From positions 1 to 43,691 of the forward strand of contig CAWHWQ010000006.1 of the NCBI GenBank assembly GCA_963833095.1: DNA of 43,691 nucleotides. Direction: 5' to 3'. The notes under the pieces were generated by a model that did not search any database, was not told the origin of the DNA, and saw nothing but the letters and a program-made list of their open reading frames with translations. Below, one piece after another: positions 1 through 43,691 of this stretch (positions are counted from its first letter, which is position 1; every line of letters starts with the position of its first letter). The position numbers and the translations under genes were made by a program. The stretch is from Vulcanimicrobiota bacterium (GTDB lineage Bacteria > Vulcanimicrobiota > Vulcanimicrobiia > Vulcanimicrobiales > Vulcanimicrobiaceae).

Positions 1-2
1 GA

Positions 3-830
3 TTGCTCTTCTTTCTGATCGGCGTCGCTACGCGCGGGAATGTCCAATTGCTGCAGTATGGCACGCTTACGGTCATGGTGATTCCGTTTGGGCTCGCGTA
101 CGTCATCTTGCGACATCGCGTGCTCGACATCGGCTTCGTCATCAATCGCGCCGTCGTCTATGCCGGTGTCTCGATCATCGTGGTCGTCACATTCATCATC
201 TTCGAATGGCTCGTCGGCCACGTGGTGGAGACGAACAGCCGCACCTCGGCCATTTTGCAACTCGGTGCAGCACTCGTGCTCGGCCTCTCGATTCGCCCGA
301 TTCACAACCGCGTCGATCGGTGGGTCGACGACCTCTTCTTCAGCGAACGCCACGCCGCCGAAGCCGCGGTGCGCAAGTTCGCGCACGAAGCGTTGCTCAT
401 CACGGCACAAAGCGATCTCATCGCCAAGACCGTTGACGTCGCGCAGCGCAACATGCATTTGCTCGGGTGCGCGTTCTACACCGCCCGCGACGGCCGGTAC
501 GTGCCCTTAAAATCGACCTTCGACGTGGGCCCATCGGTGAGCGAAAACGACTACGCGGTCCTCGCCATGCGTACGTGGCACGCGCCGGTCGAATTGCACG
601 GCCTCGAGACCCAGCTTCCGGGCGAGCTCGCGCTGCCGATGACGGTCCGTGGGAAGCTCGCCGGCTTCTTGCTCTGCGGCGATAAAAGTAGCCATGAGGC
701 CTTTGCACCCGACGAGCGCGAGGCGCTTGCGCTGCTGGCCCGCGATGCCGGAATCGCGCTCGATTCGCTGCGAATCAACGCGCTCGAGCGGGCGGCCGGC
801 GCAACCGGCGGGGGCGAGGTCGCGTTGTAG
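3..830 (+). CDS. Membrane protein with C-terminal GAF-like domain (5' end probably outside window)
   Basis: Several hydrophobic helices including 'ILRHRVLDIGFVINRAVVY', then a GAF-like segment 'LALPMTVRGKLAGFLLCG...FAPDEREALALLA'. The frame is open at the window edge. Confidence 0.7.
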   Translation: MLFFLIGVATRGNVQLLQYGTLTVMVIPFGLAYVILRHRVLDIGFVINRAVVYAGVSIIVVVTFIIFEWLVGHVVETNSRTSAILQLGAALVLGLSIRPIHNRVDRWVDDLFFSERHAAEAAVRKFAHEALLITAQSDLIAKTVDVAQRNMHLLGCAFYTARDGRYVPLKSTFDVGPSVSENDYAVLAMRTWHAPVELHGLETQLPGELALPMTVRGKLAGFLLCGDKSSHEAFAPDEREALALLARDAGIALDSLRINALERAAGATGGGEVAL

Positions 831-833
831 CCA

Positions 834-1253
834 ATGATCATGATCATGAACGAGCAGCGTTTTACCCCTGAGATGACCGTCGACCAGGCCTTCCAAGTGC
901 ACGCCGGCGCGCGTCGTGTGTTTGCGCGCTTCCATTTGGGCGGGTGTTCGAACTGCGCGATTAGTGAGACGCACACGATCGGTGCGGTCAGCGAAGACTA
1001 CGGTATCCCGCTGCCGATGCTGCTCGACAGCCTCAATGCGCTTTTCGACCAGGGTTCGCTTACGATCGGCGACAAGGTGCGCATTCCCGACGAGATTCGC
1101 AACAAGATTCCGCAACTTGCGAATGTCCCGGAGATCGGCGAAATCACCGGCTCGGAAAGCGGCGCCTATACCGCCGAGTTCGGCGACGTGCGGCTGCAAG
1201 GGCTGGCCGAGGATTTTATCCCGGTCGAAGCCACCGCGACCAAAGTGAGCTAA
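834..1253 (+). CDS. DUF1858 / hybrid-cluster-associated redox disulfide domain protein with a small C-terminal beta domain
   Basis: 'FTPEMTV...ARRVFARFHLGGCSNCAISETHTI...YGIPL..LLDSLN' fits the DUF1858 CxxC pattern. True start may be the ATG at 840 or 846. Confidence 0.7.
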   Translation: MIMIMNEQRFTPEMTVDQAFQVHAGARRVFARFHLGGCSNCAISETHTIGAVSEDYGIPLPMLLDSLNALFDQGSLTIGDKVRIPDEIRNKIPQLANVPEIGEITGSESGAYTAEFGDVRLQGLAEDFIPVEATATKVS

Positions 1254-1336
1254 GAAAGTTTGGTTTTGGTTGAGCCTAGGCGCCGACAGACGAAGTGGTC
1301 TATGGACCATGAGTCTGTTCGCAACGACAGCTCAGC

Positions 1337-1738
1337 CTAAAGCAGCTTTCTTTCTTCGAAGCCTTCGTCGAGCGCGTGCCAGTGTGACACGCGCTTTTCT
1401 CCAGCTTTCCAGCAGAGGTACATTGGCTCGCCACGGCGCGTCGAAGGGAAATCGATCAGGCCAAGGTCGATGTCCTTGACGATGCAGCCAAACGATTCAA
1501 TGCGATGGATCAATCGGACGATTTCGCTCTTGAGCTCGCCAAAGCGCGGCGTGGGAAAGGGCGAACGCAGTCCAGCTAGTCGCGTGGTTCGAATCGACGG
1601 CGGCGGCACCGCCCGAAGCGCTGGATCGGTCTCGAGAAGTTTGATCGCAAGGTCGCGCCGCTTGGTCAGGAGTTCTTCGATCAACGGCGTGAGCTTGGGG
1701 ATGAGGGCGTTGGCCTTCTCGGGCGAAAAGAACTTCAT
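1337..1738 (-). CDS. DUF2203 family protein
   Basis: 'MKFFSPEKANALIP...GCIVKDIDLGLIDFPS...YLCWKAGE..VSHWH.LDEGFEERKLL' is the DUF2203 signature. Start is the internal ATG at 1738 of the 285-aa ORF. Confidence 0.85.
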   Translation of the reverse strand: MKFFSPEKANALIPKLTPLIEELLTKRRDLAIKLLETDPALRAVPPPSIRTTRLAGLRSPFPTPRFGELKSEIVRLIHRIESFGCIVKDIDLGLIDFPSTRRGEPMYLCWKAGEKRVSHWHALDEGFEERKLL

Positions 1739-1765
1739 GCGGCTGCAACCCTCCCTCTGCCGGCC

Positions 1766-2620
1766 ATGAGCGCGGCGCGAATCGTCTTCGTCACCGGGCT
1801 CTCCGGTGCCGGGAAGAGCCAGGCGATCAAGACCTTTGAGGACTTGGGCTTTTACTGCGTCGAACACCTGCCGCCGGCCGCGCTCGATGCAACGCTGAGA
1901 GTCCTCGACGCCGGGCGCGTCGGCGACATCGCCATCACTCTTCAAGAACACGGTGACGCCCTGCTCGGTGACGCCCTCGCGACGATCGAAACGACCGCTC
2001 GCACGCGACCCGTCGACGTGCTTTACCTCGAAGCCCGCAACGATGCGTTGGTGCGCCGCTTCAGCGAGACGCGCCGGCGCCATCCGTTCGAATCGTACGG
2101 GTCGCTGCGCGAAGCGATCGCCGCCGAACGCGAAGCGCTTTTGCCGCTGCGTGAGCGGGCAACGATGACGATCGACACGACGGCACTCAATCACGCAAGC
2201 CTCAAAGAACGCCTAGCCGCTGCATTCGCTCCCAACGAGCTCGCGCTTCTCACCGTGACGATCGTGCCGTTCGGATTTAAGTACGGCGTGCCACTCGATC
2301 TCGATCTCCTCTTCGACGTGCGCTTTCTCAAAAATCCCAACTACGACGACGATCTGCGTCCGTTGACCGGCGAAGATGAGGCAGTCGTAAAATTCATCGA
2401 GGCCGACCCGGCATGCGCCCCGTTTGTGGCGAAGTTGTTCGACATGATCGACTTTCTCGTTCCGCGCTACATCGCTGAAGGCAAGGCGCGCGTGACCGTC
2501 GGTATCGGCTGCACGGGCGGGCGGCACCGGTCGGTCTACGTCGCCGCCCTGCTGTATCGTCACCTCGCGGCCGACCCGCGCCTCGCGCTGACCGTCGATC
2601 CGCGCGACCTGCGGAGATAG
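1766..2620 (+). CDS. rapZ: RNase adapter protein RapZ/YvcJ (P-loop)
   Basis: 'VTGLSGAGKS', 'RRFSETRRRHP', 'FGFKYG', 'FDVRFL.NP', 'GCTGGRHRSV'. Confidence 0.95.
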   Translation: MSAARIVFVTGLSGAGKSQAIKTFEDLGFYCVEHLPPAALDATLRVLDAGRVGDIAITLQEHGDALLGDALATIETTARTRPVDVLYLEARNDALVRRFSETRRRHPFESYGSLREAIAAEREALLPLRERATMTIDTTALNHASLKERLAAAFAPNELALLTVTIVPFGFKYGVPLDLDLLFDVRFLKNPNYDDDLRPLTGEDEAVVKFIEADPACAPFVAKLFDMIDFLVPRYIAEGKARVTVGIGCTGGRHRSVYVAALLYRHLAADPRLALTVDPRDLRR

Positions 2621-2621
2621 C

Positions 2622-3971
2622 GTGGGCCGCCGAATCGTCGCGCCGCTCAAGTGGCTCTTGCCTGGCCTCGGGATCAAGCGCTGGCTCGTTCTCCTGGTGT
2701 TCGGCGTCGCGCTCTTGATCGATGGCATCTATCGCCTGCAAGTCTCCGAAGGCAACAGCTTTCGCATCAACGAGAACATCGACGCGTTTGTCGACGACTA
2801 TTTCTCGCCGTCGTACCTCACCTGGATTTTCATCGCAAGCGGTGTGCTCGGCATCGTGTACGCAATGAGCAGGTGGCTGAGCTCGCTAACGCGCGCCACG
2901 CGAGCCGGCGAGCACGGGCTCCTCGACTCTTTACTCGTGCGACGCCTCGAACAAGGCTACAAGATCGTCGCGATCGGCGGCGGGACGGGGCTTTCAACGC
3001 TCCTTCGCGGACTCAAGCGCCGCACGACCAACCTGACCGCAGTCGTTACCGTTAGCGACGACGGTGGGTCGTCGGGCCGTTTGCAAAAAGAGCTTGGCGT
3101 GCTTCCGCCCGGCGACGTGCGCAACTGTCTGGTTGCACTTGCCGACGACGAAGCGCTCGTTACCGATCTCTTTCGCTACCGGTTCGAAGAAGGCGAGGGC
3201 CTGAGCGGGCACTCGTTCGGCAACCTCTTCCTCGCAGCGATGAGCGGCATTACCGGTAACTTCGACGTCGCGATCAAAGAATCGAGTCGCGTGCTCAACA
3301 TCGTTGGTCGCGTGCTTCCCACGACGCTGTCGGTCGTGCAACTCTGCGCCGAACTGGACGACGGCACAATCGTCGAAGGCGAATCGAACATCCCGCAGGC
3401 TCGGGGCAAGATCAAGCGCGTCTTCTTCGACCCGCCGACCGCCGAGCCGCTCGATGAGGTGATCGACGCCATTCGCAGCGCGGACGCGATTGTGCTCGGT
3501 CCGGGCTCGCTCTTTACGTCAATTCTTCCAAACTTCTTGGTCGATCGCATCACCAGCGAAGTTGCGCACGCAAGCGCCGTAAAGGTGTATGTCTGCAACG
3601 TGATGACGCAACCCGGCGAAACCGATCACATGACCGCATCCGAGCACGTTGAGGCGCTCTTCCGCGACGCCGGTGCCCGCGTGTGCGACTACGTGATCGT
3701 CAACGACGAGCCGCCGCACAAACTTCTTGGAACGTATCTCGAAGAGCAGCAAGAACCGGTCGCGCCGGACGTCGAGCGCATCGAAGCGCTTGGCCTGGTC
3801 GCCGTGCGCGAGCAAATGATCAGTGAAAACGTGACGGTGCGTCACGATCCGGAAAAATTGGCGGATACGGTCATCGGTGTCATCGACCGCGCCGTCGCCG
3901 AGCGCGCGACGTTCGTGAGACCGGCGAGCGCGTATGCTAAGGCGTCGTCGGCTGCTGCATTGCGACGTTGA
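2622..3971 (+). CDS. yvcK: YvcK/GlmR (gluconeogenesis factor, CofD-related) with N-terminal membrane extension
   Basis: 'IGGGTGLS', 'DDGGSSGRL', 'PPGDVRNCL', 'GHSFGNL', 'GPGSLFTS', 'NVMTQPGET'; follows rapZ. Two N-terminal TM helices after 'KWLLPGLGIKRW'. Confidence 0.93.
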   Translation: MGRRIVAPLKWLLPGLGIKRWLVLLVFGVALLIDGIYRLQVSEGNSFRINENIDAFVDDYFSPSYLTWIFIASGVLGIVYAMSRWLSSLTRATRAGEHGLLDSLLVRRLEQGYKIVAIGGGTGLSTLLRGLKRRTTNLTAVVTVSDDGGSSGRLQKELGVLPPGDVRNCLVALADDEALVTDLFRYRFEEGEGLSGHSFGNLFLAAMSGITGNFDVAIKESSRVLNIVGRVLPTTLSVVQLCAELDDGTIVEGESNIPQARGKIKRVFFDPPTAEPLDEVIDAIRSADAIVLGPGSLFTSILPNFLVDRITSEVAHASAVKVYVCNVMTQPGETDHMTASEHVEALFRDAGARVCDYVIVNDEPPHKLLGTYLEEQQEPVAPDVERIEALGLVAVREQMISENVTVRHDPEKLADTVIGVIDRAVAERATFVRPASAYAKASSAAALRR

Positions 3972-4284
3972 GCTGGAACGTCTTCCCGGGTTCGGCGTCA
4001 ACGGTCGCGGTAATATCAGTGTAGCCTTTGGCCTTTACCACGTAGTCGAGGATTCCGCTAGGAACCTTCGCGATCGTGAACTTTCCGTTCGCGTCGGTGG
4101 TCGTTGTGAGAACCGTATCGACGATGATCAGGGCGCCAGCGATCGGTTGATGCGTAACTGAATCGGTTATAATGCCGCTCACCGGCGCATACTGCGCGGC
4201 CGGCGGTAGGTCGCCGTTGTCGCACGCACTGAGCGTCAGGGCTGCAAATACAAGCATCGCGAGAGCACGAACGGCCTTCGTCAT
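3937..4284 (-). CDS. Lipoprotein with carboxypeptidase-regulatory-like (CnaB-type) domain
   Basis: Lipobox 'LSAC'; 'VSGIITDSVTHQPIAGALI...TTTTDANGKFTIAKVPSG...VKAKGY'. Confidence 0.8.
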   Translation of the reverse strand: MTKAVRALAMLVFAALTLSACDNGDLPPAAQYAPVSGIITDSVTHQPIAGALIIVDTVLTTTTDANGKFTIAKVPSGILDYVVKAKGYTDITATVDAEPGKTFQLNVAMQQPTTP

Positions 4285-4340
4285 ACGAGCGAACCTTCGC
4301 GCGGGAGGCCCGTACTCCCCGGTTGCGGAAGCGCAAGCCC

Positions 4341-5744
4341 ATGTCTATGACCGCCCCCTCTCACTCGGCGACCGGCCCGATCTACTGCGACACCGCGCTC
4401 GACGCAATCGGCAACACGCCACTCGTCAAGCTGAACAAGGTGACCGATGGGGCCGAATGCCTCGTCCTGGCCAAAGTCGAGTACGTGAATCCGGGAGGCA
4501 GCGTCAAGGATCGTCCGGCCGTCGCGATGCTCGAAGAGGCCGAGCGCTCGGGACTGCTCAAGCCTGGCGGAACGATCGTCGAGCCGACGAGCGGCAATAC
4601 GGGCTCGGGCTTGGCGATGGCGGCGGCCATCCGCGGCTACCGTTGCATTCTGGTTATGCCCGACAAGATGGCCAAAGAGAAAATCGATCTGCTCAAAGCG
4701 TACGGTGCAGACGTCGTAGTGACACCAAGCAACGTCCCCAACGATTCGGCGGAGTCGTACTACGGCGTTGCCAATCGGCTCGCGTCCGAGATCCCGGGCG
4801 CGTTTCAGCCCAATCAATTTCACAATCATCACAATCCCGAGGCGCACTACCATACAACGGGCCCCGAGATTTGGCGTGACACACGCGGCACGATCACGCA
4901 TTTCGTGGCGGGCATCGGTACCGGCGGCACGATCTCGGGCACCGCGCGCTACTTAAAGGATCAAAATCCCAAGATTCACGTGGTCGGTGCTGATCCGGAG
5001 GGGTCGATCTACTCCGGCGACACGCCGCGCTCGTATGCGGTGGAAGGCATCGGCATGAGCTATCTTCCCGAAACCGTCGACCTCAAGGTCATCGACGAAA
5101 TGGTCCGGGTTTCGGATCGCGAGTCGTTCTTGATGGCACGGCGCATCACGCGCGAAGAGGGACTTTTGGTGGGCGGATCGTCGGGCACTGCGGCGGTCGC
5201 GGCAGTAAAGCTCGCTAAGACGCTTCCTAAGGAAGCGATCGTCGTCGTGCTGTTCCCTGACTCAGGGCGCGGTTACATGTCGAAAATCTTCAACGACGAG
5301 TGGATGATCGCAAACGGATTTCTCTCCGAGGGCAAGCGTAAAGCAACGGTGGGTGACGTGCTGCGCGGAAAGACGCCGCTGCCGCCGATGATTACGGTCA
5401 AACCCGACGACACCGTGAGAACCGCCCTCGATCTGCTGCGCAAGTATGAAATCTCACAGTTGCCCGTTATGAATGGGCACGATATCGTCGGCAGCGTCAA
5501 CGACGTAGGCGTCATGCAAGCGGTCTTCGATCAGTCGGACATCTTGCACAAACCGGTGAGCGAAGTGATGGGTAGGCCCTTCCCCTCGCTCGAGCAGCAC
5601 GAGGAAATCGACCGTGCCTACAAGCTGCTCACGCTCGCGAATCCGGCGGTCGTCATCACCGACGACGGCGAGCCCATCGGCGTGCTCGCGCGCCAAGATA
5701 TTATCAGCTTCCTCTCCACGAGCAGCGTGCTCGAGACGAAGTAG
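4341..5744 (+). CDS. cbs: Cystathionine beta-synthase with C-terminal CBS domain pair
   Basis: 'IGNTPLVKL', PLP-lysine motif 'NPGGSVKDR', 'EPTSGNTG', 'GIGTGGT', 'PDSGRGY', then two CBS repeats. Start is the ATG at 4341 or 4347. Confidence 0.92.
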   Translation: MSMTAPSHSATGPIYCDTALDAIGNTPLVKLNKVTDGAECLVLAKVEYVNPGGSVKDRPAVAMLEEAERSGLLKPGGTIVEPTSGNTGSGLAMAAAIRGYRCILVMPDKMAKEKIDLLKAYGADVVVTPSNVPNDSAESYYGVANRLASEIPGAFQPNQFHNHHNPEAHYHTTGPEIWRDTRGTITHFVAGIGTGGTISGTARYLKDQNPKIHVVGADPEGSIYSGDTPRSYAVEGIGMSYLPETVDLKVIDEMVRVSDRESFLMARRITREEGLLVGGSSGTAAVAAVKLAKTLPKEAIVVVLFPDSGRGYMSKIFNDEWMIANGFLSEGKRKATVGDVLRGKTPLPPMITVKPDDTVRTALDLLRKYEISQLPVMNGHDIVGSVNDVGVMQAVFDQSDILHKPVSEVMGRPFPSLEQHEEIDRAYKLLTLANPAVVITDDGEPIGVLARQDIISFLSTSSVLETK

Positions 5745-5746
5745 CG

Positions 5747-6928
5747 ATGAAATTTTCCACTCGGGCCATCCACGTCGGGCAGGAAGCCGATCCGACGACG
5801 GGCGCGACCATCGTGCCGGTCTATCAAACCTCGACCTACACGCAAGATGCGGTTGGCGAGCACAAGGGCTTCGACTATTCGCGCACGATCAATCCCACGC
5901 GGCTCGCGCTCGAGAAACAACTCGCGTCGCTCGAAGGCGGCGCGCACGGCTACGCTTTCGCAAGCGGCATGGCGGCAACCGCGGCGGTGCTCAATCTACT
6001 CTCGGCCGGGGACCATGCCGTGGTCACCGACGACCTCTACGGTGGCACCTATCGCCTCTTCTCGCGCGTGCTCAACCGTTACGGACTCGAATTCACCTAC
6101 GTCGATATGAGCGACGTCGACGCCGTGCGCGCCGCCATGCGGCCCAACACCAAGCTCTTCTGGCTCGAAACGCCCACCAATCCGCTGCTCAAACTGATTG
6201 ACATTAAAGCCCTTCGACACGCGGCTGACGCTTCTCAGGGTGACTCAATAATTTTGGCCGTTGACAATACGTTCGCGACGCCGTATTTCCAGCAGCCGCT
6301 CGCGCTCGGCGCAGACGTCGTGGTGCACTCGACGACCAAATACATTGGCGGTCACTCCGACGTCATCGGCGGTGTCGCGATCACAAATGACGATGCCATC
6401 GCCGACGTCATTAAGTTCCATCAGAATGCGGTCGGCGGCGTCCCGGGCCCGCACGACGCCTGGCTCACAATGCGCGGTGCAAAGACGCTCGCGTTGCGGA
6501 TGCAGGCGCATGCGCGCAACGCTCAGGCGGTCGCGGAGTTTCTCGAAGCCCATTCCGAAGTCGATCGCGTGTACTATCCCGGCCTGCCGTCGCATCCCCA
6601 GCACGCGCTAGCCAAGCGCCAGATGAGCGGCTTCGGCGGCATGGTTTCGTTTGTGCTCAAGGGCCCGCAATCGCGCGCGCTCGATTTCGCGCACCGCTTG
6701 CAGTATTTCAGTTTAGCCGAGAGCCTGGGCGGCGTCGAATCGCTGATCTGTCACCCGGCGCGCATGACGCACGGATCGATTCCAAAAGAGGACCGCGAAC
6801 GGCGCGGTGTGACCGACGGTCTGTTACGTCTCTCCGTCGGGATCGAGGATATCGAGGATCTGCTTGACGATCTGCGCTCGGCGCTATTGATCTCGGCCGA
6901 CCGGGTAGCGAACGGCGCTCACGTCTGA
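5747..6928 (+). CDS. metB: Cystathionine gamma-lyase/gamma-synthase (Cys/Met metabolism PLP enzyme); lyase role likely given coupling to cbs
   Basis: 'YSRTINPT', 'FASGMAA', 'ETPTNP', 'DNTFATP', 'HSTTKYIGGHSD', 'AESLGGVESL', 'RLSVGIED'. Confidence 0.9.
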   Translation: MKFSTRAIHVGQEADPTTGATIVPVYQTSTYTQDAVGEHKGFDYSRTINPTRLALEKQLASLEGGAHGYAFASGMAATAAVLNLLSAGDHAVVTDDLYGGTYRLFSRVLNRYGLEFTYVDMSDVDAVRAAMRPNTKLFWLETPTNPLLKLIDIKALRHAADASQGDSIILAVDNTFATPYFQQPLALGADVVVHSTTKYIGGHSDVIGGVAITNDDAIADVIKFHQNAVGGVPGPHDAWLTMRGAKTLALRMQAHARNAQAVAEFLEAHSEVDRVYYPGLPSHPQHALAKRQMSGFGGMVSFVLKGPQSRALDFAHRLQYFSLAESLGGVESLICHPARMTHGSIPKEDRERRGVTDGLLRLSVGIEDIEDLLDDLRSALLISADRVANGAHV

Positions 6929-7477
6929 GAGCGTTTGTCGCGCGGTAGCAGCGTCGATATCGTCGATTTTTGTCAGGAGTATAAGCGCGACGCCGCGCTG
7001 ACCATCGGTCCACAGCAGAATGTAGGCCTTTTGCACGCTGAAGCCTTCGCCCGCGGTCATCTCCATGAACACGGCGGGCATCCCGTTCTTTAACGTCGTG
7101 TTTTGCTTGTTCTTGAAAACCGCCGTCTGGAACGAATCGCGCAACTGCTGCTCGAGGACGCCATCAAAACCGGCGGCGTTGCCTTCGTAGTATTCTTGCT
7201 GAAGGGCGAGACGGCGCGGACGATCCCGATCCGGGTAGACCCACCCGGCAACGACTTGCGCATCATCACCAAGTTTGTCCACGCTGACCGGATGTTGACC
7301 GATCGAATAGTAGCCCTTGGGGGCGCGGAAGTGCATCGCAGGATCATTGTAGACCTGCGGATCGGGTGTGGGTCCTGCATCCGCTGTCGAAACCTGAGCG
7401 CGAAGCGACGCGGGCGTCGCCACGATCGCGAGGACCGCAACCAGAGCGATCAAGAGGAACAGGTAAGCGCGCTTCAT
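6884..7477 (-). CDS. Exported hypothetical protein (possibly PsbP/DcrB-like)
   Basis: Clear signal peptide 'MKRAYLFLLIALVAVLAIVATPASLRA'; start overlaps the esterase stop codon. Confidence 0.7.
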   Translation of the reverse strand: MKRAYLFLLIALVAVLAIVATPASLRAQVSTADAGPTPDPQVYNDPAMHFRAPKGYYSIGQHPVSVDKLGDDAQVVAGWVYPDRDRPRRLALQQEYYEGNAAGFDGVLEQQLRDSFQTAVFKNKQNTTLKNGMPAVFMEMTAGEGFSVQKAYILLWTDGQRGVALILLTKIDDIDAATARQTLSDVSAVRYPVGRDQ

Positions 7478-8511
7478 GGTTCCCTATCAAGGACGTCGGC
7501 CAAGGCCGGGAGTGAGATTTCGTACCGGTATCCCACGTTGCGATGATCGTCGTCGAACTCCTCGTGCCGCACCTTGAGGCCGAGCTCACGGATGCGCTGA
7601 GCTACGAGGCGAGCGCCGATGTCGAGCCCATACTCATCGCGTCGTCCACAATCGAGGTAGCGCAAGCGCAATCGCCGCAGCGCCGCATCGCTCTCGAGAA
7701 TGCGCTCGACCGGATCGAATGCGAGCCAGCGCGCGAAGATCTCCTCGCGCAGCTCGCCCGTTTGGAGATCGAACGGCAAGTCGAGATCGAACGCTTTTGC
7801 CGATCGCGGTGAATACGCAGCGGCATAGCCGAGCATTTCCATTGTGGAAAACTCCGGCGCAGAGCGCTTGTGCTTCTTCTCGAAAACCTCGACGAAGCTG
7901 GCGATAGAAAAGTCGTGTCGTTCCAGCGTACGTTGCACCGCCGGGAACGCGGGCGGATCCGCATACGCAAAGTACGAGTCGCCGCTATGCGAGGCGAATG
8001 CGGCAAAGATTCCGGGATGTTCCATGACTAGATGCATCGAGCCGAAACCACCCGAAGATTTTCCGAGGACGGCGCGGCCGCCTTCGCGCGCAATTGTACG
8101 ATACGACCTATCGACGTGCCCGACGACATCGCGCACCGTGTAGGTCGCATAGCTGCCGTTATGAATCGAATCGACGTATTGCGAACCTCCCAGACGCGTG
8201 AAGCCGTCGACGATCGCCAAGATCGCATGTGGCATGCGCCGCTCGCGAATGAGGCCATCGATCCATTGCACCACGTTGCGCTCGAACGGACGCGCCGAAA
8301 CCAGCGCCGCGGCATCACCGGTGTACCCGTGTAACACATAGAGCACGGGATACGCCCGCGAACCCTGCGGGTCGTAGCCGGGCGGCGTGTAGACGATCAC
8401 CGGTCGCTCGGAGGGGTCGCCTAAGGGATTGCCACGCAGCGCCTCGCTTGCGACGCGATCGAAATGCAACGACCCATGCAAACCCAACAATCGACCGTAG
8501 CCCGATTCCAT
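7474..8511 (-). CDS. Putative esterase (alpha/beta hydrolase, Fes-like)
   Basis: 'LRGNPLGDP..RPVIVYTPPGY', 'YPVLYVLHGY', nucleophile 'GKSSGG', 'DCG..DEY', 'DDDH'. Exact start uncertain (ATG at 8511 or 8523). Confidence 0.85.
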   Translation of the reverse strand: MESGYGRLLGLHGSLHFDRVASEALRGNPLGDPSERPVIVYTPPGYDPQGSRAYPVLYVLHGYTGDAAALVSARPFERNVVQWIDGLIRERRMPHAILAIVDGFTRLGGSQYVDSIHNGSYATYTVRDVVGHVDRSYRTIAREGGRAVLGKSSGGFGSMHLVMEHPGIFAAFASHSGDSYFAYADPPAFPAVQRTLERHDFSIASFVEVFEKKHKRSAPEFSTMEMLGYAAAYSPRSAKAFDLDLPFDLQTGELREEIFARWLAFDPVERILESDAALRRLRLRYLDCGRRDEYGLDIGARLVAQRIRELGLKVRHEEFDDDHRNVGYRYEISLPALADVLDREP

Positions 8512-8551
8512 CGCAAGGGGCATTGCGTGCGCGGACCCAACTCCCTGCGCC

Positions 8552-10645
8552 ATGCATCTTGCGATCCTACTTGCCGCGATGCTTTGGAAGAGCTGGCACA
8601 CGTCAGCGCTCACGAGCGAACGAGGAACGCCTGTCTTTACCGTTGACGGTCGTCCTTATTTTGTGTACGGGGCCGCCTTCTTTTACGAGCGAACGCCGGT
8701 TGCGCAGTGGCGTAGCGATCTCTTGCGCTATCGCGCGATGGGGATCAACACGATCGACCTTTATTTGATCTGGAATTGGCACGAGCCCGATGCGCGCACC
8801 GTCGATTTTGACGGCCACACCAATCCGCAGCGCAATCTGCGCAAGCTCTTCACGCTTATCCACGAGCTGGGATTCAAAGTCATCGTCCGTCCGGGACCGG
8901 TCATCCGCAACGAATGGCGCAACGGCGGCTACCCCGACTGGCTCCTCGAACGGCCAGAATATAACATGCCGCTGCACGATGTGCTCGAGGGGCGCTATCC
9001 CGCGACCGCGACCCTGCAGAACGCGCACGCTGACGCGGCTGCCAACGAGTGGTTGCACAATCCCGTGCACCTGCGGTATGCATCCGCGTGGCTGCACGAT
9101 TCGTTGCATGCCATCGAGCCATGGTCGCACGATGTCATCGCTATTGCGCTCGACGACGATCAGGGGGCGTATCTCGATAACGACACCTATCCCGCGCCGC
9201 ATTGGCACCAGTACATCGACTGGCTCAAGACCCAAGTGCAGGCCACCGCCGGGACGCGCGTGCCGCTCTTTATCAACACCTATCAGATGAAGGTCACCGC
9301 ATCGGCGCCGGTCTGGGCGTGGGGCAACTGGTACCAGAGCGACACCTATCGTATCGGCGATCACGATATCTCGCAGATCGCGCTTTCGTTTGGACTGTTG
9401 CAGACGCAGACGGGCGTGCCCGTCATGGCGAGTGAATTTCAAGCCGGCTGGCTGCAAGGCGCGAACGAGACAGAACCGCGGGCTGCCGCGCCCGAGAATA
9501 CGACGATCGCACTGCACAAGATGCTACAGATGGGCGTACGCGGCGTCGTGAACTTTCCTGTGCAAGACACGCGTAACCCAGCCGGGTACGAAGCACCCTG
9601 GGCAAACGAGTTCTACGGCTGGGGCGCAGCACTCGACGTCAACGGGAATCCATCACCGCGGTATGCGCCGACCGCGGCTTTCGGGGCGCTGGTCGAACGC
9701 TTTGGTCCGCTGCTGGCCACGATGCAACCGCAGGCGGATCGTGCGATTGCCTGGCGCGGCGATCCTGATGCGACCATTGCGCAGCTGCAACAATGTCGCG
9801 CCCTGGCGTTGACCTGCCGCGTCTATGATCCGCGCTTTCAAAAGCCGCCACGGGTGACCGGCCGGTCCAGCACGGGTGGCTTGCGGGATGCGGCGCTACT
9901 CGTGACGCCGGACCAACGGCGCGCAATCCTCGACATCTTCAATCCAGATCTCGGCGAGCGCGACACCGCGCGCGCGAGCGTCATAGTCGGCAGGCATCGC
10001 TACGCGATACCGCCCATGCACCTTGCCCCCGGCAGCGCGCTCGACATTCCGCTGGGCTTTACGCCACCGCCGGCGCCACGGATGAAACCCTTCCCACGAG
10101 CAACTCCATTGCCGATCGCGTGGCGTATCGTCCCACCAAATAGCGCGATCGCCTATGAGCTCGACGTCTTCGATGACGAGATGCCGACCTACGTGCTCGA
10201 CAATGGCGTCGTGCGCGTCGTTATCTCCGCGAACGCCGGGGCGCGCTCGTTTATCTATGAGGACGATCGTACGGGCGACAACTACTTTAGCACGATCGGT
10301 GGGCTGCGCGACGACGTGTCGAATCCGCCGCCGCCGTCATCCCGCGACTATATCGCGGCCTATACGCACCCGATCCCGGCCGGTACGTTCAATCGGCCAT
10401 ACCGGTGTCGCATCGATGCCAGCGGAACGCGCGCTCAACTGACGTGCAGCTACACTGCGCCCGACTTTGGATCCGGGCCGATTACTTTTGCAAAACAGAT
10501 CGTACTTACACCCGAAACCGACGCATTCGACCTCGAGGTGCGCATGACGGGAGAGCCGCTACGAACGCTCCACGTTACGCCGCAGAACGCGGCTACTGCA
10601 ACATGGCCGTACGATAATACGCTTCGCCCGTCCCTGCATTCGTGA
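8552..10645 (+). CDS. Glycoside hydrolase family 35-like (beta-galactosidase-like) protein
   Basis: 'FTVDGRPY...FFYER.P..QW', 'GINTIDLYLIWNWHEP', 'VRPGPVIRNEWRNGGYPDWL', 'SEFQAGW'. Confidence 0.85.
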   Translation: MHLAILLAAMLWKSWHTSALTSERGTPVFTVDGRPYFVYGAAFFYERTPVAQWRSDLLRYRAMGINTIDLYLIWNWHEPDARTVDFDGHTNPQRNLRKLFTLIHELGFKVIVRPGPVIRNEWRNGGYPDWLLERPEYNMPLHDVLEGRYPATATLQNAHADAAANEWLHNPVHLRYASAWLHDSLHAIEPWSHDVIAIALDDDQGAYLDNDTYPAPHWHQYIDWLKTQVQATAGTRVPLFINTYQMKVTASAPVWAWGNWYQSDTYRIGDHDISQIALSFGLLQTQTGVPVMASEFQAGWLQGANETEPRAAAPENTTIALHKMLQMGVRGVVNFPVQDTRNPAGYEAPWANEFYGWGAALDVNGNPSPRYAPTAAFGALVERFGPLLATMQPQADRAIAWRGDPDATIAQLQQCRALALTCRVYDPRFQKPPRVTGRSSTGGLRDAALLVTPDQRRAILDIFNPDLGERDTARASVIVGRHRYAIPPMHLAPGSALDIPLGFTPPPAPRMKPFPRATPLPIAWRIVPPNSAIAYELDVFDDEMPTYVLDNGVVRVVISANAGARSFIYEDDRTGDNYFSTIGGLRDDVSNPPPPSSRDYIAAYTHPIPAGTFNRPYRCRIDASGTRAQLTCSYTAPDFGSGPITFAKQIVLTPETDAFDLEVRMTGEPLRTLHVTPQNAATATWPYDNTLRPSLHS

Positions 10646-11354
10646 AATGATGAAAGTTATCGAGCACTTCCGTAACGGTGCCGTGTCCGGACACAAAGAG
10701 CACGCGGCCGCTATACACCCGATCGATGCGCACGATCGTCCATAGCGCGGGAAGCGCCTGACCGAACGTCTCGCTTATCGTTGCGCTGTTGGCGCGATCG
10801 GGTAATACGTACGGCGTATAGGTGAGTTCCATCACGTGCCCGGTTGCTTCGTCGATCCGCATCGTGCCTATCCCGTGCTGATCGTCGCGCATCAGGCTTG
10901 CGAAATGGACGTCGACCTCGCCCGAGTTGCACACGCACGGCGCGGTGGTGTATTGGTAGTCGGCAGTGTAGCGCCGATCGAAGGGCTGCTTGAAGAAACC
11001 TGCACCCTGCTCGAGTTCGCGATTATTCGCGGTCTCGCGCTTTGCGACGTCACTCGCCGCGAGCGCATGTCCCTTCTCTTCGATATGCAGATAATGAATG
11101 TGCGTGTACACACCATCGGTCATCAGCATGATCGCGTCGTTGCTCTGACTGAAGTGCGCCGGGCCGGCTTCGGCTGAAATGGTGATGTGCCGCTCGTGCA
11201 CGGTGACGCCCGCATTCTCGAACGCTGCCGTTTGCGCAGCTTGTTGAACGACCGCCGGAATGCTGCTCAAGGGCGCGCTGGCGCGCGCCGGCAAGGTGAG
11301 GGCGCAGATAGTTAGCAGGCAAAGCACTATACGGGCACACATTGAGAGCCACAT
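10593..11354 (-). CDS. Exported hypothetical protein
   Basis: Signal peptide ending in 'PARA' and a beta-rich mature region. Start may be the second Met. Confidence 0.65.
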   Translation of the reverse strand: MWLSMCARIVLCLLTICALTLPARASAPLSSIPAVVQQAAQTAAFENAGVTVHERHITISAEAGPAHFSQSNDAIMLMTDGVYTHIHYLHIEEKGHALAASDVAKRETANNRELEQGAGFFKQPFDRRYTADYQYTTAPCVCNSGEVDVHFASLMRDDQHGIGTMRIDEATGHVMELTYTPYVLPDRANSATISETFGQALPALWTIVRIDRVYSGRVLFVSGHGTVTEVLDNFHHFTNAGTGEAYYRTAMLQ

Positions 11355-11438
11355 TGTACCCCAAAAGGGGCTTTGGTCCTATCCGGGCTTTCCCAGGATG
11401 AACGCCAAGAGTCCCGAATGCAGCGCGGTCGTCACCGT

Positions 11439-11519
11439 GGGGAAATGGCGGAACGGCAGACGCAGCCGCCTCAAAAGCGGCCGGGGCAACTCGTGTGGGT
11501 TCAAATCCCACTTTCCCCA
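11439..11519 (+). tRNA. tRNA-Leu(CAA), CCA not encoded
   Basis: Acceptor GGGGAAA/TTTCCCC, anticodon arm GCCGC-CTCAAAA-GCGGC, long variable arm, T arm GTGGG-TTCAAAT-CCCAC. Confidence 0.96.
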
Positions 11520-11540
11520 TGAATAGCTCGGAAGGAAAAT

Positions 11541-11566
11541 CCCGAGAATCCGGGGCTCTTTCTTTT
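11541..11566 (+). terminator. Possible intrinsic terminator after tRNA-Leu
   Basis: Short stem CCCG-agaatc-CGGG followed by a T-rich tract. Confidence 0.35.
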
Positions 11567-11846
11567 GCGGCTATCGTGGCTTAGGAATGTCCACGGAGTT
11601 TCTACGCGAGCAGCACGTCGCGCGTCGCGGCAAACAACGTCGGAGCGCTTCAAATCCCACGCTCCACACCAAAATCACGCGTTACGTGTTATTGCGTACG
11701 CGCGCTTGCAAACTGACAAACCGCCGATTTCGGAATCTCGCGTAGCCCCCGATGGTGGCCGACACGCGCGCTTGGCGCATTGTTTCTTCGTAGGAAGATT
11801 CTCAGGATGACCGAAATCGCTCCCCCACAATGGAGGACAGTATCAT

Positions 11847-12230
11847 ATGAAATTCCTTCCTATTACTGCAATTATGATGTTGGCGATGAGCTCGTCGGCG
11901 CTCGCGGTTACGAATACCCCGTCGCCTGTTGCAGTCAAGGCGTGCGTCGTCATGAGCGCATCGACTGCCGACTCGGTCATGGTACCGGGCGTGAGCCTTA
12001 CGAACGGCGTGACCGTTACCCTGACCAACACCAGCGGCAAGACCATACAGTCGGTGACGGTCAGCGGCGACTACCACGGCCGCAAAGAAACCGGCACCGC
12101 GGCGTTTGAATTCAAGCCCGGAACGACGGCGGAAATCACGCGCCACTTCACGCAGTCAGCCTACGTCGATCCCAACGCGCAATGCAGCGTGACGAAAGTC
12201 GTGTTTGCCGACGGAACGACCTGGCCCTAA
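11847..12230 (+). CDS. Small exported Ig-like hypothetical protein
   Basis: SD GGAGG, signal peptide 'MKFLPITAIMMLAMSSSALA', two Cys, C-terminus 'CSVTKVVFADGTTWP'. Confidence 0.8.
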   Translation: MKFLPITAIMMLAMSSSALAVTNTPSPVAVKACVVMSASTADSVMVPGVSLTNGVTVTLTNTSGKTIQSVTVSGDYHGRKETGTAAFEFKPGTTAEITRHFTQSAYVDPNAQCSVTKVVFADGTTWP

Positions 12231-12243
12231 ACCACCCTCGAAC

Positions 12244-12274
12244 GGCGCCGCTCCGCACGAGCGCGAGCGGCGCC
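12244..12274. terminator. GC-rich hairpin between convergent genes
   Basis: Perfect 10-bp stem GGCGCCGCTC ... GAGCGGCGCC; no U-tract. Confidence 0.45.
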
Positions 12275-12777
12275 TACTTCACCCGTATATCGAGCGTCAC
12301 GTCGACGGAACCGCCGATCACCGGATCGAGCCGCGTGGTCGTCATGCCGAACGCGTGCCGGTCGATGTGACCGGTCGCATGATACACCGGCTTGGCCGGA
12401 TCTCCGCTTGCAACCACCACAAGATGCTCGGGTTGGCTAACTCCGTGCATCGTTAGCATGCCGTCCATCGTAAAACCGCCCGGCGCAGGCGCGATCTTCG
12501 TGCTGGTAAATGTCCACGCCGGAAACTGCTTGGTATCGAACCATTCCGGCGTTTGCATTACGCCGTCGCGATCCGGGTCTCCGGTCCGCAATTTCGTCGC
12601 ATCGAGAACGGCATTCACGCTCGTCGGAACGAGTGCGCCCTCCGGCAGATCGATCGTACCGCTAAGCACGGGCACGCTGCCGCTCACCCGTTCAACGAAA
12701 ATGTGCTGCACCGAAAAGGTGACGGTCGATTTGGCTGGATCGATAGCCAGAAGCGCCGCGAACACTAGATGCACCAT
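12274..12777 (-). CDS. YceI family (polyisoprenoid-binding) protein
   Basis: 'IDPAKSTVTFSVQH', 'LRTGDPDRD', 'WFDTKQFP..TFTST', 'GMLTMHGVS', 'IDRHAFGM'. Confidence 0.9.
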   Translation of the reverse strand: MVHLVFAALLAIDPAKSTVTFSVQHIFVERVSGSVPVLSGTIDLPEGALVPTSVNAVLDATKLRTGDPDRDGVMQTPEWFDTKQFPAWTFTSTKIAPAPGGFTMDGMLTMHGVSQPEHLVVVASGDPAKPVYHATGHIDRHAFGMTTTRLDPVIGGSVDVTLDIRVK

Positions 12778-12780
12778 GGG

Positions 12781-13839
12781 CTAATACCCGATCGTGAATT
12801 GAAGGTTCATCGTGTTCGTCGTGTACGGGACATGCTCGATCACGTCTTCGATGGTGATGCGCGAGTTATGCGTTGGGCCGTAGCCGAGTAACACGACGCC
12901 GTCGCGTTCGAAGCCGCTCGGATCGTTGGTTCCTTCATATCGCGCGAGTGCAAAAAAGCGCGCCGAGAACGCATAACGAAGCTGCGTGAACCCGCCGCTG
13001 GACGGATAGCCGATGCCGTTGAAGCTCGAGTCCCACCCGGTCTGGATGAGGTTCTCGCTGGTCCACTTTCCCTCGTTGAACACGACCGCGTAGCCTTGGC
13101 GCACAAAACGATCGAGTAAGGTGGCGACGTCAGGACGCTCGCCTTCATAATGGTAATACGTCAGCGCGAGTGGTCCGATCGCTTCCTGGACGTTTTCCAT
13201 GTAGTCCTCACCGGTGGTCTGCAGACCACTCTGGCGATCGTGTCCGGGTCCGGTGAAGATGCGCGCCGACAGGCCTTGCAACGTATTGCCGAGGGTGACG
13301 TTCACACCCAGCTTGGGCGTGAAAAACTCAAACGGATTATTGCCGACTTGCTGCACGAAGATGCCGTAGTCTTGGTAGCTTTCACGGAACGTCTCCGGAT
13401 CGACCGGAAGCGGCAACGTATACATCCCGGCCTGCACGTAAAGCGGAATTTTTGCGTCCCACGGGTTGATGCGGTCGTTTACCCAGGCATCACGTAAGAG
13501 CCCATGCTCGCCGCCGTCGACGGCGTATTGCTCGACAAAGAAACTCCCGCGCGTACCGATGGCACCGGCGGTAAAGAGCTCGACTTCGTCGACGATGGCC
13601 TTGGGCAACCCCCCGCCGTTCGGCCCGTCGCCCTGGTTCTGGCTCGAGTCGACCAGATTGGCCTTCATTGCGAATGGGAAGGCCGGCCCGGGTTGAACGC
13701 CCGGGATCCGGTCGCCACTCGCCAAAAAGTGCGCCCCAAAATCGTTGAGGTGGGGGATGACCGTATGGCATTTCTGGCACGTGACGCCGTACTGATGCGC
13801 AAAAAGCGCGATGCCAAGGAGCACCTTTATTAGGTTCAC
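12781..13839 (-). CDS. Mono-haem cytochrome c motif fused to a probable outer-membrane beta-barrel
   Basis: N-terminal 'FAHQYGVTCQKCHTVIPHLNDFG..F' (CxxCH); the rest has alternating amphipathic strands and ends in aromatic 'QFTIGY'. Confidence 0.75.
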   Translation of the reverse strand: MNLIKVLLGIALFAHQYGVTCQKCHTVIPHLNDFGAHFLASGDRIPGVQPGPAFPFAMKANLVDSSQNQGDGPNGGGLPKAIVDEVELFTAGAIGTRGSFFVEQYAVDGGEHGLLRDAWVNDRINPWDAKIPLYVQAGMYTLPLPVDPETFRESYQDYGIFVQQVGNNPFEFFTPKLGVNVTLGNTLQGLSARIFTGPGHDRQSGLQTTGEDYMENVQEAIGPLALTYYHYEGERPDVATLLDRFVRQGYAVVFNEGKWTSENLIQTGWDSSFNGIGYPSSGGFTQLRYAFSARFFALARYEGTNDPSGFERDGVVLLGYGPTHNSRITIEDVIEHVPYTTNTMNLQFTIGY

Positions 13840-13842
13840 CGA

Positions 13843-13875
13843 GACATGATATTAGGCAAGCCTAATTCATGTCAA
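13843..13875 (-). promoter_or_regulatory. Sigma70 promoter (TTGACA-18-TATCAT) with palindromic operator ATTAGGC-AA-GCCTAAT in the spacer
   Basis: Minus strand TTGACA at 13875-13870 and TATCAT at 13851-13846; the GTG start at 13839 follows after 6 nt. The inverted repeat extends 13843-13873. Confidence 0.8.
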
Positions 13876-13894
13876 GGGGAAAAGGGGGGAGCGG

Positions 13895-14062
13895 CTATAC
13901 CCTCGCGCCGCGCCCCGTGAGCAGGTTGATGATCAAAAGCACGACCGCGATTACGAGCACGAGGTGAATCAATGCTCCACCGACGTGCAGCAAAAATCCC
14001 AAGAGCCATAGCACGAACAGGATGACGATAAGGGTCCAAATGATGTTTGCAAGTCCAGCCAT
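13895..14062 (-). CDS. lmo0937/DUF5670 family small membrane protein (55 aa, below ORF-track cutoff)
   Basis: Hand translation: MAGLANIIWTLIVILFVLWLLGFLLHVGGALIHLVLVIAVVLLIINLLTGRGARV. Confidence 0.88.
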   Translation of the reverse strand: MAGLANIIWTLIVILFVLWLLGFLLHVGGALIHLVLVIAVVLLIINLLTGRGARV

Positions 14063-14071
14063 GTTCTCAGT

Positions 14072-14124
14072 GTTCCCAGAAAAGTAGCAGTTGAATCCGA
14101 TTTGATCGCGCGTACGTCGGGAAT
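14072..14124. promoter_or_regulatory. Divergent pair of SigB/SigF-type promoters
   Basis: Plus strand: GATT-16 nt-GGGAAT-9 nt-ATG(14134). Minus strand: GATT-16 nt-GGGAAC-9 nt-ATG(14062). Confidence 0.6.
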
Positions 14125-14133
14125 GATTTGAAC

Positions 14134-14370
14134 ATGAAAAATGATCCTATCGACAAAGCTGCAGACGCCATCAAAGGAACGGTCGATGATGTCCGCGACA
14201 CTGCTAACGAAGCATCACATCGTGCGAAGGCCGACGCAGAGCGCGGACGGCGCGAAGTCGACGACACGATGACGCCCGGCGAAAAAGCCAAATCGATGGC
14301 CGACGAAGCCAAGAACCGAATTCAGGCCAACGTCGACGAAGCAAAACGGCGGGTGCGACACGGCGAATAG
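14134..14370 (+). CDS. Small hydrophilic CsbD/LEA-like stress protein
   Basis: Charged, Ala-rich amphipathic helices 'IDKAADAIKGTVDDVRD...MTPGEKAKSMADEAKN'. Confidence 0.7.
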   Translation: MKNDPIDKAADAIKGTVDDVRDTANEASHRAKADAERGRREVDDTMTPGEKAKSMADEAKNRIQANVDEAKRRVRHGE

Positions 14371-14373
14371 CGT

Positions 14374-15330
14374 CTAACGTGGAATTACCCGTAGCGCTTC
14401 GGCCTCGCTCGAGCCGCTACGCTGCAAAGAGCCGTCGAGAAATGCGTCGACGATTGCGGGATGCACGTAGGATTTCCGGCACACGGCAACCGTGTTGCCG
14501 AGCCTACGTGCAACCGCCTTGATCGCTTCACTCACAGCGCGCTTTGCCTCGCGGTCGCTAGCAGGACGCTCCGTCTTCTGTAAGAGCGCGCAGCACGAAA
14601 CCGTGCCCGCCCACGTGCGAAAGTCCTTGGCCGAAAACTCTTCGCCGGCAATCGACCGTATATAGTCATTGACCTCGGACGAATCGATGTGACGCACCTC
14701 GCCCGCGTCGTCGAGGTACTCAAAAAGCCGCTGCCCCGGTAATTCTTGGCAGGCGCGAATCACTTTGGCGACGCGCCGATCGCGGATCCCACATTCATGC
14801 AGCACACCGCTCTTGCCGCGGAAACGAAAATGGACTGTCTCGCCGCGCGTCTTCACGTGTTTGTCCTCGAGTGTGGTGAGGCCGTACGAATCGTTGGCAC
14901 GCGCGTACTCCTCGTTTCCGACGCGGATGAGCACGTGTTCGAGCAGGTACACGATCGTTGCAAGGACTTTCTCGCGCGCCATGCCCCTGCGTCTGAGGTC
15001 GGCACGAACCCGTCTGCGGATGCGCGGAAGCGCCTTGCCGAACGCAACCATCCGTTCAAACTTCTCCTCGTCGCGAAGGTTCGACCACTCGGCATGATAG
15101 CGATATTGCTTGCGTCCACGCGCGTCGCGGCCGGTCGCCTGAAGATGCCCCGATGGATCGCTACAAATCCATACATCCTCATATGCGGGAGGGATCGCGA
15201 GCGCGCGAATGCGCGCTAAGTCGCGGGCCGACGGAGCGCGGCCGCTCGGCGATGCATACCGAAAGCCTTTCCCGGCGCGTATCCGGCGGATCCCAGGCTC
15301 AGCGTCGCTGCAGTGACGTAGTCGTTCCAT
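14374..15330 (-). CDS. DNA topoisomerase IB (bacterial, poxvirus-like)
   Basis: 'LAIPPAYEDVWIC', 'GHLQATGRDARGRKQYRYH', 'IRVGNEEY', 'FRGKSG', 'SAKDFRTW', 'LGNT.AVCRKSYVHP'. Start is the ATG at 15330. Confidence 0.95.
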   Translation of the reverse strand: MERLRHCSDAEPGIRRIRAGKGFRYASPSGRAPSARDLARIRALAIPPAYEDVWICSDPSGHLQATGRDARGRKQYRYHAEWSNLRDEEKFERMVAFGKALPRIRRRVRADLRRRGMAREKVLATIVYLLEHVLIRVGNEEYARANDSYGLTTLEDKHVKTRGETVHFRFRGKSGVLHECGIRDRRVAKVIRACQELPGQRLFEYLDDAGEVRHIDSSEVNDYIRSIAGEEFSAKDFRTWAGTVSCCALLQKTERPASDREAKRAVSEAIKAVARRLGNTVAVCRKSYVHPAIVDAFLDGSLQRSGSSEAEALRVIPR

Positions 15331-15377
15331 CCGCGCATGTATACCCACCGGGCCCCGCGAACTGACGGCAACGACCC

Positions 15378-16664
15378 ATGTCAAGTCTTAAGTTGACTCC
15401 GCGCAGCTTTGCGCCCGGCGCCCTGCGTGGCACGATTCGCGTCCCCGGTGACAAATCGGTGTCGCATCGCGCCCTGATCCTGGGGGCTGCTGCTCCGCAG
15501 CCGCTCGAGATTCGCAATCTCAATCCCGGTCGCGACGTACGCGCCACCATGGAAGCCCTCATTGCACTTGGTGCGCGTGTCGATGGTGCGGGCGACACCC
15601 TGAGCATTCACGCAGCGCAACTACGCGAGCCGATGGGGACGCTGGACTGCATGAACTCGGGCTCGACGGCGCGCATGATGCTCGGCGTCTGCGCTGGAGC
15701 CGACGTCCCCGCGAACTTCGACGGTGACGAGTCGCTGCGCCGGCGTCCGATGGAACCGGTTTCAGCACAGCTGCGCGCCTTTGGTGCCAAGATCGACACG
15801 ACCGACGGTACGTTGCCGTTGCGCATCGAGGGCACGCCAAGGATCGAAACGCGCCGCTTCATTCTGCTTTCACCCTCAGCGCAAGTGAAATCCGCCCTGT
15901 TGCTTGCCGGCCTCTTTGCAAAAACGCCGATCGACGTTCTCGCCGATCGCAATTCACGCGACCACACCGAACGCATGTTACGCTACCTCGGCGCCGACAT
16001 CACCTGGGACGGCAGCACAATCGAACTGCGCAGCCCAATTACCAACGCAAATCCCGTCACCGTGTGCGGCGATTTCTCTTCGGCGGCATTTTTCATTGTG
16101 GCAGCGACGGTCGCGCCGGAGAGCGAGCTGACGATTGAAGGCGTCGGCGTCAATCCAACGCGTACCGGCCTGCTGGACGCGCTGTTGAATATGGGCGCCC
16201 ACATCGAAGTGCGCAATCCGCGCGAGGTTTCGGGCGAACCCGTTGCCGACATTTTCGTGCGTCACGCGCAGTTACAAGGGACGTCGATCGGCCCTGATCT
16301 CGTCGTCCGCGCGATCGATGAGGTCCCGGTCCTCGCCGTCGCTGCCGCATTTGCGCAGGGTGAAACGAAGATTACGGGCGTGCGCGAGCTTCGCAGCAAA
16401 GAATCCGACCGCGTCGCAGCGATCGAGCGGCTGCTTTCTGCGGTTAAGATTGAGGTCGAATCCGCTGCCAATGGTCTGGTGATTTCCGGCGGCCGCCCGC
16501 AGGGTACGGGCGCGCAGATCGACACACATGACGATCATCGCATAGCGATGGCCGCGGCGACTCTGGCTGCGGGCGCAGGACCTCTGCAAATCGACAGCGA
16601 TGCCAGTATCGATGTGAGCTTTCCGTCCTTTCTTGAAACGCTGGGGAGCGTCCAACGCGCGTGA
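15378..16664 (+). CDS. aroA: 3-phosphoshikimate 1-carboxyvinyltransferase (EPSP synthase)
   Basis: 'PGDKSVSHRA', 'NSGST', 'LRRRPM', 'SAQVKSA', 'SRDHTERM', 'ELRSKESDR', 'DDHRIAMA'. Confidence 0.96.
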   Translation: MSSLKLTPRSFAPGALRGTIRVPGDKSVSHRALILGAAAPQPLEIRNLNPGRDVRATMEALIALGARVDGAGDTLSIHAAQLREPMGTLDCMNSGSTARMMLGVCAGADVPANFDGDESLRRRPMEPVSAQLRAFGAKIDTTDGTLPLRIEGTPRIETRRFILLSPSAQVKSALLLAGLFAKTPIDVLADRNSRDHTERMLRYLGADITWDGSTIELRSPITNANPVTVCGDFSSAAFFIVAATVAPESELTIEGVGVNPTRTGLLDALLNMGAHIEVRNPREVSGEPVADIFVRHAQLQGTSIGPDLVVRAIDEVPVLAVAAAFAQGETKITGVRELRSKESDRVAAIERLLSAVKIEVESAANGLVISGGRPQGTGAQIDTHDDHRIAMAAATLAAGAGPLQIDSDASIDVSFPSFLETLGSVQRA

Positions 16665-17911
16665 ACGAACATCCGGTTTACACTGCAAACGAATTCGCCG
16701 CCGAGGCGCGCTACCTCGATACGCTGATCTGGGAAGCGATCGTCGTGATTCCAGGCGCCAAAGTGCTGGTATGCGGCTACGGCCCGGATGGAGCCTATGT
16801 GCAGCACGCGATCGATGGGGGCGCGAACGTCACCGTCATCGAGCATCGCCAAGAAGAAATCAATCGCTTCAATAAACTCGACGCCAAGTTGCTACGCGGC
16901 AGCACCTCGGTCATTCCCGCAAAAGACAACAGCTTTGATCTCGCGATTTCGTATCACTACCTGCACGAGATCGACCCCTTCTTCCATTCGCAGGTCCTTT
17001 CCGAACTCGGGCGCGTCGCGCGCCGCGTCGCGGTCATTGAGCCGGCGCCTCCAGCCGATCCGCTAGGCAAGCGCATAGCGCTGCTCTATTCGCAGGCCAA
17101 GCGCGAACTCGGGCAATTCGAATATTACCAGCCGCTCGAGTATTGGAAGAAACTGCTGCAAGGCGTCAAGGCTGACGTTTCGCAGCACGTCTTTGCTTTT
17201 GCAAAAGTTCCGCCGCGCGAGTACCTCGTGGATACCGTGCAACTGTTGCTCGACACGATCGAAGCCGAAGAGGCGCCGCGCGAATACATGAATGAGTTGC
17301 GCACGATCGCACAACGTTCGGACGCGCAACTGTTGCCGCCGCCGCGCTACGTGCTCGTGGGCGCTGCTGCCGGTGATTTGCTCGTGCCCAGCTTCACGCC
17401 GCGCCTTCCGTCGCGCCCCATCCTTCCGCCGGCCCAGCCGGCACCGGGGGCAGCCGCCGCAATGCCGCGCGGACGACCGGGACGTCCCGACGTGAGCGCG
17501 CAAGCCGGCTACGAGATGCCGCCAATCGAGGGAGCCCCCAAGGCCATCACGCCGCCGGACACGATCGAGCCGTTCCCGGTCCCAGCGACGCCCAAGCCCA
17601 CCGCGGCGCCACAACCAGCTCCGCAAGCACCCCAACCGCAAGTACCCCAGCCGGTTCCGCAACCACCGCCGCCGGCTCCGCAACCACCGCCGGCTCCCGA
17701 CTTCGGAATCGCGGGGCTGCCGTTCGGCGCTCCACCCCCGCCGCTTCCGGGCGCGCCGACCCCCGGCGCACCCTTCGGTATGCCGTTTGCGACGCCGCCG
17801 GGCGCGGCGGCTGAGGCGCCAAGCTTTGGACTTCCCGGTGGTGCGCCACCGGCGAATCCGGGTTGGGCGTGGGAGCCGCCCGAAGGCGGCGAGGAACCGC
17901 CGTTACCCTGA
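16661..17911 (+). CDS. Class I SAM-methyltransferase-like domain with long proline-rich C-terminal tail
   Basis: 'KVLVCGYGPDG', 'IPAKDNSFDLAISYHYLHEI', 'VLSELGRVARR'; low-complexity P/A/Q tail; GTGA overlap with the aroA stop. Confidence 0.7.
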   Translation: MNEHPVYTANEFAAEARYLDTLIWEAIVVIPGAKVLVCGYGPDGAYVQHAIDGGANVTVIEHRQEEINRFNKLDAKLLRGSTSVIPAKDNSFDLAISYHYLHEIDPFFHSQVLSELGRVARRVAVIEPAPPADPLGKRIALLYSQAKRELGQFEYYQPLEYWKKLLQGVKADVSQHVFAFAKVPPREYLVDTVQLLLDTIEAEEAPREYMNELRTIAQRSDAQLLPPPRYVLVGAAAGDLLVPSFTPRLPSRPILPPAQPAPGAAAAMPRGRPGRPDVSAQAGYEMPPIEGAPKAITPPDTIEPFPVPATPKPTAAPQPAPQAPQPQVPQPVPQPPPPAPQPPPAPDFGIAGLPFGAPPPPLPGAPTPGAPFGMPFATPPGAAAEAPSFGLPGGAPPANPGWAWEPPEGGEEPPLP

Positions 17912-18160
17912 ACGCGGAAAGCTCGAGCGGATCCGCTCGAGCGCTTCTTGCGCTTGAATAAGTAGCGCTTCGGCAAGGATCAGCGCACCTTCGATGCGTC
18001 CGACGTCGCCTTGCGCCTTTTCGAACTTCGCAAGTAACGCAGCCGGAACGAGAGCGTCAGCGTGGCGCTTCGCGCGCAGCGCCGCGGACAACACGACGAA
18101 CGCTGCGATGAGGATCAGCACGAGTGCCGCGACCGCGCCGGACACCGGGATCCAGATCAT
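17903..18160 (-). CDS. Small single-TM hypothetical protein
   Basis: N-terminal hydrophobic helix then a helical region; ATGA overlap with the FmdB-family gene. Confidence 0.65.
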   Translation of the reverse strand: MIWIPVSGAVAALVLILIAAFVVLSAALRAKRHADALVPAALLAKFEKAQGDVGRIEGALILAEALLIQAQEALERIRSSFPRSG

Positions 18161-18444
18161 GCAGCCGAGTCGGTTGAAGAGCTGGGCTTCGCCTCGGAAC
18201 TCGGCTTCGCGTCGGAGCTCGGCTTGGCGTCGGAACTTCCCGACGATTCGCTGCTCGTACTTTTCGCCGGACGCGAATCGGTTTTGTAAAAGCCCGAGCC
18301 GTTGAAGATGATCGGGGCAGGGTTAAAGACGCGCGTTAGCGCGCCGCCGCATTGCGGGCACGGCTCGGCGTTGGTGTCGTTGAAGCCATGGCGAACCTCG
18401 GTGACCTTGCCACAGGCTTCGCAGCGGTAATCGTAGAGCGGCAT
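18157..18444 (-). CDS. FmdB family zinc-ribbon protein
   Basis: 'MPLYDYRCEACG...CPQCGG.LTRVF....IIFNGSGFYKTD'. Confidence 0.92.
   Translation of the reverse strand: MPLYDYRCEACGKVTEVRHGFNDTNAEPCPQCGGALTRVFNPAPIIFNGSGFYKTDSRPAKSTSSESSGSSDAKPSSDAKPSSEAKPSSSTDSAA
18182..18235 (-). repeat. Three imperfect 18-nt tandem repeats encoding the S(D/E)AKPS tail
   Basis: ctgggcttcgcctcggaa / ctcggcttcgcgtcggag / ctcggcttggcgtcggaa on the plus strand. Confidence 0.8.
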
Positions 18445-18466
18445 ATCGGTTCTGTTATATCAAGGT

Positions 18467-18961
18467 CTAGCAGTCTCGGTCAATGACTGCTAGCTCAACC
18501 ATGCCTTTAAAGTGCACCAGCGCGTCGTCGAGCCCTCGCTCGAACCGCCTTCCATGCTTCCAAGCGTCCATCAGGGCGCCAAAGCGACCGCCGTAGGCGG
18601 GATAGCTGAGTTTAACGTGCAGTTTCGCGCGCGAGGTCTTACGCTCGATGCGAAAGTCCAAGCGGCGCCGCACCGAGTACAGCCCAACGAGCGAAAGGTG
18701 GAAGTTGGCAATAAATTGGTCGATTTCGAAGGCTTGCTCTTCGTCGCCCGGCAGGCTCGAGCGAACGATTACTTCGGTTCCCACGGAAAGCGGAGATGCC
18801 GGATCCGCTAAGGTCGCGCTGCGCAGGAATGGGAGCCACACGGGCCACTTCTCAACGGCACAGAGCAGCGCGAATGCGTCTTCGACCGGTGATTCGATAT
18901 CGAGACTCGCGCTGTACGACCGGAGCCCGGGATGGGCAAGGGCATCGGTCACGATCGCCAT
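18467..18961 (-). CDS. SRPBCC (polyketide cyclase/START-like) family protein
   Basis: 'SASLDIESPVEDAFALLCAVEKWPVWLPFLRSA...VGT' and a C-terminal helix 'LDDALVHFKGMVE'. Confidence 0.75.
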   Translation of the reverse strand: MAIVTDALAHPGLRSYSASLDIESPVEDAFALLCAVEKWPVWLPFLRSATLADPASPLSVGTEVIVRSSLPGDEEQAFEIDQFIANFHLSLVGLYSVRRRLDFRIERKTSRAKLHVKLSYPAYGGRFGALMDAWKHGRRFERGLDDALVHFKGMVELAVIDRDC

Positions 18962-19006
18962 GGTCGGACTACTTCGGCACGCTAGATATAGTGCCTGCCG
19001 CTCGGG

Positions 19007-20182
19007 CTACCCCAATATATCGCCAGAACCGGCACTGACGGCGAACGCGACAAGAGTTTGGACCCCCACCGCGAGGGCAGCTTCGTCGAGCCGAAACTCG
19101 GCGCCATGCGCCGGGTGGACCGCGCCCGCGGCCTCGCTGCGCACCCCTAAACGAACTTGCACGCCGGGTACCCGCTGCGCGAAATACGCAAAATCTTCGG
19201 CGCCCATCGTCGGTTCGAAACGCTCGATAGGCAACGCAGTATTCGCGCGGAGATACCGCACGAAGCGTTCGGTTAACTCGACATTGTTGACCACCGGCGG
19301 ATAGCCGTGCACGATGCGAACCTCCGCTGTCGCGCCGTAGGCGGCGGCGGCATGTTCGACGATGCGGCGCACGCGCGCTTCGAGCCCGTTGCGAATTGCG
19401 GGATCGTGCGCGCGTAAGGTTCCCGAGAGTTGCACTTCGTCGGCAATGACGTTGTTGCGATAGCCGCCGGCAATCGTGCCGATCGTAACGACCACGGCTT
19501 TAAGCGGATCGATCTCTCGTGCAACGATATTCTGCAGCGCCAGCACCACCGCGCTCGCCGCAACGACCGCATCGATCGACGTGTGCGGATATCCGCCGTG
19601 TCCACCTTTGCCGCGAACCGTAATGTAGAGTTCATCCGCCGATGCATTGACGGGACCCGGCGTGATGCTAATCGATCCGGCCGGCAAACGGATGTCGACG
19701 TGCTGCATCGCGATGGCTTCGACTTTGGGGTCGTCAAGCGCGCCTTGCTCGATCATCGGCAACGCGCCGCCCGGCCCTTCTTCCGCCGGTTGAAAAATCA
19801 GTACCGTCGTACCGTGCAGCCGCTCGCGCATCGCCTGCAATTCACGCGCCGCGCCCAGCAGCATGGCCGTGTGCGCATCGTGTCCGCACGCGTGCATTTT
19901 GCCCGCGACTTCCGAGGCGAACGGTAATCCCGTGCGCTCGGTGATCGGAAGCGCATCCATATCGGCACGCAGACCCACCACATGGCCGGGTAGCGCCCCG
20001 CGAACAACGCCGACGACGCCGGTCTGCGCGAGGCGCCGGTGTTCGACGCCGAGCGCATCGAGTTCGCGCTCGACCAGCGCCTGCGTCTCGTGCTCTTCAA
20101 AGCCCAGCTCCGGATGGCGATGGATGGTGCGGCGCAACTCGACGACGCGGTCGATCGTCGGTGCAGACGGTTGTTCGATCAC
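19007..20182 (-). CDS. M20D family amidohydrolase
   Basis: 'RRTIHRHPELGFEE', 'LRADMDALP', 'MHACGHDAH', 'FQPAEEG', 'GKGGHG', 'MGAEDFA'. Likely GTG start at 20182. Confidence 0.92.
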   Translation of the reverse strand: MIEQPSAPTIDRVVELRRTIHRHPELGFEEHETQALVERELDALGVEHRRLAQTGVVGVVRGALPGHVVGLRADMDALPITERTGLPFASEVAGKMHACGHDAHTAMLLGAARELQAMRERLHGTTVLIFQPAEEGPGGALPMIEQGALDDPKVEAIAMQHVDIRLPAGSISITPGPVNASADELYITVRGKGGHGGYPHTSIDAVVAASAVVLALQNIVAREIDPLKAVVVTIGTIAGGYRNNVIADEVQLSGTLRAHDPAIRNGLEARVRRIVEHAAAAYGATAEVRIVHGYPPVVNNVELTERFVRYLRANTALPIERFEPTMGAEDFAYFAQRVPGVQVRLGVRSEAAGAVHPAHGAEFRLDEAALAVGVQTLVAFAVSAGSGDILG

Positions 20183-20238
20183 TCGGGGCCTCTGCGGCGG
20201 CAGTACGATGCTTCCCTGCGAGCGAAAGCACGGGAGCA

Positions 20239-21000
20239 ATGATTGGAGCCGATGCCGCCCTGGCAGCGCTGATCGACCGGGCCGCCACCACGTATCTCAC
20301 CGCGGCGCCGGCGTACATTACGTTTCAAGAAAGTACGCACGTCGAGGGCGCGAACAAGAGCGAGGACATCAATCGCTACGTTGCGGTGCGCGTTGCCGAT
20401 GACTATGCGGTGATGCGCGATCTCCCGCAGGGTGCGCAGCGCGAGGGGCCGGCGTTCCCGGTGATTCCGTTCTTCGATCCGTTTTCGACGTTCCGCTTTA
20501 GCTATTTTGCGAACTTAAAGAGGATCGACATCACCTTCGATCCGGGGCAACCGTTCCAACTCCAGCTCCCCGCGCCCGATCCCAGCGTGAACGAGGTCGT
20601 GACGTATTTTTCGGAATGGGCGCCACGCTACGCGCCCGATTCGACCGAGGACGCGCTGCATTTTCTCATTCAGCCGACGCCGCGTACCGGCAACAACACG
20701 CTGTATCCCTCAGACGTAACCGAGGACCCGGCGACGCATTTGCCGTCGCACGTGACCCTCCAGGACAACGGAACCGACATGACGCTCGGCCTGGACTTCT
20801 CGATGGTCAACGGTTATTGGGTGATCACGCGCGGGACGTGGAGCGCGACGCAACACGTCGCCTTGATCGGTGCTTTCAAGGTCAACGCCGTCACGACGTT
20901 TTCGAATTTTACGTTTCCGACCACGGCGCCCGATCCGCTTCTGGCAGGCACACCGCGCCCTAGTTCAAGTCCCAGCGCAAGCCCGAGCCCGTCACCCTAG
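20239..21000 (+). CDS. Hypothetical protein, probably exported, with Ser/Pro tail
   Basis: ATG at 20239 after GGAG; complex beta-rich sequence; ends in 'PSSSPSASPSPSP'. Confidence 0.7.
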   Translation: MIGADAALAALIDRAATTYLTAAPAYITFQESTHVEGANKSEDINRYVAVRVADDYAVMRDLPQGAQREGPAFPVIPFFDPFSTFRFSYFANLKRIDITFDPGQPFQLQLPAPDPSVNEVVTYFSEWAPRYAPDSTEDALHFLIQPTPRTGNNTLYPSDVTEDPATHLPSHVTLQDNGTDMTLGLDFSMVNGYWVITRGTWSATQHVALIGAFKVNAVTTFSNFTFPTTAPDPLLAGTPRPSSSPSASPSPSP

Positions 21001-21003
21001 CAT

Positions 21004-21040
21004 TGTCATCCCGAGCGTAGCGTAGCGTAGTCGAGGGACC
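21004..21040 (+). repeat. REP-like short element (GTCATCCCGAGCG...GTCGAGGGAC type)
   Basis: tgtcatcccgag-cgtag-cgtag-cgtag-tcgagggacc directly after a stop codon. From memory it resembles the GTCATCCTGAGCG..AGTCGAAGGA repeats seen near GIY-YIG genes. Single copy in this window. Confidence 0.5.
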
Positions 21041-21112
21041 GCATAAGGAGCACGCATTGATCTTAACGCCGCTGGTAATTGCCCAGAGGGCCGTCCCGAG
21101 CGCCACTCCGGC

Positions 21113-21385
21113 GTGCGCAATTCCAGATCGCGAGTGATGATAACGTACGCCGATTTACCGCTTCCAGCCGATGAGAAGGCCCCCGTTACGGCGCTGGTGC
21201 TGGTCACGGTCGGACCCAACGGCAAGATTGTAAGCACACGCGTTCGAGTATCGAGCGGCAGCGCGAGCATCGAAGTACGCGCCGAAGATCGTCAATTGCG
21301 AGCCGGTTACGGGCACTATTATTTTTCGAGCGGCGTTCAACCCACCTTAGCGACAGCTAAACGGCTCGACCGGGGAGAGGATTAA
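21113..21385 (+). pseudogene. Remnant of a TonB C-terminal-domain gene
   Basis: 'APVTALVLVTVGPNGKIVSTRVRVSSGSASI' resembles the first half of TonB_C; similarity then stops, and no convincing start or signal peptide is present. Confidence 0.45.
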
Positions 21386-21619
21386 CCGACATTTTAAATC
21401 CAGCGCCCACGGCGCCGGCATCTCGACGATCACGCACGTGATGCCTCTGATCGCCTCAACCCGCGCAGCATTCCCCTCCGCCATTTTCGCGACCCGGTCG
21501 GCGATCGCGCGGGCTTTGGCGCGCGACACCACGTACGGTTTGTCGAGGTAACCCCACCCAACGAAAATCTCGTCGTCGGGAGTTTGTGCCCACGCGCTAA
21601 GCTGCTCGATTGCGGTCAT
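21347..21619 (-). CDS. Hypothetical protein
   Basis: ATGA overlap with the LLM oxidoreductase stop; no recognised family. Confidence 0.45.
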
Positions 21620-22596
21620 ACCATCACCCTAGCAATCAACTCGAGGGAACGCAAGCGCGCCTGATGATCGAATACGTCGGAGACGATCATCACTTCGTCG
21701 ACCTTCGTCTCCTCGATGAACGCCTGCATTCCCGCGCGCACGGTATCCGGCGATCCGACAACCGAACGCGCCAGCAGGTTAAGCGCTTGCGCTTTTTGAT
21801 CGGGCGACCAATAGGTCTCGATGTCGTCGATCGGCGGTTTGCTCAATCCGCGCTTGCCGGTGAAAATGTCGGCGACGGACATCTGTTGCGTCGTTGCCAG
21901 CCGCTTGGCTTCGGCGTCGGTATCGGCGGCGATGACGTTGATGCCCGCCATCGCATAGGGGCGATCGAGCTGCGCCGACGGTTTGAACCGGCTGCGATAG
22001 GCATCAAGCGCGGGCAGCAAAAGATCCGGCGCGAAGTGCGATGCAAAAGCGTAGGGCAATCCGAATTCGGCAGCGAGCATCGCGCCGAAGGTGCTCGAAC
22101 CTAGAATCCACAGCGGTACATTCGTTCCGGCGGCGGGCACGGCGACGATCGTTTGTCCCTCAGCCGGGTCAGCGAGAAAGGTTTGCAGCTCGAGCACGTC
22201 TTGCGGAAAGAAGTCTGATGCATTGGGTGCTCGGCGCATCGCCCGTACCGCTATCTGATCCGTTCCCGGCGCGCGGCCGAGCCCAAGATCGATGCGACCG
22301 GGAAACAGTCGCTCTAGCGTGCCGAATTGCTCAGCGATGACGTAGGGCGCGTGATTGGGCAGCATGATACCGCCTGCGCCGACACGGATCGTCGACGTTC
22401 CCGCGGCGATGTGCGCGACCACGATCGAGGTCGCGGCACTCGCGATGCCCGCCATGTTGTGATGCTCGGCGATCCAGATGCGCTTGTATCCTAGCGCTTC
22501 GATGTGCGCGGCGACTTCGCGCGCGTTGTTGAGAGCAGAGCGCGCATCGGAGCCTTGTCGGACGCGGACCAGTTCCAGCAAAGAAAATTCGGGCAT
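21616..22596 (-). CDS. LLM class flavin-dependent oxidoreductase (luciferase-like, YhbW type)
   Basis: '[13 protein letters not shown]', '[15 protein letters not shown]', 'AEQFGTL', '[12 protein letters not shown]', 'WILGSS', 'FASHFAP'; SD GGAG before the ATG at 22596. Confidence 0.93.
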
Positions 22597-22611
22597 AACG
22601 TGTTCTCCAAA

Positions 22612-22640
22612 CAACAAAAGCCGGACAAAGTATCCGGCTC
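22612..22640 (-). terminator. Intrinsic terminator after tRNA-Ser(CGA)
   Basis: Minus strand AGCCGGA-tactttg-TCCGGCT followed by TTTGTTG. Confidence 0.7.
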
Positions 22641-22650
22641 TTGCTTTCTA

Positions 22651-22741
22651 TGGCGGAGAGGGTGAGATTCGAACTCACGGTACCTTCATCAGGTACGCCC
22701 GCTTTCGAGGCGGGTGCCTTCAACCGCTCGACCACCTCTCC
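22651..22741 (-). tRNA. tRNA-Ser(CGA), CCA encoded
   Basis: GGAGAGG...CCCGC-CTCGAAA-GCGGG, long variable arm, GTGAG-TTCGAAT-CTCAC, CCTCTCC-G-CCA. Confidence 0.97.
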
Positions 22742-22750
22742 ATACCTTTC

Positions 22751-22784
22751 GTGCCGCTTCGCGGCACCGCACATCCTGTGCTCG
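22751..22784 (-). repeat. tRNA 5'-leader two-hairpin motif, copy 1
   Basis: Minus strand CGAGCAC-AGGAT-GTGCG then GTGCCGC-GAA-GCGGCAC, ending 9 nt before tRNA-Ser. Confidence 0.65.
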
Positions 22785-22866
22785 AAAGGAGTGCGTCACC
22801 CTCACGGTGACGCTCCATCACCCTCCGGGTAATGCGTGTCTGCGGCGACACCGATACTACCCGCGA

Positions 22867-23343
22867 TTACGCGTCGATACCTTCCTCTACCCTGGGAGCC
22901 CGCTTTTGTCGGAAGTACTGGCGCAGCTGGTCGGCCGCCTCTTCCTCGAGCACGCCCGCCGTCACCTCCAGGCGGTGATTGCTCTTCGCTGACTGCAGCA
23001 CATCGAATGCGCCGCCGTCCGCGCCGCCCTTGGGGTCGCGCGCCGCATAGACAACGCGCTTGAGCCGGGCGGCAATAATCGCACCGGCGCACATCACGCA
23101 CGGCTCCTTGGTGACGTAGAGGGTTGCTTCGTGCAAACGCCATGCACCCAAACGCCGTGAAGCTTCGCGAATGAGCAGCATTTCGGCATGTGCGGTCGGA
23201 TCGGGGCGCGCTTCTTTTTCGTTTTTGGCTTCGAGCATCAGATCGCCGCTGACGAGGACCGCACCGACGGGAACGTCGCCGGCGTCGGCCGCTTCTTGCG
23301 CAAGCTCAATCGCTCGCCGAATATATCGCTCGTCGTTCGTCAT
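22867..23343 (-). CDS. tadA: tRNA adenosine(34) deaminase
   Basis: 'DVPVGAVLV', 'DPTAHAEM', 'WRL..ATLYVTKEPCVMCAGA', 'DPKGGA', 'LRQYFRQKR'. Confidence 0.93.
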   Translation of the reverse strand: MTNDERYIRRAIELAQEAADAGDVPVGAVLVSGDLMLEAKNEKEARPDPTAHAEMLLIREASRRLGAWRLHEATLYVTKEPCVMCAGAIIAARLKRVVYAARDPKGGADGGAFDVLQSAKSNHRLEVTAGVLEEEAADQLRQYFRQKRAPRVEEGIDA

Positions 23344-23361
23344 GGCGTGCCTAGAGAAAAT

Positions 23362-23435
<74 letters not shown>

Positions 23436-23443
23436 ATATTCCG

Positions 23444-23474
23444 CTCGCTTCGCGAGTCGCACGTCCTGTGCTCG
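23444..23474 (-). repeat. tRNA 5'-leader two-hairpin motif, copy 2
   Basis: Minus strand CGAGCAC-AGGAC-GTGCG then CTCGC-GAA-GCGAG, ending 8 nt before tRNA-Arg(CCG). Confidence 0.65.
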
Positions 23475-23502
23475 GAACGTGTCGGCGCATCCTGCGACGA
23501 CG

Positions 23503-23736
23503 CTACTCAGGGGTCGTTCCGGTTCCAGTGCTCGGAATGTGTTTGAACAGATCCAATTTATGGTCGACCAGCGTACGGTAGAACTTGCGCACGCAATCGG
23601 GATGGCCGAAGAAATAGGTTCGTGCATAGGCGAGGTCGTCGCCCGAACTATCGGGGACATAATGCGAGATCTCGATCTCTTCCATCTGATTGCGATCGAC
23701 GGGATGAGGACAGAAATCGCACGGAATTGTGGACAT
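23503..23736 (-). CDS. Small putative zinc-finger protein (77 aa) between two tRNAs
   Basis: 'MSTIPCDFCPHPV...YFFGHPDCVRKF' gives a CxxC...HxxC ligand set. Confidence 0.65.
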   Translation of the reverse strand: MSTIPCDFCPHPVDRNQMEEIEISHYVPDSSGDDLAYARTYFFGHPDCVRKFYRTLVDHKLDLFKHIPSTGTGTTPE

Positions 23737-23800
23737 GACTCTTAGGGTACTCCGCTCGCGAGCGGCGGGACCTCTTCTGAGGTCCCGCCTCCCGTAAAAT

Positions 23801-23875
23801 TGGTGACTCGGGGGTGATTTGAACACCCGACCAAGGGCTTATGAGTCCCCTGCTCTACCGCTGAGCTACCGAGCC
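23801..23875 (-). tRNA. tRNA with CAT anticodon, non-initiator (elongator Met favoured; Ile2 not excluded), CCA encoded
   Basis: GGCTCGG/CCGAGTC acceptor with paired G1-C72, anticodon arm GGGGA-CTCATAA-GCCCT, GGGTG-TTCAAAT-CACCC, A-CCA. Confidence 0.93.
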
Positions 23876-23904
23876 CGGTTGCCGAGGGCCGTTTTCGACA
23901 CCTG

Positions 23905-23934
23905 ACTGTACCAAAACCCGCCCTCAAGGTGCAA
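23905..23934 (-). promoter_or_regulatory. Sigma70-like promoter for the CAT tRNA
   Basis: TTGCAC-18 nt-TACAGT with TGG before the -10, about 30 nt upstream of the tRNA. Confidence 0.55.
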
Positions 23935-23939
23935 GCGTA

Positions 23940-24344
23940 CTAGCGGGAGGGGTCGGCGAGGTATTCCTTCACCAGGCGCTCGGGCGCTCGCGCAAGCCAG
24001 GCTTCGGTAATGAGATCGCGCAGCTCGCCAACCTTGATCCGGCTCAAACGCACGAGAATCGCCGGATACCCGTCAAAGTGCGGCGTCGTAAAGTACACAT
24101 CCGGATCGCGGGCGAGTAACGCTTCCTTCATGCCGAGATCGGCCGTGCGCACGCCGAGGATCGCGCCCTTCGGCGCTGCGGCGCCAAGGGCCGCAATCTC
24201 ATTCTTACGCAACGGGCGTTCCCACACGAATCCGCGGTCTTTCGATTTGTCCTTGACCGCCCACGTCTTCATCTCCCATTTCACGGTCTCGATCACGCCG
24301 GGCATAGCTGTCGCAAGCCGCGCAACGTCATTCCATGTCGCCAT
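23940..24344 (-). CDS. MmcQ/YjbR family DNA-binding protein
   Basis: 'MATWNDVARLATAMP', 'FVWERPLR', 'KEALLARDPDVYFTTPHFDGYPAILVRL', 'ITEAWLARAP'. Confidence 0.9.
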   Translation of the reverse strand: MATWNDVARLATAMPGVIETVKWEMKTWAVKDKSKDRGFVWERPLRKNEIAALGAAAPKGAILGVRTADLGMKEALLARDPDVYFTTPHFDGYPAILVRLSRIKVGELRDLITEAWLARAPERLVKEYLADPSR

Positions 24345-24400
24345 ATGGTTCCTAATACCCAAAGGTGCGCGCGGGTGACTGGGAAATACGGATCAACAAT

Positions 24401-25944
24401 ATGCGCATACACAACGCACTAACCTGGCTTTTGGCCGGATTGTTTTCACTGACGTCGATTCTTCCGATTGCCGCCGCGGCCGACGACGCGCAAGCACTGC
24501 TCGCCAAGCACCGTGCCTTCGTCGGCTGGCAGTATGGCGACGGCAGCGTGACCTCACTACAACTCGAGCGCTCCTATAGCGACGCCTCCGGGAAGCTTAC
24601 GCAGCGCGCGACCGAACAGCGCCTGGGCCTCGCCTACCGGCGCGACTATCAACCTCTCAAAGATTACAAACAATTCGGCTCGACGGGATTCACCGGCAAC
24701 ATCTTCTGGACGACGAATGAGAACGGTTTCACCGTGCCGATGATCGGTGACAACGCGAAATACTATCTCGCAATTGATCGCTGTTCATGGAAGGCAGTAC
24801 CGAACTACCGGCCACCCTTCAAAGCGCTGCCACCGTCAACGGCAAGAGCGCCCAAGTCATCCGCATCACGATGAACGGTGCCCTTCCGTTCGACGTGTAC
24901 GAAGATCCGCAAACCGGCGCGTACCTCAAAGCCGTCATCGATCCCGGCGGCACGCTCGAGACGGCGATCAACATTCTGTCGTACGCCGACCTCGCGCCGG
25001 GGAAAAAGCTCATCGGTTCTTGGTCTTTTGACGCGGACAAGGGCGCCTATACGTACACGAAGCTCGCGCTAAACGCCCCGGTTGGTGCCGCCGACCTGCA
25101 TCCGCCCGCGCCTTCGGCGACATGGACCTTCGCGAACGGCCAACCCTTCAAGATCGAGGTCACCGATTCGCGCATCTACGTGAACGCAAACGTCAACGGC
25201 GTGCCGGGACGCTTCATCTTGGACACGGGTGCTAGCGATATCTTCTTGAGCGACGACTTCGCCAACCGCGCGCACGCTAAATCCGTCGACAAATCCAGCG
25301 CGTTCGGCATTGGCGGTGCGACTACGACCCTCATCCGCAAGGCCGACACGATCGAGATCGGCGGCAACACCCTCTCCAACATCGCTATCAGCTCGCTCAC
25401 CGACCACTACTATAATCCTAGCGAGCAGTTCGATGGCCTTATGGGATTCGACATCTTTGCCGGCGCGATCGTCAATCTCTCGCTCAGCGGCGGAACGATG
25501 CAAATCAGCGATCCCTCGCAGGGCGCGGCTTCCCCGCCGAGCGGGTGGTATCCGATCAGTCCGGACCTGTCGACATTTGTGCCTCGCGTGCCCGCAAAGA
25601 TCGACGACAAGTTCGACATCAACGCATTGCTCGATACCGGTGGCAGCGACCTCGTGCTGATTTCCAGTCAGGTGGAGGGTCATGGGCTCACGCTCCTCGC
25701 GAACCGCAAGGGCTTCCTCGGCGACAACGCGGCAATCGGCGGGGTTGGCGGTTACGAAGTTACCGTCTGCGGCCCTCTCGCAAAGGTCACGGTGGGACCG
25801 TTCCCCTATACGGGAACCGAAGCATGTGAGAGTAACAATTGGAGTTTGCACGAGGGGCTCATCGGTTACGATTTCCTCAAGCACTTCGACTACATCTTCG
25901 ACTATCCGCATGGCGTGATGTACATGATGTTGCACAAGAGCTAG
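24401..25944 (+). pseudogene. Exported aspartyl protease with two retropepsin-like domains, broken by a frameshift near 24779 (real or assembly indel)
   Basis: ORF 24401-24874 supplies the signal peptide and N-domain; ORF 24787-25944 has two DTG motifs (FILDTGAS, ALLDTGGS) and 'GLMGFD' / 'GLIGYDFL'. Adding one base in 'gat^cgctgttcatg' joins the frames as ..AIDxLFMEG.. Confidence 0.85.
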
Positions 25945-25956
25945 TGCAGAATAAGA

Positions 25957-25990
25957 AACGAGCCTCGGCGAATTGCCGAGGCTCGTTCTT
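25957..25990. terminator. Bidirectional intrinsic terminator
   Basis: 13-bp stem AACGAGCCTCGGC-gaatt-GCCGAGGCTCGTT with A-rich and T-rich flanks, between the protease and the convergent tRNA-Arg. Confidence 0.85.
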
Positions 25991-25996
25991 CACATC

Positions 25997-26070
25997 TGCG
26001 GTCGGAGGGACTCGAACCCCCAACCTACAAGTTCGTAGCCTGTTGCTCTATCCAATTGAGCTACGACCGC
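25997..26070 (-). tRNA. tRNA-Arg(ACG), CCA not encoded
   Basis: GCGGTCG-TAGCTCAATTGGATAGAGC-A-ACAGG-CTACGAA-CTTGT...GTTCGAGTC...CGACCGC-A. Confidence 0.96.
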
Positions 26071-26131
26071 CCAATGCGACCACCGAAGATACGCGGTGGC
26101 TTTTTTATTCCCTCCCGGAGGTGCGGGAATT

Positions 26132-26221
26132 CGGAGAGAGAGGGATTCGAACCCTCGATACGACTTTACATCGTATAACGGTTTAGCAAACCGCCGCCTT
26201 CAGCCGCTCGGCCATCTCTCC
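26132..26221 (-). tRNA. tRNA-Ser(GCT), CCA not encoded
   Basis: GGAGAGA...GCGGT-TTGCTAA-ACCGT, long variable arm, GAGGG-TTCGAAT-CCCTC, TCTCTCC-G. Confidence 0.96.
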
Positions 26222-26246
26222 CCGGCGCCTACTCGGGGCAGCCGAC

Positions 26247-26255
26247 ACTATACCA
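26247..26255 (-). promoter_or_regulatory. Extended -10 promoter for the tRNA-Ser/Arg pair
   Basis: TGG-TATAGT about 25 nt upstream of tRNA-Ser(GCT). Confidence 0.55.
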
Positions 26256-26278
26256 CACCTCGGGCGTTGACCCCTAGC

Positions 26279-27852
26279 TTATGCATGCATAGCTTCCACC
26301 GCTGAGGGCGCCGCGCCCGGCGGTGCGCCTGCCGGCGTGGCCGCCGGACGGCGGCGACGCATGAAGAGCACGAGCGGCGAGCACAAGACGCACACGACGG
26401 CGATTACCATTGTCGCGTCAGCGTACGCGAGAATGGCGGCTTGGCTGTTAACGAGCCCCGCGAGCTGCCCGATGCTGCCGCCGTGCTGAAGGAACGCCTG
26501 AACGGCCGGAGACTGGAGCGTCGCATCGTCGGCAAGCACCGACGAATGGAACGACCAGCGCTGATCGATGATGACGTCGAGTGCGGCGACCGAGATTGAG
26601 CCACCAAGTTGCAGCGAGAGGTTGATAAAGGCGGCCGCTTTGGGACCTTCCTGCGGTGTGGTTGCGCCGAGCACCGCAATCGAAAGCGGAATGAAGAGCA
26701 GCGCGGATCCGACACCGGTCACGATCAACGACGGAGCAAAACTCCAGAAGTTCGACTGTCCGTTGGTCACGATCGCTTGCAACCAACCGCCGATGCTGAC
26801 GAGGATAAAGCCGCACCCCAGCATGACGCGCGGATCGATGCGTCCCACGAAACGTACGATCAGGGGTGTCATGAGCATGATCGGCGCGGCGCGCAGAATA
26901 AACAGAAGGCCGCTAAGCGTGGGCGTGAAGCCGAGCGGACCTTGCGTGAACTGCGGCAAAATATAGCGTCGAGCCGAAAATGGCGGTGCCGAGCGCTAGG
27001 CCCAGAATTGAACCGGCGGCGACGCTTCGATTTCGCAAAATACGCAGATCGACGATCGGCGTTTTGCGTCCGAAAGAACTCCCAATAGACGAACGCGCAC
27101 AGGCTTACCACCATGACGATGCGTCATGATAAGTACGGCGCGATCAGCGAACCAGTAGTGAGGTTCACCTTCCGTCAACACATACTGCATCGAACCCAAG
27201 CCCGCCGCGAGCAGCACCAGACCGGCGAAATCCACCGGCTCGCGCGTCCTGGCTCGGGGTCGCGCAGCATGAGTCCGAGCACGATCGCTGCAAAGATGCC
27301 AGGCGCGATATTGATGTCGAAGACCCAATTCCAGGAATAGTTGTCGACGAGAACGCCGCCGAGCGGCGGTCCAAGCGCAGGTCCCATAATTGCGCCGAGC
27401 GCGAAGATGCCTTGACTGAGGCCAAGCTGCTTGGGCGGAAACGTGTCACGAAGAATTGATTGCGCCGTCGCGAGCAAACCGCCGCCGAACGCGCCTTGCA
27501 CGAAGCGTGCAAGGATGAGGAGCGTTAGGCTATCGGCCGATCCGCAGACGACTGAAGCAATCGTGAAGCCGGCGATCGAGGCGACGAAGTAGTTTTTGCG
27601 ACCGAAGCGGTTCTGCAGCCATGGCGTGAGCGGAATGACGACGATGGCGGCGATCGTGTACGCCGTAACGATCCAGGTGCCTTCCTCCTGGCTCGCGCCG
27701 AGATTGCCTTGAATGGTCGGCAGCGCGACATTGGTGATCGTCGAGTCGAGCGTCTGCATTAGCGCTGCGGCCATGACGCCGGCAACGATCAACACACGAC
27801 GCAGGCCGGTTTCCGTAACATCTTGCCGCGCTGGGGTCGTTGAGGCGCTCAT
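26279..27852 (-). pseudogene. DHA2 (EmrB/QacA) MFS efflux permease with four frameshifts (real or assembly indels)
   Basis: N-part 'MQTLDSTITNVALPTI...GPALGPPLGG...WNWVFDINI'; continues in other frames as 'PVDFAGLVLL..GLGSMQYVLTEG', 'IVMVVSLCAFVYWE', 'PIVDLRILRNR', 'YILPQFTQ'. Shifts at about 27240, 27121, 27063 and 26966. Confidence 0.88.
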
Positions 27853-27896
27853 AGCTCTCCGACGTGTATTTCCCCAATGGGTCCAATTGTATGTGC

Positions 27897-27922
27897 GTTT
27901 AAGCCCTTTTTACCGGGGGCAA
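27897..27922 (+). promoter_or_regulatory. Possible SigB/SigF-type promoter for the glycan operon
   Basis: GTTT-16 nt-GGGCAA, about 50 nt before the SD-supported TTG at 27974. Confidence 0.45.
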
Positions 27923-27973
27923 ACAAACGCCTGGAATGGAGCTTGGCTCCGGTCCAGACTGAGGAGGGTTCCC

Positions 27974-28747
27974 TTGCGGGCTACGCGAGCTCGGACGCGA
28001 GCGATCCGCCCCCACCGTTGTTACCGGAGGCTGGCAACGCCGCTTTCGCACGTGTTGCCATGCATTGCGATCATGCTCGTCATCGAGGCGCTCGTGCTCC
28101 TAGCGGCGCAGCCAATCGAGAATATCGTGAGCAGCGTCGATGCATCGATCGTCGCCGCCGCACACGTACCGGTGACACTCGGAAGCGAGCGATTCTTGTG
28201 GCTCAACCTTGCGCCGCTCCAATTTACGATGCCCTCACACGACTATGCCGACCTCGCAACCTACATTCTGGTCAGCGCGGTTGCAATCGCAATCGTCAGC
28301 ATCTTTCGCCTTTTCCCGGCGCCGTTGCGCTTCTTCGTCAATTTCAACTTCCTGATCGTCGCCTCGGAAGCGTCGTATCTCCTTTTGGCGGGCCATCTCG
28401 GGTACGCCAGCAACGCTTTCTCCACGCTCATGCTCGAGACGATGACCGCCATTTGGCTCGTCCTGCCGCTCTTTGTCGGCACGGTGACCATCCTCTTTCC
28501 GTTTACGCTCCTGCGGACGGTCGCGATCATTGTCGTAAGCGTGGTCTTCGAAATCGTGCTCTCTGCATTGCGCTACGCCGCGTTCGTTGTCATCCTGAGC
28601 CACTCGGGACCGATTTTGATGGCCGACCTGTATCTCTCGTTCGGCCCGCTGCTCGACGTGATCCCATTGACCGGCATCTTCGCTATTTTTCTCGGCGCAC
28701 TCGCAAGCCGTCTGCGGCGCGACCCGGAGGCATGGGCGTGGTTATAA
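27974..28747 (+). CDS. Multi-pass membrane protein, first gene of the glycan operon
   Basis: Strong SD GAGGAGG at 27961-27967 then an in-frame TTG at 27974; about 6 hydrophobic helices; overlaps the GT2 start. Confidence 0.75.
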   Translation: MRATRARTRAIRPHRCYRRLATPLSHVLPCIAIMLVIEALVLLAAQPIENIVSSVDASIVAAAHVPVTLGSERFLWLNLAPLQFTMPSHDYADLATYILVSAVAIAIVSIFRLFPAPLRFFVNFNFLIVASEASYLLLAGHLGYASNAFSTLMLETMTAIWLVLPLFVGTVTILFPFTLLRTVAIIVVSVVFEIVLSALRYAAFVVILSHSGPILMADLYLSFGPLLDVIPLTGIFAIFLGALASRLRRDPEAWAWL

Positions 28748-29997
28748 TCGCGTTACAAGGCTACGCGGCATTCGTCGTGCTCGTGATGATCGTGTACGCT
28801 CTGCGTCACTGGTACTTCACGATGAACCGGCTCTGGTCGCCGCAGCGCCCGTACTACCAAGACCTCTACGACACCGAGCTGCCGCATATCACGGTCGTTG
28901 TGCCGATGCACAATGAGGCCGCCGTCGCAACCGGCGTGATCGATGCGCTCCTCGACTCGACCTACCCTAAGGATCGGCTCGAGATCCTTCCCTTCGACGA
29001 TCAGTCGCACGACGACACCAGCACAATTCTCCACGGATATTACGAACGTTTTCCGCAGATCGTCAAGCCCGTCTACATGCTCGATGGACCGCGTGGAAAA
29101 CCCAACGCCCTCAACGTGGCGCTGCGCCTAGCAACACACGACATCATTCTGGTGTTCGACGCCGACTACACACCGGGCAAAGACATTTTGCGCACGCTCA
29201 CCATGGCGTTTAGCGACCCGGAAGTCGGCGCGGTTATGGGGCGCGTCATCCCGCTCAACAGCGGAAAGAATTTTCTTACTCGCCTGCTCTCGCTCGAACG
29301 CTCGGGCGGCTATCAAGTCGATCAACAAGCACGCTATAACCTCGATCTCATCCCGCAGTACGGCGGTACGGTCGGCGGCTTTCGCCGCTCGATGGTCACG
29401 CGCATCGGCGGCTTCGATCTCTCGACACTAGCCGAAGATACGGATCTTACGGCGCGGCTTTTTATCGAAGGACGAAAAGTCGTCTACGCCAACGGCGCCG
29501 AGTGCTACGAAGAAGTGCCTGAGTCATGGCCGGCGCGCTTTCGCCAGCTACGCCGGTGGTCGCGCGGACACAACCGCGCCTTCTTCAACAACGCGCTCGG
29601 CATCGTAGGATCGACGCACCTGAGCTTCATCCAAAAAATCGACGGGCTGCTGCTCCTCTCGGTCTACCTCATTCCGCCGCTGTTGCTCCTCGGCTTTGTG
29701 GCGAACGCCTTGCTCTTCTTCATGGGCGCACTACCACTGTGGTCGGCGGTTGCGGTGGTGTTTTTCGTCGTCGCGTTCAATTCGTTTGGAAACTTCGCTC
29801 CCGTCTACGAGATCGGCGCCGCCGAATTGATCGACGGCGCCGGGCGCCGCCTTTACTTACTCCCCTACCTCTTCTATCTCTTTTTGTTCAACTCGTGGGC
29901 GGTAACGCACGGGCTCATCGATACGATCGGTGATCTCGTGAAACAGCGCTCTCCGCACTGGGATAAAACGGCACGCTTTCGTGGTAGCCATACTTAG
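28732..29997 (+). CDS. Processive GT2 glycosyltransferase (PgaC/IcaA/cellulose-synthase-like)
   Basis: 'VVVPMHNEA', 'DDQSHDDT', 'GKPNALN', 'VFDADY', 'LAEDTD', 'QLRRW' (QxxRW-like), with flanking TM helices. Confidence 0.92.
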   Translation: MGVVIIALQGYAAFVVLVMIVYALRHWYFTMNRLWSPQRPYYQDLYDTELPHITVVVPMHNEAAVATGVIDALLDSTYPKDRLEILPFDDQSHDDTSTILHGYYERFPQIVKPVYMLDGPRGKPNALNVALRLATHDIILVFDADYTPGKDILRTLTMAFSDPEVGAVMGRVIPLNSGKNFLTRLLSLERSGGYQVDQQARYNLDLIPQYGGTVGGFRRSMVTRIGGFDLSTLAEDTDLTARLFIEGRKVVYANGAECYEEVPESWPARFRQLRRWSRGHNRAFFNNALGIVGSTHLSFIQKIDGLLLLSVYLIPPLLLLGFVANALLFFMGALPLWSAVAVVFFVVAFNSFGNFAPVYEIGAAELIDGAGRRLYLLPYLFYLFLFNSWAVTHGLIDTIGDLVKQRSPHWDKTARFRGSHT

Positions 29998-30949
29998 CGT
30001 CGCGGCGTTTATCGCCGTCTTCGTCCTGCCACTGGTTCCCGGACTTTTCGAGCTGGCCAGGCCGCGCGATAGCGCCAGCTTGTCGATCGAGCTCGCGTAT
30101 GCGCGTGATCCGCGTTTCTTCGCCCGCTCGTTTCGCACAAAGACCACCGCGCTTCGCGAGCCGCGAACCCATGGGCGGACACGGTTTCTGGATCGGCATA
30201 ATGAGCGCGCAATTCTCGGTGACCTGCTGAGCGTCGCTCCCAATAGTCGTACCACGCAGGTGCAGTTCGCGCACGACCAACTGATTTGCGGCGCGGGTGC
30301 GGCCATCACCGACGGATACGGCGCGAACGCCGTTTTTTGCGGCGAATCGGTCGTTGCGCGAACGCTGTGCAGCGACGGCACGCTGGTGCTCGGCGATCGC
30401 TGTTCGATCGAACGATGGATCGACGCCGAATCGTCGCTCGATGTCGGTCGCGACTGCTATCTGGGCATGTCCGCAAGCAGCGGCGGCGCGGTTACGCTCG
30501 CCGGCAGCGTCCGGTTCGAACGCGTCTTCGGCGAACGCGTGACCGTGCTCGGTGCGGGTGCGGCGCCGGTGCCGCAACGCCCGGACAACGAAATCGTGCT
30601 GCGCGAACGCGATATCGCAAAAGGGCCCGATATTATCGTTCGCGGGAACGCGGTCGTCCTCGAAGGCACCGTCCTGGAGGCGAGCATCAAGGCGCACGGC
30701 TCGCTCTTCGTCGAACGCGGCGTCCGGATCGTGGGGAATGCCGTCGCTCGCGGCGAGTTGGTCTTGCTCGACGACAGCATCATCGAAGGCCATGCCTTCG
30801 GAGAGCGCGGCCTCTTCCTCGGGACAAATGCGCGCGTCGGCGTTCCAGGGCAAGGGAAGACTGCCTATACCGCAGGCAACGCGTTACTCTGTGACGGCGC
30901 AACCGTGCATGGCTGGATCGTCAGCGAGCAAGGCGGGTGGTCGGCGTGA
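29981..30949 (+). CDS. Membrane-anchored beta-helix (bactofilin/polymer-forming-like) protein
   Basis: One N-terminal TM helix, then repeated short beta motifs such as 'IIVRGNAVVLEGTVLEASIKAHGSLFVERGVRIVGNAVARGELVL'. Confidence 0.7.
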   Translation: MVAILSVAAFIAVFVLPLVPGLFELARPRDSASLSIELAYARDPRFFARSFRTKTTALREPRTHGRTRFLDRHNERAILGDLLSVAPNSRTTQVQFAHDQLICGAGAAITDGYGANAVFCGESVVARTLCSDGTLVLGDRCSIERWIDAESSLDVGRDCYLGMSASSGGAVTLAGSVRFERVFGERVTVLGAGAAPVPQRPDNEIVLRERDIAKGPDIIVRGNAVVLEGTVLEASIKAHGSLFVERGVRIVGNAVARGELVLLDDSIIEGHAFGERGLFLGTNARVGVPGQGKTAYTAGNALLCDGATVHGWIVSEQGGWSA

Positions 30950-32784
30950 ACCGGCGCGCGTTTACCGCCGTCGTCATTCTCGCCATTGCGGCCGTCCTCG
31001 GCGCGCGCTTGTGGCATTTACACAGCCTCACCGCTGGCCGCGCGACGATGGTCGCACTCATCTATGCCGCAAGTGACGCCGGATCGAATGCCGCATGGAG
31101 TGAAGAGCTACGCGAGTCGGGCGTTCCATACGAATGGATCAGCCAAGGCGATCTCGTGTTGCTCGACCCCGCCTACTTGAGCCGCCACTTTAGCGCCATC
31201 GTGTTCCCCGATCACCTCGATCCAGTGGTCGTTAACGACATCCTTTCGACAATGACGCGCTACGCGCGTCAGGGTGGAACGGTGCTGATCGTTGACGACG
31301 CCGGAACGCGGCGAACCAACAGAACCTACCTTAAGAGCGGACTGTTCGCGCCGCTGCTTGGGCTCGAGTACGTGCGGTACGTGCAACAGCGCAGCGGCGC
31401 GTTTGGTGAGAGCGCAGTCCGGTTCGCGAATCCGCAAACAGCACGCGTTTGGCACGTTCCGTTCGGCAAACTCGACGAAGATTCGATTTCGAGCTACTAC
31501 TACGGCCCGCAGCGGTATCCGGTACCGGCGACGCAAGCCAAAGGCGCCGACCTTCGCGTCGATGCGTCGAGCGCGTACGGTCCCGCCCTGACCGAACGGG
31601 CAATCGGCGAGGGACGGGCATTCTACGTGGCCCTTCCGCTTGGCTACCTGCGCGCGAACAGCGACGGTTTTCCGCTGCAGATGACGATTCAACGCGTCAT
31701 CATCGACGCCGCATCGACACCGCATTTAGTAGCTTCGCCCCAAGGCGAGGGCGCGATCGTCATCAACTGGCATATCGACTCCAACAGCGAATGGATCGGC
31801 ATCCCGCACCTCGCGAAGGCGGGCTTATTGCGGCCCGACATTCGCTATAACTTCGACGTTACGGCCGGTCCCGATCGCGACCGGCCCGGCGACGGCGAAG
31901 GCTTCGATGCCTGTGGCGCCGGCGCGCAATATCTGCGCACGATCGAACGCTACGGCAGCATCGGTTCACACGGCGGCTGGTTGCACAATGGTTTTGCGTG
32001 GGCGGTCGAAGCCCACCGTATGAGTTACAGCCGGATGAAGGAACTAATCGATAAGAACGACGCGTGCCTGCAGAAAATGACCGGCGAACCGGTGCGCGAC
32101 TACGCCGCGCCCGACGGCGCGCACCCGCAGCCTTCAATGACACGCGCGCTCGAAGCTCTCCACATCCGGGCCTATTATTATACCGGCGACACCGGCGCGG
32201 CTGCGGAGCGAGCGTTTTACAACAATGCTCTCGTGTCGCAAACGACCTGGGCCTTTCCGATTGAGCCGTTGGGTCCGTACGCGTCGTTTGCAGAAATGCG
32301 CCTGGGCCACATTCCGCCCGCGCGGGTCAACGCATGGCTCGATAGCGTGATGGACGAAGCCGCGCGCGATCGGACCGTGCTGCTCTTTTACAGCCACTCC
32401 TACGACATGCAGTACGTCCCGTACGATGGTCCTTTCAACCACTTTCTCGATCGGCTTTCGCGCGCGCAACGCGACGGAACCGTCCACGCGACGGTCATGA
32501 GCGACGCCGGCGCCTTTCTTTCGCGGTTCATCGGCACCAGCGCCGCATTTGTGCACGACGGCAACGACGTCGACGTGCGCCTGGACAATAAGCAGGGCTT
32601 GCGCGATGTGGCCTTTGCGCTGCCTAAGTCCTGGGTGACGCCGGATCTTCGCTTACCCGTAAACGTTCGGCGCGGGCGCGACGACGCGCGCTTTGACTAC
32701 TTCTGGATCGCCACCGACGATCGCACGCTGGAGTGGACATATTCATTAGCGAAAGGAGCGATAGCATGCGACTGCGGTCGCTGA
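30946..32784 (+). CDS. Periplasmic polysaccharide-deacetylase-like protein with N-terminal GATase-like/trimerisation domain
   Basis: N-terminal anchor; 'NWHIDSN' acidic motif; 'IGSHGGWLH' metal motif; 'YAAPDGAHP'; 'LFYSH'. GTG overlaps the upstream TGA. Confidence 0.75.
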   Translation: MNRRAFTAVVILAIAAVLGARLWHLHSLTAGRATMVALIYAASDAGSNAAWSEELRESGVPYEWISQGDLVLLDPAYLSRHFSAIVFPDHLDPVVVNDILSTMTRYARQGGTVLIVDDAGTRRTNRTYLKSGLFAPLLGLEYVRYVQQRSGAFGESAVRFANPQTARVWHVPFGKLDEDSISSYYYGPQRYPVPATQAKGADLRVDASSAYGPALTERAIGEGRAFYVALPLGYLRANSDGFPLQMTIQRVIIDAASTPHLVASPQGEGAIVINWHIDSNSEWIGIPHLAKAGLLRPDIRYNFDVTAGPDRDRPGDGEGFDACGAGAQYLRTIERYGSIGSHGGWLHNGFAWAVEAHRMSYSRMKELIDKNDACLQKMTGEPVRDYAAPDGAHPQPSMTRALEALHIRAYYYTGDTGAAAERAFYNNALVSQTTWAFPIEPLGPYASFAEMRLGHIPPARVNAWLDSVMDEAARDRTVLLFYSHSYDMQYVPYDGPFNHFLDRLSRAQRDGTVHATVMSDAGAFLSRFIGTSAAFVHDGNDVDVRLDNKQGLRDVAFALPKSWVTPDLRLPVNVRRGRDDARFDYFWIATDDRTLEWTYSLAKGAIACDCGR

Positions 32785-33599
32785 GTCTTCTCATCGTATT
32801 TTTGGCTGCACTGCGCTTGCCGGCGCAGGCCGACGAGCCGTTGGCGACCTTCTCGCTGGAAGGAACGACGACTGGGGTCTCGCCCGGCACGACCTACGGA
32901 CCGTGGGACTGGATGATCGGCGCCTATCGCACGACAATCGGGAACGATAAACCCGGGCTACAACTCATTACGCGAAGCGATCGCGACAGCGCGACGCCGA
33001 CGTCCGCGACATCGTACATTCTCGACGACTACCACCAATTCTCCGATCACGCCTACGGCTATGCGTCACTGCAGCTTTCGAGCGGGGAGATCTTTCCAAC
33101 ACGAGGGTTATACGTTGAGGGCGATGCCGCCGTCGCGACAGGCGTTGCATTCGGTACCGGCATTGGCTGGCTCGCCAATCCCGATGACACGTCGCAGGAA
33201 TTCCTGAGCATTGGCCCTACCGTGTATTTTCCGCACGGGAATGCGACCTTGCGATATCTTCCGCTGTGGACACACGGCGACATGGGCGCGTCGTCGTTTC
33301 TTGCGTCGGCGACCGTTGGTGACGAAGGCCACACATCGGCGACGCTGACGCTGCAGGATGGTGTGGAACCCGCCTATGTTGCCAACCAAGTGCTGCTCAC
33401 CACCGGCCTCGCGGAGCGCGCGTTCGCAGCCGAACTGACGACACGGCACTTCATCACGCCGCGCTTCGGCTATGATGTTGGATTATCGTACGCTAACGTC
33501 ACCGATCGCCAAACCAATGCCTTCATCTATCGCAGCCTCGGCTTCACCTTCGGTCTGGTTTGGGGACGACCAGCGCCACCGCCGAGCGTCGCGCGATGA
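32766..33599 (+). CDS. YaiO-family-like outer-membrane beta-barrel protein
   Basis: Signal peptide ending in 'AQA'; 'LDDYHQFSDHAYGYASLQLSSGEIFP' resembles the YaiO pattern; amphipathic strands ending 'FTFGLVW'. Confidence 0.7.
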   Translation: MRLRSLSLLIVFLAALRLPAQADEPLATFSLEGTTTGVSPGTTYGPWDWMIGAYRTTIGNDKPGLQLITRSDRDSATPTSATSYILDDYHQFSDHAYGYASLQLSSGEIFPTRGLYVEGDAAVATGVAFGTGIGWLANPDDTSQEFLSIGPTVYFPHGNATLRYLPLWTHGDMGASSFLASATVGDEGHTSATLTLQDGVEPAYVANQVLLTTGLAERAFAAELTTRHFITPRFGYDVGLSYANVTDRQTNAFIYRSLGFTFGLVWGRPAPPPSVAR

Positions 33600-33600
33600 G

Positions 33601-34146
33601 CTACGCGCTGGGTGCGGTAGGGCCCGTCATCGGCGGCTCTTCGACGAACACGGCTTTTGGTGCGGTGTGCCGCGGGCGACGCAGGCGTGCAAGCAGACCG
33701 TCGACACCAAGCACGCGACCGGTCGGCAACACCAGGCTCAGTGCCGAAAGCACGAGCGCGGCGGAATCCAGACCCGACCACACGCTCAAGTGCGCAAGCC
33801 CGCCTTTCGCCGAGATGTAATTCAGCGACAGAAGGACGCCGATCAGTCCGCCCAGACGCGTGTAAAAGCCAAGGAGCAGCAAACAGCCCGTGACTACTTC
33901 GCCCAAGCGTACGAGTTCGGCGAAGAACCATGCGTTAGGAAGCACCACGTTGGTCAGAAACGCTTGATAGAATCCACCCGTGTGGGTGATCTGTTGATTG
34001 AGGAATTGCGTCATCATGCCGTTTGGCGGCATGAAATCCTGACTCTGTGTAAATTTCGGAATGCCGTGCATGAGCCAAAATGCGCCGGTATAGATGCGAA
34101 ACAGCGATAGCCAGTATGCGTAGGTCGATGAAGATGGGAGCTTCAC
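33601..34146 (-). CDS. DoxX/DoxD family membrane protein
   Basis: 'LFRIYTGAFWLMHGIPKF', 'GEVVTGCLLLLGFYTRLG', 'GRVLGVDG'; GTG start overlaps the upstream stop, after SD GGAGG. Confidence 0.85.
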   Translation of the reverse strand: MKLPSSSTYAYWLSLFRIYTGAFWLMHGIPKFTQSQDFMPPNGMMTQFLNQQITHTGGFYQAFLTNVVLPNAWFFAELVRLGEVVTGCLLLLGFYTRLGGLIGVLLSLNYISAKGGLAHLSVWSGLDSAALVLSALSLVLPTGRVLGVDGLLARLRRPRHTAPKAVFVEEPPMTGPTAPSA

Positions 34147-35330
34147 GCCGGAACCTCCTTTGGTGCTGAAACGAGCCGCAAAATCAAGGAAGCGGCATCG
34201 CGCGCAGCATCCGGGCGCCCATGTTGCCCTGCTGCTTGAACCATTCGCTCGCGACGGGCGGAATCCGTCAAAATTGCCGTTAACGCGGTTGGAAGATCGC
34301 TCATCGTGCGTGCCCGAATTGCGACACCCCAATCGGTCAGCACCCGCACGTTGCGCTCTTCCTGTCCGGGCAGTGGTTTGAGCAGTACGATCGGCATCTG
34401 CGCGGCAAGCGCCTCGGCCGTGCTCAGGCCACCGGGCTTCGTGACAAAGACGTCCGCCGCATGCATGTAATCGTAGACATTGTCAACGAAGCGCACGACG
34501 CGCACGGGATAGCTCACGCTCTCGGCTGCTGCAAGCACGCGACTCTCAGCACGTGCATTGCGACCGGCGATAACGACGGCGGCGAGCGGTACGCTCACCG
34601 CCTCCATTGCGCGCAGCGCGCGTTCTAATGGTCCGATTCCGAGGCCTCCGCCCATCACCAGTGCAATCGGCCGGTCGAGTGGTAAACCCAAACGCTCGCG
34701 GATCACGTGCGCCGGCTGCGCGCTGCGTTTGAAGCGCGGATCGACCGGAATGCCCGTGACGGCGATGCGTTCGGGGCGTACGCCGCGCGCGATCATCAGA
34801 TCGCGCATGCCTTGGGTCGCGACGCAGTAGCCTTCGATGTTGTCGTGGATCCAGAACGCATGCACCGCAAAATCGGTCACGATGCCGATGACCGGAGGCG
34901 CGTCGTCATAGAGGCGTTTGTACTCCGCCATCGCGCCGCTTGGGAATGCATGCGTGCATACAATCGCATCGGGGCGCTCGCGCTCGATCAGCGAGCGCAG
35001 ATTGCCGGCAGTGAATTGATGGGCCCAGGTGCGAAAGGGCCCGACCTCGGTCGCGCGCTCGGCGCGGTCGTAGATATAGCGGTACATTTGCGGTATCGTC
35101 TTGACCATCCGCAGATACCCATCCGAGACCACGCGCGAAACGACCAGCGCGGCATATTTGTACGAGTCCACGACCTGCGTGTGAATGTCTGGGTCAAGCT
35201 CACGCAACGCAAAGCAAACGGCGTTAGCTGCCGAGACGTGCCCGACGCCGACGCTCGCCGAAAGAAAGAGGACGCGAATTAGTGTCGCACCACTAACTCT
35301 CGCCGCCTTCCTCTCCGGCTTCTTCGGCAA
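34143..35330 (-). CDS. MGDG-synthase/UgtP-like diacylglycerol glycosyltransferase (GT28)
   Basis: 'LSASVGVGHVSAA', 'IVCTHAFP', 'IVTDF..HAFW', 'TGIPV', 'VMGGGLG', 'TKPGGLSTAEAL', 'PLPGQEERN'. Start is either TTG 35330 or ATT 35279. Confidence 0.9.
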   Translation of the reverse strand: MPKKPERKAARVSGATLIRVLFLSASVGVGHVSAANAVCFALRELDPDIHTQVVDSYKYAALVVSRVVSDGYLRMVKTIPQMYRYIYDRAERATEVGPFRTWAHQFTAGNLRSLIERERPDAIVCTHAFPSGAMAEYKRLYDDAPPVIGIVTDFAVHAFWIHDNIEGYCVATQGMRDLMIARGVRPERIAVTGIPVDPRFKRSAQPAHVIRERLGLPLDRPIALVMGGGLGIGPLERALRAMEAVSVPLAAVVIAGRNARAESRVLAAAESVSYPVRVVRFVDNVYDYMHAADVFVTKPGGLSTAEALAAQMPIVLLKPLPGQEERNVRVLTDWGVAIRARTMSDLPTALTAILTDSARRERMVQAAGQHGRPDAARDAASLILRLVSAPKEVPA

Positions 35331-35592
35331 ACACCAGAAACTCGTCGAGGATCTCTTGCGCGAGCGTATCGTCTTCGAGCAGATTGCCTTCGAGATCGGT
35401 CACGATGAACTCGCTCTCGGCCTCTTCGTCTTGCGGCTCGTGCATCAGCACCGCGTATGACGCGCCATCGTCGGGATCTTCGAGTATGCCCACCACCTCG
35501 AACGGCAGCTCCCCGCCGTCCTTGGTCTCGATGTAGAGCACCTCGCTCAATTCGAGCGGGCCGCTCTTGCTTTCACCGTTGTTGGACGACAT
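35293..35592 (-). CDS. DUF1292 family acidic protein
   Basis: 'YIETKDGGELPFEVVGILED...SYAVL'; very acidic; ruvX/mltG context; SD AGGAG. Confidence 0.8.
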   Translation of the reverse strand: MSSNNGESKSGPLELSEVLYIETKDGGELPFEVVGILEDPDDGASYAVLMHEPQDEEAESEFIVTDLEGNLLEDDTLAQEILDEFLVFAEEAGEEGGES

Positions 35593-35613
35593 GTTGGCTC
35601 CTTAGAAGGCGAT

Positions 35614-36573
35614 TTAATGAAGACAGCGCTGGACGTTGGCTTGATGTTCGGAAAGCGTCTTCGCAAACACATGATGCCCATTCCCGCAGTACACGTAGTA
35701 TAGGTCGTCGGTTTTTGCCGGATGGAGCGCGGCCAGGAGAGCGGGCAGGCCCGGGTTGGCGATCGGGGTCGGCGGCAGGCCGGCGTGCTGGTAGGTATTA
35801 TACGGCGAATCGATCTGCAAGTCGCGCAGCGATAGTGCCGCTTTATGCCGGGGCAGTGCATATTCGATGGTGGCGTCGACCTGAAGCGGCATCCCTAGGC
35901 GCAGCCGATTGTAGATGACGCCGGCGATCAGCGGACGGTCAGCCTCGATCTTCGCCTCGCGCTCCACCAGCGAGGCAACGGTAACCGCTTGCGCCACGCT
36001 CACGTGGAGACCGCGCGCGAGCTGCGCTGCGTCGGGTGGGAGTTCCTTGGCAAACTGATCGGTGAGCATGCGCGTCACCTGAGCCGGCGTCGCCGCGAGC
36101 GGTATGAGGTAGGTGCTGGGAAATAGGTAGCCCTCGTGGCCGTGAAACGATCGCTCGAACGAACCGGCGCGCCCGACGCCTTCTTCTTGCAGACGCTGCG
36201 CGATCTGCTGCGCGGTGAATCCCTCGGGAATGGATACCCACGTGGCTACCTGCGCGCCGCCGCTCACGAGTTGATCCAAGATCTCTGCTGCCGTAGCGTG
36301 CGGCGCGAATGCATATGCGCCCGCGCGCACCTCGGCATCGGCGCGGCGTGCACGCGCAAGCACGCGAAAAGCAAGCGCGTTGCGAATAACGCCGCGAGAC
36401 TCGAGCAAAGAGGCGATGTCGGCAAGGGTCGATCCGCGCGGGACCACGACCTGCACGCTGGTCGAAGGGAGCGAACGATCCAGAAACACCGTCGCGAACC
36501 ACGCCGCGACAACGCCCGCGACGAAGAGCGCAGCGAGCGCAACGAGAACGCCCACTATGCGACCTCGCGTCAC
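35614..36573 (-). CDS. mltG: Endolytic transglycosylase MltG
   Basis: N-terminal TM, 'IPEGFT', 'EGYLFPSTY', 'ASLVEREA', 'IAGVIYNRL..GMPLQVDAT', 'SPYNTY..GLPPTPIANPG'. Confidence 0.95.
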   Translation of the reverse strand: MTRGRIVGVLVALAALFVAGVVAAWFATVFLDRSLPSTSVQVVVPRGSTLADIASLLESRGVIRNALAFRVLARARRADAEVRAGAYAFAPHATAAEILDQLVSGGAQVATWVSIPEGFTAQQIAQRLQEEGVGRAGSFERSFHGHEGYLFPSTYLIPLAATPAQVTRMLTDQFAKELPPDAAQLARGLHVSVAQAVTVASLVEREAKIEADRPLIAGVIYNRLRLGMPLQVDATIEYALPRHKAALSLRDLQIDSPYNTYQHAGLPPTPIANPGLPALLAALHPAKTDDLYYVYCGNGHHVFAKTLSEHQANVQRCLH

Positions 36574-36992
36574 GAACCGCCCAAACGCCGGCGCGCGAGA
36601 AAGGTCTCTAGAATCAAAGCCGCGGCCATCTTATCGACAACGGTTTTGCGGCGTTTACGCGACACGTCGGCGGCGATGAGCGTTTTCGTTACTTGAGCGG
36701 TGGTCATGCGCTCATCGACGCGGTGAATCGTTCCCTTGAACACCGAACGCAGCGACTCCACGAACGCGTCCATCTTCGTAGCGGCAATGCCGCGCTCGCC
36801 CGAAAGCGAAATTGGATCTCCGACAACCAGATCGCTGACGTCGTAGGATTCCACGAACTCCTCGATCCGCGCGAGATCGGCACGCAGATTGACGCGTTCG
36901 ATCGTTCCGACCGGCAGGGCAAACGTTTCTGTGGGATCGGCCATCGCCACCCCGATCCGCTTGCTGCCCACATCCAGCGCCAAAATGGCTAT
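36570..36992 (-). CDS. ruvX: Putative pre-16S rRNA nuclease / Holliday junction resolvase-like RuvX (YqgF)
   Basis: 'ILALDVGSKRIGVAMAD', 'LVVGDP', 'VDERMTT', 'VDKMAAALIL'. Start is ATA 36992 (inferred) or TTG 36983. Confidence 0.92.
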   Translation of the reverse strand: MAILALDVGSKRIGVAMADPTETFALPVGTIERVNLRADLARIEEFVESYDVSDLVVGDPISLSGERGIAATKMDAFVESLRSVFKGTIHRVDERMTTAQVTKTLIAADVSRKRRKTVVDKMAAALILETFLARRRLGGS

Positions 36993-37711
36993 GATGCTGC
37001 CTTCGGCTTTCTACCGAGGTGGTGGACGACGATCTCCTCGATCGCCACGCCGACGCGCGGCCGCGCGAGCACCGCCGCACCACCGGCGCCGCGCGGCGTG
37101 CGCAGACCGGCCAAATTGTGCAAGTCTTCAGCATCGAGTTCGACCAGATCGCGCCACACCTCACGGCACGACACACAAATGAAGCCACCCGCTTGCGGAT
37201 CCACCCACGCCTGCTCGCGCACGAAACCTTTGCCGCAGCGGATACACGCGTCAACCGGCGGCTCGATGCCCAGCGACGCGAGCAGTCGCAGCGAAAAACG
37301 CGGCACCAGCGCACGCGGCGTCTCGCTCGCAGCGATTGCCGAGATGACGCCGGAGAGCAATCCATAGATTTCCGGCACCGCAAGGTCCGGCTCGCAGAAC
37401 GCGTCGATGAGCTCGGCCACAAGCTGCGCGGTACCAAAGCGCTCGGGTTCGACCAGCCGCTCCCACGGCGCAGAGATGATGTCGGCGTGAACGATCACGT
37501 CAAGCGAACGTCCGTGATGCATTTGAAGTTCGCACTCGTTACCGAACTCGAGCCGGCCGGCAAAATGACTCTTGGCACGGCGCACGCCTTTCGCCACCGC
37601 GTCGAGTTTTCCGCGTTCGCTCGTGAAGAGACGAATGATGCGGTCGGCTTCACCGAGTGGGCGGGCGCGCAGCACGATGCCGCGCGTTTTATACGAGCGG
37701 GCCGAAGGAAT
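36989..37711 (-). CDS. recO: DNA repair protein RecO
   Basis: 'SYKTRGIVLRARPLGEADRIIRLFT.ERGKLDAVAKGVRR.KS' and zinc finger CIRC...CVSC. Start is ATT 37711 (inferred) or GTG 37675. Confidence 0.93.
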   Translation of the reverse strand: MPSARSYKTRGIVLRARPLGEADRIIRLFTSERGKLDAVAKGVRRAKSHFAGRLEFGNECELQMHHGRSLDVIVHADIISAPWERLVEPERFGTAQLVAELIDAFCEPDLAVPEIYGLLSGVISAIAASETPRALVPRFSLRLLASLGIEPPVDACIRCGKGFVREQAWVDPQAGGFICVSCREVWRDLVELDAEDLHNLAGLRTPRGAGGAAVLARPRVGVAIEEIVVHHLGRKPKAAS

Positions 37712-38090
37712 GGGGAAGCAACTCCGCGATGGTGGTCGTCGCCGTGCCGTCGGGCGTGGTGTATACCACCGTCATCTTGGGGTTGAATTCGGCCAGCACT
37801 TGGCGGCACGCTCCGCACGGGCTGGTCAGCAGACCGTCGGGACCCGCAACGGCGATTGCTGCGAACTCGCGAAAACCGGCGCTTACTGCGGCGCCGACAG
37901 CAACGCGCTCGGCGCACATCGTCAGTCCGTAGCTCGCGTTTTCCACGTTGACGCCCATGAACACGTGACCTTCACCGGTATCGAGCGCCGCACCGACGGC
38001 AAAGTGCGAATACGGAGCGTAGGCGTTCTCGCGAACCTCGCGCGCGGCCGAGAGCAACGCCTCATGATCACTGAGCAACGTCGTGCTCAT
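37689..38090 (-). CDS. cdd: Cytidine deaminase (homotetrameric type)
   Basis: 'AYAPYSHFAVGAAL', 'GVNVENASYGLTMCAER', 'SPCGACRQVLAEF', 'ELLPHSF'. Confidence 0.96.
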   Translation of the reverse strand: MSTTLLSDHEALLSAAREVRENAYAPYSHFAVGAALDTGEGHVFMGVNVENASYGLTMCAERVAVGAAVSAGFREFAAIAVAGPDGLLTSPCGACRQVLAEFNPKMTVVYTTPDGTATTTIAELLPHSFGPLV

Positions 38091-39390
38091 CTGCGTGAAG
38101 CTCCTCGTCGGTGGTGGCCGTGCCGTTGGGACTGATAAAGACGCGAACCGAAAGGATCCGGCGGCCGCGCGTGCGCTCCACCTTCAGGCGTGTCTGCCTA
38201 TCGGCCTCGATCTCCTCGCCTTCGCGCGGCAAACGTCCGAAGAGACCGACCACATAGCCCCCGATCGTTTCGAAGTCTTCGAAGGGAATATGCGTGCCGA
38301 GCTTGTCGTTCACGTCTTCGATGTTGGTGCCAGCTTCGACCACTGCCTCTTCATCCGAGACGACGTGGATCGGTTCTTGCTCGTCTTCGTCGTGCTCATC
38401 GCGAATCTCCCCGACGATCTCTTCAAGCAAATCTTCCATGGTGACCAGGCCGGCGGTCCCGCCGTATTCATCGACCACGATCGACATCGAGAACTTTTCG
38501 CGCTGCATCTCGCGCAGAAGCTCGGCGATCTTTTTGGTTTCGGGAACGTGCGAGGCGGGGCGCATGAGCGCGCGCAGACTGGTCTGCGCAAGCGTACCGT
38601 TGGCGAGTGCAATCAACAGCTCGCGGTCGTGCACGATGCCGACGATGTCGTCTTTGGATTCCTGGTAGACGGGAAGCTTCGAGTAGCCGTCGGCGATCAC
38701 CACGTCGAGCGCGCGTCGCGGCGAATCGTCGATCGAGACCGCCACGATCTCCGGGCGCGGCGTCATGACCTCGCGCACGATCGTATCGCCGAACTCGATG
38801 ACCGAATGGATCATCTCGCGTTCTTCTTCTTCGATCACGCGCTGCTCGGCACCGACGTCGACCAGCGAACGAATGTCTTCTTCCGTTACGTAGATCTGAT
38901 GCGCGACCCGGATGCCGAAGACGCGCAAGATACCGTTAGCCACGAAGGTGAAGGCATTGCTGATCGGGCCGATCACTACCGCAACGATGCTGAGCGCGGG
39001 CGAAAGCACGAGGAGCCAGCGGTCGCCACTCCCGGCCGCCAGCGTTTTGGGAATGATCTCGCCAAAGAGCAAGAGGACGACCGCCATTACGCCGGTCGAC
39101 CATAGGGCTGGCTGCGTAAGGCCCATGTCGATCGCGAGCGTCGTGGCAAGCGAGTCGGCCGCGAGGAGCGCGATCGTGTTCCCGATCAAGATCGAGGTGA
39201 GGACGTGGCTCTTGTCATCCACCAACGCAACGAGGCTATCGGATCCCCGCAGCTTGCGATCGTGGATGGTTCGGGCCCGTACCCGCCCGACCGAGACGAG
39301 CGCCGTCTCCGAGGCCGAAAAGAAGGCCGAGGCCAGCACCAGGACGATCAGCACGGCGACTTCAAGCCAGTTTGGATGGGCCGCCGTCAT
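38068..39390 (-). CDS. Hemolysin family HlyC/CorC (CNNM-CBS-CorC) membrane protein
   Basis: 'SAFFSASETAL', 'FGEIIPKTLA', 'VREVMTPR', 'VVDEYGGTAGLVTMEDLLEEIVGEI.DEHD', 'ETIGGYV'. Confidence 0.93.
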   Translation of the reverse strand: MTAAHPNWLEVAVLIVLVLASAFFSASETALVSVGRVRARTIHDRKLRGSDSLVALVDDKSHVLTSILIGNTIALLAADSLATTLAIDMGLTQPALWSTGVMAVVLLLFGEIIPKTLAAGSGDRWLLVLSPALSIVAVVIGPISNAFTFVANGILRVFGIRVAHQIYVTEEDIRSLVDVGAEQRVIEEEEREMIHSVIEFGDTIVREVMTPRPEIVAVSIDDSPRRALDVVIADGYSKLPVYQESKDDIVGIVHDRELLIALANGTLAQTSLRALMRPASHVPETKKIAELLREMQREKFSMSIVVDEYGGTAGLVTMEDLLEEIVGEIRDEHDEDEQEPIHVVSDEEAVVEAGTNIEDVNDKLGTHIPFEDFETIGGYVVGLFGRLPREGEEIEADRQTRLKVERTRGRRILSVRVFISPNGTATTDEELHADEHDVAQ

Positions 39391-39431
39391 GGTGCGGTAC
39401 TTCGGTCAGGGTCGGTATTCAAAACGGCGCC

Positions 39432-39440
39432 ATTATACCA
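39432..39440 (-). promoter_or_regulatory. Internal extended -10 promoter upstream of the hemolysin gene
   Basis: TGG-TATAAT consensus overlapping the dgkA stop codon, about 40 nt before the ATG at 39390. Confidence 0.55.
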
Positions 39441-40161
39441 TGAGGTGCGAGCGAGCTAGCAGGTAGACCGCCAGGGCGACCACCGTTCCGAGCACCGAGC
39501 CGGCTACCACCTCACCGGTGCTGTGGATCTTGGCCTCGACCCGGCTCTGCGCCACCAGGAAGGCCACAAAGTAGGCTAGCAGGGCCGCCAGCGGGCGCTG
39601 ATAGAGGAACGCGAGCAGAGTGGCAGCTGCGAACGCCAGCGCCGCGTGTCCGGAGATCGCTCCGCCCTGGAGCGCTGATCCCCGCCCCACCCAGGCCTTG
39701 GCGAAGATCGTTGCGATGGCCACCACGGTGAGGACCACGAACGCGATGTTGCTCGGGACGCTCGCCACTGCCTCATAAACCCGTTGGCCTCCGTTGATCA
39801 GGCCTTGATAGAACACCAAGTACCCGACGACGACCGCCGCGACCGACGCAACCAAGACGGCGCCGGCTGCGGCATCTTTGGCCGTTTTCGCAAGCGGATG
39901 GTGCGTCACGGTGAGCAGATCGACGATCGACTCGACCGCGGTATTGAGCAGTTCCAGCGCCAAGACCACGGCAATGATAACCACCAAGTCCACGACGTAG
40001 TCGCGGCCAAGACGCAAAATCAGCGCGGCGAGTATCACCAGCAGCGAGATGATCAGATGCGCCCGCATGTTGGGCTGCGTGCGCGCGGCGTACATGATAC
40101 CGGCGAATGCGTGGTTGAACGAACGCCAGAATCGCACGCGCGTTAGCTCTCGTACGGCCAA
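39433..40161 (-). CDS. dgkA: Diacylglycerol/undecaprenol kinase fused to a PAP2-like domain
   Basis: 'SFNHAFAGI...QPNMRAH', 'ELLNTAVESIVDL', 'AKTAKDAAAGAVL'; C-terminal 'GGAISGHAALAF...QSRVEAKIHS..EV'. Confidence 0.88.
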   Translation of the reverse strand: MAVRELTRVRFWRSFNHAFAGIMYAARTQPNMRAHLIISLLVILAALILRLGRDYVVDLVVIIAVVLALELLNTAVESIVDLLTVTHHPLAKTAKDAAAGAVLVASVAAVVVGYLVFYQGLINGGQRVYEAVASVPSNIAFVVLTVVAIATIFAKAWVGRGSALQGGAISGHAALAFAAATLLAFLYQRPLAALLAYFVAFLVAQSRVEAKIHSTGEVVAGSVLGTVVALAVYLLARSHLMV

Positions 40162-40589
40162 GGCATGCCGATGGCCGCAGCTAGGCGGCGCTCCTCGGCT
40201 TCCATCGCGCGCCGCTCGTCAGGCTCCATATGATCGTGACCGAGCACGTGGAGCAAGCCGTGAATCATCAAGCGCTCGACCTCGCGTTGGAGCGGGGCGT
40301 CGTACTCGGAGGCTTGACGGCGCGCCGTCTCGATCGAAATGACGATGTCACCGAGCAATACTTCGGGGACGAACCCCTCCGGTTCGAGCGGAAACGAGAG
40401 CACGTCGGTGGGCGTATCCTTGCCGCGGTGCTCGCGATTGATTTCGCGAATCGCAGCGTCGTTGACCAAAGTCAACGAGATCGCCGCATCCGCATGATCG
40501 ACTTCGGCGAGCAGCTTGCGCATGACGCCCTTTATCGCGCGCGGATCGAGGCCGCTGCCGCGCACTTCATTGCGGTAGTGGATTTGCAT
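40143..40589 (-). CDS. ybeY: rRNA maturation endoribonuclease YbeY
   Basis: 'IREINREHRGKDTPTDVLSFP', 'LGDIVIS', 'HGLLHVLGHDH'; ATG at 40589. Confidence 0.95.
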   Translation of the reverse strand: MQIHYRNEVRGSGLDPRAIKGVMRKLLAEVDHADAAISLTLVNDAAIREINREHRGKDTPTDVLSFPLEPEGFVPEVLLGDIVISIETARRQASEYDAPLQREVERLMIHGLLHVLGHDHMEPDERRAMEAEERRLAAAIGMPWPYES

Positions 40590-41520
40590 ACGCTTTGATG
40601 ATCTTGGCGACCAAGGAGTGACGCACGACGTCGGTTTCATCGAGTTCGACCACGCCGATGTCCTCAAGCCCACCGATGCGCCGGGCCGCGTCGCGCAGCC
40701 CGCTGCGCGCGCCTGACGGCAGATCGATTTGCGTGACATCGCCGTTGACCACCATCTTCGACCCCGAGCCTAGGCGCGTCAAAAACATCTTGAGTTGATC
40801 CGCCGTTGCGTTTTGCGCTTCGTCGAGAATCACGAAGGCGTCGCTGAGCGTCCGGCCGCGCATGTAGGCAAGCGGCGCCACTTCGATCGTGCCGCGCTCG
40901 AGATAGCGCTCAACGACCCCGGCGTCGAGCAAATCTTCGAGGGCGTCGTAGAGAGGACGCAAATACGGATCGACCTTCTCGCGTAAATCGCCGGGAAGAA
41001 ATCCGAGCTTTTCGCCGGCTTCCACGGCGGGACGCGAGAGGATCACGCGCGCAACCTCGCGATTCTTGAGCGCCTTCACCGCCATGACTACGGCGAGAAA
41101 CGTCTTGCCCGTACCGGCCGGACCGATGCCGATCGTGAGCGTGTTGCAGGCGATCGATTGCACCAGGGCACGTTGCCCCGCGGTCTTGGGCCGAATCTCT
41201 TTTCCGCGCTGCGTACGAATGAGCGTGCCGGGCAACGCGCGACCATTCTCGCCCGCACCCGCATCGGCAATAGCAAGGGCGACGTCATCCGGCGTAATCT
41301 GCGCGCCCTCGACCGCGGCATCGAGCATGCGCCGAACCGCGTGTTCCGCGCGCTCGACGTTGGCCGTCGTGCCCGCAAGCGTGAGCCGGTCACCGTCCGC
41401 GCGAACGCTCACGCGCAGACGATCTTCGAGCGCCGAGAGGTTCTGATCGAATTGTCCGAAGAGACGAACGCGATCTACGAGATCGCTTAGATCGACGGTT
41501 CGCTGTGACGTGGACTCCAG
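40567..41520 (-). CDS. phoH: PhoH family ATPase
   Basis: 'GPAGTGKTFLA', 'RPAVEAGEKLGFLPGDL', 'PLAYMRGRTL', 'DEAQN', 'GDVTQIDLP', 'DVVRH'. The N-terminal 'LFGQFDQNL..LE' lies upstream of GTG 41412, implying a CTG start at 41520. Confidence 0.93.
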   Translation of the reverse strand: MESTSQRTVDLSDLVDRVRLFGQFDQNLSALEDRLRVSVRADGDRLTLAGTTANVERAEHAVRRMLDAAVEGAQITPDDVALAIADAGAGENGRALPGTLIRTQRGKEIRPKTAGQRALVQSIACNTLTIGIGPAGTGKTFLAVVMAVKALKNREVARVILSRPAVEAGEKLGFLPGDLREKVDPYLRPLYDALEDLLDAGVVERYLERGTIEVAPLAYMRGRTLSDAFVILDEAQNATADQLKMFLTRLGSGSKMVVNGDVTQIDLPSGARSGLRDAARRIGGLEDIGVVELDETDVVRHSLVAKIIKAYANPLPQ

Positions 41521-41927
41521 ATCGTTTGCTCCTGAAATGCTTTGGGCGGCCCCAAGACCTCGGCGGCGACGATTGCCCGCACGAGTGTCGCGCTCCCTCC
41601 GAACATACCACGAATCGGTGAGGTTCTAATCGGCGCATGCACCAGCGTGTACTCCGGCACCGGCGCGGGCGCGGGCGGCCTTGGTTTTGGCGGCGCCACC
41701 GGGCGCGGCGGCGGTGGCGCCTCGACGACCGGCGGCATGGCAAATGCGGCCGTGACCAACCGCGGCGGCGGAACCGGCTGTGGCTGCGGCCGGGGTTGCG
41801 GCTGCTGGACGGCAGCTTGCGGCGCAGCCGCACGTTGCGACCGCGCCCGCGCGACGTTCTTGCGAATGCTCGAGATCACGCCGAACGCCACGATGATCAG
41901 CCAGATAATCAGGCCGATGTTATGCAT
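41487..41927 (-). CDS. Membrane-anchored Pro-rich protein (YqfB-position gene)
   Basis: N-terminal TM, Pro-rich linker, C-terminal 'LVRAIVAAEVLGPPKA' motif; follows floA. Confidence 0.75.
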   Translation of the reverse strand: MHNIGLIIWLIIVAFGVISSIRKNVARARSQRAAAPQAAVQQPQPRPQPQPVPPPRLVTAAFAMPPVVEAPPPPRPVAPPKPRPPAPAPVPEYTLVHAPIRTSPIRGMFGGSATLVRAIVAAEVLGPPKAFQEQTIWSPRHSEPSI

Positions 41928-41933
41928 CGTAGG

Positions 41934-42947
41934 TTATCTCGGCGGTTGCGGCGGCTGCGTCGCGTCGGGTCCTGCGCCGCCCTCGACGCTGTTACCGATG
42001 GAGTCACGCATGCCGGTGTCTGCCTGCAGATTCCTGAGCTTATAGTAATCCATCACGCCCAGGTTGCCGTTCCGGAACGCCTCCGCGATCGCCAGCGGAA
42101 TCGCGGCCTCGGCTTCCACGACCTTCACGCGCATGGCTTGGGTCTCGGCCTTCTGTTCTTGTTCGGCCGCCTGGGCAGCATACTGGCGCTCCGCGGCCTT
42201 GGCCTGAGCGATCTTGCGATCGGCATCGGCTTGCGAGGTCTGCAATTCGGCGCCGATGTTCTTGCCGACGTCGACGTCGGCGATGTCGATCGAAACGATT
42301 TCGAACGCGGTTCCCGCGTCTAAGCCTTTGGCGAGCACGGTCTTCGAAATGCGGTCGGGATACTCGAGCACTTCCTTATGATCGATTGCCGCGCCGACCG
42401 CGGCCACCACGCCTTCGCCGACACGCGCAATGACCGTCTGTTCGCCCGCGCCGCCGACATAGCGATCGAGGTTGCTGCGCACGGTGACGCGCGCCTTGAC
42501 GTTGAGCTGAATGCCGTTCTGCGCGACGCCTTGGAACGTCGGCGTCTCGATGACTTTGGGAGTGACCGACGTCTGGAGCGCTTCGACGACGTTGCGCCCG
42601 GCCAGATCGATCGCCGCGGCACGCTGCCAGTCCAGCGGAATCTGCGCGCGCTGCGCGGCGATCATGGCGAACGTCACGTTCTCTACATTACCGCCCGCGA
42701 GAAAATGCGACTGCATCTGATCCACGGTGAGATTCAAGCCGGCCTTACGTGCGCGCACGTAGTTCGCGACAATGACGCTGGGGGGAATGCCGATCAGCCG
42801 CATGCGCACCAGCGTGATGATGCCGAGCGGCACACCCGCCGCGACAGTCCGAATCCAGGTAGCGATCGGAAAGTAATACAAAAATGTGAAAAAGAGGATG
42901 ATCGCTACGATGAAGATGATCACCGCACCGATGGTCGCGAGTGCCAC
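41934..42947 (-). CDS. floA: Flotillin-like protein FloA (YqfA)
   Basis: 'HFLAGGNV', '[22 protein letters not shown]', 'ARVGEGVV', '[29 protein letters not shown]', 'GNLGVMDYY'. Confidence 0.95.
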
Positions 42948-42961
42948 GCTATTCAGGCTCC

Positions 42962-43690
42962 TTACTTATAGCTCGGAAGAGTAACCGGCTCGACAAAGAT
43001 GCGCGCGCCCTCGACGCGCGTAACGCGGATAGGCGTGCCCTCCGCAATGAATTCGCCCTCGGTGAGCACGTCGACGCGCTTGCCGTCGATTTGTGCCACG
43101 CCCGCCGGGCGCAAATAGGAAGCCGCGACACCGGTCATGCCGCGCAGCGACGTGTGGTCGCTGCTCGCGACAAAGTCGGGGCCTTGCGCGTCAACCAGCG
43201 CCAAGCGACGCATCCACGCGTTCTGTGGAAAGATGCGCGTCATCAGCGCAAAGCAGATTGCCGTGCAGATGATAGCTGTCGACATCGCTTCGATCGCAAT
43301 GAACGTAAAGGGCAAGCCAAAGGCTAAAAACACGGCGGCCAGCAGGGCGAGCCCGCCGAGTATCCCGGGAAAGCCGTGACCGGGAACCACGTGTAACTCC
43401 CATAAGATGCCGAGCAGACCGATGATCGCAAGCCCGATCACGAGTCCGTTAGAGAATCCGGCGTAGATGTGCGTCCCGAAGAACAGCGCCAGCGCGAGGA
43501 TGCCGATCGTGCCGGCAATCCCGTGCAGCGTCTGCATTTCCACGATCAGTCCCAGTGACCCGATGGTGAGCAAGAGCGCCGAAATCTCGAGCGTGTTGGC
43601 AAAGCGCGCCAACTCCTCGCCCCAGGTGTAGTTTTGCGTTTGAAGTTGCGCATCGGCCAGATGAACGGAACCCAGCGCCGCCGAGAGCGA
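42962..43690 (-). CDS. nfeD: NfeD family membrane protein (YqeZ-like), 5' part beyond window end
   Basis: TM bundle with '[15 protein letters not shown]'; C-terminal OB-fold '[26 protein letters not shown]'; frame open to the window edge; precedes floA. Confidence 0.88.
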
Positions 43691-43691
43691 C

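Follow-up and report, generated by a model that had tools for sequence, protein, structure and literature searches.

Near-cognate start codons are rare and IF3 discriminates against them, one of the exceptions being the AUU start of Escherichia coli pcnB. Another AUU start, that of E. coli infC, lies in a UAA GGU AUU junction at which re-initiation and de novo initiation have roughly equal shares (PMC3592434). The locus described here resembles infC in that AUH codons are conserved among relatives a few bases past an upstream stop, with the low output reported for infC (PMC3592434) being predicted here. It differs in that four genes of one operon are involved, i.e., phoH, recO, ruvX and a lipid glycosyltransferase gene, with AUA and CUG among their start codons, and whereas IF3 autoregulation has been shown for E. 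coli infC, it is no more than a hypothesis for the genes here.

In Deinococcus, the ATC start of dnaA is backed by an N-terminal peptide and the CTG start of rpsL by an unlabelled peptide together with an alignment of the locus, while a CTG start for Deide_03051 was argued from the protein fold and an ATA start for infC was proposed from alignment (PMC2830850). The likeness is that, in a phylum without a model organism, ATC, CTG or ATA serves as the start of housekeeping genes, and that these codons are conserved in relatives and are missed by annotation pipelines (PMC2830850). However, some of the Deinococcus cases have mass-spectrometry peptides whereas the starts here rest on conservation, and a link to gene junctions is absent from the available portion of that report whereas junctions look to be the common feature here. 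The kind of exception that we describe is already known, from E. coli infC and from Deinococcus dnaA and rpsL.

Coupling of neighbouring genes by termination-reinitiation occurs at ATGA, TAATG and TGATG overlaps (PMC10666635, PMC12548453), and in one report requires overlaps or very short distances (PMC10666635). ATT is the sole near-cognate codon mentioned, for −5 overlaps, in the available portion of a 2023 coupling paper, and the terms 'near-cognate' and 'AUU' are absent from the accessible text of a 2025 coupling review. A GUA start mutation of E. coli recJ (Haggerty and Lovett 1997, cited in PMC2268962) is IF3-suppressible, and with its very poor start, apparent coupling to an upstream ORF, lack of a Shine-Dalgarno (SD) motif and output set by IF3 (PMC2268962) it is comparable with some of the starts reported below.

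Setting of the operon

The window, i.e., the whole stretch of 43,691 nucleotides that was analysed, comes from an uncultured soil bacterium of the Eremiobacterota, and the four genes lie on the minus strand of one operon. A sequence-only reading had proposed non-canonical starts for them, which our analysis confirms, all four codons being present on the minus strand at 41520, 37711, 36992 and 35279; phoH, recO, ruvX and the glycolipid synthase gene seem to start at CTG, ATT, ATA and ATT/ATC, respectively. When orthologous starts were aligned, as that reading had suggested, the four positions were found to alternate with ATG, GTG or TTG across relatives, aligned or at most 3 codons off, and because of this alternation we take the near-cognate starts to be real. 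Each codon is invariant or almost so across the genus, being fixed genus-wide for recO and ruvX and family-wide for phoH and the synthase, and all four stand at positions where relatives have AUG, GUG or UUG. In several relatives an in-frame stop shortly upstream removes every canonical option.

All neighbouring genes are also on the minus strand. A proline-rich membrane protein gene without a Pfam match (41487..41927; from the ORF list and the sequence) precedes phoH, whose end is overlapped by 23 nt by a gene at 40143..40589 that we take, by eye and in agreement with the sequence-only reading, to be ybeY, its ATG at 40589 being picked by eye at 'MQIHY'. Next come a membrane protein gene, diacylglycerol-kinase-like by eye (39433..40161), with a TTG start and a 19-nt overlap with the ybeY end, a CBS-domain or CorC-like putative membrane protein gene (38068..39390; ATG start; ORF list) and a putative cytidine-deaminase-like gene (37689..38090; ATG start; ORF list and sequence), followed by recO and ruvX. 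A putative mltG-like gene (35614..36573; ORF list) has a GTG start that overlaps the ruvX stop as GTGA, and a small acidic protein gene of 99 aa (35293..35592; ATG start; no Pfam match at E ≤ 0.001) precedes the synthase.

Start codons of the four genes

The phoH-like ATPase gene, read from CTG 41520-41518, spans 40567..41520 (minus strand; 317 aa, with Pfam PhoH at residues 109-311). The in-frame CTG and the AGGAG motif 8 nt before it (41529..41533, minus strand) are where the sequence-only reading had placed them. A stop near 41626 marks the upstream limit of the open frame, whose first ATG, GTG or TTG is GTG 41412, 36 codons past the CTG. This CTG is found in 22 of the 23 loci of family f1 and recurs in genomes G023 and G020; GGAG keeps the same 8-nt spacing in all 20 loci with an aligned CTG (the source genome, 17 genus genomes and two sister genera), and in all 20 at least 34 codons pass without a canonical one. 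In G017 and G010 there is an in-frame TAA 7 codons before the CTG, and no canonical codon separates the two. In other families the start is one codon off (7/7 loci), being ATG in five f2 loci and TTG in two f3 loci.

Translation of all four genes could instead begin at the next canonical codon and give shorter proteins, the upstream similarity then being vestigial or a consequence of the overlapping gene. Such codons are present (GTG 41412, GTG 37675 and TTG 36983 for phoH, recO and ruvX, respectively), and the stretches ahead of them are partly dual-coding with the preceding gene; for example, the TAA stop of the gene upstream of phoH (41489-41487) lies inside phoH, a 34-nt overlap. However, 25 of the 36 phoH codons ahead of the GTG fall past that stop, yet conservation at the protein level persists there, and PhoH proteins of other phyla, including Firmicutes, align from query residues 1-6.

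For recO, which spans 36989..37711 (minus strand; 240 aa) from ATT 37711-37709, the proposed in-frame ATT and the GGAG 10 nt before it (37722..37725, minus strand) were likewise located, and this motif is kept in all 18 genus loci, as is the ATT itself. No canonical codon occurs before GTG 37675, 12 codons on at residue 13, and the RecO profiles reach upstream of it, positions 2-176 of TIGR00613 matching residues 8-184 and positions 3-78 of RecO_N matching residues 6-80. A stop 7-9 codons upstream, without an intervening canonical codon, is found in seven genus loci. Of 12 loci outside the genus, seven have GTG or ATG in exact alignment and the remaining five have a canonical codon no more than 4 codons away. 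The TAA stop of the cytidine-deaminase-like gene (37691-37689) lies inside recO, a 23-nt overlap. In the source genome phoH and recO, over 36 and 12 codons respectively, strictly have no canonical start before the conserved N-terminus.

The ruvX (yqgF) gene spans 36570..36992 (minus strand; 140 aa) from ATA 36992-36990, which overlaps the recO stop TAG 36991-36989 as ATAG and has an in-frame TAG 7 codons upstream, just as had been claimed. The partial SD motif GAAGG lies 7 nt before it (37000..37004, minus strand), and 'gcc gaa ggc' precedes ruvX in 14 of 15 genus loci, the remaining locus, L046, having 'caa ggc'. All 15 intact genus loci have the ATA; of the 12 loci from outside the genus, 11 have ATG, GTG or TTG at this position. 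Since ATA makes up only 2.8% of the Ile codons of the source genome (462/16,395), its repeated occurrence at N-terminal boundaries is not chance; however, the invariance of the ruvX start is partly forced by the overlap, because a change from ATA to ATG would destroy the recO stop.

The case for a shorter protein is here helped by a canonical TTG at codon 4 (36983) in the source genome, at which TIGR00250 begins exactly. Against this, positions 3-133 of Pfam RuvX match residues 3-133, which puts the ATA at profile position 1, and codon 4 is CTC or CTT in seven of the 15 genus loci, where the next canonical codon is past the conserved Asp.

The glycolipid synthase gene (MGDG/diglucosyl-diacylglycerol type) spans 34143..35279 (minus strand; 378 aa) from ATT 35279-35277, with positions 6-368 of NF010135 at residues 2-369 and a further match to Pfam MGDG_synth. 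The sequence-only reading had noted TTG 35330 (35328..35330, minus strand) as an alternative to this ATT, and both are indeed in frame, the TTG 17 codons ahead. It is specific to the source genome: no canonical codon occurs at or near this site in 12 of 14 other genus loci, and several relatives, including the closest, G002, have an in-frame stop between the site and the synthase start. G015 has an in-frame TAA immediately ahead of the ATT and G002 has one 5 codons ahead, and in L068/L069 an ATG lies 9 codons upstream of ATC. The start is ATT (2) or ATC (13) in all 15 informative genus loci and likewise in four other genera of the family. Across 19 family loci it alternates between ATT and ATC and is never ATG, although a G at the third position would leave the upstream gene untouched. 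In f2 the start is a GTG at −3 relative to a conserved Arg, two codons from the ATY at −1. The TAG stop of the small acidic gene (35295-35293) ends 13 nt before the ATT, which is preceded by a purine-rich tract only.

The two canonical alternatives of the source genome, at ruvX codon 4 and at 35330, are not conserved, and among the genus loci there is no canonical start before the conserved N-terminus in seven of 15 for ruvX and 12 of 15 for the synthase. Canonical initiation could nevertheless still serve these two genes in the source genome. Conserved N-terminal residues are lost if translation begins at the next canonical codon, and a start after the ruvX Asp or the synthase GxGH loop would cost conserved core residues, so that we consider the shorter proteins improbable for the operon and favour initiation at the four near-cognate codons.

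Errors of assembly or sequencing could also hide ordinary starts, or the genes could be reached by recoding (frameshift or stop read-through) from the upstream gene. Indel errors do exist in the source assembly: several genes are frameshifted, and the start of a lipoprotein gene is broken at an AAAA run. The apparent ATT start of parA was rejected as an artefact of a 1-nt insertion, relatives having TTG. In G002 and G015, moreover, the small gene ahead of the synthase shares its reading frame. However, the same codons recur in 15 to 20 genomes that were assembled independently of one another, and separate canonical starts stand at the same positions outside the genus. Among the differences listed for contigs of public short-read runs there is no substitution or indel at the four codons; one contig, from run X1, which is possibly the source sample, is identical to 35227-36328. 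No slippery heptamer was seen by eye in the phoH and recO overlaps, and read-through cannot be general because the frame of the upstream gene with respect to that of the synthase varies among genomes. We therefore regard hidden starts or recoding as scarcely credible. The one RNA run, X17, yielded contigs of related organisms only.

Junctions and Shine-Dalgarno motifs

Counted from where the upstream stop ends, the four starts lie at −34 (phoH), −23 (recO), −4 (ruvX) and +13 (synthase), the synthase junction being −1 (TAATC) in most relatives; the phoH and recO overlaps are long compared with the −4 of ruvX and the −1 of the relatives' synthase, a point against the favoured explanation. Further near-cognate junctions are a glycosyltransferase gene, GT4, at +3, ksgA at −4 or −16, a PASTA protein gene at −4 (CTGA), pth at −4 (ATAG) and an HDAC-like gene at +4. 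All nine accepted near-cognate starts fall within −40 to +15 nt of the upstream stop, compared with 25 of 52 canonical starts assigned with confidence, a small and post hoc comparison that mixes the cases of the sequence-only reading with later ones. A gene junction, on which the sequence-only reading had laid no stress, looks like the common feature of near-cognate starts here.

The −4 overlaps of recO-ruvX and pth (ATAG) and of the PASTA gene (CTGA), and the −1 TAATC/TAATT of the relatives' synthase, are shaped like known coupled pairs, the difference being that the overlapping start codon is near-cognate here and that dependence on upstream translation is a prediction. A −4 overlap with a TAA or TAG stop means that the start codon must be xTA, and invariance of nucleotides at the starts is more generally partly forced because the upstream reading frames overlap.

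SD use is weak in the source genome, with a GGAG/GAGG-class motif at 306 of 2380 first canonical codons, and a genome-wide SD-based scan found no excess of motifs before ATT, ATC, ATA or CTG. The 3' end of the 16S rRNA, with its anti-SD, was not found in the source genome, and the motifs given here are candidate SD motifs.

Genome-wide screen and initiation machinery

Generally relaxed start selection through altered initiation machinery, with many near-cognate starts, would be another reading, and relaxed initiation in this lineage had been one suggestion of the earlier reading. Four cases in one operon and more from an independent screen of the source genome speak for it. However, the proposed genome-wide count of homology-extended N-termini gave only 5 to 7 further cases among 783 gene pairs (GT4, ksgA, pth, the PASTA protein and the HDAC-like gene), an absolute rate rather than a fold difference from ordinary bacteria. 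Near-cognate codons were six of 85 non-canonical sites aligned with relatives' starts, close to what codon usage predicts and no bulk excess, and they lack the SD excess sought above. The initiator tRNA is canonical, with a C1xA72 mismatch, three G-C pairs and a CAU anticodon, and infC starts at AUH in all 29 class loci (ATA in 23/23 of f1, ATC in 4/4 of f2 and ATT in 2/2 of f3). Given this infC, and by analogy with E. coli, IF3 probably still discriminates against near-cognate codons here. The suggestion of relaxed initiation is thus unsupported genome-wide, and we hold it to be very improbable, also when G037 is counted in its favour. In this class-level relative, 6 of 393 pairs are candidates by eye (SMC with ATC, tmk with CTG, and others).

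The further cases are varied. GT4 has the junction TAA GCC ATT in the source genome, which resembles the UAA GGU AUU of E. coli infC as the ATA/ATC/ATT of the class infC does its AUU, and one GT4 position shows GTG, GTA, ATT/ATC and CTG across the class, with GTA at the start in all five f2 loci. Of 17 genus loci of ksgA, 15 lack a canonical start and have GTA at the start position, an upstream ATA being an alternative; unlike the laboratory mutation in recJ, the GTA at ksgA and GT4 is natural. In 18 genus loci pth starts at ATA in nine and at a canonical codon in eight, and the CTG start of the HDAC-like gene is confined to the source genome.

Discussion

The explanation that we think likely is that four intact genes are translated from the near-cognate codons CUG, AUU, AUA and AUU/AUC by an ordinary initiator tRNA, with weak initiation aided by SD motifs and coupling. 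The ordinary tRNA would read the near-cognate codons of phoH, recO, ruvX and the synthase, and initiation there would be weak. It would be helped firstly by an SD-like purine motif 7-10 nt upstream and secondly by ribosomes arriving from the upstream gene as it is translated, the stop of that gene overlapping the start or lying near it. As an outcome, these low-copy enzymes may be made in a low and constant proportion to the products of the genes just upstream within a long, tightly packed operon, and if IF3 discriminates, near-cognate output would depend on its activity.

That dependence could itself have been selected, in line with the other suggestion of the sequence-only reading, as a regulon sensing IF3 or ribosome status in which the output of the ybeY-operon genes, ruvX, ksgA, pth and infC would rise jointly when IF3 proofreading falls, as it might on accumulation of immature 30S subunits. 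The near-cognate starts of ksgA, pth and infC are suggestive of such tuning: the AUH start of infC is kept throughout the class, and the counts for ksgA and for the ATA of pth point the same way, as does a synthase start that is never ATG where a G would leave the upstream gene intact. In E. coli, 30S subunits assembled in the absence of KsgA or RbfA escape IF3 start-codon proofreading (PMC6868393), and re-initiation is lowered by IF3 overexpression (PMC2268962). However, the set includes genes unrelated to the ribosome (GT4, the PASTA-domain protein, the HDAC-like gene and the glycolipid synthase), ybeY apparently starts at ATG, pth is canonical in eight of the 18 loci, and an HDAC-like CTG in one genome resembles turnover and not a fixed regulon. 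We consider a selected regulon unlikely, and prefer weak initiation aided by SD motifs and coupling.

For annotation, gene callers limited to ATG, GTG and TTG will cut short or wrongly place the models of PhoH, RecO, RuvX, the glycolipid synthase, KsgA, Pth, IF3 and other proteins in all genomes of this uncultured phylum, and such gene models spread into protein databases. Four independent changes from canonical to near-cognate codons have been fixed in one operon at differing depths of the tree, all at junctions, which offers a natural system for asking how far coupling relaxes start stringency and whether cells set very low enzyme ratios in this way. A junction grammar wider than ATGA/TAATG in Eremiobacterota, and perhaps in other soil Terrabacteria, is a tentative extension: re-initiation at ATAG/ATAA, CTGA, TAATY and even GTAA/GTAG might make the start codon a tunable and evolutionarily mobile dial of expression ratios, with GUA as a natural initiation codon. 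If output tracks IF3 activity, the condition of the translation apparatus would bear directly on a set of genes for DNA repair and ribosome maturation.

Genome and operon organisation

The genome under study (G000) is a metagenome-assembled genome (MAG) of 2.8 Mb in eight contigs (C1 to C8), 80.7% complete, of which the window is one entire 43.7-kb contig. Its nearest named relatives are Candidatus Eremiobacteraeota / Vulcanimicrobiota MAGs. The operon lies on the minus strand and is densely packed, with most neighbours overlapping by 4 to 34 nt, in the order proline-rich membrane protein, phoH, probable ybeY, a dgkA-like membrane gene, a CBS-domain gene, a cdd-like gene, recO, ruvX, an mltG-like gene, a small acidic protein and a glycolipid synthase.

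Four of these genes had been read as starting at near-cognate codons, i.e., codons other than the canonical ATG, GTG and TTG, and each position was correct when the sequence was re-read. On the minus strand, phoH starts at CTG 41520, with AGGAG 8 nt upstream and GTG 41412 as its first in-frame canonical codon, and recO at ATT 37711, with GGAG 10 nt upstream and GTG 37675 as its first canonical codon. The ruvX start is ATA 36992, which forms ATAG with the recO stop and has an in-frame TAG 7 codons upstream and a TTG as codon 4, while the synthase starts at ATT 35279, directly before 'RVLFLSAS', with an in-frame TTG 35330 upstream.

Conservation of the four starts

Orthologous loci were taken from 40 related genomes and aligned codon by codon. 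This alignment, together with family profiles, bore out the near-cognate reading of all four genes, and outside the genus or family the recO, ruvX and phoH positions mostly correspond to canonical codons 0-4 codons off.

For phoH, the CTG with GGAG at 8 nt is present in 20/20 loci (G000, 17 of the same genus and two from sister genera); two further genera of the family have CTG without a canonical codon and one genus has GTG. Outside the family the start is ATG in five loci of a second family of the class (f2) and TTG in two of a third (f3), offset by one codon. In two relatives (G017 and G010) an in-frame TAA precedes the CTG by 7 codons, and the interval has no canonical codon; phoH homologues of Firmicutes align from query residues 1-6. 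Codons 1-14 of phoH (CTG to GAT; window 41478-41520, minus strand) contain one nucleotide change in 18 genomes (L001-L018), acc gtc to acc atc in L016, at a protein divergence among these genomes of up to 16%.

The recO start is ATT in all 18 genus loci and ATG or GTG, 0-4 codons off, in all 12 loci outside the genus, being exactly aligned in seven. In seven genus loci a stop lies 7-9 codons upstream without an intervening canonical codon. Counting from the ATT, position 3 of the RecO_N profile is residue 6 and position 2 of TIGR00613 is residue 8; the GTG is residue 13.

As judged from sequence comparison, the canonical alternatives to the ruvX and synthase starts that are present in G000 are not conserved among relatives. 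The ruvX ATA is found in 15/15 intact genus loci, and in 11 of the 12 loci from outside the genus the codon in precisely this position is ATG, GTG or TTG. Since codon 4 is TTG, ATG or GTG in eight genus loci and CTC or CTT in seven, it behaves like an internal hydrophobic residue. Numbered from the ATA, RuvX Pfam positions 3-133 are residues 3-133. The synthase start is ATT (two loci) or ATC (13) in all 15 informative genus loci. Four further genera of the family likewise carry ATT/ATC, and the f2 start is a GTG two codons farther upstream. Conservation does not extend to TTG 35330: of 14 other genus loci, 12 have no upstream canonical codon and two (L068 and L069) have an ATG that precedes the ATC by 9 codons. 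A TAA lies five codons before the ATC in the closest relative (G002) and immediately before the ATT in G015.

Such weak starts may have been selected as a regulatory device. This would be consistent with the synthase start, which alternates between ATT and ATC without once being ATG among 19 loci of the family, and with the first base of the phoH CTG. This C is synonymous in the frame of the upstream gene, and although T or A there would give TTG or ATG, it is invariant in 20 loci.

Assembly errors and read support

The G000 assembly contains indel errors that imitate missing start codons (contigs C1, C5 and C8), therefore inference from this one genome would be unsafe. Examples are a 1-nt insertion where parA begins (C8 176805-177680) and one surplus A in an AAAA run where a lipoprotein gene begins; frameshifts affect nuoG-like, atpB, lptB-like and other genes, with error sites including C1 near 557418 and near 347610. 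Split genes numbered 9-10 per 400 pairs in G000 compared with 1-5 in the two relatives screened. At the four focal codons error is excluded because the same codons recur in 15-20 independent assemblies. Likewise, short-read contigs of public sequencing runs, examined as contigs only, list no difference or indel at the four codons. One contig of run X1 is identical to 35227-36328, and this run is possibly the source sample; contigs of the RNA run X17 come from relatives, with 90-99% likeness.

Genome-wide screen

G000 was compared with 800 kb each of G023 (same family) and G037 (related at class level), using ORFs pre-selected by coding potential. A gene was flagged when 8 or more conserved codons preceded its first canonical codon, and the flags were then passed through frame and split-gene filters. 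Raw flags for G000 (43/401 and 33/400 pairs) were mostly artefacts, produced by frameshifted genes and by 'shadow' ORFs read in the wrong frame across an upstream gene, and the filters left 23 G000 ORFs from 783 gene pairs. Four of them were accepted and verified in relatives (a GT4 glycosyltransferase, ksgA, a PASTA-domain membrane protein and pth) and one, the CTG of an HDAC-like gene, was accepted as specific to G000. Rejected were five indel or truncation artefacts, six shadow frames and two chance extensions; two ORFs were neither accepted nor rejected. The parA start had a strong near-cognate look and was rejected when relatives revealed the 1-nt assembly insertion. MreC-like and DUF2079-like genes are plausible further candidates. 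The rate of near-cognate starts was thus about 0.6-0.9%, by a conservative screen to which just two of the four focal genes would have been visible. Among its roughly 4,300 genes, E. coli has two or three with near-cognate starts.

In G037, 6/393 pairs qualified by eye. Its smc (ATC) and ydjC-like (CTG) genes (piece L212-L251) both align with ATG in G000, and tmk (CTG) and a HAD hydrolase (CTG/ATC) also have no canonical start, each judged by eye from a single pairwise alignment.

The GT4 gene (C1 474085-474825, minus strand; loci L394-L417 and a G023 piece) has ATT or ATC three bases past the upstream TAA/TAG in 16/16 genus loci. The same position is GTG in f3, CTG in G023 and, in 5/5 f2 loci, GTA over the upstream stop; there GGGAGGGG precedes the GTA in four loci and GGGGGG in L414, and one has to go 57-58 codons upstream to reach a canonical codon in frame. 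In ksgA (C1 471235-472107, plus strand; loci L312-L341), 15/17 genus loci have no canonical codon upstream of 'GQNFL'; where relatives have ATG/GTG, the aligned codon is GTA in 15 loci and ATA in two, over the upstream TAA (GTAA/ATAA), and an ATA four codons farther upstream is invariant in 17/17. The PASTA gene (C1 238970-240058, minus strand; loci L342-L367) starts in all 15 genus loci at a CTG with a 7-nt spacer after GGAGG and a CTGA overlap with the upstream TGA; f2 has GTG, offset by one codon.

Alternatively, weak starts may merely be tolerated at coupled junctions through drift and turnover, and three genes argue for this. Within the genus, pth (C2 41565-42200, plus strand; loci L282-L311) is polymorphic, with a junction ATA (ATAG/ATAA) in 9/18 loci and canonical TTG, GTG or ATG in 8/18; a junction ATA also occurs in the four f2 loci, and the G037 pth likewise has no canonical codon. 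The HDAC-like CTG is limited to one species, with GTG, TTG or ATG in the 14/14 other intact genus loci, and the GT4 start runs through GTG, GTA, ATT/ATC and CTG across the class.

Initiation machinery

The sequence-only reading had offered relaxed initiation in the lineage, or tuning sensitive to IF3 and ribosome status. Genome-wide relaxation was not borne out: the initiator tRNA is canonical, infC keeps its AUH start, and only 5 to 7 further cases were found among 783 gene pairs. The initiator tRNA (C1 389670-389745, CAU anticodon) has C1xA72 and three G-C pairs. A second CAT-anticodon tRNA, one of six tRNA genes in the window (23801-23875, minus strand), has G1-C72 and an A.G mismatch adjoining the anticodon loop, features that suggest an elongator (tRNA-Met or tRNA-Ile2).

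The infC start (C2 79944-80699, plus strand; compared across loci L252-L281) is ATA in 23/23 family loci, ATC in 4/4 f2 loci and ATT in 2/2 f3 loci, and in two of these loci an in-frame stop precedes the start by 2-6 codons. A TTG nine codons upstream in G000 is not conserved because T-run length varies. The AUH start throughout the class therefore indicates that the classical IF3 arrangement is retained. The IF3 of G000 has a long C-terminal tail rich in His, Asp and Glu.

Where a partner had an unambiguous canonical start, the aligned G000 codon was canonical at 68/153 sites, and there was no near-cognate excess at these aligned starts, ATT, ATC, ATA and CTG making up only 6 of the 85 non-canonical sites. 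Shine-Dalgarno (SD) use is low, with a GGAG/GAGG-class motif 4-10 nt upstream of 306/2380 first canonical codons. An SD-based enrichment test before G000 near-cognates showed nothing, its power being limited by the scarcity of SD motifs. Neither the assembly nor the fetched pieces yielded a 16S 3' end.

Position at gene junctions

Every accepted near-cognate start except infC sits where the upstream gene terminates. Counted from the end of the upstream stop codon, the distances are -34 nt for phoH, -23 nt for recO, -4 nt for ruvX (ATAG), +13 nt for the synthase in G000 (-1 in most relatives, TAATC), +3 nt for GT4, -4 or -16 nt for ksgA (GTAA, or the upstream ATA), -4 nt for the PASTA gene (CTGA), -4 nt for pth (ATAG/ATAA) and +4 nt for the HDAC-like gene. 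The interval from -40 to +15 nt holds 9/9 near-cognate starts versus 25/52 confident canonical starts (binomial ~0.001, post hoc and from a small set). ATA is rare, at 2.8% of Ile codons, and recurs because a -4 overlap with a TAA or TAG stop permits only an xTA start. A homology-free census of -4 and -1 junctions, confounded by assembly errors and merely open ORFs, gave no clear enrichment.

Discussion

The best-supported reading is near-cognate initiation helped by a purine motif and by upstream ribosomes. The fMet-tRNA would initiate weakly on codons with one mismatch, aided by a purine-rich motif 7-10 nt upstream and by ribosomes fresh from the upstream gene, which could act through re-initiation or by opening the site. 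At the E. coli infC junction (UAA GGU AUU), which resembles the TAA GCC ATT of GT4 in G000, one study gives about equal shares for re-initiation and de novo initiation, and an AUU output six- to eight-fold below AUG in a reporter (PMC3592434). Another data set, as quoted in PMC10666635, puts ATT at about 0.3% of ATG. Two further papers describe re-initiation as reduced by IF3 overexpression (PMC2268962) and 30S subunits assembled without KsgA or RbfA as evading IF3 proofreading (PMC6868393). On the boldest reading of the alignments, GTA would also function as a start at GTAA/GTAG junctions, in ksgA within the genus and in GT4 of f2.

Near-cognate starts are known from infC and pcnB in E. coli. 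In Deinococcus they are reported for dnaA and rpsL and proposed for infC (PMC2830850). The G000 genes therefore extend a known phenomenon. Near-cognate starts go unmentioned in a review of translational coupling from 2025, and a literature search, judged on titles and the starts of abstracts, found no paper on start codons in Eremiobacterota. What is less ordinary in G000 is the density of these starts, with four in one operon that have arisen at two depths of the tree, together with the use of ATA as a start and their steady siting on gene junctions.
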